From positions 620,001-684,000 of the forward strand of contig BAAIJX010000007.1 in NCBI GenBank assembly GCA_054600435.1: DNA of 64,000 nucleotides, read 5' to 3'. This DNA comes from Neophaeotheca triangularis. Its lineage: Eukaryota. Made by a program: the position numbers and the translations under genes. Within the stretch, counting starts at the first letter, position 1. The number at the start of each line of letters is the position of its first letter. This document shows, piece after piece, positions 1-64,000 of the stretch. The notes under the pieces were generated by a model. The model saw only the letters and a program-made list of their open reading frames with translations. It was not told where the DNA came from and did not search any database.

Positions 1-1458
1 ACGAAGATGATGACCTGGTTGAAGGTCAGGGAGTCGAGGAGCTCGTTGAGCTTGCGGTTCTTCTCAGCCTCGGTGAGCTTGATGTAGTATTGACGGAGGC
101 CGTCCAAAGACAGCTTAGCCTCGCTCTGCTCAAGCAGCTCGACTGGGTTTTGCATAAACTTCTTGCAGATCGGGATAGTTTCCTTGGAAAGCGTGGCAGA
201 AAACATCATGACCTGCTTGTGGGTGGGAGTCTTGCGGAAGATGTCCTGGACATCACGGCGCATGTCTGCAGCAGTGTTAGCATTGCAATGCTGGGGTAAC
301 AAACTTGTAAGGACTAACCAATCTGATCAAGCATCTTGTCGCATTCGTCGAGGACGAAAGTCTGGATGTTGCCGAGGCGCAGCTTGTTGTCGCGGACGAG
401 AGCATTCAAGCGACCTGGGGTGGCCACGACGATATGGGGGTAAGTGTCCTTGCTGGCCAGAGTGTCGATGTTCTCCTGGATCTGAGTGCCACCGTAGAAG
501 ACCGAAGTGCGGATGTTCGGCATGTACTTGGTGAAACGGTTGTACTCGTTCTTGATCTGAAAGGCGAGCTCACGAGTGTGACACATGACGAGAATGGAAG
601 CCTCGCCATCAGTCGGCTCGAGCTGTTGGAGGGTGGAGAGGACGAAGACCGCAGTCTTGCCGTAACCGGACTTGGCTTGGCAGAGAATGTCTTGACCGAG
701 GATAGCTTGAGGAATGCACTTCTGCTGGACTATGCGGTAAAGTTGTTAGAGTATGCTCGCGAAAACGGTAATCGAGTTAAAGGCGACCGGTTGAAGCGTC
801 CGTCCATCTATTGAGTCGCAAGCGCGCGAGTTCGAGTGCCAGAGGTTGCCCGCGTATCCCATCCTGCTCTTTACATCCTTTTCACAAAGAATACGTCCAG
901 CCTCCACTCCAAAACCTCCCACCCTTGCATCGTGTTCCCGCGAAATTATCGCAGACGCGCCGTCGATCTCAGGCAACCATCAATGATGCGACGGCGCGCC
1001 GAGCAGTAGGCAGGTCTCCCCGCGCCGCTCAGAAATTGAAGCTTGTCTGTACCGCAGTCGGCAAAACGGCACAGCGCATTGGCTTCGTACAATGATCGAT
1101 TGTCGGATGTACGCTTGGTTTCCCTCTTTCACTTTGGCTTGCGTGCTTGCTTGAGATGGACGAACGCTCCAGATCGCAAAGGAAGGGCACGCTTCTTTTA
1201 AGGAATGAACTGACCATCGGATGGATGCTCGAAACCGCAGTCGGTGATGGCCTTCAGAAGCTCAGCCTTGAGCAGGAAGTCGCGGAAAGTAGCCGAGTTG
1301 ATGCCGACGTATTTGGCAACGCCGCCAGCTGCGGCCTCGTCGCCCTTCTTAGTGGCCGCGGCTCCATTGGCAGCGGCGCCTCCGTTGGCGGCAGGGGTCT
1401 CGTTGGTGGTTTGGAGCTCCTCGTCAGAGTAGTCGATCAGGTCCTCTTCGGCAGACAT
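1..1458 (-). CDS. SUB2: ATP-dependent RNA helicase SUB2/UAP56 (DECD-box); 3' end runs off the window. Exons 1458-1215, 729-319, 265-<1
   Basis: [15 protein letters not shown]-terminus; spliced [63 protein letters not shown] introns 730-1214 and 266-318 with CTAAC branch points. Confidence 0.96.
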
Positions 1459-1849
1459 GGTGTTGGGTTGGGTGAAGTGAAGCTGAGAAGCTGAATGAAT
1501 TGGAGGAGCGCGAGAAAACCGGGCTGGTCGGCCGGTAGTACTTGGTACGGAGTGATGAAAAGGTGTGCGACCGTTGTCCTACAAAGCCGAGGGCGGATGA
1601 AGTGATGGGGGTGGTGTGTTTCGGAATGGTGGAGGATGGTGTAGGTGATGAAGTGCAGGCAGCGCAGGTCGCGATGTTGACGAACTTCCAGCTTCTGCGG
1701 GTTGCTAGCGCGAAGGCCCGCTGACTCAGATCACGCTAGTCAGAATTGGGAAAGAAACGCTTCGCTTTGTATTGATCGTTATGGCATTTGTCTTTCGGCA
1801 AAAGAAACAAGACAAATACCGCCCTACCCTCGGATCCCCAAATTCGACA

Positions 1850-2413
1850 ATGGGAAAGGAGGAGCAAAAAGGCCCCAAGGGCGTTCAAAATCTGCATCTT
1901 CACGCCCGAGTTTCCTACCTTCACCAAGCGTGTACCTATCTAGCAACGCAAACAAGTAATACCGATAAGCCCGGCTCTTTCAGTCAACCAATTCTCGAGG
2001 AAATCGAAATCCAGCTCCCACCAGAAGAACCAGGGAAGCACTTGTCCTCCGAGTCTGTAAAGGGTCAACTCTCAGTTACCGGCCTTCCATTGAGACTAAA
2101 TGCCCACCTCCGCTCAGTAGCCCAAAAGTCGCAGATTCGCTTGCACACCAACATCAAGCACACGATTTGTAAACGCTGCAACAACGCCCTGCTCGAAAAC
2201 ACAGGCAGCTGTACTAAACGGGTTGAGAACTTGTCCAGAGGTGGCAAGAAGCCCTGGGCTGATGTCCTGGTGGTGGAGTGCTTGAACTGTCATTGCGTGA
2301 AGAGATTTCCCATCGGCGCGAAAAGGCAGCCGAGGAAGGCAGAGCGGGCGAAGAAGGTTGTGGAAGGGATTGGCGGTGCTGATGCAGAAGGTGATGAGGC
2401 GGCCCTCGGATGA
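1850..2413 (+). CDS. RPR2: RNase P subunit Rpr2/Rpp21/SNM1 family protein
   Basis: HLHARVSYLHQA, VAQKSQIRLHTNIKHTICKRC...VVECLNC...KRFP (two CxxC zinc motifs). ATG at 1850; divergent from SUB2. Confidence 0.88.
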   Translation: MGKEEQKGPKGVQNLHLHARVSYLHQACTYLATQTSNTDKPGSFSQPILEEIEIQLPPEEPGKHLSSESVKGQLSVTGLPLRLNAHLRSVAQKSQIRLHTNIKHTICKRCNNALLENTGSCTKRVENLSRGGKKPWADVLVVECLNCHCVKRFPIGAKRQPRKAERAKKVVEGIGGADAEGDEAALG

Positions 2414-3478
2414 GATGAGGAATTTGATTATATGACTGCCACGACGAGTAGTACTCGACACGAGGCCAAGCAGGTACGACCTCCAGTCGGCCGGGTCGAC
2501 CAAAGATCCGCATCAAACCCGCAGCACGAGCTGAAGCCTGTTGCAAAAGTGTTCATCGACGCTACAACATTCCCTCGACGATGCGGCTGCCACATTTGGC
2601 TTACGGGACCTGCGCGCTGTCTTGGCGGCAATGATATCTTCCAGATCTGACCATTTTGAGAAAGCCTCGTCAACTCGAACAACATTCGCCCTGGGTCGGC
2701 CCACCAGGCCACGAGTTAATATGGATCTCTATTCGACTTTGGCCAGCGACTCGCAAAATCTCCCTTTCGCATAGCCAGCGAGCGGCTCAAATGCCTCCAC
2801 CCCGAACACTTCATGGCACAACAAAAGCAGAGACAGTGAGTCGAACCGCCTACACTCGGCTCGCACGGGAGGAGTTGGGTGCACCACCGATACATCATAA
2901 CGAACCCCGAGGGACTTGAGGAAGGAAGGGAAGACGAGAGCAGAGCCTAGGGAGACAGAGTCTAGAGAGTCGGGCCAGTAGCCTCCTCACGCTCATCTCT
3001 TTATCCATCATCACATCGATTTGCGATCAGACAGTCTGGAATATAGATCGCGGTGAGAAGGTAGCATACAACAGACCTGCCCATATGTCTACCTAATCAT
3101 CTATCCGTCGCGAAATCCAAAGACATTGCATCGCGCTCGATAAGCCGCGTCGCATAAAGCCGCGTAACGTCTGCATCCACCGAACAAATCCATCCAGCGC
3201 GTACCGTAACGGCAATTCCCCGGACCGACAAACCAAAAATATCCCGTCCGACCCCAATGCAAAAACAGCGCAAAGCAAGATGACACCAACACCACCATCA
3301 TCGTGATCAGAAATCTGAAGAGAGAGACAGAGCGCGGTGAAAACCAAAAAAGAAACAAGAAAACCAAAAACAGGCAGGTAGAGCGAACAGCATCCCAAAA
3401 CCCCCCCCCCCCCGAAAGCCACCTCGAACCCCATGACCCGAAAAGGCAAAACAGGCAAACCCAGCCCTAAAACGGACA

Positions 3479-3530
3479 AAGCGCCCAAACATCAGACAAA
3501 AGCGCCCAATCATCAGACAAGAGCACCCAC
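3479..3530. repeat. 21-bp tandem repeat, about 2.5 copies
   Basis: aagcgcccaaacatcagacaa / aagcgcccaatcatcagacaa / gagcacccac. Confidence 0.75.
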
Positions 3531-4578
3531 CATGCGACTACGACCAAACAGCCACCCAAGCGACGCGGAAAAAACCACGGCACGCCCGGTCTTGAGACCT
3601 CAGACCACTTCTCAGTCGGCTCGGCCGCCGCCAAGAATGTGCGACATTCTTGACAGTGGGTGAGTTGGCAGAAAGAGGAAACAAAACAGACAAAGAAGAA
3701 GACCTAAGAAGGAGGCGACCGGGATGGCAGGAGAGAGAATGGAGAGGGCAGAGAGAGAAAAAGAGAGAAAACATTGCTCCTTTCGTACAAAGTATTACCT
3801 CGCGACCAAGAAGAGGAGCTTTGAAAAACACCAACAAGGAGATGCCGCCGTTCCGCCATGGTGGACTCAAAAGACTTGAAATAAAACCCCTTCCCCTTCC
3901 CACCGATTTCGCGATCCTCTTCCCCTTCGCGCTGTTCACCATGTGCGAAACACCTTATCCAAGCCCCTTCTCTCTTTCCTCACAACCCGTTAAAAAAGAA
4001 ACTTTTTCTGATAAGCTAAGCGTGACAAGGGCGTTAATGCAAAAATGGTGAAAGTGACCGGGACACTTTTTCTGCTTCTCTCCTCTTTCTTCATTCCCTC
4101 TCTTCCTTCATCTTTCATTCATTCAATACGCCCAAGCAAGCAAACAAGCTCTCTCATTCTCTCGCAATCCATCCTCAAAATGACTCCAAAACCGAGAAAA
4201 AGGCAATCCGATGAGAAAAAGAACAAGAAAGATTCCCGAAAAGCAACCACCGACTCCCCGGCTAATTTCAAAGCTCGCTAAGATCGCTAGACAATTTTGG
4301 GAAAAAGAGTGGAAGGGTTCCGACTCGACTAGTGGCGGGCAAGCCACACTTCCAACTTCCCTAGGCACGGAACAATCTGGTCATGTGTCTCTGTTTCTGC
4401 TCTTTCTGAGGGTGACTTTTCAAAGTGTTTGCCCGCACTTGACTTGGTGGCCTTCAATGATGAAGCGATGTGCAGATCCTGCACGTCGTGGGGTTTGCAT
4501 GGCTGGTATAGCTGTAGGAGTGGTACCAGTGGTGTGAGCTCTCAATCGTAAGGTGAGTTCCAAAAGTGAGGAAGTTAC

Positions 4579-7570
4579 TCAGCCCAGGAGAACTGTGAAG
4601 ACGATGTTAGCTTCCATCCAGTGATAGGTGACCCAAGTGAAAAAGAAAAGGCAGAACTCACTCTCCCAACCCCAGTCCCACATGACGCCAACCCAATGCA
4701 AATGGCCCCGAACGGTATACGCTGCATCCATGGTGCCGGTAATATTGCTATTTTTGTTCGACCTGCCTCTCCTAGACCAATTCTGCTGGTCCTGCTGCTG
4801 CTGGCGACCAGAACCAACAGGACCACCGCCACCAATGCCGTTGTTGTTGCCTGGGAATTCGTCCGGCTCAACATAGCTAAAAACGACGCCGCCGCGCCCA
4901 GGGTCAGAGTCTTCAAAATCCGACCGGCTTCGCGACAGAGGCACGCCCCGTTGTCTCGAGGGCTGCAACTCGGAAGTTGCGACGAGTTTTCGCCGGGAGG
5001 AGGGTTGGGCTTCGTAGGCGTCGCGGCGCCGCCAAACTTCTTCTGTTACCGTCCAGCATTTCTCGACTATTCCGACGCGCATGCGTTGGCCCATAGCTTG
5101 CCAGCGCTCACGGACCCATTGCCGGTAGCCGGGGTCTAGGGCTTCGCAGCCTGCGACCAGCAGCGGGTAGATTTGGACAATCACGGTGCGAGAGACGAGA
5201 GGTACCGTGGCGAGGTAGATGAACACTTTTTGAGAAAGTTCTGCTGAGGGGAGGAAGGGGAGCTCGGGGACGGCTTGGTGGAGATGGAGGAGCGTAGCCC
5301 AGCGGTAGGCCTCGGCCGTTTGCAGCGCGTGTTGCACAGTGCATGTTGGATCTTCCGGGGGCTCGATGAATTCCGGCGGATCCCAAGCCTCGAGGGCGAG
5401 TTTGAGGTCGTTGGCCTGGGTGATAATGACGGGAGTGCTGCATTTGGAACGGCAGACTCGGCGGACGAGGTTTGCCACGCGGCCGATGAGTGGGAAGAGC
5501 GTGTTTGCGCAACCCATCAGTGGGTCCAGATGCGCATCGATCCCTACGCCAAAGTCGATGCCGAAGCCTGGCATGCTGTCGCCCATGACTACTTCTGGTG
5601 CGTCGTGGGAGAAGAGGAAAGTATTGTCGAAATCTTGAGACTCGTCGCTGTCGATGGACGTGAGGCGCGAAATGACATCCATGTAAACCCAAGCGTTGCA
5701 TAAAAACTTCAGCCTTGCCAGCTCCATCCCACGCAAAGGTCGACGTTGGTGATCCGCAATTGATCGTTTCACCAACACCTGCGCACCTTTGATATGGCTG
5801 TTGCCCGTAGCAGTGTGCAGATCCCAAGACTCGGCACGACTGAGGCAAAGTGCTGTGGCAATCGCCATGTGATCGGTCATGCTATTATCCCTGATACCCT
5901 CTTGAATGTAGCGTATACTTGCTTGCTTGTGCTCGTGGCCCCTGACACGAAGGCCTGGAACGTCCATGGACGAATGGAAAGCTGTCATGGCTGTGATGGC
6001 GTGTCTCAGGGCCGGCGACTGCTGGGCAAGAGGCCAAACAACGTTTCGCCAGGGGTTTTCGCTGGGACCGTCAAAGATGGACAAGATGCCGCAGGTCAGC
6101 CTGTCGAAGCGGAAAGTGAGCATCTCTTCACTGTCTTCGGGGAAGAAAGGCTGCCTGTATATGTAGTTGATAGGGCGATTGAATGGCCCCCCTTGGCTGT
6201 CAGGGCTCGCCGAGTCTTCCGACACCCTCGACATTCGATTGTATCGACCAGCCCACAAGGCTTGGGCTTCTTCGGCAGGACGCCCCGAAGACAACCTCCT
6301 GCGGTTGCGATCTTGATTGTGGTCTTGATGGCGATTTTGGTTGCGGTCGCGGTGCTGGCTCAGCAGCGCTGGGTCAACATCTACGGCTGAATTGTCATAG
6401 GGAGGCAGTGAGAAGATGTCGTCCATGTCATCGCCCCCCGGTGCTGGCGTATTCGAAAATGGCATCAACATCTCAGTCAGGGTAGGAGACAGGCCAGGTC
6501 GCGATGCGACGGTGGGTGGTAGTTGCCCAGGCATTGTGATGTCGAAGGGGGACAGCTCGTCCATCTGCGACAATGGGAAACTGAGATCTCCATCGTCATG
6601 GCCGTTGGGAGGTGGCGCTGGGTCTGCTTGCTCTTTAGGGGGTGAACCAGGCGTCGAATGACGCTCGCGGTCCGGTTCGGTGCGGCGACGAGAAGGAGCT
6701 GGTCTTTGTGGGAGCGAGATGGTGTTCTCGCGTTGTGGGCGCGAAGGGGGATCCTTGGGCGACGGCTTGTCGTCGCGCTGATGGCCATGCCCGGAGCGCT
6801 CGGTAGGTGGTTGAGCAGGGCGAGGGCGTGGTCGTGGTGCGCTGTCCGGTCGGCTTTCTCCCACACTGTTGGGGGAGGTAGCTTTGTTAGAGCTATTTGC
6901 GGGCGAAGGCTGACTTTGATGCGGCGGTGAAGCTGTTGCATCATCAGCGATCGTGTTCGAACGTTCGTCGCGCAGACTGCTACCTACCTCTCTTCTGCCT
7001 CGCCGGGGGAGGGCCATTGTTGACTTTGATATTCGTCTCCTCGAATGGACGCCATTTAAAGTCTTTCTTGTAGCCTCCACACTCGACGTTCCTCTTTGAG
7101 CATTGGGCGCACGAAGGCTTCTCCTCGCCGCATTTGAGACGTTTGGCCTTGCACGTCACGCAGCCTAGACGACGACAGTGTCAGTATACCGCATCTATAT
7201 CCTGTCGACGATGGACATTGCCAAGGGTATAACAACATCATGATCTTTTGCAAAAGGAAACAACAGAAGCCTGCTAATAAGATATGTCCATACCATTGCG
7301 ACTCTTGGATTGCTTGGGCTTGGCCACGCCGTCTACGACAGCAGCAGCGGAACCCTTTCTGCTCGTGGCCGGTTTCTTCGCACCGCTGGCGGCGCTGGGC
7401 TTACGGGCATGTTTGGCGGGAGGGAGAGGGGGTGCTGGAGGAGGCGGCGGGCCGTCCTTCCAGCTCGTAGTCGTCGCAGTGGCCGACTTGGAGGGCTCGC
7501 CGTTGCTGCTAGGCGGCGGGCTCGCTCTTAGGAAGACGGAGGGCGAAGGGATGGTGACGGCCTCCGCCAT
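4579..7570 (-). CDS. Zn(II)2Cys6 transcription factor with fungal-specific TF domain (Acr-2-like). Exons 7570-7294, 7164-6988, 6932-4662, 4592-4579
   Basis: Spliced KPKQSKSRNG/CVTCKAKRLKCGEEKPSCAQCSKRNVECGGYKKDFKWRPFEE binuclear cluster; DGPSENPWRNVVWPLA, YMDVISRL, DPLMGCA, TAEAYRWATLLHL. Introns 7165-7293, 6933-6987, 4593-4661. Confidence 0.9.
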
Positions 7571-8165
7571 GGGGGGCTCCGACGATTCGCGCCCACACCA
7601 CGCTCAGCCTTTGGCGTGGCGGGCGAGGCGGACTGAGGAGAAATCGAGCAAGCGAGCGACGGATCGAAGCAAGCAGATAGTCAAGTCAAGCGAGAGCGGG
7701 TGGGACGAGGTAGCGTCTGGGTAGTGGTATTGGCAACTGGATTTGCTTTTTTTTTTTTCCTGGCTCACACTTGCTAGGAGAAGGTGAGTACAAAGGGCGA
7801 GGCCAGAGTTTGCAGTTACCCGGGTAAGAGTATTGATGGGAGTAAAGGTGGGGGAGGCGAAGCGCTGCGGCTGTTGCGATAAGAGCTGCTGCTCTACTGG
7901 TTGTTGTGTTGGCGGTGGTGGTGGTAGGAGGGGGGAAGTAGCTTGAGCGAGCTGTCGTGGCCAGACAGGCAAGTAGTAAGTACAGTTTAGTAAGGTTAAG
8001 GTATGTAGCTGGTGCTACCGTGAATGATGATGATGATGATAATAGCAGTAATAATAATATAATAATAACAACGACGATACTGCAGGTATTAGTTGGCGGC
8101 GGCAGCCATGGTGGTGGGGGTGTTGGTAGTAGTAGTAGTAGTGCTGCTGCACCTTGCTGCACCTT

Positions 8166-8228
8166 GTAGTAGTAGTAGTGGTAGTGGTAGTGGTAGTAGT
8201 GGTAATAATGCCGTAGTGGTAGTAGTAG

Positions 8229-8263
<35 letters not shown>
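8166..8263. repeat. (TAG/TGG)n tract abutting a (CTA)n tract: inverted trinucleotide microsatellite
   Basis: ...ggtagtagtagt|actactactactact... centred at 8229/8230. Confidence 0.85.
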
Positions 8264-8832
8264 GTGGTTTTGGGTGGAGGAGGGACGAGGGTTCTCGAAT
8301 AATCGCCGGTGCTTGATATGGCGCTACTGCGAGGTCGAGCGGTATTTTCCCCAGCGCGTGGCCTAGCAGGTGCAAGTAGGTTTGGCAATAGCTCGTTCGT
8401 TAGGTAAGGCAGCGTATAGGATTAGTTAAGGTAACTTTGTAGCAAATGGATGGTAAAGTTAAGGTAGTAGTACCTAGGTGCTAGTAGTCTTGATAAGGGA
8501 AGGCAAAGCAGGGTAGGGCAGGGCAGGGCGTCAAGTCAGTAGTACTGTTTGTCCACGGGTACATTGGATGGTATTCCATGGCAATAATCATAATCATGAT
8601 CGAGCTGCCATGCAGGTGTACCTAGGTACGGTAGATGCGCCTGGCAAGGCATGAGTGACGGGATGAATCAACACCTTGATTTCTGGGTCAACGCGTGTGC
8701 CGTGAGCTACTATCGCACACACTACTACTGTTTAATCCACAAGCATACCCAACGTATCATCACCGTTATCGTCTGTGTATACCAGTCGGTATCTATCGTC
8801 GTCGATTATTGGTTCACCGACTCAAAGCTCGC

Positions 8833-8870
8833 CAACGACAACGACAACGACGACGACGACGACGACGACG
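8833..8870. repeat. (GAC/AAC)n microsatellite
   Basis: caacgacaacgacaacgacgacgacgacgacgacgacg. Confidence 0.8.
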
Positions 8871-11800
8871 CTTCTCCCCGGTGTTGCCGTCCGTCGGGTT
8901 GTGATGGTGTACTAGGTAGCAGTACTACTTACTACTGCTATCTCCCCTATCTCGCCGCCGCCATACCCACGTGGCCGTGACCGTCACCCCGTGACCGCTT
9001 CGTCTCGTCAGCCAGACCAGCCCGTAGCGAGCGTGCCCTGGCCATTTGTTGTTGTTATTCTTATTCTTCTTATTATTACCTACCCACCGCCACCGACCGA
9101 CCTACCCCTCCAGCCCAGACGCCTAGGAAAAGCTCGTGCCCGACTTCCCCGTCTCGCCCTCGTCAGGACAGGTCAGGCGGGCGTCCGCAATGTCCGCAAT
9201 CGGCAGCCATGTCGTGGTAATCGTGATCGCACCCCTCCGACAGTGGCCGACCGACAACGGGGTATGGTGGACGATGTCAGGGCAACATGTGGGGTGGAGA
9301 GAATGGAAGACTACTAGTAGTAATAAGCGTGCAAGTGTTTAATCATCAGGGCTAAGCGTATTGACGGATAGTCAGGTTACTTAGGCAAGGCAAGGCACTA
9401 CACTACTACTAGTATGTACCTTAGCTAACGTAGGCAGTACCTGGGTAGTACTTAATAGTAGGGGGCAGAGCGCGTGACAATAATCAAGCAATAGCCCCTG
9501 CTGTTCATCAATATTATTAGACCAGACTTGGATATTGACACCTACGACCACACTTCCACTCGAATTTCGAGGTTATAGCCATATACCCAGCTGTACTACC
9601 TAATTCCTACGAGGTAGTAGTAGTGGAGGGGGGTGGGCAGCCTCTGCGTAACCCGGAGTCGTAGTTTTCCCGTACAACAACGGCCATTAGTGAAGTGTCT
9701 GTCTACAAGGTATCGGAAAGAGCCCGTCCGAGATCTAAAACTACTGTAGGCTCGAGTCAAGAGCAAATCTCCACGGCCGTGCTGCCCATCTCCGGGGGGG
9801 CCCTTTGCTATCTCGCCATCTATCTCTATCTACCGCTCTATCTCGAGAATTACAATATAACCACAGAACTATGTGTAAATCAGTACCTACGAAGCAGTCC
9901 TAGCGAGCACAATCTCTCATTTTTCACCACCCTATCTCGCCATCTTCCCAGCAAACGGCGCCAACTCGGCGAGACAAACCCCCGCGCCGCAAGCGAACTT
10001 GCACTTGCAAACACCACCAAAAGAACCCACCCCAACCCAACACCGGAGAGCAACGGAAATGCGCCCGCCAACCTAAGTTAGGAGAACACAGCAACAAGGA
10101 GGAAACCAACTCAAAAACCCAGGCCACGCCAGCGTCGCAGTAGACTCATAGTAGTACTAGGAGGTAGGTAGCATGCAGCATGCGCCAACGCCACCTCAAA
10201 AGCCGCCCCGAAACAGGCGTCTGGCGGCAACAACAGCACCACGGTCCACGACGTTGCAATCATGGCGCAAGCGTGACGATTATTATTGATTGGGGTCCCG
10301 TCTCTTGCCCAGTTCCAGCTGGAACCCTACCGGTGCCCGCCCTAATATCCAACATTCAACGAAAACACATAAAAAAGTCGCCCTTATTACTACCCAGGTA
10401 CTGTAGAGGAGGTTCCTAGGTATACAGGTCAGCCTCGCGAATCCCCGGAAAACGTGCGCAGCCTCGTGATGCGACTGTGCTCGCTCATCACGGGCTCGGG
10501 ACCCAACGTATCCGCGCGTGACGATCCTCGTGACATGCCTTCGCCAAAGATGGCGAGCGCCAAAGAAGAAAACAAGGAGAGCCACAGAACCCGTTACTAC
10601 TACAACTTCCGCTCGCTCCCACCCCAGGATACAAGAATTCGAGACCCTTGACATTATTCTACACGAAGCCCAGGCTTCTCCAGTCCCGCGCCGATCCACC
10701 CAGTCCATGGGACACAACAACTATTACCTAAGACCCCAAACTTTTCCATGGGGGCAAAGGGACGGGAGAGGGGGAGGGAACGAACCCAAGAAACGAACAT
10801 CTGATTGTTCGAACCCTCTCATCAAAGTCTCCACCCGAGCCCTGCCTCTTCGCTCTTCTGGCGTTTTTATATAATAATAATAATACTCCAACTTTAACTA
10901 CCCACGATTCTCATTAACTAATAACCCCACGTCCCTCTTCCGTCGCTGTGACCGGGGTTCGGAAAAGTAGCTACCGTACCTATGTAGCATGGCAAAGGTC
11001 GCGACCTACGCGGGAATAATACAACTCATCCAAATGGTGCGTGCACTCGCTAAAGTCACTACTGTACTGTAACTACCTCAGTACTACCTACTACTACTGT
11101 CCGTCTGCTCATCTGTCCGTTCGTCCTGCATGCAGATCGTGATGGATTTCTCATTTTTCCTCTTTGGCCGGGAGGGGGGCATTTTGCGTGATCACCGCTA
11201 CGCTACCTAGTGCCGCCTCTAGTCCTGTAGCTCGCCATGGCCCGGCCGATGCTAGCTACTGCGCCTGCACCACTACTCTAGCAACTGTAACGTGCCAACT
11301 GTTGGCCATATTGCTTGTTTTGCTTACTTGCGTGCTGTCTGGCTGGCTGGCTGGGGCTGCTTGAACGAGCCCGGGCTTGAATCAACAGCGAAGAAAAGCG
11401 TGCCTACATACGCAAGCAGCGACGGCGGCCGACGGGCGCGCGTCTTCGTGGCGTTGGGTGGCAGCTTTTCTCCAGTCGAATTAATTGATGCGGGCTTATT
11501 GCAGGCTTGCAGTGCGAGGGATCGTAATGATGATGATGGTGGTGGTGGTAGTGCGGAATCTGGGCGGAGTGAAAGCGGTACGGTAAAGTGATTCAGGGGC
11601 GTAGATGCGCATGCTGGGTTGCACACACACATTCTTGTGCGGGGATTATTTCCCACATGTGACGGGATGCCGTAAAATCCTTGATAATCCTTCCCGTCTT
11701 ACGACGCCAACGCCAACGCTATGCAAAGTTATCATGGTATATGGTATGATGAGATCAAGCGGTGGCTACAGAGATATCGAGCTTCGAAACCAACCGTTGA

Positions 11801-11923
11801 CATGCGACATGTTTCACTTACGAATTCATCGCAGTGTGAGGCGAGCGCCGCACGCGTAAAGTCTGCCTCCACCACCATTCTCATCTTTCTTTCAACAAAA
11901 GTACTTAGACGACGTTCATTCAG

Positions 11924-14178
11924 CTACATATCAACTTCCCCATACAACCCCCCAGCTCCACTCCCAGCATACGAGGCCGAAGAACAGCAAGTCCTCTTCT
12001 TCCCGCCCATCTTACTAACCGGCAACCTGCCCGCCTGCGCCTCCTTGGTCCGAATGGCCGTGTTTGACTGCCAAAGCATACGCTGAGCTGAGACAGCGGC
12101 TGGTGAGGGTCCCACGTTACCGCCAGCACTCTCGTCGCTGGAGTTGGAAGACAGTGAAACGTCGTCGTCATCCTCGTCATAGTCTTCCTCTTCCAGCGCG
12201 ATGCGGATTTCTTCCTGCAGCTCGGAGCGCTTGTTGGCACTCGTGCGGCAGCGTTTGCGAGCGCTGCTATTGCTGCTGTTGTTCAGATGCTTGGGAGTGC
12301 TGGAGGTGGTGGATAGCTGTGAAGCGTGCTTGCTGTGTTTGTGGGGTGCATGGAGCGCCTTTTCGCCAACGCTGAAATCTGGTGGGCTCGACGTCATCTC
12401 TACATCGTCCATTATGGTGATGGGCTCTTGCGTGGTCTGTTTGTGAGCAGCAGGTTGGGCTTGCGCAAGTTGAGGCTGCTGCACCAGTCTACCGCTTCGA
12501 CATGTCGCCTGGCGAGCTAAGCAAGCTCGGTTGGGCGCTATGGACGAAGCGGTGGAGACTGTTGAGACTGAAGAAATGGACGACGCGCGAGAGGAGCGGG
12601 AGTTGTCGGACATCATTGACTCCGGACTGGAACCTTGCGAGGTCGAGCTGACAACAGACGGTCGTCGAGAGTCTGTACGGTATTTCTCGACGTCCATGGT
12701 GGTATTGGGGAACGTGTCGATGGCACAACGGCTAATGGCCTGTCTCTGCGCCGTACTCATTGCCGAGCACATGGATGGCCGTCGTGAGCTACACGCACTC
12801 GCTGCAGGAGTGGATGTTGCTACTGACGTTGGTGTGAGTCGCGGTGTTGGCAGAGGGCCCATGCGAGCAAGCGCTGGCGTAGGCGGTGCCATGTTGGCAC
12901 CAGGCTCCATTCGGGGGAGTGCCGTTGGTGTTGGGGTGCTCTCTTGCGAAGTCGAATCGACCTGCATAGCATCGAGCGGGCTTTTGTTGGGTGTGGTGTT
13001 TGCCAAAGGGGAAGCGAAGCCGTAGTTGGCTGGACATTGCCTCGTAGGGAAGCCAGAGTCGCCAGGGAGAGGCACCCTATCGAGCTCAGGGGTGAGGAGA
13101 GGAACGATACTTCTCCACGAGGGTTGCCCTGACACCGCGAATGCCTGACCTGGGGCTCCCGGCGGTTGCATGCTGGGAGTGTACCTCAAGACAATCTCCG
13201 TCCACCGCTTGAAGATGAGCTCAGGAAGATGAAGCTTCCAGCCAATCTTCGCAAGGAAAGTACGCTCGTTGGTGTTGATTTCGCTAACCTTGAGGCTGGA
13301 CATCTTGCTCCACGCCTTGGCGGAGTAATTGCGATCTTGCAAGTACTTGGAAGCCAGAATGAGCGCAGTCAAGAACATGCGACGCCCACACATGAGCGAG
13401 CGCGTCCCCGGGCAGTCTACCTTTTGCTCCTGTGTAAAGTCGCACCTCGGAACAAAGGGCTTGATCAAGACAAGGTAGTAAAGGGCAACTTGCAACGTCG
13501 AGTAGCTGGTGCGAGACCGTCGAAGAGTCTCCTCAATGTAAGTACGCAGTGGCAAGACGCCACGGCCAGTACCCCCATTTGCACCACAGGGAACAGAGAG
13601 CGGCCATATGACCTCAACCATCTGCGTAGCTGAGTCTACCGAGTAAAGTCGTCTTAGCACGATCCTGCAGCTGGCGGGGCACCGTTGTGATGTTCGGGAG
13701 ATGTATACTTACCAACAAGATTGTCGACGAAGTTGACCTTGCGGTCAGATTGCCGAACAAGTGGCGGAGGATTCTGTTTCCTGGGAATGGAGTTCCGGCG
13801 GAGGTTCTGTCCCTGCTCGAAAGGCACAGAGGTGACATCGGCATATGACCGACTCTGAACACCCTTGGCAGCATTATAGGGTAAAGCAGCAGGGCAGCCG
13901 AAGTTCAGAGGTGGGGCTTGTCCTTGAGCAGCTGCTGTCTTCCATTGCTGTGCTTGAAGCTGTGCCTGAGCGCATGCTCTGTCCCTAGCTTCCTCTTGAC
14001 TGTGTCTGAAGTCGCCAGGGATGGAGCTGGCGGCCGAGCTTTGAGATGATAGCGTAGTGTCATCGGAGAAGATGGAACCTTGCGAAGAAGGCACAGATGA
14101 AGTGATCGACGGCTCGTGCGCCAGACTCCCGCTATTTATCGCATGAGCGTAGCCGTTGTAACCTTCAACCGAGGTCAT
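11924..14178 (-). CDS. Pho85-type (PCL family) cyclin, Pcl5/Clg1/Pas1-like. Exons 14178-13713, 13635-11924
   Basis: Cyclin box IEETLRRSRTSYSTLQVALYYL...CGRRMFLTALILASKYLQDRNYSAKAWSKMS...INTNERTFLAKIGWKLH. Intron 13636-13712 (GTAAGT...TAG) joins FVDNLV/DSATQMVEVIWP. S/P/T-rich tail. Confidence 0.9.
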
Positions 14179-14271
14179 GCTGCGTCTTCCAAGTGTGGTA
14201 GTGTGGTCCAGTAGATAGTATCCGTGTGAGATTGACAGTGATGCGTTTGCCTTTCGGATTAAGAAAGGTCT

Positions 14272-14298
14272 TCAGTCGTGTGTAAGTCGTGCCAGCAT
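14272..14298 (-). other. Second short uORF (MLARLTHD*) upstream of the cyclin
   Basis: ATG CTG GCA CGA CTT ACA CAC GAC TGA; weak context (tatATG). Confidence 0.45.
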
Positions 14299-14493
14299 AT
14301 AAAGTAAACGTAATCCGACTCAGGGGTATCTCTTCCAAAAAAAATCAAATCAGGGGAATAAAACGGTATGGCGAAGGTGATATCTGTCCTTCGAATATTC
14401 CAGTCCGCGCGCGCACGCTTAAATCGATTCAAGTATGTGACTCTCTTCTCTTTCGTATGGAGGGCTATCGCAAAGTGGGTTTCTTTGTGATTT

Positions 14494-14586
14494 TTACCAC
14501 ATGGAGCCCTCGGCAACAGAGACGGTGGACTTGATGGAGGTTGCGCGGCTGACGAGGAATTTCGCGTATGTAGTGTTAGGGATCAT
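14494..14586 (-). other. Candidate uORF (30 aa, MIPNTTYAKFLVSRATSIKSTVSVAEGSMW*) upstream of the cyclin
   Basis: ATG ATC CCT AAC ... GGC TCC ATG TGG TAA. First AUG after about 600 nt of AUG-free upstream sequence; purine at -3. Confidence 0.6.
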
Positions 14587-16146
14587 TGCGCCGTCGCGTG
14601 TGGTGATTGAAAGGTGGTTATTCTACGTCTTGGTCGTCGTCAGAGGGGTAAGTGGAGATTCGAGAGTCGCGGTCGGAGGGATCAATCAGAGGGGGATAGG
14701 TTCTGGAATCGGTAGATTTGGCTTCAGGATGTATTAGACGGCGGCGCGGTCAGGTATTGTGGGTGCGAGGGTGTTGGAAGGGCAAGTTAATGCAGCCAAC
14801 AGAGATCCGTCCTCGCCTATGAATGGGTGTAGAGAGAGAGGTATGATGTTGGAGATGTCGACTTGGTTGTTTGTTGTTGGTGTTGTTACAAAGGAAGGTG
14901 GAAGCGGGCAGAAGGAGGCTGGGAGGGAGGATTGGTTGGATGGTTGGTTGGTTGGTTGGGTATTAGAGAGAGGGGAGAGATGGTGGTAGTAATATGTAGT
15001 AGCACTAGGTGGTCGTCGACAAGAGGTGATGTGATGTGAGTCGATCGGGTGGCGGAACCAGGCAGGCTGAGGCAGCGTCGGCGCTGGGCGGCAAAGCAAG
15101 AGTCACGCCAAAAGTCTCGAGGTGGAGGCAGCAAACGTCGCCACGTCCGGCTTCAGCCTTTGATGAGACAACCTGGACTTCCCGATAACTACCGTCCGGT
15201 AACTTGAGATTTTACTATTTTATTCCATCAAAGACGGGTGTGTGGAGGTGGTGGTGGTATTATGATTTGTCTGTCTGTCTGTCTGTCTGTCTGTCGTCGA
15301 TGGAAGATGAGGGGAAAAAGATGGTGGAGGGGGGTACTACTACTACTACTTACTGTCGGGTATGCGCTGTGCGAAGAAGCTCCTAGTGCTGTTTGTTGTT
15401 CCCTCTGCCCTCCCCTCCCCTCCACCTCATCATCGCTGGAGTCATACCTTACCTTACCTACATACTAGTTATTGCTAGTACCCGGCGTCACCTTACCCGA
15501 AACTACTAATTGTCTTATTAGCCCTCCGGCTAATCCTGCACTGACCATTATTGCCACCGACCGCCACCGCCACTACTGCCACTCTTTCTTTGGTCGGCCT
15601 CCGCATCCTCAAGTCTGCATTACCGAGCTGACAGCCTTCTATCCTTCTCAGGACCTCAAGGGTGGGAGGGGAGACGAGTGAGCTGTGACAGCAGCATATC
15701 CCCTTACTCGTGCCCACTATTTGCCACTACGTACCACACAAAAAGAGTGACACCCGATCGCGACTACTGTGCCACAAGCAGCAGTCTCACAAAAGCCTTT
15801 CAAAGGCTCGCGTCTCTGTCGACCAAAAAAAAAAAAAAAAAAGCCATCGAATTAGGCAACCAGCAGCTGAAGCACCCATGTATGCCGTCAGCTCGTAGAA
15901 GAACTCACGACAATCGCCCGGATACCACCTAACGCCACTGCCGTTCTGATGATTTATTATTATTACAAGCCCGAGACTTCGATCAGTGCTCCCGTCCGCC
16001 GAAAGATGGCGACATATACAAAACCTGTGAGGGCTTAAGCCCGCGTTCAGCGCTTCGTGTACAGCAGAAGCACCGCCACAGCTGGAACTACCTGGATCCT
16101 TCTCGACAAAGCCGGGGCCAGAAGCTTGCTTGAGCCGGCCAGCTCT

Positions 16147-16417
16147 CACGTGACTGTATTCGCTGGCGTGTCTCAGACGGCCTCTTTCTCGGTGTCGGTA
16201 GTACATAGTAGTAGTAGTGTGACCGTTTTCAAGAAATTTCTGGTGAGTCTGTTGTAGGCGAAGCTGTGAAGCGCTTTGTTCATGACGAGTTTTATCGCCC
16301 TGCCCAGTACCTACCTATAGGTATACGACAGCTTATCGAGAAAGCTGCAAACGGAAGTCAGAGGTACTGACACGTGACTTGGATCACGTGAGTCGATGTT
16401 GCTGCCTGCTATGACTC
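16147..16417. promoter_or_regulatory. Cluster of three CACGTG E-boxes plus a TGACTC site, upstream of the cyclin
   Basis: CACGTG at 16147, 16371, 16385; TGACTC at 16412. Confidence 0.35.
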
Positions 16418-19400
16418 TGACGCGGGTATTGAGGGTGAGCCATGTGTACCTAGGTATAGCCGTTTAACAAGAATGGAGAAAGAGGCTTAAAGTGAGTAGG
16501 AGCTAGAGCAGATGCGATTAAGTATGGCCCGACAGAAGCAGATGCAAACATTCCAACAGAAAGCCATGATACCACGCTCAATTGTGATCTGGTAGATGTT
16601 TTGATCGATCAACACTTTCTACATCAGTCTGAAGGGCATCCCCTTACCGCAGCATCCCACAACGCGCTTGGAAATCTTAACACTCGCGAGACCAGTAAGT
16701 GTTCCAACAGCTCTGACCAGTCACTCGCCCACTCTAGGCTTCCTCGGGTGGTCATGCAGCAATCGAAAAACCGAAGGCGAATCGTAGTGACCTCACTTGG
16801 CACAGACAACCTGAAGCCAACTCGCGGCCAACCTACCCAGCTTCAAACACGTTGGCTCGTGTTATTCCGTGCGTTGTATCTTGCCACGTGACAGGGAGCC
16901 CCGGCGTATCAACCAGTGCAGAATCGTGGGTGCCATGCAGTCGCGTAAGACCACCTCTTCCTGGTCTGGCGTTTTAGAACATATCAGGAAAGTATGCGAC
17001 GTTGTATCCCCTTCATGGGTCTAGTAGTCGCTACTCGATATGACATTGCCGCCATGGGCGAGGGAACAACGCACACCGAGGTTGGCGCTTCAGACCTCGA
17101 GCCCGGGGGTAGTGCAAGATTGCGAGATATAGCCATTCCCGGCTTCCAGCTCGCTTTGGATCGCTGCCTGTTGTCTGACGTTCAGGGTAGCTGGGCTCTT
17201 CTGGGCTGGCGAGAGGGCGGCTATGACTCACTCTGTCCCGCTACTGTGCTTTGGCAGCGAGATTGCTGTTGGAGCGATGAGGGCTCTGGGCAGTTGACGG
17301 TCCTTGTATGATGCGTGGTCGTCTTCGGTGTGTCCTTCAACGATACCGATCCTGGTCCAAGGCGAAGCGGGTCCGCTTGATCCGTGAACAACACGAGCAG
17401 CTTGTAGCTTAGCGTGAACGCAAAGCAGGCAGACAAGGAAGGTTGGAAAGAATGGTTGAAAATTGCGGCTCAAAGATCACCGTATTGCAAAATGAAGCGA
17501 GCGCTGCACGTGAAAGACCACGCGATAGTGCCTACTGGTGATAGCTGTAGATCGATATGCGGGACATTTCAGGAGCCTACGAGGGGCGCTGGTATTATTG
17601 TGCAGCAGGTGCGCAGTTGCTCGCACCAAAGGTTCACTTTGATGATTGTTACGGGCCCCGATGTACTCCAGATAACTTACCTGGCCTTGAACTGCGTCCG
17701 TGAGGTCATCGTATGAAGGCTGCGCGCTTTTATTAGATGCATGTCTTGAGCCTCTTGTTAGACTCTTTGGACTTTTGGAAGCGTAGGTTGCCTTTTTACA
17801 GCAGAGTTGAGGAATTCCGTACCTGTGGGAATCTCAGCGAACCCGCGCAATCGCTCGAAGCTTCGGCCGTCATGATTGTCCACTTGACCACTTCATGACG
17901 ACTTTGTGTGACAGTCATCTGGCGGGGGTTTCGGTTTCTGCGCAAGGGCAACTCCTTTTGACAGCTGCAGCCTCGCTACCCAGCAAATCCGTAAAACACG
18001 CATACCCTGTTACACAGCCACGGTATCACGACGTCCGAGACCGGTCACGGCGAGACGCGAACAGGAAAGAGGAACAACAAGCCTCCTCCATTCTGGTCAT
18101 GAAGCCTTTGCAGCCCCGATGCCTCGACCGAATCCACACTGCATTCGCTACCGCGCAAGGAAACAGCAGCTCGGCTGGCTGCTTGGAGGATTCTGCGCTC
18201 CTGACCCAAAGCATGCAAAAGCAGAGCGGATATTCGCATGGTGAACATGTGTCGAGCCAGGTGCGTGGACACGGCTGCAAGGCACGCAATTGCCGATCAC
18301 GTGGCGAGAGCGCGCGCGTTACATACTGCTGTTCCAGCGACTTGGGTGTTCGGTCAAGTGGGATCCGGGCAAGCTCGGCGCTGACTGGTTCGAGTGAGGC
18401 TGCATTCAGCTGCCGTGCGTGTACGTTGCGAATCTTTTTATGCAATGCTGATGCGAGAGGCGGTGAAACCAAAGGTGCAGGGGAGGCCGAGGAGGCTTGC
18501 TTTGACCGACGGTCCAATCTTGCTGTTTTGGTTTTCTGGCGTAGCGACGTCGACGTCGACCTCGGTGGTGTGAGGACGAGGACGTGAAGTCGCCAAGGGT
18601 AATCGGTCTTTTATGCTGGACGTGATTGGTCTGCTTCGCTTCGTCTTCTGGGTAGCCGACATTGTTGTCTGCAGCTAAAAGTGTTTTGAACGTCGCCTCG
18701 CGGCACTGAAGGGGCCGAGGTGACTTGAACATTGCGGCGTCGATATATTAAATATCAATTTTAATACTGTTGCCGGACCACAGCAGCCAGAGAGTCAGAG
18801 GTCCGAGGGATTTTGGCGTGTCGAGACTAGACACTACTGGTCTTCATATATTGCTATACCCAACGCTACGGTAGAGGTTGATGGTGCGGCCGACGACACT
18901 GATCTTGGCATATCCGCTCGGGTCACGCACGGACGAGTATAGCATTATAGGAGGGCTTGCAAGTTGCGATGGAGACGGGTTATGATGTACCTACAGTAGG
19001 TAGCTGAATAAAATATCCATAACATCTAACGCTGGCCAGTGGCCACGCCAGCCTAGATCTGAGCTTTTTTACACTTACCGTAACATTACCTGCCTATGTT
19101 ACATGTACCTACCTCCTACTACTACTACTTCACTACTCCGGAGTATTGCGCTACTAGGGAGGTACGGCCGTCGTGCCGCTGCAGGTCATTGCTCGCGGCT
19201 CCACCATCTTTTTCATGTCACGGGTCAGAAAAGGGTCAAGCGGGCGAACGATTGGCGCCATTGCCCTTGCGGCCCGCTTACAAGGTTGCTAGAGTTTATC
19301 AACGACGCCCTGGACGACGATTCAGATTCTTCCACTTGATCAACACCCGACGTCAAAACGGCACGACACGACGGGAGTGGAGTTATCATTATTATTGACG

Positions 19401-20487
19401 TCCCGTTCCCAGCGCATGCCGCGCTGCCCGTCAAAATAGGTACGACAAACCAGTAGTGGATATGGGCAGTTGGTAGTAGATACGCCCATAGATCGTACAG
19501 TAAACTCAAACGACTTGCAGCAAAACAATTGGATGCATCTGTAATAACTAACTTAATGTGATATGTACCTACTGAGGTAAGCTCTCCGCTTTTCCGCCCC
19601 CACGGCAGCCAGTAGTACTGCGCACCAAGCACATGGCAAGGCATCTTACGTTGATTAATGATTACCTCGCCTAGGTACGCAGCAGCAGAGACTTCGGGGC
19701 TTCAGGAAGAAGAAATAATTATCAGGGACTACTAGTACCTCCACTACAACTTGTCGATCTCAACATGATGCCGTCAGTAACAATGATATCAACCCCTAGT
19801 TAACAATAATCATAATAATAATAATAATCACGGGGGTTAAAAACCACCGCATGGGTCCGTGGCGAGTGTGCCGCGCAGATGCCTAGACGAGGGCTGCCTG
19901 CAAGCCGTGCCAGATGTTCAACGGCGGCCGACCCCCCTTTGGTTACACGAGATCCGAACTACAGCCATCAACATGTTTTAGCTAACTACAGGCTATTATT
20001 TGCTGCCCGCAACGTACATGCACGCGATATATACGACGGTTACTAAAACACACACACGCCAATGTCGGCTTGCCTGGCTGGACCTCCACACTAGCCCTGC
20101 ATGGGTCCACAAAGGTTATCTTTCCCTGCACACCTGCAATCTTTGTGCCGGACGCCACGAGGTGCCCACTTCAAGCAGTTCCGCGAGGCCCAATGCTATG
20201 GTTATTATATCTCCTGCCTCGCCTTCCATCACCTCTCCCTCCTCGCCATGCCACTCCCTGTCGGAACCATCCGAATCTGTGTTTTAAAACTGTCCCCAGG
20301 CCCCAACTGAAACGTCCGGCTTCCCTCTCCCAACTCAATCCCCATCCTTGTTGTTGCCTCTTCGACACATCTTAAAAGGAGCATCTACTTAGAACTCGGA
20401 ATCTTCCAGCGGCTCAGCAACGAAAGCACTCTTAATCCTCCTCGCCACTCCGAGAAGACCCCATCCGTCCCATTCACGCTACCAACA

Positions 20488-22201
20488 ATGGCTGCTGCCG
20501 ATGTCCAGCAACCCCCAGCGGAGCCCGCGCCTGCAGTCCCCGATTATCTCGCTTCCCCCAACGCAGTCTTCACCGACCAAGGCGTCCAGTGGCGATATGG
20601 CAAGGCCCCAGACTACTCAAAGACCCGCAAGGTGTGGGAAGAAGGTACGCTTACCCCCAAATCCACGTTAGCGATCGCGCCGTCTGTGGAAAGTCGCTTG
20701 GGTTCCACGACATCCCTTGCATCAGCCACGTGGTCACCATATGCTGCGTCTGCCGCTTGAGGCATGGTGGCAAGTCTAGCAGTCCAACCCGACACCGTGA
20801 TGGGCGTAGTTTTTGTACAGAACGCCAATCCGAATGAACAAGCTGCTAACGTTTCGGGGTAGGCAAGAAGATGAGCCATGCCGCCGGTTCGCTCCCTCAG
20901 CTCGTGGAGAACCTCGTCAAAAACTGGGAAGTTGAGGCTTCGTTCAAACCAAGATTGGAAGACTGGAGGACAATCGATCACAAGAACTACACCTTCGCCA
21001 TCAACGGAGGCCCACCCCAGTCCGCTGAGCACATGCTGAAGGTCGGCACGTACAATGCCATCATTGCGCCAAACGAGTACTACAGCCCGGAGAACTCGGA
21101 TTTTGCTTCCAGTCACAAAACCTTCAAGCGCATGATGCCGACCTTTGCTTGGGAGGTGCTGGAGGTCTACAGCGGACCGCCGAAGGTTGCTTTCAAGTGG
21201 CGCCACTGGGGTGTCATGAAGAACGACTATGTTGGGTTCAATGAGTACGTCGCACTACCCGAATACCGGGTTTTTGAGCTCGTAGGCCGAATGCTGGTAG
21301 CACAGGATGGCGCTAATGTTTCACCAGCAAGGGAGAGAAAGTTACAGCCAAAGCTCACGGTGGACCAATCGACATTGAAGGCGTCACCGTTGCGAGCGTG
21401 GACGAGGCCGTGCGCCTGCAATCGGTCGAGACCTGGTTTGATCCGTTGGAGATGTTCCGGCAGATCGCCCCTCACGGCGTTGTGAACAAAAATGCGGTGC
21501 CAAAGGACTTGAACCCCTCGGACGCCCTCGAGGTGAGTGCCGAGCTGGCCACCAACGATGGCGTGAAGATTGCCCAGGCGCACAACGAGGGTCAGCAGAG
21601 CAGCGGAGACGCGCCAGCGCACGAGCACATCTCCAACAGCACCGGCCAGCCCGCCGACGCCTTTGTACCACACCAAGGCGCTGACACTAGCCCGGAGTCA
21701 CTCGCTGCTGGAGCCGCCGGCGCCTGTCCCTTCCTCTCAGCGCAATCCGGAGGAACTGCCAATGGCGTCGTGAACACGGCCACTACACAAGGCGCCGACG
21801 CGCCGCTCAGTCACCCGGAGCCCAACTCGGGCAGCGACGCCGGCAGCTCCGACTGGGAAAAGGTATCACACCCCGTGACTCACCAGCCCGCCGCGGAGGG
21901 CGTCGAGCGCTCCATGTACTCCTCGGCCGTCACTGGCAACGAGGAGAACGTGCTCGCCGCCACTGGCGAGCAGAACCCCTACAAGGACGAGCAGAGGGAG
22001 GTGCGGGACGGACTGGACACGCACCTCGAAAAGTCGTCCGAGGTCGTTCACCCGCACCCTCACGATGCTGAGAAGGCCGCTCACCCGGAGGCCGGGGACG
22101 CTGTCGTCGCCACCGCCGGCTCCGATGAGACACGGAAGACGCACGAGGAGATGAGCAATATCAAGCCGGAGGAGAGCCAGAAGATGATGAACGTCGAGTA
22201 G
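20488..22201 (+). CDS. Pathogen-related (SnoaL/NTF2-like) protein. Exons 20488-20644, 20863-21244, 21328-22201
   Basis: WRYGKAPDYS...GSLPQLVENLVKNWEVEASFK...GTYNA...FAWEVLEVYSGPPKVAFKWRHWG...VETWFDP, typical of the plant/fungal pathogen-related family. Canonical introns. Confidence 0.85.
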
Positions 22202-22352
22202 ACTGGCACAGAACGGCCGTTTCCCTTTCTTACGCTTGCGGTTGGATATTGCAGTGGTTTCTCCCAGGGCGGCGTTCGCATTTGCTTCCATCTTTGCTTC
22301 GCGCAGTTGGTCAGGGCAGCTCTACAAGCTTGAGCCCTGCTGTCGCTCGCTG

Positions 22353-22380
22353 TATGTGTGTGTGTGTGTGTGTGTTTGTG
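22353..22380. repeat. (GT)n microsatellite
   Basis: tatgtgtgtgtgtgtgtgtgtgtttgtg. Confidence 0.8.
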
Positions 22381-24101
22381 CGTGTCTCCGGCGTTTCAGC
22401 GTCTTGTACGAGATTTCTTCCAAACTATATAGCGGCGGTTTATGATCATCACGACACACTTGCCTCGTCCTCCTCCTAACCTGTCCCATGAACGGCATGA
22501 CTGAAAGCAAATTCCCCCCCAACCCGACACGACAACGCGTCTTGACGGATTTTTGGGTTGGGCCAAGGTTTCATCAAAGCACGGGGATCTCTGCTGGGCT
22601 GTCAACTGCCAAACCTTGCGATGCGCTGAAACTCCCGTCCGGAGATTGTGAGATGCCGGACGAGCGTCGAGACGGGCTTGTCGTTGTTTCCGGGCCTACT
22701 ACTTAGTTACTTGCCCTTCTTGGCCTCTGTGATCTATCGTAGCAACTTGCAGCGGGGAAGCGGCCTGGAGAATCGAGCACCAGATCCGGACCACCGTGGT
22801 TAGAAACTGTGGTAAACGTGGGATTGTGATGAAACTGCCCGATTTGGCTGCTAGGGGTTAGGGTTGGGTGCTGCGAATGGAATAATTATCTATATGACCA
22901 CGAGTACAACGTAAATGATAGGCAACTGCCCTTGCCGGGGACTAGTTCGCTCGGCATGCCCTGGGCCGTTGAGGTCTTTTTTCTCAAGTGCCGCCTCATG
23001 CGTGCCGGCCGTGTCTACATGTAAGTACGGTAATGATGATAATTATCTCAACAACAACCTTCGTGGTCGCCAAGCTCGTGTCGTGCTTTCACCGCTCTCA
23101 AACTCGTGCCTTTCGAAACGCCCACGCCGTGTTTAGCCGCTAGAAAAGGGCGGGCTCAAGGGTCACGGCTCACGGGTCTTTTATTACTCCGCTTCTGCCA
23201 TGGGAACCGCTTGTACACAGACAGGCAGGGCACGTAGACGGTAGCGACCACGCGTGCTGGATAATAATCAATAATGCTTTGCCCTGGTGTGTATTGTTAT
23301 TGCGCGAGTAGGAACAGAGCCGGTAAGCTGAAGCTTCGTACGGGACTGGGGAATGCTATCCACATCAGACGCCCCATGAGAGAGAGAGAGAGGGAGGGGG
23401 GAAGAGAGAGTGAGGGAGACAGGGAGAGAGAAGAGAGAGTATGACCCAGTGACCGAGAAAGCGGGCTCTAACTTGGTACGGTAGGTAGGAGGGTACTAGT
23501 AGGTAGGTACCTTACTACTGTACTGTAGTCTGTATCTCAGGGACATCGCTTCCTTGGGTGCCTCTACTCGACAGGCTGTAGATGTAGTTGAAAGGGACAC
23601 AGCGCAGGCAGCAACAAATAATCATAACAACAACAACAACAATATTATTCGCAAAGCAAAGCAAAAGATTAATAAAAGGGACGATCGACTACTACTATCA
23701 CTAATTACCGGGTAGCCCTGGAGCATGGATATTCGACCTGCCCCACTCGTGACGGTGTAGAGATGGCCTAATCGTTTGGGCTTAAGGTTGCCTTCCAATC
23801 GATAAGGCACGAATGACGGGAGTGACATACGCGCTATAAACATCCATAGATTTTCCCATATAGTTCATCATCCACCGTTTCCCTCCCTTGAGCGCTCCGA
23901 GCTCTCTCTTCTCTCTCACCCTCCTACTTGCTACCATCGTCTGCCTTACTAAGACACTAACAATAGCTCAAATTGCTCTCCAGTGTCTGTATGCGTTGTG
24001 AGCCACGTCGTTCTCTACATAGGCCGTTCCCTACATAGGGCGTTCCGCGAGTCAGTCCGATCGGGATCTCGATAGCGATATCTCTTGCTACCACGGCCAA
24101 G

Positions 24102-25816
24102 ATGAGCAGTCTCGCCGGCTTCTTCAACGACAAGAAGCAGCAGGTACGTTCGGTTTGGGCAATATGCCTGTGGAGCAAAGAAAAGAGCGCCCTGCAAGTC
24201 CGCGCACAGTCAAGACCAACGTTGGCTTACCACAGTGTCAATCTCATAGGTAGTGCTGTTCTCGGCCACTGCCATTGCCCTCTATGGCTACGATCAGGGC
24301 ATGATGTCCCTTATCAATACCAACAATGATTACCTCGGGACCATGGGTATAGGAGAAGAAGACCCAATGGTGGGCGTGGTTGTAGCGATATACTACCTTG
24401 GCTGTTCGGTCGGTGCTGTCTTGTTCTCCTGGCTGGCCGACCGGTACGGGCGGAAGACTGGCTTGTTCACCTGCCTGACGACCGCCAGCCTTGGGAACCT
24501 CATCATGTTCGTTGCCGGTCTTGGATACAGTCAGGGCGCCCTTTATGTGATGATAGTAGGTAGGATTGTCATGGGCTTGGGAGTCGGCGGTATCGACAGC
24601 GTGGTGCCCGTCTACTCGTCAGAGCTCTCCTCAGACGGCGCTCGCGGCAAGGCCATGGCGAAAGAGTTCCAAAGCAATATCTTCGGCTTGAACATGGCGT
24701 TTGCGATCAATCTTGGCGTCACGGCCGCTCTGGGCAAGTGGAATCAGTGGGCCTGGCGCATTCCCATCATCGCCATGCAGATCTACCCCGTGTCGTTGCT
24801 GGCTGTGACCGGACGTCTACCAGAGTCTCCAAAATGGTTGGTGCACCACGGATACGAGGAAGGTGCCAAAGAGGCGCTGGCGGCAATCTATGGGAAAGAC
24901 GAGGGCGAGAACAAACACGGGGAGCTGATAGAGAGCAACAAAAAAGAAGACGACGAGAATGTCACTTACAAGGACATGTTTACTCCTTCCCACCCTCAAT
25001 TCCACCCGACAATGATCACTGTCATGGGACAAATCAACCAGGCGCTGACAGGATACGGAGGTAAGACTTGCGTGCTCAATCGCAGCAGCGACTTAATCAC
25101 TAACTTGTTGTCCAGCCGTCTCCGTCTACGGCCCACAGATCTTCGAGCTCCTCGGATACTCCGTCCAGAAATCAGAGTACCTGACGCAAGGGAACTACAT
25201 CTCCTACTTCTTCCTCATGACCTTTGCCTGGCTACTGGTCGACGCCGTCGGCCGCCGAACCATCCTACTATGGGGATCCGCCGTGCTGAGCGCCTGCTTC
25301 CTCCTGCTCACCCTCTTCGGCGGCCTCGCCATGAACTCGCCCGACTTCGGCATCCCTCAAAACGCCGTCGCCATCCCAGGCATCGTATCCCTATTCGTAG
25401 CAACCGGCGCGTTCGGCATCGGCTGGCTCGCGACAATCTGGCTAATCCCGACAGAGATCTTCCCAACCACCGCACGCGCCCAAGGCACAGCCGTCAGCGT
25501 CATCGTCTGGGGCCTGGCCAACTTTGCAGTCACATTGCTCACGCCCATCATGTTCAACAACCTCGACTACTGGATCTTCCTCATCTTCGGCGCCACCAAC
25601 GTATTCGCCGGCGTCTGGACTTGGCTGTACCAGCCCGAATGTGGCGGTCGGAGCTTCGAGGAGAACCAGGAATTCTTCCAGCAGGCCAAGGAGAAGGGGA
25701 CTTGGATGGTCGGGAGAGTCAACCAGGACTTCAAGTATATGCCTTACCCCAAGCCAGATGGTGCCGATGGCGAGACGCAGCCGCTGCTGCAAAGGATCAG
25801 GGACCAGGCGGATTGA
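24102..25816 (+). CDS. MFS sugar porter family transporter. Exons 24102-24143, 24250-25060, 25116-25816
   Basis: LYGYDQG, ADRYGRK, GRIVMGLGVG, PVYSSE, PESPKW, DAVGRR, PTEIFPT..RA, PECGGRSFEE. Introns 24144-24249 and 25061-25115. Confidence 0.92.
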
Positions 25817-26215
25817 TTAGCCTCACTCTCGGCGCATAGACTGTACAGCACAGCGTTTTGGTCTTGTGGAATCTGTGGATATATAGGCATGGGTGGTTGT
25901 CCTGAGCATCTTAGGGGATTGGCGCTTTTCTTGATCATCTCGTAGATATCCTGGTACCCGATCTAAACGCAAAAATGCCGTGAAGAGCAAAAACACTAGC
26001 AACTCCCGCTTTGATTGATCAATTCGCTCCGACTATGTTGACATTATTATCTACGGATACTGCTGAAGCGAATGACTAGTAATCCTACAGTGGGTCCAAA
26101 CAGTAGTCACGGGGAGGGTCGTGCTTGTGACTCAGCGGAGCCTACGCGGGCTGAAGAAGCAGAAGAAAAAAAAAGTAAAAACTGCAACCTCAGAAGACCC
26201 CGCCAAAAGAGAAAT

Positions 26216-26309
26216 CTCCCACGGGTGGGCTTGAACCACCAACCTTCCGGTTGCTTGATTTCGCGAATGAATAACAGCCGAACGCGCTATCCAATTGCGC
26301 CACGAGGGA
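26216..26309 (-). tRNA. tRNA-Asn (GTT) with 20-nt intron (26252-26271)
   Basis: TCCCTCG TG GCGC AATTGGATA GCGC G TTCGG CTGTTA[intron]A CCGGA AGGTT GGTGG TTCAAGC CCACC CGTGGGA G; cloverleaf with one U-U pair in the acceptor stem; T-runs downstream. Confidence 0.93.
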
Positions 26310-26922
26310 TGTGGAGATGGGTCTTTTCCGACGCTCGCACTTGTCGAGTAAGGCCGAGGCCTTGGGTAGGCCGGTGAAATTATACATGACCCACCCAAAT
26401 CATGCTCGATGGGCTCTGGGGCTGACTGTCCGATTCTCCCCAATAGAAGCCGTGTCTCAGGTGGTCGTGACCAGGGCTGAATACCTACCTACCTACCTAC
26501 CTACCACTCGCCTCTTCCCGCCGGCTTTTCTACCTTCGATCCGCGGAGTATACCCGAGAAGCAGACGATGGGCAAGCGCCGCCTTCTCTTTCTCGCGCCA
26601 TTTGCGCGTTCTTTCGTAGAGCCGGATGTCGGGCTTTGGGGGATGCCCGCCGTCTTCTTGATCCAGCGGTTTGCTGCTACCCAGTCGAGGCTCATTGGCG
26701 CAATCTGACCACGCGACCCTTACCTAGAACCACGGCGAGACAGCCTCTTGGTAAGATTGTGCACTTACGCCCTTTGCAGACAAGAAGCAAGAGCAAGCAA
26801 GCAAGCCAGCCAGCCAGCCAGTAAAGCGAGCGATTTCGTAAACTTTCATACCCAAACGAATAGTACAACAACATCGTCCTAGTTAAAACGCTCCACAAAA
26901 CATAGTCCTTTTATGCCGCACC

Positions 26923-28935
26923 TTAGGTGAAACCCCGCTCGTCCGTGACAACCAAACCGGCGATACTGGCGCTGCTGAGAGTGCTGAAGATGCCCGTGAT
27001 GAGCGCGCTGACGGCCACCCTGGACACGTCGCCGGCGCGGTTGGGAGCGATTTGTGACAGCACACCGATCTGTGTGCCCAGAGAGCCAATGTTGCCGAAC
27101 CCACATAGAGCGAAGGTGGCGATGAGGAGGGAGCGGGGAGAAAGGTCCGCGTAGTCTTCGTTGTCTGTCAATTCGACGTAGGCGGCGAATTCGTTCTAGA
27201 TGGGTTGTCGTGTTAGTCGATCTTTTAAATTCAGACTTACCTTCGAACAGGCTTTCATGGGTACTGTACTTACGGCGATGATTTTGGTGCCAAGCAATCG
27301 TGCAACTTTAATGATGTCGTCGCCCTCTCTTGACACGCCCAGGAGGAATGCGATGGGGTAGCAGATGTAGCTGACGATCAGCTGGACAGTAAGAGCGTAC
27401 GGGCCATTGGGATCGAGGCCAAAATAGCCGCCCCACCAGCTCAGTAGACCGTTAACCAGACCTAGGAACGCGAGGATGCAGAGCAGCGTCGCGGCAATCA
27501 TGCCAGCGATTTTGATACCGAGCCATGCGCCATTGGCGAAGGCGTGCAACGCGTTGGCCGCCTTCTCCTCGTCGTCGTCTGGGATGACAACCTGGCCGTC
27601 GGTGAGCGTCGGCTCGGTTTCCGGGTACCGCATCGCGCTTAGAGCGAGGGAAGCTGGGATACTCATCACGCAAGCCGAGACGAGAGCCTGGGGGTTGATA
27701 CCGAGGCCGATGAACGCTACGAGTACAGAGCCAGCGATCGTAGCAAAGCCACTGGCCATGACTTGGTGGATCTCAGCCTTGGTCAGGTGCGGGATGAAAG
27801 GCTTGATCAGCATAGCACTCTCACCCTGACCGACAAAGGGCGTAGCAGCGTTGACAACCGCGACAGCACCAGAGACCTTCATGGACCAATGGAAGATGGT
27901 TGAAAAGTACCGGATGAACCACTGGATGAGACCCCAGTAGAATAATACCTGGACGAGGGCAATGAAGAAAATAATGGGCGGGAGCACACTGATAATGAAC
28001 CAGCCGAAATCTTCGTTAATCTCGTCGTACGTCAGGAATTGAAGGCCATCTTGCGCGAAACCTAGGAGTTCAGTCGCCATGTCGGAGACGAAAGAGAAGA
28101 TGTCGAAGCCAACACCCGTTCGTAGCACGAAAAGGGCTACGATGTACTGCATGAGGAAGCCAACAATGACGGTTCTCCAGTTGATTGCACTCCGGTTTCG
28201 CGAAGATATCCAGAAGCCGGCGATGAGGATGATCAAGCCCAGCAAGCTGATTGCTCTGTTCTCCCTCGTGTTGTCGGCCGACTCCTCAGAGACGAAAGTT
28301 CCAATGAGTATAACGGCAAATGTCAGCCCAGCACCGGCCCAAAGCTGCAGCCTCTCCGGGATCAAAGCCTGAACGCGTTTCGCAGAGTTGTCCCACGACC
28401 AACGCATGGCCGTGCCGATTGGCTTGACAGAAACCCATAATGTTATAAGTCTGATGGTAATACCCAGCCAGACCAAGAACGGAATCACCCAATTCTTCTC
28501 ACCCGGCGCCCCGAACATCACCAGGCCCGCGATCCACCATGCTGTAAAGAGCAGCCAGATGAAGATGTGGACAAAGATCCGATACTTGACGTACAAATTC
28601 GAAAGCTTGTGTGTTCGAGGGTCCAGGGCCTCTTCTGTGCCTTCGCCAGTCGAAGTGTTTGCAGGGCTTACTCCGCCTTTTTCGACGTCTGCGATCGTCG
28701 TTTCGTCGAGTTTGTTCGACCCTCGTCCATGTTGGTTTCGCTGAGTGAGGCTGCTGTATTTCTGATCGTCGAGGACTATGGAAGGGTTATCGGTCGTTCC
28801 ATGAGTGTAAGTGATGTCGTTGTCCGCCTTGGCGTGGTGGAGGTGTTGGTGCTGGTGTTGGTGTTCTGGGTAGAGAGCGGGGTCGTGGGCATGGTTGTGG
28901 GCGTTTGAGCCCAGGTTCGAGTCGTTTGCTGCCAT
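26923..28935 (-). CDS. Concentrative nucleoside transporter (CNT/NupC family). Exons 28935-27274, 27195-26923
   Basis: INWRTVIVG, PPIIFFIALV, ATPFVGQGES, MASGFATIAGSV, MSIPASLALS, TKIIA/NEFAAY, TFALCGFGNIGS. Intron 27196-27273. Confidence 0.93.
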
Positions 28936-30396
28936 TGTTGAAGAGACTAGCAGGCTGCTGTGGTGGTAGGAACGAAACGATACCTCACAAGGCTCTCGAG
29001 GCCGTTGTTATGCGCGCAATGGCTAGATGATAAAGGTCTGTCTTATCGCACACTACATTTCCCGCGAGCTTGGCTTTGAGGCCCTCTAGCGCACTAGCAG
29101 CCGGTTCGAACGGCGCACTTACCTCATACATCATAGTCGGCGAGGAGCGATGATAGGCAGCGTGATATCGCACACGCGACTGGCACGCCTCGACGCCTGG
29201 CAAACATTGGACTTTGCGCCTAATGCACTGCGACCAAGACAAGTGACTTGCAAGCTCCAATGAGCGCTGTGCAATTCGATGCCGGCCCTGCACAAGAGTG
29301 CTAGCTCCACGGCCTTGGTCGAGACCCTGAGTGCCGATCTAGCCTCCAGGAAACGATGGCGGTGGGAGCGTTCGGCTTATCGCAAGCGTGCAAGGAGAAC
29401 AATTTCGAGAGGCCAGGTTCAACAGGTGCTGCGATAACGAGTGTTGGCCACGATGCCCGTCAATTGGGTAAGAAAGCAATTGCATCGCAGGGGCACCAGG
29501 CGCGTGCGTAGAAATCCCCGGATTCGTCCTATCGCGCCGCACACGACGAACTGATACCATCAACGTTACCTACCCAGAAGCGTGATAGTTCACGCCTTGG
29601 CGTTTAGCTAACCAGCCGAATTCAAGGCGGGGGAGGTTCTCATCTTGCGAGGGTCGCGTGCGGAGTGCTTCCTTCGCTCCATGGAGAAATTGGACACGTG
29701 CGTCTTCATGTCCGGGCACGCCGAAGACTTGCGACTCGACGGGAGGCTTTCTTCCGGCAGGTCGCGTGCCCATGGACTTTGTCACTTCGACCCGTGTATT
29801 TGTAGCGCTTCCCAAGATACCGTACTGCCCGCATCACGTGCTCGCGCTGAAAACGAGGCTCCTAAGGCTGCCAGCAAGGAAGATTCGAATGGCTTTCCAG
29901 AGGCTCGTCCTGCGTGCTATCCAGGTATCCAGGTGGGTAGTTAATGTCAGTTCAGCTATTCATGCGGCAAGTACAGAAACCGCTTCCAGGCTCCAAAGCG
30001 TGTTGCAGGCTGTATGCGGCTGACGGCCAGACGGGGAAGAAACTTGCAAAGGGATGCGGACGTCGAGCATGAAATGGGGATGAGGCAGGAAAGTCGAAAG
30101 TAGCCGCAAGCCAGTGACCTGCAGAGCTGCGGACGAATGTAGTCGAGGACCAAGAGATATACATATAGGTAGTCGCCGAAGTTTTAGGCAGTACGCTCAG
30201 CCAAGATTTAGGCGGCCTCGACACCGCAAGCTCAAAGGGGAATAAGTATCGTTCAACACCGACAGCAGGAAGCGCCAAGACACTTTCAATCAATCATACC
30301 GCCTTTGTAAAAGCAGACCCAATACGCCCACGCTAGAACGCAGCAGAAAGCCTTCAATACATACAGAGTGCAGCATCAAGCTCCGCAACCCATTAC

Positions 30397-32229
30397 TTAC
30401 CTCGTCCCCCCTTGCCTGCGACCATCGCTTTCAGCCTCCGTCTCGGTGTCCTCATCGTCCCCTTCCTCCTCATCGCCAACATGCAACTGCTCGTCCCATC
30501 CGTCCGCTTCCAGCGCTACTCCTCTGATGCCGAAACTCATCAGAAAGCCGATCAAAGCCACGCCGCCAAAGACACCAAAAGCGAGCGCCTCACCCTTGGG
30601 TTGCACTCTTGTAGCCGCACTAAAGAGCGCACCGCTGAGAAAGGGCCCGACGGCTCTGCCAGCAGCCGACAGCGTCTGCGCAAGCCCGTTGAGAGTTCCC
30701 AAGACGGCGTGTGAAGGCGCGGAATTGGTGATTAGCAGCAAGGCGGAAGTGAGACCTCCGACCGCCGCGACGGTCTTGATGATCAGGACCAGGCCCAGTT
30801 CCATCCACAGCCAGACTCTACCCTGCGTGGAAGCTGGTTCGTTGGGGGCTTTCGGTTGGCCGGACTTGTAGCCCACCCAGGGCATGAGCAAGAAGGCTAT
30901 GACGAAGCCACCGAGCGACACGCGGTAGGTGATGCGATTGCCGATTTTCTCGCGCAGGCGGCCGAAAATGCCGACTTGAAAGAGGATTGTGATGACGCCG
31001 GCGAATGCGAGAGAAATTCCGATTTCCTCGGGAGAGAGGTCGCGGCCGGTGGGTGGGTGAGCTTGGGCGAATATGGGGTAGAGAGAGTTGTACGAGATAT
31101 TGGAGAGTTGGAAGATGAGGAAGGTGGCGAGGAGAAGAATGGTGTCCCGGTTGAAGATGTCTTTGCGGGACAGGTTATCGGCGTCGTGATTTTGCGGGAA
31201 TAGAAGAGGTGCTGATTCCGTGGACGAGGGGGATGAGGGCTCCGAGACGGAGGATTGTTCGACTTCTTCTACTGCGTCGCCCTGGGAAACTGGTCGGAAG
31301 TAGCCGCGATTACGGCCTTCGGCTTTCTTGCGGCGTAGGTAGGAGGGCCGGGAAGAGGATGTGAATTGCCAGAGCCAGCTGAAGAGGCTGCCCACTCGCT
31401 TACCGAGGGGAGGCAGATTGTGAGCTTCCTCAAGAGACTCTTCCAGGAATAGCATTGCAATAATCAAGTCTAGACCCAGTACCGCAGCGCTCACGAGATT
31501 CGGCAGTAGGTACGGATATGGGTTCGGCTGATCCGGATGAAAAGGATCCTTTTGCATGACGAGCAGTCCACCCACTATCGGCCCAGTAATGCCTCCTATT
31601 CCATAAATGACGGGCAGATAGGTAAAAGCGCGACTCTGGTTGCTCCGATCGGTGATCTCGCCCAGACACGTGCTTATCACGCCTTGATTGCCGTTCACCA
31701 GACCCATCATCGCTTGAACAAGCACTGCCTGCCACAGCGTCCGGCAGAAGCCAAACGCAACAAAACAACAAGCCGTGAGAAAGGTGCCCGTGAGCACGAT
31801 GGGCTTCCTCCCTATCCTGTCGCTCAGCCAACCCCACAGGAAGTTGGTAGCGAATTGGGCCAGCGCAAAACTCGACGCTATCAAACCAACATATAGCCCT
31901 ACCTCGTTCTCGTTCACGTCCGGGAATGAGGATGCCATGGCAGGCAGATAGGGCGAGATGCTGTTCAACGCCGTCTGCTCAGCCAGCGCAATGACGGCCA
32001 GAACGGCCAATTGGCCTCGGGGAAGAGGCGACTCATGGTGCGACGAAGAGGAGGAGCCGCGTCTGCTCCGTTCTGGACTCGAAGTCGAGGAGGGTTTGTC
32101 AATGCCCGACTGTTTCGGAGGCGCTGTCGGAAAGGTCTGGTAGTGGAGGGTTGAAGACTGTCTTTGATAGAGGGTAGGCTTCTTGTGCACTGGTGGTCTC
32201 AAGCCATCTGCGCCTGGAGTGGACGGCAT
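30397..32229 (-). CDS. MFS transporter (ZIFL/YCR023C-like), single exon
   Basis: SISPYLPAMA, GWLSDRIGRKP, GEITDRSNQSRAF, GTLNGLAQTLSAAGRAVGP; many hydrophobic segments. First in-frame ATG after the upstream stop is at 32229. Confidence 0.88.
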   Translation of the reverse strand: MPSTPGADGLRPPVHKKPTLYQRQSSTLHYQTFPTAPPKQSGIDKPSSTSSPERSRRGSSSSSHHESPLPRGQLAVLAVIALAEQTALNSISPYLPAMASSFPDVNENEVGLYVGLIASSFALAQFATNFLWGWLSDRIGRKPIVLTGTFLTACCFVAFGFCRTLWQAVLVQAMMGLVNGNQGVISTCLGEITDRSNQSRAFTYLPVIYGIGGITGPIVGGLLVMQKDPFHPDQPNPYPYLLPNLVSAAVLGLDLIIAMLFLEESLEEAHNLPPLGKRVGSLFSWLWQFTSSSRPSYLRRKKAEGRNRGYFRPVSQGDAVEEVEQSSVSEPSSPSSTESAPLLFPQNHDADNLSRKDIFNRDTILLLATFLIFQLSNISYNSLYPIFAQAHPPTGRDLSPEEIGISLAFAGVITILFQVGIFGRLREKIGNRITYRVSLGGFVIAFLLMPWVGYKSGQPKAPNEPASTQGRVWLWMELGLVLIIKTVAAVGGLTSALLLITNSAPSHAVLGTLNGLAQTLSAAGRAVGPFLSGALFSAATRVQPKGEALAFGVFGGVALIGFLMSFGIRGVALEADGWDEQLHVGDEEEGDDEDTETEAESDGRRQGGTR

Positions 32230-32899
32230 TACACGAATGCGCTTCGTCGGATCGGTGTTGTACAAGGTCGCCGGCTGGGTGTGAGAGTATAGGTCTACTG
32301 GAGGTCGTGCTGGCTACCGAGCCATGATACAGGGGCGAGGGACGGATCTAGAGAAGATTTAACAGACAAGGTCGGTGTCGCGGGGACTGGTGCGGTGGTC
32401 ACGGTGTCGGTGGTGCTATGGTTTTTCCTGTCGTGGTGGTGCTATGAAAACTTCCACCAGCGTTCAGCATCTACAGCACTAGTGACGTCCGATACCGCTC
32501 CAGCCACGGCTACCTAGGGAGCCTAGGTACCCGCCAGATACAGTAGTACTGAGTAGGTGCCTTAGGTACCCACGCTTTGGGGTTAGGCCGCCTTGGCCGC
32601 CCCTAGTGGTCTCGCGATTGTTATCAATCATTGATGATGTAGATCGATAAAGATGCTGTAACTTTCATGTGCTACCTAAGGTAAGGTACCTTACCGTACT
32701 GCCAATTACTGCAAGAAGCGTCTTGGTTGCTTGCTCTAGCTACTACTCACTTACTCTTCAGCTTGGTACAGCTCATCATCATTCAATTCTCGTCAAGCAA
32801 TAAGGTAGTCTCGCCTACTCTAGATTTCACAGCAATCAATCGCTTGTCGCAACCTCTATCCCCTCTCAACAGATTCATGCGATCAACAAAATAGCAACA

Positions 32900-35800
32900 A
32901 TGCCTCTCCGGGCACCAGAATCCTACGAGCTGGAAGACGACCACAGACCCCTGAACCAGAGATCGCGCAACTCCTTGGACGACGCCTTCAATTCAGAAGA
33001 TGGCTCAGATATCGGCGACTTCGACCCACTAAAAGGCGAACGAGCCTACACAGACGATGCCTCCCAACCCCTCCGAAACTTCGATTCGAACAAGGAAGAT
33101 GGCTTCTCGCCCAAAAGACCTTTGGCTTGGCTCGACGGGCAAAGAAGAAAAGGCACGTGGCAGAGATGGCTCATTCCCAGCAGATTTTGCTGCTTGTTGA
33201 TCGGGCTCTTCTTCTTGACGTTGCTGATGCTGCTAAGCGCGGGAGGCATATGGGTTTACAAGGCTGGCAGTCCCAACGAGGGTCAAAGTGCGCCCTGGTA
33301 CCCGAGTCCTCAGGGAGGTAATTCGCAGGAATGGAGAGAGAGTTATGACAAGGCGGCGAGCTTGGTGGATCAAATGACGCTGGTCGAGAAGGTCAATGTC
33401 ACCACCGGTATTGGCTGGAGCATGGGCTTGTGCGTCGGTAACACTGGCCCCGTCGATCGCTTGGGGTTTCCGAGTCTTTGCTTGCAGGATGGACCATTGG
33501 GATTGAGGTTCGTTGATAATGCTACGGCTTGGCCTGCTGGTATTACCGTTGGCGCGACATGGAATAAAGAGTTGATGTACGAGCGCGGTAAAGCACAAGG
33601 GTTGGAGGCCCGCATGAAGGGTATACACGTTGTTTTGGGCCCATCAATGGGGCCGATTGGCAGACTACCGGCAGGTGGAAGGAACTGGGAGGCTTTTGGC
33701 CCGGATCCTGTCCTCCAAGGTATCGCGGCGGCACAGACAATCAAAGGGATTCAAGACGCTGGTGTCCAGGCCACAGCAAAGCACTACTACGGTAACGAGC
33801 AAGAGCACTTCCGGCAATCGTGGGAATGGGCGACGCCCAATGCCATATCGTCCAATATTGACGACCGAACCGAGCACGAGATATATGCTTGGCCATTCGC
33901 TGAGGCGATTAAGGCTGGTGTAGTAAGTGTCATGTGTTCATACAACCAAGTCAACAACAGCTATGCATGCGGCAACAGCAGGATGCTGAACGGAATCCTC
34001 AAAGACGAAATGGGATTTCAAGGATAGTGAGTGTTGCCCTCAGGCGGACTGATGTAGATGGAGGACTTTCAACTAACGCTCACACAGCGTACAAAGCGAT
34101 TGGTTGGCTCAACGGTCTGGAGTCGCCTCTGCACTGGCTGGGCTTGACATGAGCCAGCCTGGCGATGGTCTCAAGTGGATGGATGGTAAACCGCTATGGG
34201 GTTCGGAGCTTACCAGAGCAGTGCTCAATGAATCTCTCCCAATGGATCGCCTGAACGACATGACGATGAGAATCGTTGCCGCTTGGTATCAAGTGGGCCA
34301 AGACAACGAAACCATGTGGCCCAAAGATGGCGGACCAAACTTCAGCTCTTGGACCGACGACAAGGTAGGACAGCTGCATCCAGGGGCGTCAAACAGCGAA
34401 GAGACCGGCGTTGTAAACAAGTTTGTTCAAGTCAGGAATACCACAGAGGGAGGCGATCACGACATTCTAGCCCGCAAAATAGCCAGAGAGGGTATAGTCC
34501 TTGTCAAGAACGATGACGACTTCTTGCCACTTTCCCGTAACGGTACAGCCGCCGCTGTAGCAGCTTCAAGGAGCGGTAAGATGAAGGTCGGCATCTTTGG
34601 CGAAGACGCATTTTCAAACCCCAAGGGTCCCAATGCTTGTGAGGACAGAGCATGTAACGACTATACGCTGGCCTCAGGCTGGGGCTCTGGGGCCGTCGAG
34701 TTCCCGTACCTAGTCTCTCCGGCTGAGGCACTGCGTCGAGAATTTGATTCGAAGACTATCTCTGTTACTCGGGTAAAAAATAACGAAGACAAGCGCATCG
34801 ATGATACCGCCGCAGAACAGGACATGTGTTTGGTGTTCATCAACAGCGATTCTGGCGAGGGTTACAAGAGCTGGAACGGTGTTAGAGGTGACCGCAACGA
34901 CTTACATGCACAAAAGGACGGTGATGTTCTTGTCCAAGAAGTTGCCGGGAACTGCGACAAAACAATAGTTGTGATCCACACGGTCGGTCCGCTGGTGCTC
35001 GAGAAGTGGATTGACCTGCCCGGTGTCAAGGGCGTACTCATCGCCCACCTACCCGGGCAAGAGTCAGGAAACGCTTTAGCAGACATTATTTTCGGTGACG
35101 AAAACCCCTCGGGCCGCCTTCCGTACACCATCGCCAAGAAAGAGGAGGACTACGGTCCTACAAGTGGTATCCTCTACTACCCCAATGGCGTGGTACCACA
35201 GCAAAACTTCAGCGAGGGCCTATACTTCGACTACCGCCACTTCGACAAATACGACATCACGCCCCGTTACGAATTCGGCTACGGCCTAAGCTATACAGCC
35301 TTCAAGCTCTCCTCCCTCACCGTCCAATCCGAGGGCCTCATCTCTCCAGTCCCCGCCGAGCGACCCATCCCAGGCCCCTACCACGCCCCGAACATCAGCA
35401 CCGCCCTTCCCTCACCCTCCGAAGCGCTCTTTCCCCCAAGTTTCCGCAAACTCCAGAACTACATCTACCCCTACATCACCTCCACCTCCTCGATCAAGAG
35501 GGGAAAATATCCCTACCCCGCCGGCTACGACCTTAGCAACCCGCATCCTCTGTCTCCCGCCGGCGGCGCTCAGGGTGGGAACCCAGACCTCTACGCCAGC
35601 GCGGCGACGGTCAAAGCCACTGTGACCAACACAGGCACTCGTGCCGGCAGCTGTGTCGTCCAGCTTTACATCTCGCCCCCGCAGAGCGTGAAATCCGCTT
35701 ACACCGGTCAGGAGATGGACATGCCGGTGAAAGTGCTGCGTAACTGGGCTAAGATTGCTTTTGAGGAGGGTGAGGAAGAAAGGGAGGTGGAGTTGGAGGT

Positions 35801-35942
35801 TACGAGGAAGGATTTGAGTTATTGGGACGTAGGCGCGCAGAATTGGGTCGTCCCGTCGGGGGAGTTTACTGTTTGGGTCGGTTTCAGTTCGAGGGATTTG
35901 CCTGGGCAGGAGACCTTTGTTGGTGTTGCTGGGGATGACTAG
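32900..35942 (+). CDS. GH3 beta-glucosidase with N-terminal transmembrane anchor (BglE type). Exons 32900-34026, 34088-35942
   Basis: TM segment, then LCLQDGPLG, GRNWEAF, KHYYGNEQE, MCSYN, spliced GFQGY/VQSDW nucleophile motif, GSGAVEFPY, PGQESG, FGYGLSYT. Intron 34027-34087. Confidence 0.95.
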
Positions 35943-37942
35943 GGTTGAGGGAGGGAGAACATGAAGGAGGAATTGCAATTGTAGGAATCAGTGTTGTTAT
36001 TGACTATACGAGTGATATTTACTATTAATCATGCTTCGTGTGTAATTATAACTCCCGTGCCGGGGCTGCAAAGGTTTAGTTGATATGCTAAATCGTGTGT
36101 ATGCAATATGTTCTTCACCTCTTAGCGCTTGCGCCTGCTGCCTTATACCCCTTTTATTCACGTTGGAAAACATAAATCGGCTCGTAACCTCAACAGCACA
36201 AGTCGCACAAGCGTCAACCTTTGCAGGATGCATACAAGCGGAACAAGGGAAGTTCCATTACCAGAGGTTCCATTACCCGAAAGGTGAGAAAATCGCACAA
36301 ACTCTCACCCTAAACGCCCAGCTCATCTACAACGAACTCATCCGCAAGAGAATCATGCACACTCCTAGAAGATACTATCGCTGCCAGCGAGCGACAACGC
36401 ATACGGTAGGTAGTACTTCCTAGCAAGCAGCGCTTCCACCACCGACCCCACCAACAATCATCCCCTACAAGCTAGAAGTGCCGCTCCCAGCGGTAGAATA
36501 CTTTCAGAACACTCACGACAGCGCTCGGAAGGAACTCCGAGGTGTACTAACAGCAGAGACAGCGCAACAACGTGGTCATGATCTTCTTATTAGTCTTGCA
36601 GCAGAGCCAAAGACGGTCTCATGCAGGCACAAGGCGCGTAAGCGAAATTCCCACATGGGGTGATCTCCAGTTATTAATGATTATTATATGAGCTGAGACG
36701 AACGGGTTCCTGAAAACGTCCTCGGGTTTTCCTTTGCTTCGGCAGCTGAAGTTTGCCCAATGTTATTGAATGCCCACCTGCACCCTGGTCGCTTTGTCTG
36801 AGGCTTAGCATTGGACGGCCACGTGGATTTGCGGGTTTGGGGAGATTATTGGTTGGGGTAAGGTATGAATTGAAGGGAAGGATCAGATGGGTGCGTGGAG
36901 GGAGTGCAGCGCACGCGTGGCAGGAAGACGGTTAGATGTACTACTGGTCACGACTTCTGGTTCATGTGGAACGCGATGAGACAGCTGGTTATAGTCAATT
37001 TGGATGGGATGTTCAAAGCGAAGCGGACGGGCTGTTCCGACGTCGACGACTTTTTATTAGCCACGGAAAGCGTGGTAGGCAACGTTTTTCTTCTTCTTTT
37101 TTTTTTTTGCCCAGTCGAGAGAGGACGAGATGCTTGTTCAAAGAGGTGCATGGAGAAAAGGCTGGGACGGGTACCTAGACTGAGTTCTTGTGTTGCTTGT
37201 GGAGGCTGGAGCATGTCACTACCTAAGCTATCCCGAGCCGCCTTATCGTTGCGGCATCCCTGCTGCGCCTTCTTGGCTGGCGGACACGGTTGTAAGTTTT
37301 AGCGGAAGAACCGTCGCTGTTCCTGAGTGAGCGCTGATCCATCCTTATTCCGTGTGTGTAGGACTCACTCAGGAGGGATGACGACCGCGTTCGCTTGCAG
37401 GGAGGAAGGCGGTGATCAAAGCAGCACCGCAGTCGCTTTGACTGGTCCTGATCGAGGTTGAGGGATGCGAGGCAGTGGTGCGATGTTTTCAGCAAGCGAT
37501 TTCTTGGTCTTCAGGGGTCGGGGAGATAGGACCAGGCAGATGTAGGGACATGATTGAGTCTATTATAAGAAAGCAGGGCGTGAATACAGCAGCCATGATT
37601 CTGATGTGGCTACGACAAGCGCACGTTGTGACTGGTGCTTCGGTGAGACCATGTCGGATAATAATGTGCTTGCTGTCGTGCCTTGGTTTCAGAGTCCACG
37701 TACTCCTAGGTAGAGACTCATAGAGCCTTGGGAAGGGTACTTGGCTACTTTACCTAGTAGTAGTACCTAGGCTGAGTGAAATGATCTGGGGAAGGCGACG
37801 GTCCACCCGTTCAGTGTCGGAGGGCATCACTTGTCAACGAAATTCAATCGGCTGATTTAATATGGTGGACGCGCTGTCGCCTGAGTGAGACGGACAACGA
37901 GTCGTGGTCAACCTCAATTCCTCAAAGCCACGGCCATGCTGC

Positions 37943-37943
<1 letters not shown>

Positions 37944-37980
<37 letters not shown>

Positions 37981-37992
37981 TTATTATTATTA
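37944..37992. repeat. (TTA)n microsatellite
   Basis: About 15 TTA units with one TTC. Confidence 0.85.
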
Positions 37993-39742
37993 TGGCTTCG
38001 CACTCCAGCGAGCGAACGAGAAACTTCTTCGACTCCCTGCATGTTCGTGGAGACCGGAAGAACTTGTTGGCGTTGTTAGGTAGTCCCCACTACTTGTGAG
38101 TCTATCTACTAGTACCTACCTAGGTAGGCATTGCACGCAAAATATCGGACATACAGAACGCGAGGCGCGTAATGACAACGCCGCCGGACCCGCAAGTGGC
38201 GTTCGAGGCGTCATGCTGGAGCTTTTTGTCAACGAAGATCTCGTTCGTGTGTCGGTAGGTATGCAGATGAGCGACTGCAAGGTTTTTTTTTTTGGTAGAA
38301 CATGAGCTTTTTTATGCATGCTTGTAAAGCTCGAGATGCAAGCAAAAGTGGATATTGTTTCTCCAGGTACCGCGACGCCTTTCATCACCTGGCTTCGCTG
38401 CCACCAAGACTGATGAGTGCTTGGACTGTAGTACTAGTATCCAGTGGATGCTTGGTGGGTACGACGTGCCGCGTTTTGCGGCAGCGCGATGGCGGAAATA
38501 AGGTAGGTAGGTAGGTACTGTGTAGGTGGCAAGGTGCCTGCCCTGCTGGACTGATGGTTAACAATTTGATTAAAAGGTTGATCGCTCTCAGCGAGATATT
38601 GATTAAGCGATCATTGCCTACCTAAGTGCGTGTTAAGACCTTTTAGTTGAACATACTTGCAGGTATTCAGTCTATTAGTGTGTACATACAGTAGTACCTA
38701 AGTTCCTACCGACCGAGCATCCACGTCGGTCACTAAAGACTTTCATGCCGCTGATTTTAGGTGATGTGCGTAACTCGTGTACAGTGGTCACTGTTGCTGC
38801 AGGTGCTGCCGTCGTTGTCGTAGCATGCATGTATGTCGCTGTCGCTGTTGCCGTCGCCGCTCCTCTCTCATCCACTCTACACAACCTTGGGAGATACCTA
38901 GGTAGCTAGCGCTCGCTCGGCCCTTTTGCTTGTCTGCACCTGCACCCGCACCTGCGCCTGCAATCCGTTGGATCGTTTGCAATTGCGTGGGATCTCTCGC
39001 CCTTTGCACCTTTCAATCGACACCCCCGCCTCGTTGCGTCTCAACTACTAGTCTACCTACCTACCACAGGTACCTTACTGCTACTACTTCATCACTCTCC
39101 CGCCGACCATCACCGCGATTCGGGGTATTGATCGCCATACCCATACACTCGTTTCGTGTTATTCAATCCGTTTCTGACTGAAGCTTTACCCCCCCAAGCC
39201 CGCCCTGCCTTCCCCCCCCAGGGGCCAGCCGTTTGAGAGCGAGCAGACAGACGGGTATCGGCGCTGTTTCTACCTTGACTACCACTACTACTACCTTACT
39301 ACTACGTTCCCCTCACACTACTTGTGCGTTCACTAGCACGAGCCTGTGACGCGGCGCAAGGCAGACGGGACATCTCACACATCGGCTTCGGCTTGGCTGC
39401 CACGCCGACGGACGTCCGCCATTCCACCACCAGCGCGCACGCATCAACGCCAGCAACCGGCGCCAGTCACGGTCCAACCCTACACTTTCATTCGCGCTGC
39501 ACCACCGCAACGCGCACCGACACCGACCGCCACACCGCCGGCTACACACATTGCTCACGAGCGAGAGCGCAAGAACGGTTCACAGCAGCGGCGTAGCGTG
39601 CGGAGGGAACAGGGCAAGCACAGTAACAGCCGGGCAGGACAAGCCGCTTGCAGGCGTAATACAACAGCGTCAGTCTCATCAGCCAGACGACGTACAATCT
39701 ACCGCGCGAGACTAGGAGTCTACCGCAGCGACACAGCAAGAC

Positions 39743-42700
39743 ATGGCGCCGACCACTCCTCGTCTACGCATTCTCTCAGGTCAGTGCGAAATAACGCTTT
39801 TCCCAAGCTCCCCTACTCGTGCAAACCCTACACAACCCCCGACCGTGCTCCACTTATTTGACTCGCCCGATCTGTCCTTCCACGGGGACGGCCTGCGGGC
39901 TGGGTTGAGAGAGTCTCGTCACCCGCCGCCGGGTTGAGCGAGACTGCTCGGGACTGCCAGGCAGATTCGCGAGCTGAAGCATTACTGCTGAACTCGGCCA
40001 ACATCACCACCACCACCATCACTACCCTCATCACCGCCCACCTCACCCTTGCCCAGCATTCAAGCTTCACCTCGCCTTCCTCCCACGACCGCTGTCATCA
40101 CCGTCATCCCATTTCGCACCCACTCTCTCTTGCCGCGGTCTTTTACCGCACCACATTCCTTTCTTGACCTTTTGTCGCCGCCATGGCCGAAGATCCCGAC
40201 TCGCTGACCCAAAGCGTGTGTACAGTGGGCGGCAATGCGGTTTCTGCTTTCCTCTCATGGCGCCTCTCTGCCACCAATGCTTGCGACGTCACACTGGTAT
40301 GGAAGAGTGGCTTTGAATCGGTGTCGCAATATGGCATCTCGTTCAGGTATCTTCACCAACCCTCCAATCAGGCCACACGTCGAAAACTAACCATTTCGTC
40401 AGATCCGACAAATTTGGCAACGAACGCTTCAAGCCCAGACATGGTACGAACGACCATCAGACATGGATGAAACTCATTTTCGATGCTGATACTGCTTGCA
40501 GTCGTGAGAACACCCGAAGAAGCCGCATCAGCATCACGCTCCTCCTTCGACTACGTTGTCCTCTGCGTCAAAGCGCTCCCTGATGTCTACGACCTTGCTT
40601 CCGTCATCGAGTCCGTCGTCTCGCCGCAACATACTTGCATTCTCGTCAACACTACTCATACCCTTGGTGTCGAATCATACCTCGAGCAGCGATTCCCAAC
40701 CAATGTGGTCCTCTCGCTAGTATCAGGAGCAGAAATCACACAGCTTGGAATTAGTGAATTTGAGCACAAAGGATCAAGCGAGCTCTGGGTGGGAGCGGCG
40801 AACAAAAACCCTGCGATACCAGCATCGATACAGACGGACATGGCGGAAGCGCTGGCAATGACACTGAAGAGTGGACAAGTGGAATGCGAGGTCTCACCGA
40901 ACATTCGGCAGCAACAGTACGAGCGCATGATTGGGTAAGTGACATCTTTCAAAGATCGTACAGGACGATGCTGACAACGCCCAGGCCCATTGCTTTCCAT
41001 CCCACGAGCGTCATGTTGGAGACACCGACTCACGCTGAGCTTCTGGAGAAGACAGGCATGCGCTCGCTCATTACTGGCGTCATAGACGAGCTTCTTGCGC
41101 TTGCCAGGGCACATGGGTGCGACTTTGGACCCGGTTTCAAGCAGCACACGATGGAGCAGATGATCCTTCCTTCGGACACCAGCAGCACCATGTACCAAGA
41201 TTTCACCGGCCGCAGACCAATGGAAATAGAGACATTCTTGGGCTCGCCGATCAAGCTCGCCCAAGAAGTCGGCGTTTCAGTGCCACGAATCGAAACCCTG
41301 TATGCGCTACTACACAACATCAACATTGTCAACCAAAAGAGACCTCAACAACCAGCTACTGCTCCTCCGCAAGCGCAGCAGCAGCAGCCGCCTCCGCCGC
41401 AAAGGATGTCTTCCGCACCTGGCGGACCTAATGGCGCCGGACCCGGCCCGAGGGGACCTATGTACGGCCCTGGACCAGGCGGCCAAATGAGAGGACCTCC
41501 GCCAATGTCCAACGGCATGCGTCCTGGGCCTGGTGGCCGCGCGCCTACTGCACCTGGTGGCCCGCCGCCTATGAGAAGAGGGCCCCCTTCAATGGGTGGG
41601 GGACCTCCACCTCCCCCTCGTATGCATAGCTCTGGCTACGGTCCCCGTGGTCCACCTCCGCCATCGATGCAACGCCGCCCTTCTATGGAGGGCAACGATC
41701 TCGAAGAGTTTAGTCATTTGATGCTTTATGATAACATGCCAGACGGTGGGATGCAAGATAGTGGTTATGGAGGAGAGCCAGGAGCTGCACCACCAGCGCC
41801 CGGGGAGTACCAGATGCGCGAGCGCGAGTTGGCACTGCGTCAGAGGGAATTGGCACTCAGAGAGCAAGAGTACAACATGCGACGCAGAAGAGGGCCCCCT
41901 CCACCGCCGCCTCAAGGGCCGATGCATGGTGGATACGATGACGATGACGACGAGGATGGGGCAGACTACTTTGATGGCATGGCTGGAGTACCTAGCATGG
42001 ATCCGGGGCAAGACATGGACGTTATGAGCGTTACTTCTAGGAGAACACGAAAGGCGCCAAGTGTCAGTCAGCTCCGGCACAACCCTGAAGCCATGAGCGG
42101 TGGAGGGCCGATGCGACAAAGTCGCAACCCTTTTAACAGGCCTCAGATGAAGAATCGTACGAGCGCACGCATCGCCGCGGATTTACCGAGTCTGCGCAGC
42201 AACCTCATGAACGATCCGCTCATGGGCTACTCGTCGGATCGATTCGGCAATGTCGATCGCATGAACATGGGCGAGTCTAGGACAAACTCGCTCACTGCTG
42301 AGCGCTTGAACGAGCTGCAAAGGGGAGGACCGTCGGGCCCTGGTGGTCCCCCTGGACCGCCGGGAGGACCAGGTTACGGCCCTCAAGGTGGCTACCCTTC
42401 AATGAGCAGGAGAGGAAGCCAATCGCCTGGCAATCCTCTGAGCCCTGGCCCGAGAGGAATGCCACGTCCCTCACCTCCCAACGGCTACGGCCCTGGTCCC
42501 GGTCCTGGACCAAATGGCATGAATGGCATGGGCCCGCCGCCTCCAATGCACAATGGCATGCAAAACGGGCGCCCCTCACCACCAAGTGTGAGGCAGCCTG
42601 TCCCCCGCCATCCACCAGGTCATGGAAACGCAGTAGCGCCTCAGCAAGTTGAGCAGCAAGTCGGGGTGAGCAGCCTTTACCCACCCAAAAGCGGCCCCCA

Positions 42701-42839
42701 AGTACGCAGTCTGACCGGTTCTGCGAGCGCTAGCGCGGGGAGTGGTGAAAGTAACCGCTCTGCGCCTCTCGACTCCGAACCTTCTGCCCACAGTTCCAGC
42801 AGTAGCCTCGGGCCCCGCCCACCCGTTGGTGTGAGGTAG
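39743..42839 (+). CDS. Ketopantoate reductase (PanE/ApbA)-fold protein with long Pro/Gly-rich tail, Svl3/Pam1-like. Exons 39743-39779, 40226-40346, 40403-40443, 40502-40934, 40985-42839
   Basis: Spliced MAPTTPRLRILS/VGGNAVSAFLSWRL, FDYVVLCVKALPDVYDLA, STMYQDFTGRRPMEIE, VPRIETLYALL; four GT-AG introns with branch points. Confidence 0.85.
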
Positions 42840-44409
42840 AAGACTCTTACGAGCTTGCCTCGACTGCTCCGCTCCCACGTCGGCCTCTTCAAAAGTCCTT
42901 GCGCTGTCGATACGGCCATGTGAAATACTCGCGCCGATTGATGCCATCATCTACTAGGCCAACACCCTATTTATTTTCCAGACACGGCCACTGGAGCACA
43001 AAGACCAGCAGAGACAACAAGAAGCATGCGCCTTGCGTGAACATCCGTTATATTCCGTACAATTCCACAGGACTCCGAAGCGAGTCCACTACCTCTGCCG
43101 TCCTTATCCTCACCTCTTTGTTTCTGCTTATATAACGACTAGAGCGATAGACGGCCATTGGATGCGGCCCTCCCTTTTGTTGCATGGCGCATTCTCAGGC
43201 GTTACCGGGGCGACTTTCCATTTCCGCGAGCGCGACCCTCATCACCCTCGACCCTCCTGCCATCCAACGGCAGCCCCAGCATGGCTATTTACGCATTACT
43301 TGCGGCGTTTTGAGCGTACAGTCCACTGCACACTTCTGCTTCGACATCACCCATCTTCTAATTTGCGAGTTTCCTACACCCCTGGATCAGCTTTCAGGAT
43401 CAACCACAGTACCATTCTCTTCAGGACCTCTTTCCAGGCTCCTGGCTGGATACAACCGTCGCGGTCTCTACTGGCTGACGAGCAAGGTTGCGCAAAGGCT
43501 CTCTTTCCCTTCGGCGTGTATTAGTACAACTTCTCCGGCAACCATCCATTTCCTGCGGATGGATAACTGCCATCATACGGGCATGTAGTGGGTGGGAATG
43601 GGTAACGGCCGGGCAGGAAACTATCGGCGCTCAGTACGGGACGGAATCAGTTCATCGGGCATATCTACTCCGCGACGACGGCTCTTTCGCGCCTCTTTCC
43701 CTGGCTTCGCGCGCGGTTCTTGAGAGACAGCGGACCTCGTCTCTTGCATACCAGAGCTTTCAAACGGACTAACCCCGTGCTTTGAGGAAATCTGCGGATG
43801 TGGCTTTTGCGGGTCGGTGGCCTCTCTTTGCTTTTGGTTTGGTCTTTTGATTGTTGTACCCTCCCGTGCGAAAGGGGCTGGCTGTATGGGCCCCTTTTCG
43901 AAAAAGTGAGCAGCGATATTTTGGGCGTATATACAGATAGTACTAGTCGAAAGAGTTGCTTGATTTGCCGATTTTTCTTTTCTCCCGTTGCTCTGTGACT
44001 GGTGCTTGTCTGGGTCGGTTTTGTATCAGTTATAGAGGATTTGCGACGACAGTTGAGGCTCATGCTTTGGCATTGCTTGCCTACATAGTTTGCTTACTAT
44101 AGTTGGTGTTGCCTTTCCGAAAATCCTTGGGTGAAAACTTGGCTCCATGCGAGGCAACCTCACTGACCTGAACGCGGACGTAAGAAACACCCATAGAAGC
44201 CAACGAGTTCCAGCTAGAGTCAAACTAGAATTAAGGTGTACACACTGATCCTGTAACTACCTACTCTTACCCTCTAGATTTCTAAGCCCTGCTTTGCAAC
44301 GCACGTACTGAAGTCAACAAACCACGGGCTCTGAAGCCAGGAAGGAAAAGCTCTACTTTGACTCTATTCCTCGGCCGAAAAAGAAGAAGAAAAAAAAAAA
44401 GCAAGGAAA

Positions 44410-44485
44410 ATACAACAGGTGGGACTCCTACGTAGTCACCCACCGTAGTACTAGTCACCCGCTGTAATGCTTGAATATAGTAGAG
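44410..44485 (-). pseudogene. 5S rRNA gene fragment (3' ~76 nt only), probably RIP-mutated, followed by an oligo-T terminator
   Basis: Minus strand CTCTACTATATTCAAGCATTACAGCGGGTGACTAGTACTACGGTGGGTGACTACGTAGGAGTCCCACCTGTTGTAT-TTT matches the remembered fungal 5S 3' domain (..AAGC..TAGTA..GGTGGGTGAC..CTGTTGTAT). Stems CTAC/GTAG and GGTG/CACC still pair; the 5' ~40 nt are absent. Confidence 0.8.
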
Positions 44486-44735
44486 GGAGAATAAGAAAGG
44501 TACCTTAGGAAGCGTAAAAGAAGCAAGGAAGATACCTCTTAGGGAGGGAAGAGGGAAGTACGAGGGTACGAATAGTCCTAGCCCGAAAGCGAGACCAAAC
44601 TTCACTTAGGTGTTAGGGGTGTCACGTGGTGTCACATGACCGGCTTGGCGAAGCCATTACCTACTCCTCCGTGTCTCCGTAGCTATCACCTACTCCTCTC
44701 AATACCGTGACACTTTTTACCAAGAAGAGCTCACC

Positions 44736-45571
44736 ATGGGCGCTATAGTCTCAAGAATTCAAAACGCCATCAAAGGAATCGTGGCCCCGGTCGTCCACAA
44801 AGTCGTGTCGATCGCCCGCCACGCCCTCGAGAACACAGTCCGTGCTGTCAAGACCGCTGCGGAACAGCCAAAAAAGTCCTTTGTCCAGGGCCTCAAACAA
44901 CACATCACAAAGAACCCAAGACTGGTCGCACTGCAAGCCGCATCCCTCACCATAGCTGCCATCCCAGGCGCTGTCACGTTTCCAGCGCTTGGTGCTTTGG
45001 GATTCTCGGCTATTGGGCCTGTCGGAGGTATGCTGTTGTTTCCAGCCCAGCTTATCTCGCAGGACGGAGCTGATGTTGTTACGATCTAGGTTCCCTCGCC
45101 GCTGGGTTCCAGTCTGCAGTTGGCACGCCCGCGGTCTTCAGCGTCCTTCAGAGTGCTGCGATGGGAGGTTATGGGGTACAGGCGGCCACTGGGGCTGTCT
45201 CGGCGAGCTCGGTGGGTAGTGCTGCGGTTCTGGAGGTTGCTCGTCGGTATCGCGCGCGCGGAAGACGTGCTCGTGAGGACGGAGGCTGTGAGGGCAGCGA
45301 GGATGGGAGAGACATGGCAGACGACGAGGATAGTGAAACGATGAAGGCGGTGGCCCAAATGAGCGTGGTCGTAGTGAAGAAGGGGCTTACAGCGAAGACA
45401 ACGGCCAAGGCCAAGGCGGAGGCGGCGTTTGTGGATATACCGGCGAAGTGGAAGTGGATGATGAGGATGGGAAACATTATAGTCTTGAGCATGGCGGCAA
45501 CGAGGATGGTGGTAATGCTGGCACGTGAGGACCGCTCCCTCAAATTTTTGGCGAGGAGGGCATTTCGATGA
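44736..45571 (+). CDS. IFI6/IFI27 (ISG12)-like small membrane protein. Exons 44736-45027, 45090-45571
   Basis: Spliced LGALGFSAIGPVG/GSLAAGFQSAVGTPAVFSVLQSAAMGG, the Gly/Ala-rich ISG12-type motif. Intron 45028-45089 (GTATGC..GCTGAT..TAG). Confidence 0.7.
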
Positions 45572-45796
45572 AGCGGGCGGTCGTAAGCGTAGCATAACTC
45601 GTAGCTCTGTTCTATCCTTATTAGAATACCAAGTCATAAGTCGTCCAGTTTTCTTTTTTAGTTCTACCGCCCTCACAGCACTTCCACAGCTGCATTCATA
45701 GATATTGATAGCATCGAAAATACTAGAGAGGGAAAATGAAGCAACCTGCTATGGGACCGACGCTGTTTGGATGCGTTTGGTACGTACAAACATCTC

Positions 45797-47980
45797 CTAT
45801 TTCATCAGCTTATCGACAGCCCACCCGACATTCAAACCTCTCAAATCGCCATAATGTTGACCAACGCCGAGGAAGACGACGGGAATACCTTGTCACCTTG
45901 TCAGCAAAACCACGCTACTATCCGAATTCGAAGAGAGGTATCTTACCAGTAGCATGCACCATGCTGACCATGACCCCAACCATATCCCCGACAGTATCAC
46001 ACTTGCTCACAATAAATCCATCCATACCAACACCCCCATTACGCATAATGCCTTTGGAATCCACAAACTCCTTGGCGAAATTCCTCGCCTGCGCAACCGA
46101 GTCTGTGCCCACCAACGCCTCGCCGACCATGAAAATCTTATCTGGGTTCGCGAGCTGCCCGAATTTGGTGAGACTGGACATCAAGCGCGTGTCATTGTGC
46201 CGCCTTCCAGCGGTATCGATGAGAACGACATCGAAGAGCATCTCGCCGGCTTTGGCGTTGGTGGCGTAAGTGACGGCGTCGCGGGCGACGGTGGCGGCGT
46301 CTTTGCCGTAGCCCTTTTCGAAAAGTTCGATTTGGCCGACGTTTTCGCGACGCGAAAGTTCCGACAGCCGGCTCACGTGGACTCCGAGTTGTTCGACGGC
46401 GCCCGAGCGGAAGGTGTCGGCTGCGACGACTAGGACGCGGAATTTGTTTTGGAGCAGGAAGTAGGCGATTTTGCTCAGGCTGGTGGATTTGCCCACGCCG
46501 TTGACGCCGACGATGGAGATTACGTAGGGACGGGGGTTAGGTGGGTCGATGGTGCTGGTGATATTGCGGAGGAGGTCGAGGGAGCTTGTGGGTGTGAGGA
46601 TGTGAGTGAGGGCTTTGGACATGGAGGCTCGAATGGTTTTGTCAATGGAGGTGTAGCTGGCGGTTTTCTGGTTCAGAAGGTCGGTTTCGACTGATTTGCA
46701 GAGTCGGTCTGCTGCTGTTGGCGCTACGTTCTTGGAGACTAGGTGGTTATGCATTGCCTGCAGCGGTTTTTGGAGGTCGTAGGAGCTCAGTGTCTTCCCA
46801 CCGACAAGGTTAGAAAACATGCCCGAGATTCTTGAGCTTGCCGATCCAAATAATCCTGAGCTCTCTTCTACCGGAGCAGAGGTGTGCTCCTTCTTCGCGG
46901 GCGGTTTTGATTCCGCGAGAATGGCCTCAAGCTCGTCGTCCAGGTCCTTCAGCACGAATTGGCCCTTGCCAGTGCGGCTTCCCATCTCCTCGGCCTTGAC
47001 ATCCGCAACATCAATCTCTTTATCACCCTGAGCGTCGTTCAAGTTTGCGCCGCTGTAATCGAGAACACTGTCGTCTTCACCATCCACAGCAAAACCATCT
47101 GCGTCCCATCTTCTCTTTGACTTGGCACTGCCTTTGCCGGACTTACCCCTTCCTCCAAGCCTTTCGTCTCCGGATGAAACAGGCGTAGATGCGAAAGGTG
47201 AGTTTGCTTTCCTAGCTCTCCGTGAAGCCTTCCCTGGCCCAGCCTTGCCAGTCAGCAGATGCGACGCTCCTGATGCTGGTGTAGTAGGTCGCGACGCCTC
47301 TGGTGTGGCCACTGGAGTCGCATCGGTACTGGTCGTGTCCTCCACCAACACATCTCTTCTCGACTGCATCTTCTTCGCTACTCCCGAGCCGGGCACGGGT
47401 GGTGGGGGCGGCTCATCATTGTTTCCATCTCCCTCTGTCGCGCTTGCGGGGCTCGATGGTGGCGTGAGCTCAGGCGCTGTCTCCGAGTCTGGCTCGCTGT
47501 ATCTGCGAGAGCTTCCAGTGTCGAGCTTCTGCACCAGCGCGTCAAAGGTGTGGTCGAATTGCTGGCAGTTGACCTTGGTTGTGTGGGGCTTCTTCAGCTG
47601 TGCGCCATATTGCTTGATGAATAATGACCGAACAGCAACCAGTAGGTTATCCACCCAAGACAGATGTAGCAAGCTTTGATATACAGCCTAGTGAATGTGG
47701 ATAGTCAGGCAACCTGTCTTGCGCCTGGTGGCCTTCAATACCCGGCCTTACCTACCACGAAAATCAATCCCACATCTTTTGCACTGGTCCATTTCAATGT
47801 GTATTTGTCCTTTTTGTACTGCGCATTCGCTGCTCCATCTTGGCCAACAGACTTTTGCCCTCGCTCTTCCACAAAGACATCGTTTATCAGGCTGTTGACA
47901 ACGTTGGAGGATACTGGCGCGTACTGTTTGCGCCAGACGACAATGCCGGACGTCGTCAGAATCTCGAAGGCGTCTAACAT
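45797..47980 (-). CDS. SRP101: Signal recognition particle receptor alpha subunit. Exons 47980-47756, 47687-45947, 45888-45797
   Basis: MLDAFEILTTSGIVVW longin start; GVNGVGKST, DTFRSGAVEQL, DTAGR, SKCD, G/IPVVFLGVGQHYGDL. Confidence 0.95.
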
Positions 47981-48338
47981 GACCGAATTAGGCGGCTACG
48001 TTGGCAGAATATGTTGGGTCTATTGAAGGGGTCAAGGTGTAAATGTGCACACAGAAGAGCTGAGCGGGTGGTGGCAGAAGTGGCAGTAGTGGTAGTGGTG
48101 GTGGTGGTGGGGCTGCACGGTGACTTCAAGCCAGATCGCCGGTCCCTGCATGGATGTGAGCTTCCTGACCTGACCGTTTTGAGCCTCAATTGCGAAACAT
48201 TACTTGTCCATGTCAGTCGTTACACCTTGCGCATCTACATCAACGCGACACGCTCAGTGAACGGCCGCGACAAATCCGCCTCGAACCCAACGACCAGTTC
48301 CCATATCAACACCCGGCCACTGGTGACGACAGGTCAAG

Positions 48339-49486
48339 ATGCAACGCCCAGGCGCATATGGCATGCCTCCAGCGAACTCACCCCCTCTTCACCACCCGGT
48401 GCCCCAGCATGTATCGACAGTTCCGCAGTTGCGATCCCCTCCTCCGCCAGCAGGACAGCAGCAACCGCAGGCCGGGTATGGAGCATACGGTCAACCCAGT
48501 GCCGGCGGTGAGCAATACATGCAGCACCCGGCATTCGGAGGCCTTATGAACGACCAAACAGCACAACTCGGTTTCCAGATGGGCAAGAGTGCGTTCAACG
48601 CAGGGCAGGACTACATTGACCAAAATGTTTGTGGAAGATATCGAGTCAGAAGACATATCCTTCCAGCGGCGAAGTGCTAACCTGTGTATGATAGTTCAAC
48701 CGCTACGTAAATGTCTCGGCGCTGAAGCACTACTTCAACGTGTCAAACGCCTACGTGTTGCGCAAACTCCTCATAGTTCTCTTCCCTTGGCGCCATCGGC
48801 CCTGGTCGCGCCAGCAGCAACACCAAGAACACCACGGCGGCAGCGGAAATTCCTCAACAATCGCTTCGACTTATCTCCCACCGCGCGAAGATGTCAATAG
48901 CCCTGACATGTACATCCCTGTCATGGCATTCACAACATACGTGCTGCTCTCGACTCTGATTGCCGGGCTAAACGGCAAGTTCGAGCCGCAGTTCCTCGGA
49001 ATCAACTTCAGTAACGCGAGTGCCATCATCATACTGGAACTGGTTCTGCTCTGGCTGGGCAAGTACTTTTTGAACATTAGCTCGGAAAGTCAGATTTATG
49101 ACCTTGTGGCGTACTCGGGATACAAGTTTGTGGGTGTGATCGTAACGATCGCCTTCACAGCAGTCTTCAGTGGCGGTTACTGGGTCAACTGGACTGTTTT
49201 CGGATACACGTTTATGGCCAATGCCTTCTTCTTGGTGAGTTTTGTTGCTGAGCTATAACTCTGATACTGTTGTTGTACTGACTGAAAATGATTGTAGCTG
49301 CGGAGTCTGAAATACGTGCTCCTCCCATCCGACGCTACACCTGGCAACCCATCCATGCAGACAATCGCTCGGTCACAAAAGACCAAGCGAACATACTTCT
49401 TGTTTGCGTACAGCTACCCAGTCCAGCTCGTCTTCATGTGGTGGCTCAGCGCGCCAGGTGATGTCAAGGGAGCGGCTGCGAAGTGA
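48339..49486 (+). CDS. YIF1: ER-Golgi transport protein Yif1/Hrf1. Exons 48339-48626, 48695-49234, 49298-49486
   Basis: LKHYFNVSNAYVLRKLLIVLFPWRH, PPREDVNSPDMYIPVMAFTTYVLL, DLVAYSGYKFVG, AFFL/LRSLKYVLLP. Confidence 0.93.
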
Positions 49487-49902
49487 TGAAGGACGCGTCT
49501 TACTAAGCCTTTGGGCTCGCATGGGTGAATCAATTGTTGTGCGTTCTAGCGATGGGAAGAAGGGGAGATGAAGCGAAGGCTTCATGCCGAGCTACAGCCT
49601 GCCGATGCCATTGTGGTGATACTGCTGAAAACTGCAATAGCTTGAACAATAGAATAGGAGGTACAACATCAGCCAGTATGGCTTTTTGAACCGTCATACT
49701 GCAGAGTCACAGAACCTGTCTCTGCAATGCCTCTCACCAACGTTCCAAGGTTACCGCTCACCTCGGAAGGTACTGTTGTAATTTGACATTCGGACTCGGT
49801 AAATCGGCACCTCATGTTGATTCGACGTCATCGATGAACACCCCCACATAAAGCTTCCCCCATCTAACCAGTCGAGCATTGAACAGAAACATTATTTAGG
49901 TC

Positions 49903-50796
49903 ATGCAACGACTACCACTCTGCCGTTCCACCCTCACCCAGAGTTCATTCACAACCTCTACACTCCGTGCAATCCGACCAAGCTTCATCCGAAGCTTCAA
50001 ACAACCACTGATCCAGCAAACCAAACCAGTATCGAGAACCTACGCAACCATGGCCCAATCCCACGCCTGCTGCACCGTCCCGGCCGTTCAGACAGACGGC
50101 TACAACGGTAAAGGCGACTACATGACCATCGACGGCATGAAGACGTACGCAACCGGCCCTACCGACGCCAAACGCGGCATTCTCGTCGTCTACGACATCT
50201 TCGGCTTCTTCCCGCAAACCATCCAGGGCGCCGACATCCTCGCTACAGGCGATAAAGAGAAGCAATACCAGGTTTTCATGCCAGACTTTTTCGAGGGCAA
50301 GCCTGTCGATATCAAGGACTTTCCACCCCAGACGGACGAGCAGAAGAAGATGCTGGGCGATTTTTTCGCCGGTCCCGCCGCGCCGCCCAAGACGCTCGGC
50401 AGGATCCCAAAGGTTTTGGACGAGATTCAGAAGCAGCGCTCGGGCATTACTGAATGGGCCATCGTTGGGTTCTGCTGGGGCGGCAAGATCGTCAACTTGT
50501 CGAGCCAGCAGGGGACGGCTTTCAAGGCCGCGGCGGCCTGCCATCCTGCCATGGTTGACCCCAATGATGCTCCGGGCGTGACAATCCCATATGCCATGCT
50601 GCCGAGTATGGACGAAGACAAGGAGGCGGTGGGCAAGTGGCAGCAGGGCGTCAAGACCAAGAACGTTGTCGAGTGGTTCCCCGACCAAGTCCACGGTTGG
50701 ATGGCCGCGAGAGGCGACTTGAAGGACGACAAGGTCAAGAAGGAATACGAAAGGGGTTATAAGACCCTGCTCAACTTCTTCCACGAGCACATGTGA
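49903..50796 (+). CDS. Dienelactone hydrolase family protein with probable mitochondrial presequence
   Basis: YDIFG, MPDFF, GFCWGG nucleophile, HGWMAARG; R/S/T-rich, acid-free N-terminal 49 aa. Confidence 0.92.
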   Translation: MQRLPLCRSTLTQSSFTTSTLRAIRPSFIRSFKQPLIQQTKPVSRTYATMAQSHACCTVPAVQTDGYNGKGDYMTIDGMKTYATGPTDAKRGILVVYDIFGFFPQTIQGADILATGDKEKQYQVFMPDFFEGKPVDIKDFPPQTDEQKKMLGDFFAGPAAPPKTLGRIPKVLDEIQKQRSGITEWAIVGFCWGGKIVNLSSQQGTAFKAAAACHPAMVDPNDAPGVTIPYAMLPSMDEDKEAVGKWQQGVKTKNVVEWFPDQVHGWMAARGDLKDDKVKKEYERGYKTLLNFFHEHM

Positions 50797-52527
50797 GTAC
50801 TCCTGAGCGTTTTATGTGCTTTGAGTGAGAGAGGCCGAGGTTCCTGACAGTCATCGGCAGGTCGTAAGGATGAAGGTCGCTGACTGCAGCCACGATAGGA
50901 GCGCTGGTGAACCCTCAAAGCTGTAGATACACGTGCCGATATATATATAATGCTGAATGACTCGAACACGAACCAATTTCAGTTTTCCTGTCTCCAATCT
51001 ATGTATGCACATGAATCTTTTACCAGTAGGCTACTGGTACCTGCAGCGGCTGGTTAAGATGGCCTTCGCAAGGGAATCCTGTTTAGGCAGGTGTAATTGA
51101 CGTGCGTCCAGTACTATGCCAATCTATGGGCTATGACAAGCCCGACCGCTCGAGCTGCTAGATGTTACCGGCGCCTGCAGCCTTGTCTAGGAACCCTTCG
51201 TCGGGGAGGATCTCCATCGGATATGTATGATGTGCAGTACTGCAGCGTATTCAAAGTGGTACCTACCTAGGTAGTAGGTAGTTTTGATAGCACCTACCTA
51301 GCTACCCTATACCCGATACCTCTCCAATGGCTCGGACGGTTTGACAATTAGCTCGGGCAATCGGTACCTAGGTAGCTGTGAACGTAGAACTCGTGCGCGC
51401 CACGTGAGTACAGAGTACTTCCCCTGCCACGTCTGCACTCCTACGTATCAGCAGGGATCCGCTTGGGACTCACCGGCGATTGCAGTCCTACCCGCCGGGA
51501 GGGACGACTTCTACAGGCAGGCAGGCAGGCAGGCATGACGTGCAGTCTTATCAAAGTAGGCTACCTTAACCTTGCCGCATAGCCTATCTCCAACAGTTCG
51601 GACGTTCGAAGATCTGACTACAGCGGCTGGTTGCTTGGGACATCAAGACAAGCGCGCGCCACACGAGTACCTATCGCGCCATCTGCTTATCAGCAATGCG
51701 TGCGAGTGTCTTGCAGGAGCACAAGTAGCCTGTCTAGGCAGCTCGAGCTTGAGACGAGGCGATTCGCTGGCGATGAGGCTTCTCCTGTGCGCTGCGGTCT
51801 TTTGCCAGCCTTATCTCTTTGCTTCTCGAAGTTGATTTGTGCAGAGATAGAGGGATTGGTCCGCGGGTTGGTTTGGTGCTCGGTGCTTGAGCGTATCTGG
51901 CAAGCTGGGCATTTCGGGCAGCTAGATTGTCGAGAGCGAGGCGGAGGTATTTAGGTATGGAGCTCTGCCCTGTTGTTGCTCTTGTGCTACGTCCTTTTTC
52001 ATGTCGTCCTTTTGGCATCGTTTACTCGCCCTCCAGAGCGCACATTGAGGTGTCGTTGGTCAATCTTGGCACATCCCGGGGCTCGCCGGATACAGCTGAA
52101 GGAAGGCACGGCCTTATTCCAACGACAGGGCATGGCCGACATCAACAAACATCAACCTGGAAACGAGAACGGGCGGGAAATTATTCGAAGTATCCGGTGC
52201 CAACATTACCTTGGCCAACTTGGCCTTGCCTTCGGATGCCGGAACCACTCTCTTATCACCGATCTCGTCGCCAGTCGCAAAAAGGAGCACGCGAGCATGT
52301 CCGGGCGAAAGGAAAGCAAAGAGTCAAGTACCGAGATTATCATGCGGACCTATGAGGCTATGCGAGCCCAACTACTATGCCCACGCTTCATGTTGCTTTT
52401 GTCGCTACGCAGCTGGCGCTGATACCGGCAAACACCGCCGATAGCTGCTTACGGCCCGCATGCGGCATGCCCGGGTGCAGCACGGCAAGACGCTTGCCAA
52501 ACATCTCGTTCAGCTGGGCATACGAAA

Positions 52528-52580
52528 CTTCTGCTTTTGCTTTTGCTTCTGCTTCTGCTTCTTTTTTTCTTCTTTTTTTC
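52528..52580. repeat. (TTYTGC)n hexamer repeat with T-rich tail
   Basis: cttctgcttttgcttttgcttctgcttctgcttctttttttc. Confidence 0.7.
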
Positions 52581-55170
52581 GTTCTCCTTCCCGCGGCATG
52601 TTTCCTGCAGAAGTTTGCTGCTCAGCGGGACGGTTTGTTCGCTTCTCACGCCGAAGCTGCAAAAAACTACCGACTCGTTCGCTGCTTGGTGGATACAAGT
52701 TACTCCGTATACTACCAACTCCAGCCGGGACTCGCCCACATGCTAAAAAAGCGGCGCTGTGACCAAAGGCTTGCCAGGATGCATTATCCGCGGTGAAGCT
52801 GACTCGAGGCCCCCGTCGCAAGTTGTCGCAAGCACATCCTTGGAAGCTCGAGATAAGCCATTGCGCCGCCCGTTATTGGTCAAAAGCTTTCCCGTTCTCT
52901 AATTTTTGCATGTGACAGTCCGTAGCTTCCGACTTCAAGCACAGCTGTCGCACATGTCTAGCAAAGTAGCACCCTGGTCTTCAAGGCTTGGATCCCCATT
53001 TGCGCTTCGTAATAAAGATTCATGGCAATGACAAGCGGTGCCTAGTAAGTCAGTAACTACGGCAGCAGTTGAGGTGACAATGAGGCTGCAATGGAATAAT
53101 TATATGAGACAACGCCGGAAGTTATTGTTATTGTTATTTCAAGCTCCAGCAGCGGTGTGGACCCTTGATATTGAACGCCCTGCCCGAGCTTGCGGCGTTG
53201 CGTAGCGAGTGAATAATAATAATCAGTGTGATGCTGGGGAGACAACCTACTCTCCAGGGCGCTTTGATGGGGATGTGGCGGGTCCAGATCTCGGTGTCGT
53301 GTGCTCATCTTCTACTTACATCTAGAGTTCCAGACCGAGCTGGACGGCGTTTTCTCTGCCAGGCACCAGCGAGAAGTGCCCTTCGAACAAGCGAGGCGAG
53401 CAATTCGAGACGAGGGACTTCCGCAGATTCGGGCTGAAAAGATACCTTAGGCTTGCGATTCCAGGAAGCATCCGTACCGTCATCGGACGTTCGATGGCGA
53501 CCTGAATCTGCTGAGCATGCATGACTTTCCTTCTGCATGATTGATAGGCATCTCGAGACTGCTCGAGATAAGCGTTTCGCTGTCGCTGACTGTTGTGGTT
53601 ACAACTAGCATTCGGGAAAAGTAGGAAGGGCATCTTAAACCCCTCAGCGCTCGTGGCAGGTATCCACTACACTTGACTGCAATTTCTGGGTCCACCCTCA
53701 TCGGCCTTACTCAGGAGTAGGGATTCGGGAATAGTAAGCATCGCGAGGACTTTTGTGATGGTAATCAGACATTTGGCTTAAGTCGTTCACAGTGGACACC
53801 ACGGATTGCATAGCGTGTAGCATTCGAGGTCGAATCCTCTCACGAGCTCTGGGACGAATCTGATGACTCTGGACGTTCAGACAAAAGAATGACGCCAGCC
53901 TATAGTAATTCGACATGATCTTGCAGGCGCCAGTTGCGGCCATGCTTGACCTCTAAGGTACCTTACCTAGTATCCGGCGTCTAGCATCATCGACGGCGGG
54001 CCTCCCGCCAGAACAGGCGGACGGCGCAACCACACAACGGTCATCTTCTAGTAGCCACTACTGCTACCCTCATCCGCATTCGGACCCTGACAACGCTACA
54101 TGTTGGAAGACAGTAGTCTGGTACCCAACGCATCGGTCATGTCGGCCTAGAGTTTAAAGCATCCTACAGGCTACAGCCTATGGCCACAGCCAGCGTCGGT
54201 AGTTGTGTACAATTAAGTGGGAGCAGATTGCACGCGACAGCATCATTAGTGTTCTCTCTGCATCGGGGAGTTTTGGTACGATCTCAAGCCTGGAACATGC
54301 TCGCGTAAAAAGCAACAATTGATGATCTCTCGACGCTACCTTATGTAGGTAGGGTGTAGACGTGTCGAGGACCAACAGGGTGGGCAAGCAGTCATGCCGG
54401 CATACGCGGTAGACCATAGCTGAGTCTTTCGAGTAGTAGTGAGATGGAATCTCAAGCAAATGGTTGGCTCGCGTAGGTGCAGCGTGGGATGGAGTCAAGA
54501 ACAAAGGGTGGGGTCTTTCATCTCAAAACCAAGCACGAGTGCCAGAAGAGTGGACACCGAGGGCACGAACCTACCGACAGCCGCGCCGAACAATTACCAT
54601 CGCGCCCGCCGAGGATGCCCACCTCATAGAGTATCAGATCGACAAGACACACAGCAGACGTACGACTCGACGAGGTAGTAGCAACAGAGCAGAATTAATA
54701 ATTACCTGCCTAGGATACTGATCAGTGAGTCCCGTCCTGCCCAGCTGTGTCGTCAGGGCTGGCGTCAGTGTCAATATCCATTAATTATTGACGTGGGTGG
54801 GCTCTAGCAGATCTCGGAAGAAAGCAGCTCGACTGTTGGTCTCGTGCAGCTGCTCTAACTCTTTATTATTACCCGTCCGTCGAGCCTCGCGGCGGCGGCG
54901 GCATAGCGGGTACGCTTGTGAAGACTGTCGGCGCCAGACTAGGCACTACCACTGTCTGTGCCAGGCCTGTTCCTACTCCGGCTTGCCCAGTGCGGGCGCT
55001 TTTCGTTGCCCTCAACCTACATCGGCCTACAACTATATACCCACCGCCTGCACATGACGCTCCCGTGCGTCCGCTCAGTATTGCTACCGTCGCCTTTGGA
55101 GTAGTGAGCAGTCGTCCTTGCCTGGATATCGGTGTTGCCTCATCCGCACGCTCGATTCCAAAAGACCTCT

Positions 55171-58100
55171 ATGCTGCCTCGTGCTGGCGTTCCGAGAGAG
55201 TTGGTGCAGCGGGCCAAGGCGCAATATGGGGAGCGTGGGGGGGACATGGACGTGGACATGCATGCCCTCGAGTGGCAGCAACAGCACCAGCAACGGCCCA
55301 CTAGAGATCATCCCTTGGACACCGCCGTCTCTCATCCTATGGAGGGCAACGATCCAAGTACGCTGCATACCCTATCATCACCGCGGCACGTACACTTTCC
55401 ACCAGGCCATTTCGACAATAACGCCTCGGCATCCTCCTCAGCCATACAATCGCTTACGTCGGCGAGCACTCTGAGTACGCTGGAGAGCAAGCTGGACGTA
55501 TCGCCAAACGAAGCAGCGGCGCAAAAAGGACTATTGCGCGATTCATTCTTTGAGCAATGGAAAGACGATGCCACACCAAACGACACTGAAAACGCAGAAG
55601 AGATGCAACAAAAAGACCCCCTTGGCACGCAGATATGGAAGCTGTACAGTCGGACCAAAGGACAATTACCCAACTCCGAGCGATTGGAGAACCTGTCATG
55701 GCGCATGATGTCCATGAATCTGCGGCGCAAAGAGCTCGAGAGACAAGGGTATGACGGTGGTGCTCAACGCCCGGCGCAGTCCACCACTGACCCGTCCATG
55801 AACAATAGTCTTGAGCGCTCGCAAAAGCAGAACGCTCCTAGCGGCATCGCGCAGCTACGCAAAGCGTCGGATCAGGTGCCAAAGCAACAAGATCAGCAAC
55901 ACATGAATCTTGATGAGTTTATCGTTCCTTCATCGATTGGCACGCCTTCTGGAATATCACCCTCGCCCGCTTCTACCGTTGAGGCCGACGCATCCAACAA
56001 TGCCACTTCGGCGTCTGCGATACCCATCAAACAGCACCAACGGTTGAAGAACAACGACAACCACCTTGCGCGTGCGTCGGCGCCTTCAGTGCCGCCCACT
56101 GACCATACCCGGGGTCAACACGAGTTTGACTATGTCCCCCGAAGGGTAAGAAAGACAAGTATAGACGAGCGAAGGGTGAGTGCCGGCTATTGAATAGGAT
56201 GGTCTTCATAGCCATGAGGCTAACGTATTGCAGCCCCCTAAGCGGAAACCAGACGCATCGCCTCAAGTCCCTCCAGTGTCTAACAACGACGTAATGATGT
56301 CGCAAGACCCCGATCCAATGCTCCAGAACTATTCTTTAGGCGCGCTGGGCCAGGATCAATTTCAACCATACCAGAATAATGAGAACAACCTACCTTTCAA
56401 CCTCGACACCTTCAACCTAGAGAGCGATCCTGCCATCAACTCTGCGGGGCCCTACCAGCAATCGATGACCTTTTCTCCTGTCGGCTCGCCTATGATCAGC
56501 AATGGCCACTTTGGTAACATGTATGGTCAAGGCTCCATGGGACCCCAGCAAAGTAGTATGCAATACTACTCGCCAGAACCCTCTGCCTTCCCATCCACCG
56601 TTTCCACACCTCAGCCTATCCCCGAGAACGAACAAATCTTCTTCAGCGCACCCCCTTCGCACCACGGTTCCATGGCCAACTTTCAGCAACAGCATCACCA
56701 CCACCCCTCGCAAAGCTCGCTCCCTCAACAACAGCAATTCGTGTTCAATCCAAACAGCGACTCGATGTTCAGTAACTTGTCAGCGAGCCAGCCTGGTTCC
56801 TACAGTCAGCCATCGTTTCAGATGCCTGGCCCGCTTGACTCTCAAATCATGGGAGGGGACATGCAACAGCAGCATGGTATGCAAATGCCCCGTTCGGACG
56901 CAATGTTTACTTTTGGTGGCGACTCGGATAACGAGATGGATGATTTCCCTCCTTTCCAGGATCAAGGCATGATGGTGCAACAGCAGCAGCAGCCGCAACA
57001 AGCTTTCTCGCCCATGGATGATATGTCGAACGATATGCAAGCTGGTCATGGATGGGAAAACTCGCTCTCGAACCGGTTTGATGCGACTGCCGCGAGATAT
57101 CCTGGTGGTCCGCCTCGGAAAGGTGTGACGATCGGCCAGGCGGAAATGATTCCTTCCCAGAGCTGGGACCAGAGTTCCATGAGCCACGGATTCGGCTCTA
57201 CTGCTTCTGTCAGCGATATGAGGAACAGGGGCGGTGACCCTAGGACGAAGAAGATACCTCGCACGGCTTCGACGCCGAATGCAGCTGGAATGGGACATCA
57301 TAGCATGTTTTCCATCCGGCCGGAATCCTCGCCCGCGTCGCCCCACGAGTCAGGTTTCAGCTCCGCAGCCCCTTCAAGGCCTGGAAGTCCGCGACCAGGC
57401 GGTGACAATGGCGTACCGACTACTTGTACCAACTGCTTCACCCAGACCACACCCCTGTGGAGGCGGAACCCTGAAGGACATCCCCTTTGCAATGCATGCG
57501 GGCTTTTCCTCAAGCTGCATGGTGTGGTTCGGCCACTTAGCTTGAAAACGGATGTCATCAAAAAGCGTAACCGTGGTAGCGGGAATGCCCCTCCAGTCAG
57601 TGTTTCTTCTCGCTCGAAGAAGGCTGCCAGCCGGAAAAACTCGACGGCACAAGCTCCTGCCACTACCCCTGGCTCTACTGGTAAGAACGACGCAGCATCA
57701 CCGCAGTCGACAGCAGGCTCGGTGGGCACAGCAACCGCGGCGACAACGCCAACTAGTACAGGACCAGCCGAGAAGCCGCAAAAGACTGTCGTGGCGATAG
57801 CGCCTGGCCCCCCTAAGCCAAACCTCGCTCCAGCCGGTTCTGCACCCACACGCATGGTAGCTCCAAAACGCTCAAAGCGCCAGAGCAGAAGCACAAACGT
57901 CCAATCAGACGACCACGATGCAAGCAACGCCGATGAAAACATTGGCGTCAGATCTGGCGGAATGGCTAAAACCAACACTGTCCAATACGGCTCGCAACCT
58001 CGGCAAACGGCACCCAACACCCTCGCGCAGTCGTCAATGCAAGCGCCAATGGGGCCTCAAGGTGGGACACAGCATGCCCAGGGCCAACAGCCACAGGGCA

Positions 58101-58171
58101 TGCCACCGGGTGTCCCACAGAACATGATGAGTGGACCACAGGAATGGGAATGGCTCACCATGAGTTTGTGA
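55171..58171 (+). CDS. areA: GATA-type nitrogen regulator AreA/NIT2. Exons 55171-55748, 55809-56175, 56234-58171 (start codon uncertain)
   Basis: [99 protein letters not shown]-terminal EWEWLTMSL. Confidence 0.97.
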
Positions 58172-58755
58172 GCTCCTCAAACCCAGTTCAACTTTCTCCG
58201 AGAATGAAGGAGCACTTGCCTGCTAGCACGCTTTGCTCCCTAGTCTGGCTCGCCAAGCCCCCATACATCTTTGATACACTTTCCGGACGGATTTTGATGA
58301 TACCCAGATTATCAACGAGACTTTTTCTCAATTTGATTGGCTTAAGATGCGTGCGTGAGATTCCTCAGTACATAAACCGTTTCTCTTTCGTTGCGCTGGC
58401 GCTCTGGACTCGGACGGTCTGGGAGAGGTAGCGAGGCCGTTCGTTCAGGAGGCTCTATAGTGCGGATTCGTTTTTCTGCGTGTTTTTCTGCTTTGCTTGT
58501 TGGCTAGATTTCTTGACGAATGATTGATGAGGACCTTGGCGACATTTGTATAGAACTTTCGGGCAATGTCATTGGCTTGATTCGCGGCTTTCTTTTGTGA
58601 ATGTTACACTTGTTGTTGAAGTTTCAATCTATCGTCCCATGCACAAAGGTCTGTGCTCGCGTTTTCGATGCAACAACTCGAACTCTACTCCTAAGCCCAC
58701 GACGGTATTAAGTATTTACACCCTTCGACTGTAATTTTGCTTGGGTCCTGTCGTG

Positions 58756-61194
58756 ATGGAGAGCTCACACAATCCCTCGGAAGAGGCTCGATTGCAGGGC
58801 AATGCCGCTTGCAAAGATGGTCGCCTCAAAGAGGGTCAGTATAGCACAATCGAATGACACGCAAAATCGGGACCAATCTGACCTCCCATGAAGCTGTGAC
58901 TCTCTAACAACGAGCTGCGGATCTCGACCCATCGCAAGCATCCCCTCGGACGAATCTTTCGAGTGCTTACTACGAGCTCGGCGAGTATGAAAATTCGATA
59001 TCTGCTGCTGAGAAGGCTCAAGCACTGCTCGGAGATGATGAAAAGGCCAATGCCTCCCGAGAAAAGAGCTTGGTGAGACTAGTAAAGTGCCATATTCATC
59101 TTTTGCAGATGGATGAAGCTGAAGAAGCTCTTCAAAAACTGCCCCGCAACGGTGTTCGAAAGGACATTGCAAACCAAGGGGTGGTGCTGACATGTCTGTA
59201 CTACCTCTACCTAGCCCCAGTTGTGCCGCCGAATATCTACGGTCTGCTGCAAGAAAAGCTACAAATGGCGATCGATGCCCTCGAAGGCCGTGCCGATCTA
59301 CCTTCTTGGCTAGATGTACCCGCGATGTATAGATCTGGAATTCTTCGCATACTGAGAGAATGGCAAGGTGACGCTGCTTCCAAGTATTCCACTTGGGAGT
59401 CACGCAAAGCCGCAATGGTAAACGATGCACTGGATAGAATGGCCCTGCAGTAACAGCTTGGCCAAGACGGAGCTGAGAGTGGGCTAGTGAAGGGATGCGA
59501 AAAGGCAGAAGCGTTCTACAGGGCTACAGCCGTTTTGACCCTGCCGCTCTCATCAGATTCTAGTCGCGATGATGAGCTACAGACGGCTTTCAGGTCGTAC
59601 GACTTGGGAGCACCACAAATCGTAGACAGCGAAGCTTTGCGACTCGTGGACAGCCATTGGAAGCCCAACGTAAACATGATCGATCTCGAATGGCTTGACG
59701 ACCCCGAGGGGGAGTTGGAGATGGGACGAAGCCCTTTCCACTTTGCCGCTGACATGCTCGAGCAGGATCCAAAACGCGAACGCAAATCACTCTACAGCCA
59801 TTTTAGCTCGTTCTTCACCATGATTTCGATCAGCATTCTGAAGCTTGATCGTCGCTTCAGAGTTGAAGCGATAGCTGGCGAGATTACTGCTGTTCTCGAA
59901 CACATTCGGCACGGGGTTGTGGGGCACCGGCAAGCTGAGCAGAACAGTGGCAATGGTCCTCAATGCAACGCGGAGCTCGATCACAACAAGAGTGGTGACG
60001 GAGCGCAGGGTCGTCCGTCCCCGGCCAGCGAGACAGAAGGTCAGATTCTAAAGTACCCGCAACTGTACGATCGCATCCATCTCTCGAATATACCGGATTA
60101 CGTTGGAGGTAAGTAATCCGAGGTGACCCAACTGGACGGTTTGTGATCTGACCTTTCTACCAGGCACGCTGTTCACTTTCCTATACGCCCTGCCCGTCAC
60201 CAAACCTGACAAGTTCTCGTATGCCACCTCGACTTGTCTTCGCAACCCATCCCGGTGGCGCTAGCCGACACACTTTGACAACGAGTACATCGGGCTGTAC
60301 AAACCTTCTGAACTTCAAAAGCTCTTCCACGCGCGTTTGCTCGCGCCCCCTACGCAGACACTTCATGCCAATGGCGGAGTATTTGCGATGGACCCACACC
60401 CAGAAAGTACCCAATACCTTTGGAGAATTACTGCCGCGGTGTCGGTTAGAAACATGGCTCTACCGCTTCTTCCTCAAGACAGCCATCCCCTTCCCTCGAA
60501 CCCCAGCAGACCGACAACTGATTTACTCACCCCTAAACCTCACCGTCTTCTTCCGCCTCCTCGGCCACCTCCACAACATGGGCTACCTGGCCCACTGGCT
60601 CACCGAAATAGTCTCAACCCTCCTCAGCGGCGAAATCACCACAACCGCCCGCCCGCCTCGCTCCGAACCCCTCATGATTCGCGAAGTCAACACAAACTTC
60701 CCCTCAAGAAAACAATCCGTCGCCCCTTTTCTCGCGGAAATGCGCACGCTGGCGAGCATGTGGCAGCCCGCTCTGGCCTTTGGAGCCCTACTACCAGCCG
60801 TTCCCGACCCGAAAACCGTCCGCGAGTACCAGGTCCCCTGCCGCCACGTCATGGAAGACTGTTGCGGTACGCCATCCTTCGTGCTCGCGTTCTTCAAGGG
60901 CAGTCTCCTTTCCGCCCTGAAATATGTTACCATAAATTGTTGCTCGATGACGAGGAGAGCGATGGCTCGACCAAGTCGAAGAGGATACGGGAACAGGGCT
61001 TGCACATTGTGACTACATGGTCTTACGAGCAGGTTACGAAGGTGGCTACCTTTTGGCTCTGCGAGGATGTTATGCGGAAGATGCGGGGCGAATCCATGTG
61101 GGCTGTTGGCATTTGGAGGACGGATACGTGGGGATATCAGTCTCCGCCCACGGTTATCGAGGAGGTCAGAGAGACTGGACGGACGTGGGCGTGA
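58756..61194 (+). pseudogene. Disrupted TPR-repeat protein (possibly DUF4470 family)
   Basis: TPR-like start (ARLQGNAACK..NLSSAYYELGEY); YDRIHLSNIPDYVGG; PLNLTVFFRLL..GYLAHWL; GIWRTDTW. Introns 58835-58893 and 60109-60163 are intact, but there are in-frame stops at 58905, 59451 and 60262 and frame changes near 60350 and 60920. Confidence 0.8.
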
Positions 61195-61613
61195 CTATCG
61201 TGAGCGATGTTCTATACCTCGTGGAACTGGATGCAGGTATCTTGATCGTCGACCACCCCGTCACGGGTGGACACTGTGTAGTCGTATAAGCCGTTCAAAG
61301 GCATGACATCATGGGGAAGTCCCATAGGTACCTAGCGTGGGCAGCGTAATTGTAACCCTGATGTATTCGGTCTTCAGCATCGATGTCTCAGGATCTCGGT
61401 GTTGCCAATATAACACACCTTCTTTTCAATTGCTAGACTCAAAAGCAGCTGTCGAGTTTCCCAATGTCTGTGCACACCTTGATTGGCGAGGCTTTGCGGG
61501 GAATCTAGCGAAATGCTAACCACCAAGCAGCTTTTCTTGAACATCCGTGGACACAATTAGAACCAACTACAGCCCAGGATCTACTCATATAGATACCACT
61601 CGAGTATTACAAC

Positions 61614-62384
61614 ATGGCGCGCATTTTCATCACCGGCTCGTCTGACGGCATCGGCCAAGCAGCAGCGAAGATTCTCTGTGAGCAGGGCCACGAGGTTTAC
61701 CTACACGCGCGAAACGCAGAACGAGCATCACAGGCGAAAACCGCTGTCCCGGGAGCTAAGGATGTCTTAATAGCAGACCTAAGCAAGCAGGACGAAACCA
61801 AGGAGCTTGCAAACCAAGTCAACAAGCTCGGCAAACTAGACACCATCGTCCACAACGCCGGCCTAGGTTTCCAACAGCCCTACTCCAAAAGCGCCGAAGG
61901 CTTTGCCACTGTCTTTGCCGTCAACAGTCTGGCCCCTTACATCCTGACCTGCCTGATGAACAAGCCAAAACGCATCCTTTACATGAGTTCCAGCTTGCAC
62001 ATGGGCGGCGACGGCAGCCTCGACGACATCGCCTGGACGAGTCGCTCATGGAAGGGGTTCGAAGCCTACAGCGACAGCAAACTTCACAATGTCATGCTCG
62101 CTCTGGCGGTTTCCAAGCGTTTCAAGGACGTCCATAGCAATGCCATGGACCCCGGATGGGTGCAAACGAAGATGGGCGGGGCGGGTGCCCCTGGCGACGT
62201 AGCGCCACCCTCGAGGCTTTTGGCCGAGTATGCGGCGGGTGAGCACAAGCTTGCTGGGGTTTCGGGGACGTATTTTAATGTCAAGGGGGCTACTGAGCCT
62301 TTGGCTGTGGCTAAGGATGTGGGCAAGCAAGATGAGTATCTGAAGAAGTGTGAGGGGTTTTCAGGGGTTTCGCTGGCCTCGTAA
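61614..62384 (+). CDS. Short-chain dehydrogenase/reductase, single exon
   Basis: TGSSDGIG, HNAG, YSDSK, DPGWVQTKMGG. Confidence 0.93.
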   Translation: MARIFITGSSDGIGQAAAKILCEQGHEVYLHARNAERASQAKTAVPGAKDVLIADLSKQDETKELANQVNKLGKLDTIVHNAGLGFQQPYSKSAEGFATVFAVNSLAPYILTCLMNKPKRILYMSSSLHMGGDGSLDDIAWTSRSWKGFEAYSDSKLHNVMLALAVSKRFKDVHSNAMDPGWVQTKMGGAGAPGDVAPPSRLLAEYAAGEHKLAGVSGTYFNVKGATEPLAVAKDVGKQDEYLKKCEGFSGVSLAS

Positions 62385-62949
62385 TCATTCGTAGACGCTT
62401 GAAAGGAAGGCTCAGTGTTCTTGTCATGATGGGCTCTACAACTTAAGCGTCCACTTGTACGCTAAGCATCTGTGATTTGCAGACGATCACCCATGACACT
62501 TGCTGAGCAGCAGTTCCGCTTTCCTGTCGTTCTGCTTTCCAAGTCATGTTTCTGTAATGGTATAGGCAAATGATAGCAAAGTATGTCACGTCACAAACGA
62601 CCCGCAATCTCAGGAAGCATCAAGAGCAGGAGATACAGGACGTAGGTTTGGTCTCTCGCGATTCGCATACCAGCAGTGAAGTGGTACGTCCGGTGGATTC
62701 GTGTCATGGACAATTGTCAGTGGTACTTCTTCCGGGAAATCGCGATGTTGTAAAGAAGAGAGAAGACCGAAAAGATGAGATGAAGTCGAGGTCGAGCAGA
62801 GACTGACTGACCGCGCGGAACATCCTCGGCGGAATGTGGACCCGACTCCACCCTCAGAGCTTTGCAAGCCAACTTCAATCTTCAAGCTTGCTTGCTCTGC
62901 CTTTTCTCTTCTTCCTCCAACACACACCGACATGTGAAATGCCAACGCC

Positions 62950-64000
62950 ATGGACACGCTCGACAAAACAGAGTGGGATGTCTTGATTTCCGGCACAGGG
63001 CTGAAACAATCTTTACTGGCGCTGTAGGGACGCCCCCACGACCATACTTCTATGTATGCACCTCAGGCTGACTGACCTCAAGGCCATCATGAAGCGCCCT
63101 TTCCCGCTCGGATAAGAAAATACTCCACGTTGATGCCAATACCTACTACGGTGGCGACGAAGCTGCGCTGAGCTTAAATGAGCTCGAAAATTGGGTCGAA
63201 TGGCATGCTTCGCCTGGTGGGACCAGGTTCAGCCTTGCAGAATGCGTGACCTTCCCCAGTGAGGAGGATGGACCAGGCAAAAAGCTCGCTACCCGAGGCT
63301 ACTCCATCTCGTTGGCTCCACAGATTCTATACACTCGCTCGAACCTGCTGTCTGCCCTGGTGTCGTCTCGTACCCACGGCCAGCTGGAGTTTCAGGCGGT
63401 AGGAAGCTGGTTCCTCCTGAATCAACCCGAGAGCCCACCACCCTCGTCTGGAGCTAGCGTAGTAAGAGTACCAGGCGGACGGGAGGACATATTCAGAGAT
63501 GATCACCTCGATCTGCGTTCGAAGCGCAGGTTGATGAAATTTCTGCAATTCGTCTCGAAGGCTTCGGAGGACCCTTCAGCATGGCAGGCTTCTGCTCAGA
63601 AGTCCTTGCCGACCTTCTTGGAGAAGGACTTTAACCTTGCGCCTGCTTCTCACGCGCCTTTGCTTGCTTTGACGCTGTCACGGGACGCGCCTGAGAAGAC
63701 AACAGTGGAGTACTCGCTGCCCAAGATCGAGAGGCACTTGAGAAGCATTGGTGTCTTCGGCCCAGGCTTTGGTGCAGTTTTACCCAAGTGGGGCGGTCTG
63801 GCCGAAATCGCACAGGTTGCTTGCCGCGCTGGCGCTGTCGGTGGAGGCGTTTATGTCTTGAATAAAGGCATCAAGTCTCGGTCTCTTTCGCCAATTGGCC
63901 AGGGGAAAGGACAAGACATTGAGCTTGCTGATGGTGAACGAGTCACCGCACAGCATGTCATCGCTGGGCTGGATGATTTTTCTGCTCCTGCAGCGGACTC
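62950..64000 (+). CDS. MRS6: Rab escort protein / Rab geranylgeranyltransferase component A (GDI/REP family); 3' end runs off the window. Exons 62950-63023, 63095->64000
   Basis: MDTLDKTEWDVLISGTGLKQSLLAL/ALSRSDKKILHVDANTYYGG; SISLAPQILY; RVPGGREDIF; PKWGGLAEIAQVACRAGAVGGGVYVL. Missed by the ORF track because it is open-ended. Confidence 0.88.

Follow-up and report, generated by a model that had tools for sequence, protein, structure and literature searches.

A cyclin gene of Neophaeotheca triangularis is preceded by a 30-codon upstream open reading frame (uORF1), which raises the question of what evolution has preserved there: the encoded peptide, the nucleotides, or the position of the frame in the leader. 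The locus lies in a stretch of 64,000 nt (contig BAAIJX010000007.1, positions 620,001 to 684,000; hereafter the window), for which a sequence-only reading had proposed a conserved nascent peptide resembling the arginine attenuator peptide.

A conserved upstream frame in the cyclin transcript

uORF1 occupies positions 14586 to 14494 of the minus strand and encodes MIPNTTYAKFLVSRATSIKSTVSVAEGSMW*. It follows a long ATG-free stretch (15228..14586, 642 nt), the longest such gap among the 942 ATGs of the minus strand of the window; the plus strand holds a longer one of 910 nt. The start context is strong, G occupying position -3; the nested ATG (14502) gives rise to MW*, and 315 nt separate the uORF1 stop from the cyclin ATG at 14178. 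Thus far we reproduce the sequence-only reading, including the coordinates and peptide of the frame after its ATG-free stretch, the purine at -3, the nested ATG-TGG-TAA, and the spacing to the cyclin start. Apart from Met and Trp, 20 of the 27 codons end in C or G (hand count; the background is C-rich).

Removal of the cyclin intron restores a frame of 725 aa, and exon 2 matches Pfam PF08613 above cutoff. Over 155 aa, the protein is 72-84% identical to proteins named PHO85 cyclin-5 or G1/S cyclin pas1, and its closest named relatives belong to Teratosphaeriaceae, Mycosphaerellaceae, Cladosporiaceae, and Dothideales. There is no second close copy in the genome, which encodes two distant Pho85-type paralogs (L082, L083). 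We assign the protein to the Pho85 cyclins, Pcl1,2 subfamily, as Pcl5/Pas1/Clg1-like, the Pcl5-specific label being taken from database names only. The previous Pcl5/Clg1-type call agrees with the cyclin box and the named relatives, which point to the Pcl5/Pas1 type. According to passages of PMC6078057, A. nidulans AN9500 best matches Pcl5, and ClgA (AN4984) is Clg1-like.

Table 1. Coordinates of leader and cyclin features in the window, with the basis of each assignment.
Feature	Position	Strand	Basis
ATG-free 5′ leader upstream of uORF1	14587..15225	-	Longest minus-strand ATG gap; RNA-library contigs
uORF1, 30 codons, strong context	14494..14586	-	Start, frame, and approximate length conserved; peptide not
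Hairpin 5′ arm inside uORF1 (nt +24 to +72)	14515..14563	-	MFE and centroid of 230-nt fold; pairing probabilities; co-variation
Inner stem-loop enclosing the uORF1 stop; window-specific form of variable apex	14460..14511	-	MFE, centroid
Hairpin 3′ arm, ending in conserved GACTGG core	14393..14454	-	Fold; ortholog consensus helix
uORF2, 8 codons, T at -3 (weak context), 120 nt before cyclin ATG	14272..14298	-	ATG listing
Small hairpin just after uORF2	14250..14268	-	RNAalifold on 21 leaders; window fold
Unpaired conserved motif, core TCTAYTGGA, 30-45 nt before cyclin ATG	14207..14225	-	21-leader alignment
Cyclin coding exon 1	13713..14178	-	ORF; spliced frame
77-nt GT-AG intron	13636..13712	-	Splice joint in one polyA RNA contig, run X3
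Cyclin coding exon 2: Pho85-type cyclin box and disordered tail	11924..13635	-	PF08613

Several ortholog contigs lack a CDS intron that is present in near-identical genomic partners, while their uORF and leader are unbroken. Two of these comparisons (L032 with L029, L075 with L078) concern intronless contigs that carry the uORF, both arms of the hairpin described below, and the CDS together. As the intronless contigs retain uORF and leader, the element is located on the mature mRNA. Spliced contigs, which reach up to 550-750 nt upstream of their own uORF, span uORF, hairpin arms, and CDS, so that uORF1 falls within the cyclin transcript as had been presumed. In the window, RNA-library contigs of possible DNA origin cover 14101-14510 and 14520-14920, and those of run X1, which may include DNA, extend to 15240. 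A leader intron, as in riboswitch-like splicing, was rejected on the basis of seven genomic-versus-intronless comparisons, in which no leader gap of at least 40 nt appears. At 14337, downstream of the hairpin, one base is missing from a T run of the leader in contigs of three of the four RNA runs, reflecting either a length polymorphism or an assembly slip.

Orthologous leaders were collected by a scan of metagenome contigs. From the best 80 of 319 confirmed loci, 20 with less than 850 nt upstream of the cyclin box were dropped, and 57 of the remaining 60 contain an AUG uORF of 24-33 codons at the equivalent place; these uORFs were chosen by eye from ATG-ORF listings, the length range being a selection criterion. 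They lie 165-654 nt ahead of the cyclin start. In the three exceptions, the sequence begins inside the uORF, begins at its stop, or is a rearranged copy. With six duplicates set aside and a 90% filter applied, 43 non-redundant sequences including the window remain. All 43 have a purine at -3 and, within the range used for selection, 24-33 codons, and the uORF1 ATG provides the sole invariant columns in an alignment of 37 sequences. A comparable ORF occurs in 35% of shuffled leaders and on 30 of 43 antisense strands. Since such ORFs are common by chance, the case for uORF1 rests on its homologous position. The loci range from Dothideomycetes to Helotiales and include Cladosporium- and Aureobasidium-cluster members, Helotiales-like sequences, and, by a quick tree, one unnamed clade; none of the sampled leaders derives from Neurospora, Aspergillus, or Sordariomycetes. 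On this comparison, we regard uORF1 as deeply conserved in start, frame, and a length window of 24-33 codons.

A hairpin built on uORF1

What is conserved in the leader is an RNA hairpin that holds uORF1 letters in one of its arms, a feature overlooked in the sequence-only reading. From about +27, uORF1 nucleotides pair with a segment beyond the stop codon, the 3′ arm, located about 60-150 nt past the stop, and the slow-evolving letters of uORF1 co-vary with this arm. The commonest core is CCAGTC with GACTGG, and lineages with quite different arms remain complementary. Folding is stronger than in shuffled sequences (z < -2) for 42 of 52 uORF1 segments vs 4 of 52 CDS controls. Moreover, as a partner of the uORF core, its own 170 nt downstream outperform the upstream region (41/41) and the CDS (42/43), and this pairing beats shuffles (z < -2) in 35 of 43 sequences.

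Pairing is specific to the cognate partner. Of 27 loci whose cores are less than 70% alike, 12 have the cognate arm as their best partner, where one is expected, and the permutation test of cognate against non-cognate pairs, with row and column effects removed, yields z -11.7; in the 17 loci less than 60% alike z is -9.0, neither covariation test being tree-aware. RNAalifold on 18 non-Capnodiales orthologs, the window not among them, finds a 9-bp long-range consensus helix with two-sided changes at four pairs and 12 G-U cells vs one A-C cell. An extended structure of 18 pairs is 86% paired, a level reached by 0 of 500 shuffles and compared with 27-42% in slid controls; it was hand-drawn from the tested sequences, and the test leans toward it. 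The helix starts between +20 and +33 from the AUG in 37 of 41 helix-forming loci (median +27). Duplex energy, however, favours the sense strand in only 13 of 43 sequences (0 of 43 in the control).

RNAalifold finds no structure on the 37-sequence alignment, in which clades are out of register. In L016 and L017, the long-range helix is absent from the 300-nt fold, and L053 is doubtful. L053 and L055 form a long-branch cyclin pair: L055 retains uORF and hairpin, and in L053 the uORF is of the expected size but a matching helix is missing. In a Cladosporium subclade (L029, L032, L034, L036, L037), an earlier stop cuts uORF1 to 24 codons; this shortest form terminates just past the hairpin 5′ arm.

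Single changes in close pairs often break predicted base pairs, and the duplex is therefore best described as imperfect and loosely held, with a firm core. Across 18 sister pairs, one-sided changes break predicted base pairs in 103 cases and keep them in 48 (58 kept expected), while two-sided changes number 37 vs 15 expected, of which 24 keep pairing (18 expected). A conserved switch between two states, in which the 3′ arm would pair with a partner further downstream, was tried on 18 loci and rejected (z +0.5, p 0.69). The UGA(C/G)GG motif of S. pombe, as presented in passages of PMC7498311, was discarded as well; some clades have a similar stretch in the 3′ arm, where it is paired, and the window lacks it. 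Rfam 15 yields no match in window positions 13900-15600 and, for seven ortholog loci, one sub-threshold match only (L052).

Probable translational control by uORF and hairpin

We consider it probable, with some reserve, that the leader of this Pezizomycotina Pcl5/Pas1-type cyclin contains a cis-acting translational control element, in which a strong-context uORF runs through the 5′ arm of a hairpin that is long and imperfect. This layout probably gates the amount of cyclin. With its base some 27 nt downstream of the AUG, where the front of a 48S complex would lie, the hairpin would block plain scanning. Ribosomes that initiate at uORF1 would unwind it and terminate in its apex, and a fraction of them could resume scanning over the freed 3′ arm and reinitiate at the cyclin AUG; in one clade, uORF2 would act further downstream as a leaky trap. 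Cyclin output would be low and would depend on the state of the initiation factors (ternary complex, eIF3, Ded1-type helicase), and by analogy with yeast Pcl5 the element might tune Gcn4/Cpc1 turnover. uORF1 would have to cross the arm (at least 24 codons) and yet permit reinitiation (at most 33), so that its length would be bounded and its content free. Passages of PMC1964767 describe reinitiation as poorer after longer uORFs. The median helix start of +27 is near the +23 to +26 optimum for structure-assisted initiation, which in the relevant passages of 10.1101/2024.02.23.581729 concerns CUG starts, AUG starts being rather insensitive to downstream structure. The full version of this model, a ribosome-opened RNA gate across filamentous ascomycete classes with uORF1 as an obligatory activator selected for length and not for sequence, is put forward tentatively, as possible rather than probable. 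If it holds true, cyclin supply, and hence Gcn4/Cpc1 turnover, would directly report elongation and reinitiation capacity.

The same parts could operate in the opposite sense. As in uAUG-ds elements, the hairpin might merely reinforce an inhibitory uORF, holding scanning complexes at the uORF1 AUG and keeping cyclin synthesis low. Under stress, a helicase would melt the hairpin, uORF1 would be bypassed, and cyclin would be produced via leaky scanning and not via reinitiation. We judge this reading unlikely. The helix start speaks for it, as START/uAUG-ds elements are characterized by structure about 17-32 nt after the start codon and the median here is within this range; further, such a mechanism has been shown in Arabidopsis immunity with Ded1/DDX3X-like helicases (passages of 10.1101/2023.05.09.540021). 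Against it, the purine at -3 in every one of the 43 sequences leaves little room for leakage, and the narrow range of 24-33 codons is left unexplained. Gating by reinitiation and bypass by a helicase share the same components, and sequence alone cannot separate them.

The window's own hairpin ranks as a weak member of the conserved set. The segment folds no better than shuffles (z -0.3 and +0.4; +0.6 for 431 nt), a fold of 550 nt, in which the 3′ arm favours other partners, leaves long-range pairing at 0.06, and the cognate partner ranks only 9 of 27. These values would suit a hairpin that in this genome has degenerated or given way to another fold, with the 3′ arm paired to uORF2, leaving a plain inhibitory uORF. 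We regard such a loss as rather improbable, because local folds retain the conserved register (14563-14515 with 14454-14393) at high probability and the alternative pairing is not conserved across the 18 relatives mentioned above.

We consider a role of the hairpin outside initiation very unlikely, be it as a Dicer substrate (microRNA-like precursor) or as an RNA-binding-protein or decay element, with the uORF mainly triggering nonsense-mediated decay of a short-lived mRNA. The duplex is indeed long and imperfect, and the sub-threshold Rfam match of L052 is to a miRNA precursor (31.8 bits, gathering 99), in the apical region and not in the main stem. The spacing of the helix from the AUG is fixed, though, and unlike a guide RNA the arm sequences diverge freely between clades.

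To our knowledge, conserved structured RNAs are rare in eukaryotic leaders, and we know of translational control of this arm of the starvation response from yeast PCL5 only. The cyclin likely acts on the negative-feedback arm of the response to amino-acid starvation. In S. cerevisiae, PCL5 belongs to the Gcn4 targets, and the cyclin it encodes tags Gcn4 for degradation. The PCL5 leader contains translated uORFs under GCN4-like control that depends on eIF3 and on the integrated stress response, as stated in passages of 10.1101/2023.05.11.540079, which substantiates the earlier premise of post-transcriptional PCL5 control. Both leaders are long, precede a Pcl5-type Pho85 cyclin, and contain two AUG uORFs, repressive ones in yeast; the yeast leader differs by two additional UUG uORFs and a 29-nt poly(A) tract, and its description in these passages includes no hairpin. 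A poly(A) tract of this kind is absent between 15228 and 14178 in the window.

The resemblance to uAUG-ds/START elements lies in a stable structure at a similar distance just downstream of an upstream AUG. In the consulted parts of 10.1101/2023.05.09.540021 and 10.1101/2024.02.23.581729, these are general features of plant and human mRNAs, whereas the cyclin element is a single long-range duplex that spans the stop codon and keeps its covariation across two fungal classes. The fungal amd and SDC motifs (passages of PMC5640933) likewise are conserved RNA structures in 5′ leaders that overlap or work with a uORF. In contrast to the cyclin element, amd encodes a conserved peptide of 6-8 residues ahead of an amidase-like gene, and SDC is an 11-bp hairpin. 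With delayed reinitiation in GCN4/cpc-1, as outlined in parts of PMC1964767, the cyclin leader shares an order of uORFs in which the first is permissive and another lies downstream, as well as an irrelevant peptide; there 4-6 codons are typical, whereas uORF1 comprises 24-33 codons within a duplex. The GCN4-type combination of a very short permissive uORF1 with a strong inhibitory downstream uORF is not what we find, uORF2 being weak in context and limited to one clade.

The word cyclin does not occur in the main texts of two screens for structured RNAs in fungi (PMC5640933, PMC8216456), and the literature searched, which left out most subscription journals, contained no description of a uORF-hairpin cyclin leader. 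uORF control of this cyclin family is already known; with respect to these sources, the conserved uORF-hairpin arrangement is new. Its natural compensatory variants are available for clean tests of uORF-hairpin cooperation.

The uORF1 peptide and further leader elements

It is highly improbable that the nascent uORF1 peptide stalls the ribosome at the stop codon on a metabolite cue. The arginine attenuator peptide of arg-2/CPA1, encoded by a similarly long uORF that also lies in a regulated fungal leader, is conserved in amino-acid sequence, and this sequence is needed. uORF1 differs, with a dN/dS of 1.0 (pN 0.239, pS 0.239; 17 disjoint pairs) vs 0.05 for the cyclin box in the same pairs (pN 0.055, pS 0.565); the disordered cyclin N-terminus, again in these pairs, has 0.28. 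Differences are spread evenly over codon positions 1/2/3 in uORF1 (115/120/115), as opposed to 212/102/964 in the cyclin box. This ratio speaks against a conserved uORF1 peptide; the sequence-only reading had named a value below 1 as its check. Synonymous divergence is 0.24 in uORF1 vs 0.57 in the cyclin box, indicating that the nucleotides are constrained. Split by structure, dN/dS is 1.26 in the stem and 0.83 outside, and the latter may hint at faint peptide constraint near the C-terminus. (PMC5640933 mentions the arginine attenuator peptide of arg-2/CPA1.)

Some features of the alignment seem to favour a peptide: loosely recurring residues (P-V near codon 9-12, K-S, G-x-x-W/C at the end), a frame in which start and stop remain aligned in 18 pairs, and W or C as last residue in 26 of 43 sequences. 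P-V, however, corresponds to a fixed CCA GTC in the nucleotides, which pairs with GACTGG. The final residue is W in 14 sequences, C in 12, L in 8, and another one in 9, the nested Met precedes the last codon in only 6 of 43 sequences by hand reading, and truncation to 24 codons is tolerated. Within uORF1, 10 of 26 gaps are multiples of three and the rest compensate one another, vs 20 of 132 in the flanks, some of these gaps perhaps being alignment artefacts. The peptide matches no Pfam family, and a search of 1.84 billion representatives gives a single match, to a 1337-aa protein in 13 stretches (E 5e-4). A BLOSUM search of the orthologous leaders with the peptide scores scarcely above background (best 58, most 25-41). 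Of the conserved uORF with a control role that had been envisaged, the conserved uORF and probable translational control are retained, and the conserved nascent peptide is dropped. The case also carries a warning, as a uORF that forms one strand of an RNA helix may for that reason appear conserved in its peptide.

uORF2 had been missed in the earlier reading. Of 21 aligned Capnodiales-type leaders, 20 have an ATG with a pyrimidine at -3 located 104-134 nt upstream of the main ATG and mostly opening 6-8 codons; it is absent or different in most other clades. The small hairpin that follows it is the only consensus helix found by RNAalifold on these 21 leaders; together with the unpaired motif (14207-14268, minus strand), it is a possible protein-binding site. 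Further upstream, GACTCA/TGA(C/G)TCA words, presumably Gcn4/Cpc1-like by consensus, recur about -20, -350, and -600 from uORF1 in orthologs, some of them within the transcribed leader. Seven of 16 loci have full Gcn4-type sites within the 1.5 kb that precede uORF1, six of them near -590 to -720, and the window has only 6-mer matches there (15100-15105 and 15037-15042, minus strand). By their sequence, these words hint at Gcn4/Cpc1 control.

Elsewhere in the window, positions 38833-40230 of the plus strand hold the longest ATG-free stretch (the 910 nt noted above), and the gene there looks Svl3/Pam1-like. The ATG that follows at 39743 opens 12 codons ending at a probable splice donor. A further ATG in the same frame, at 40183, may sit within a long intron; alternative N-termini are possible.
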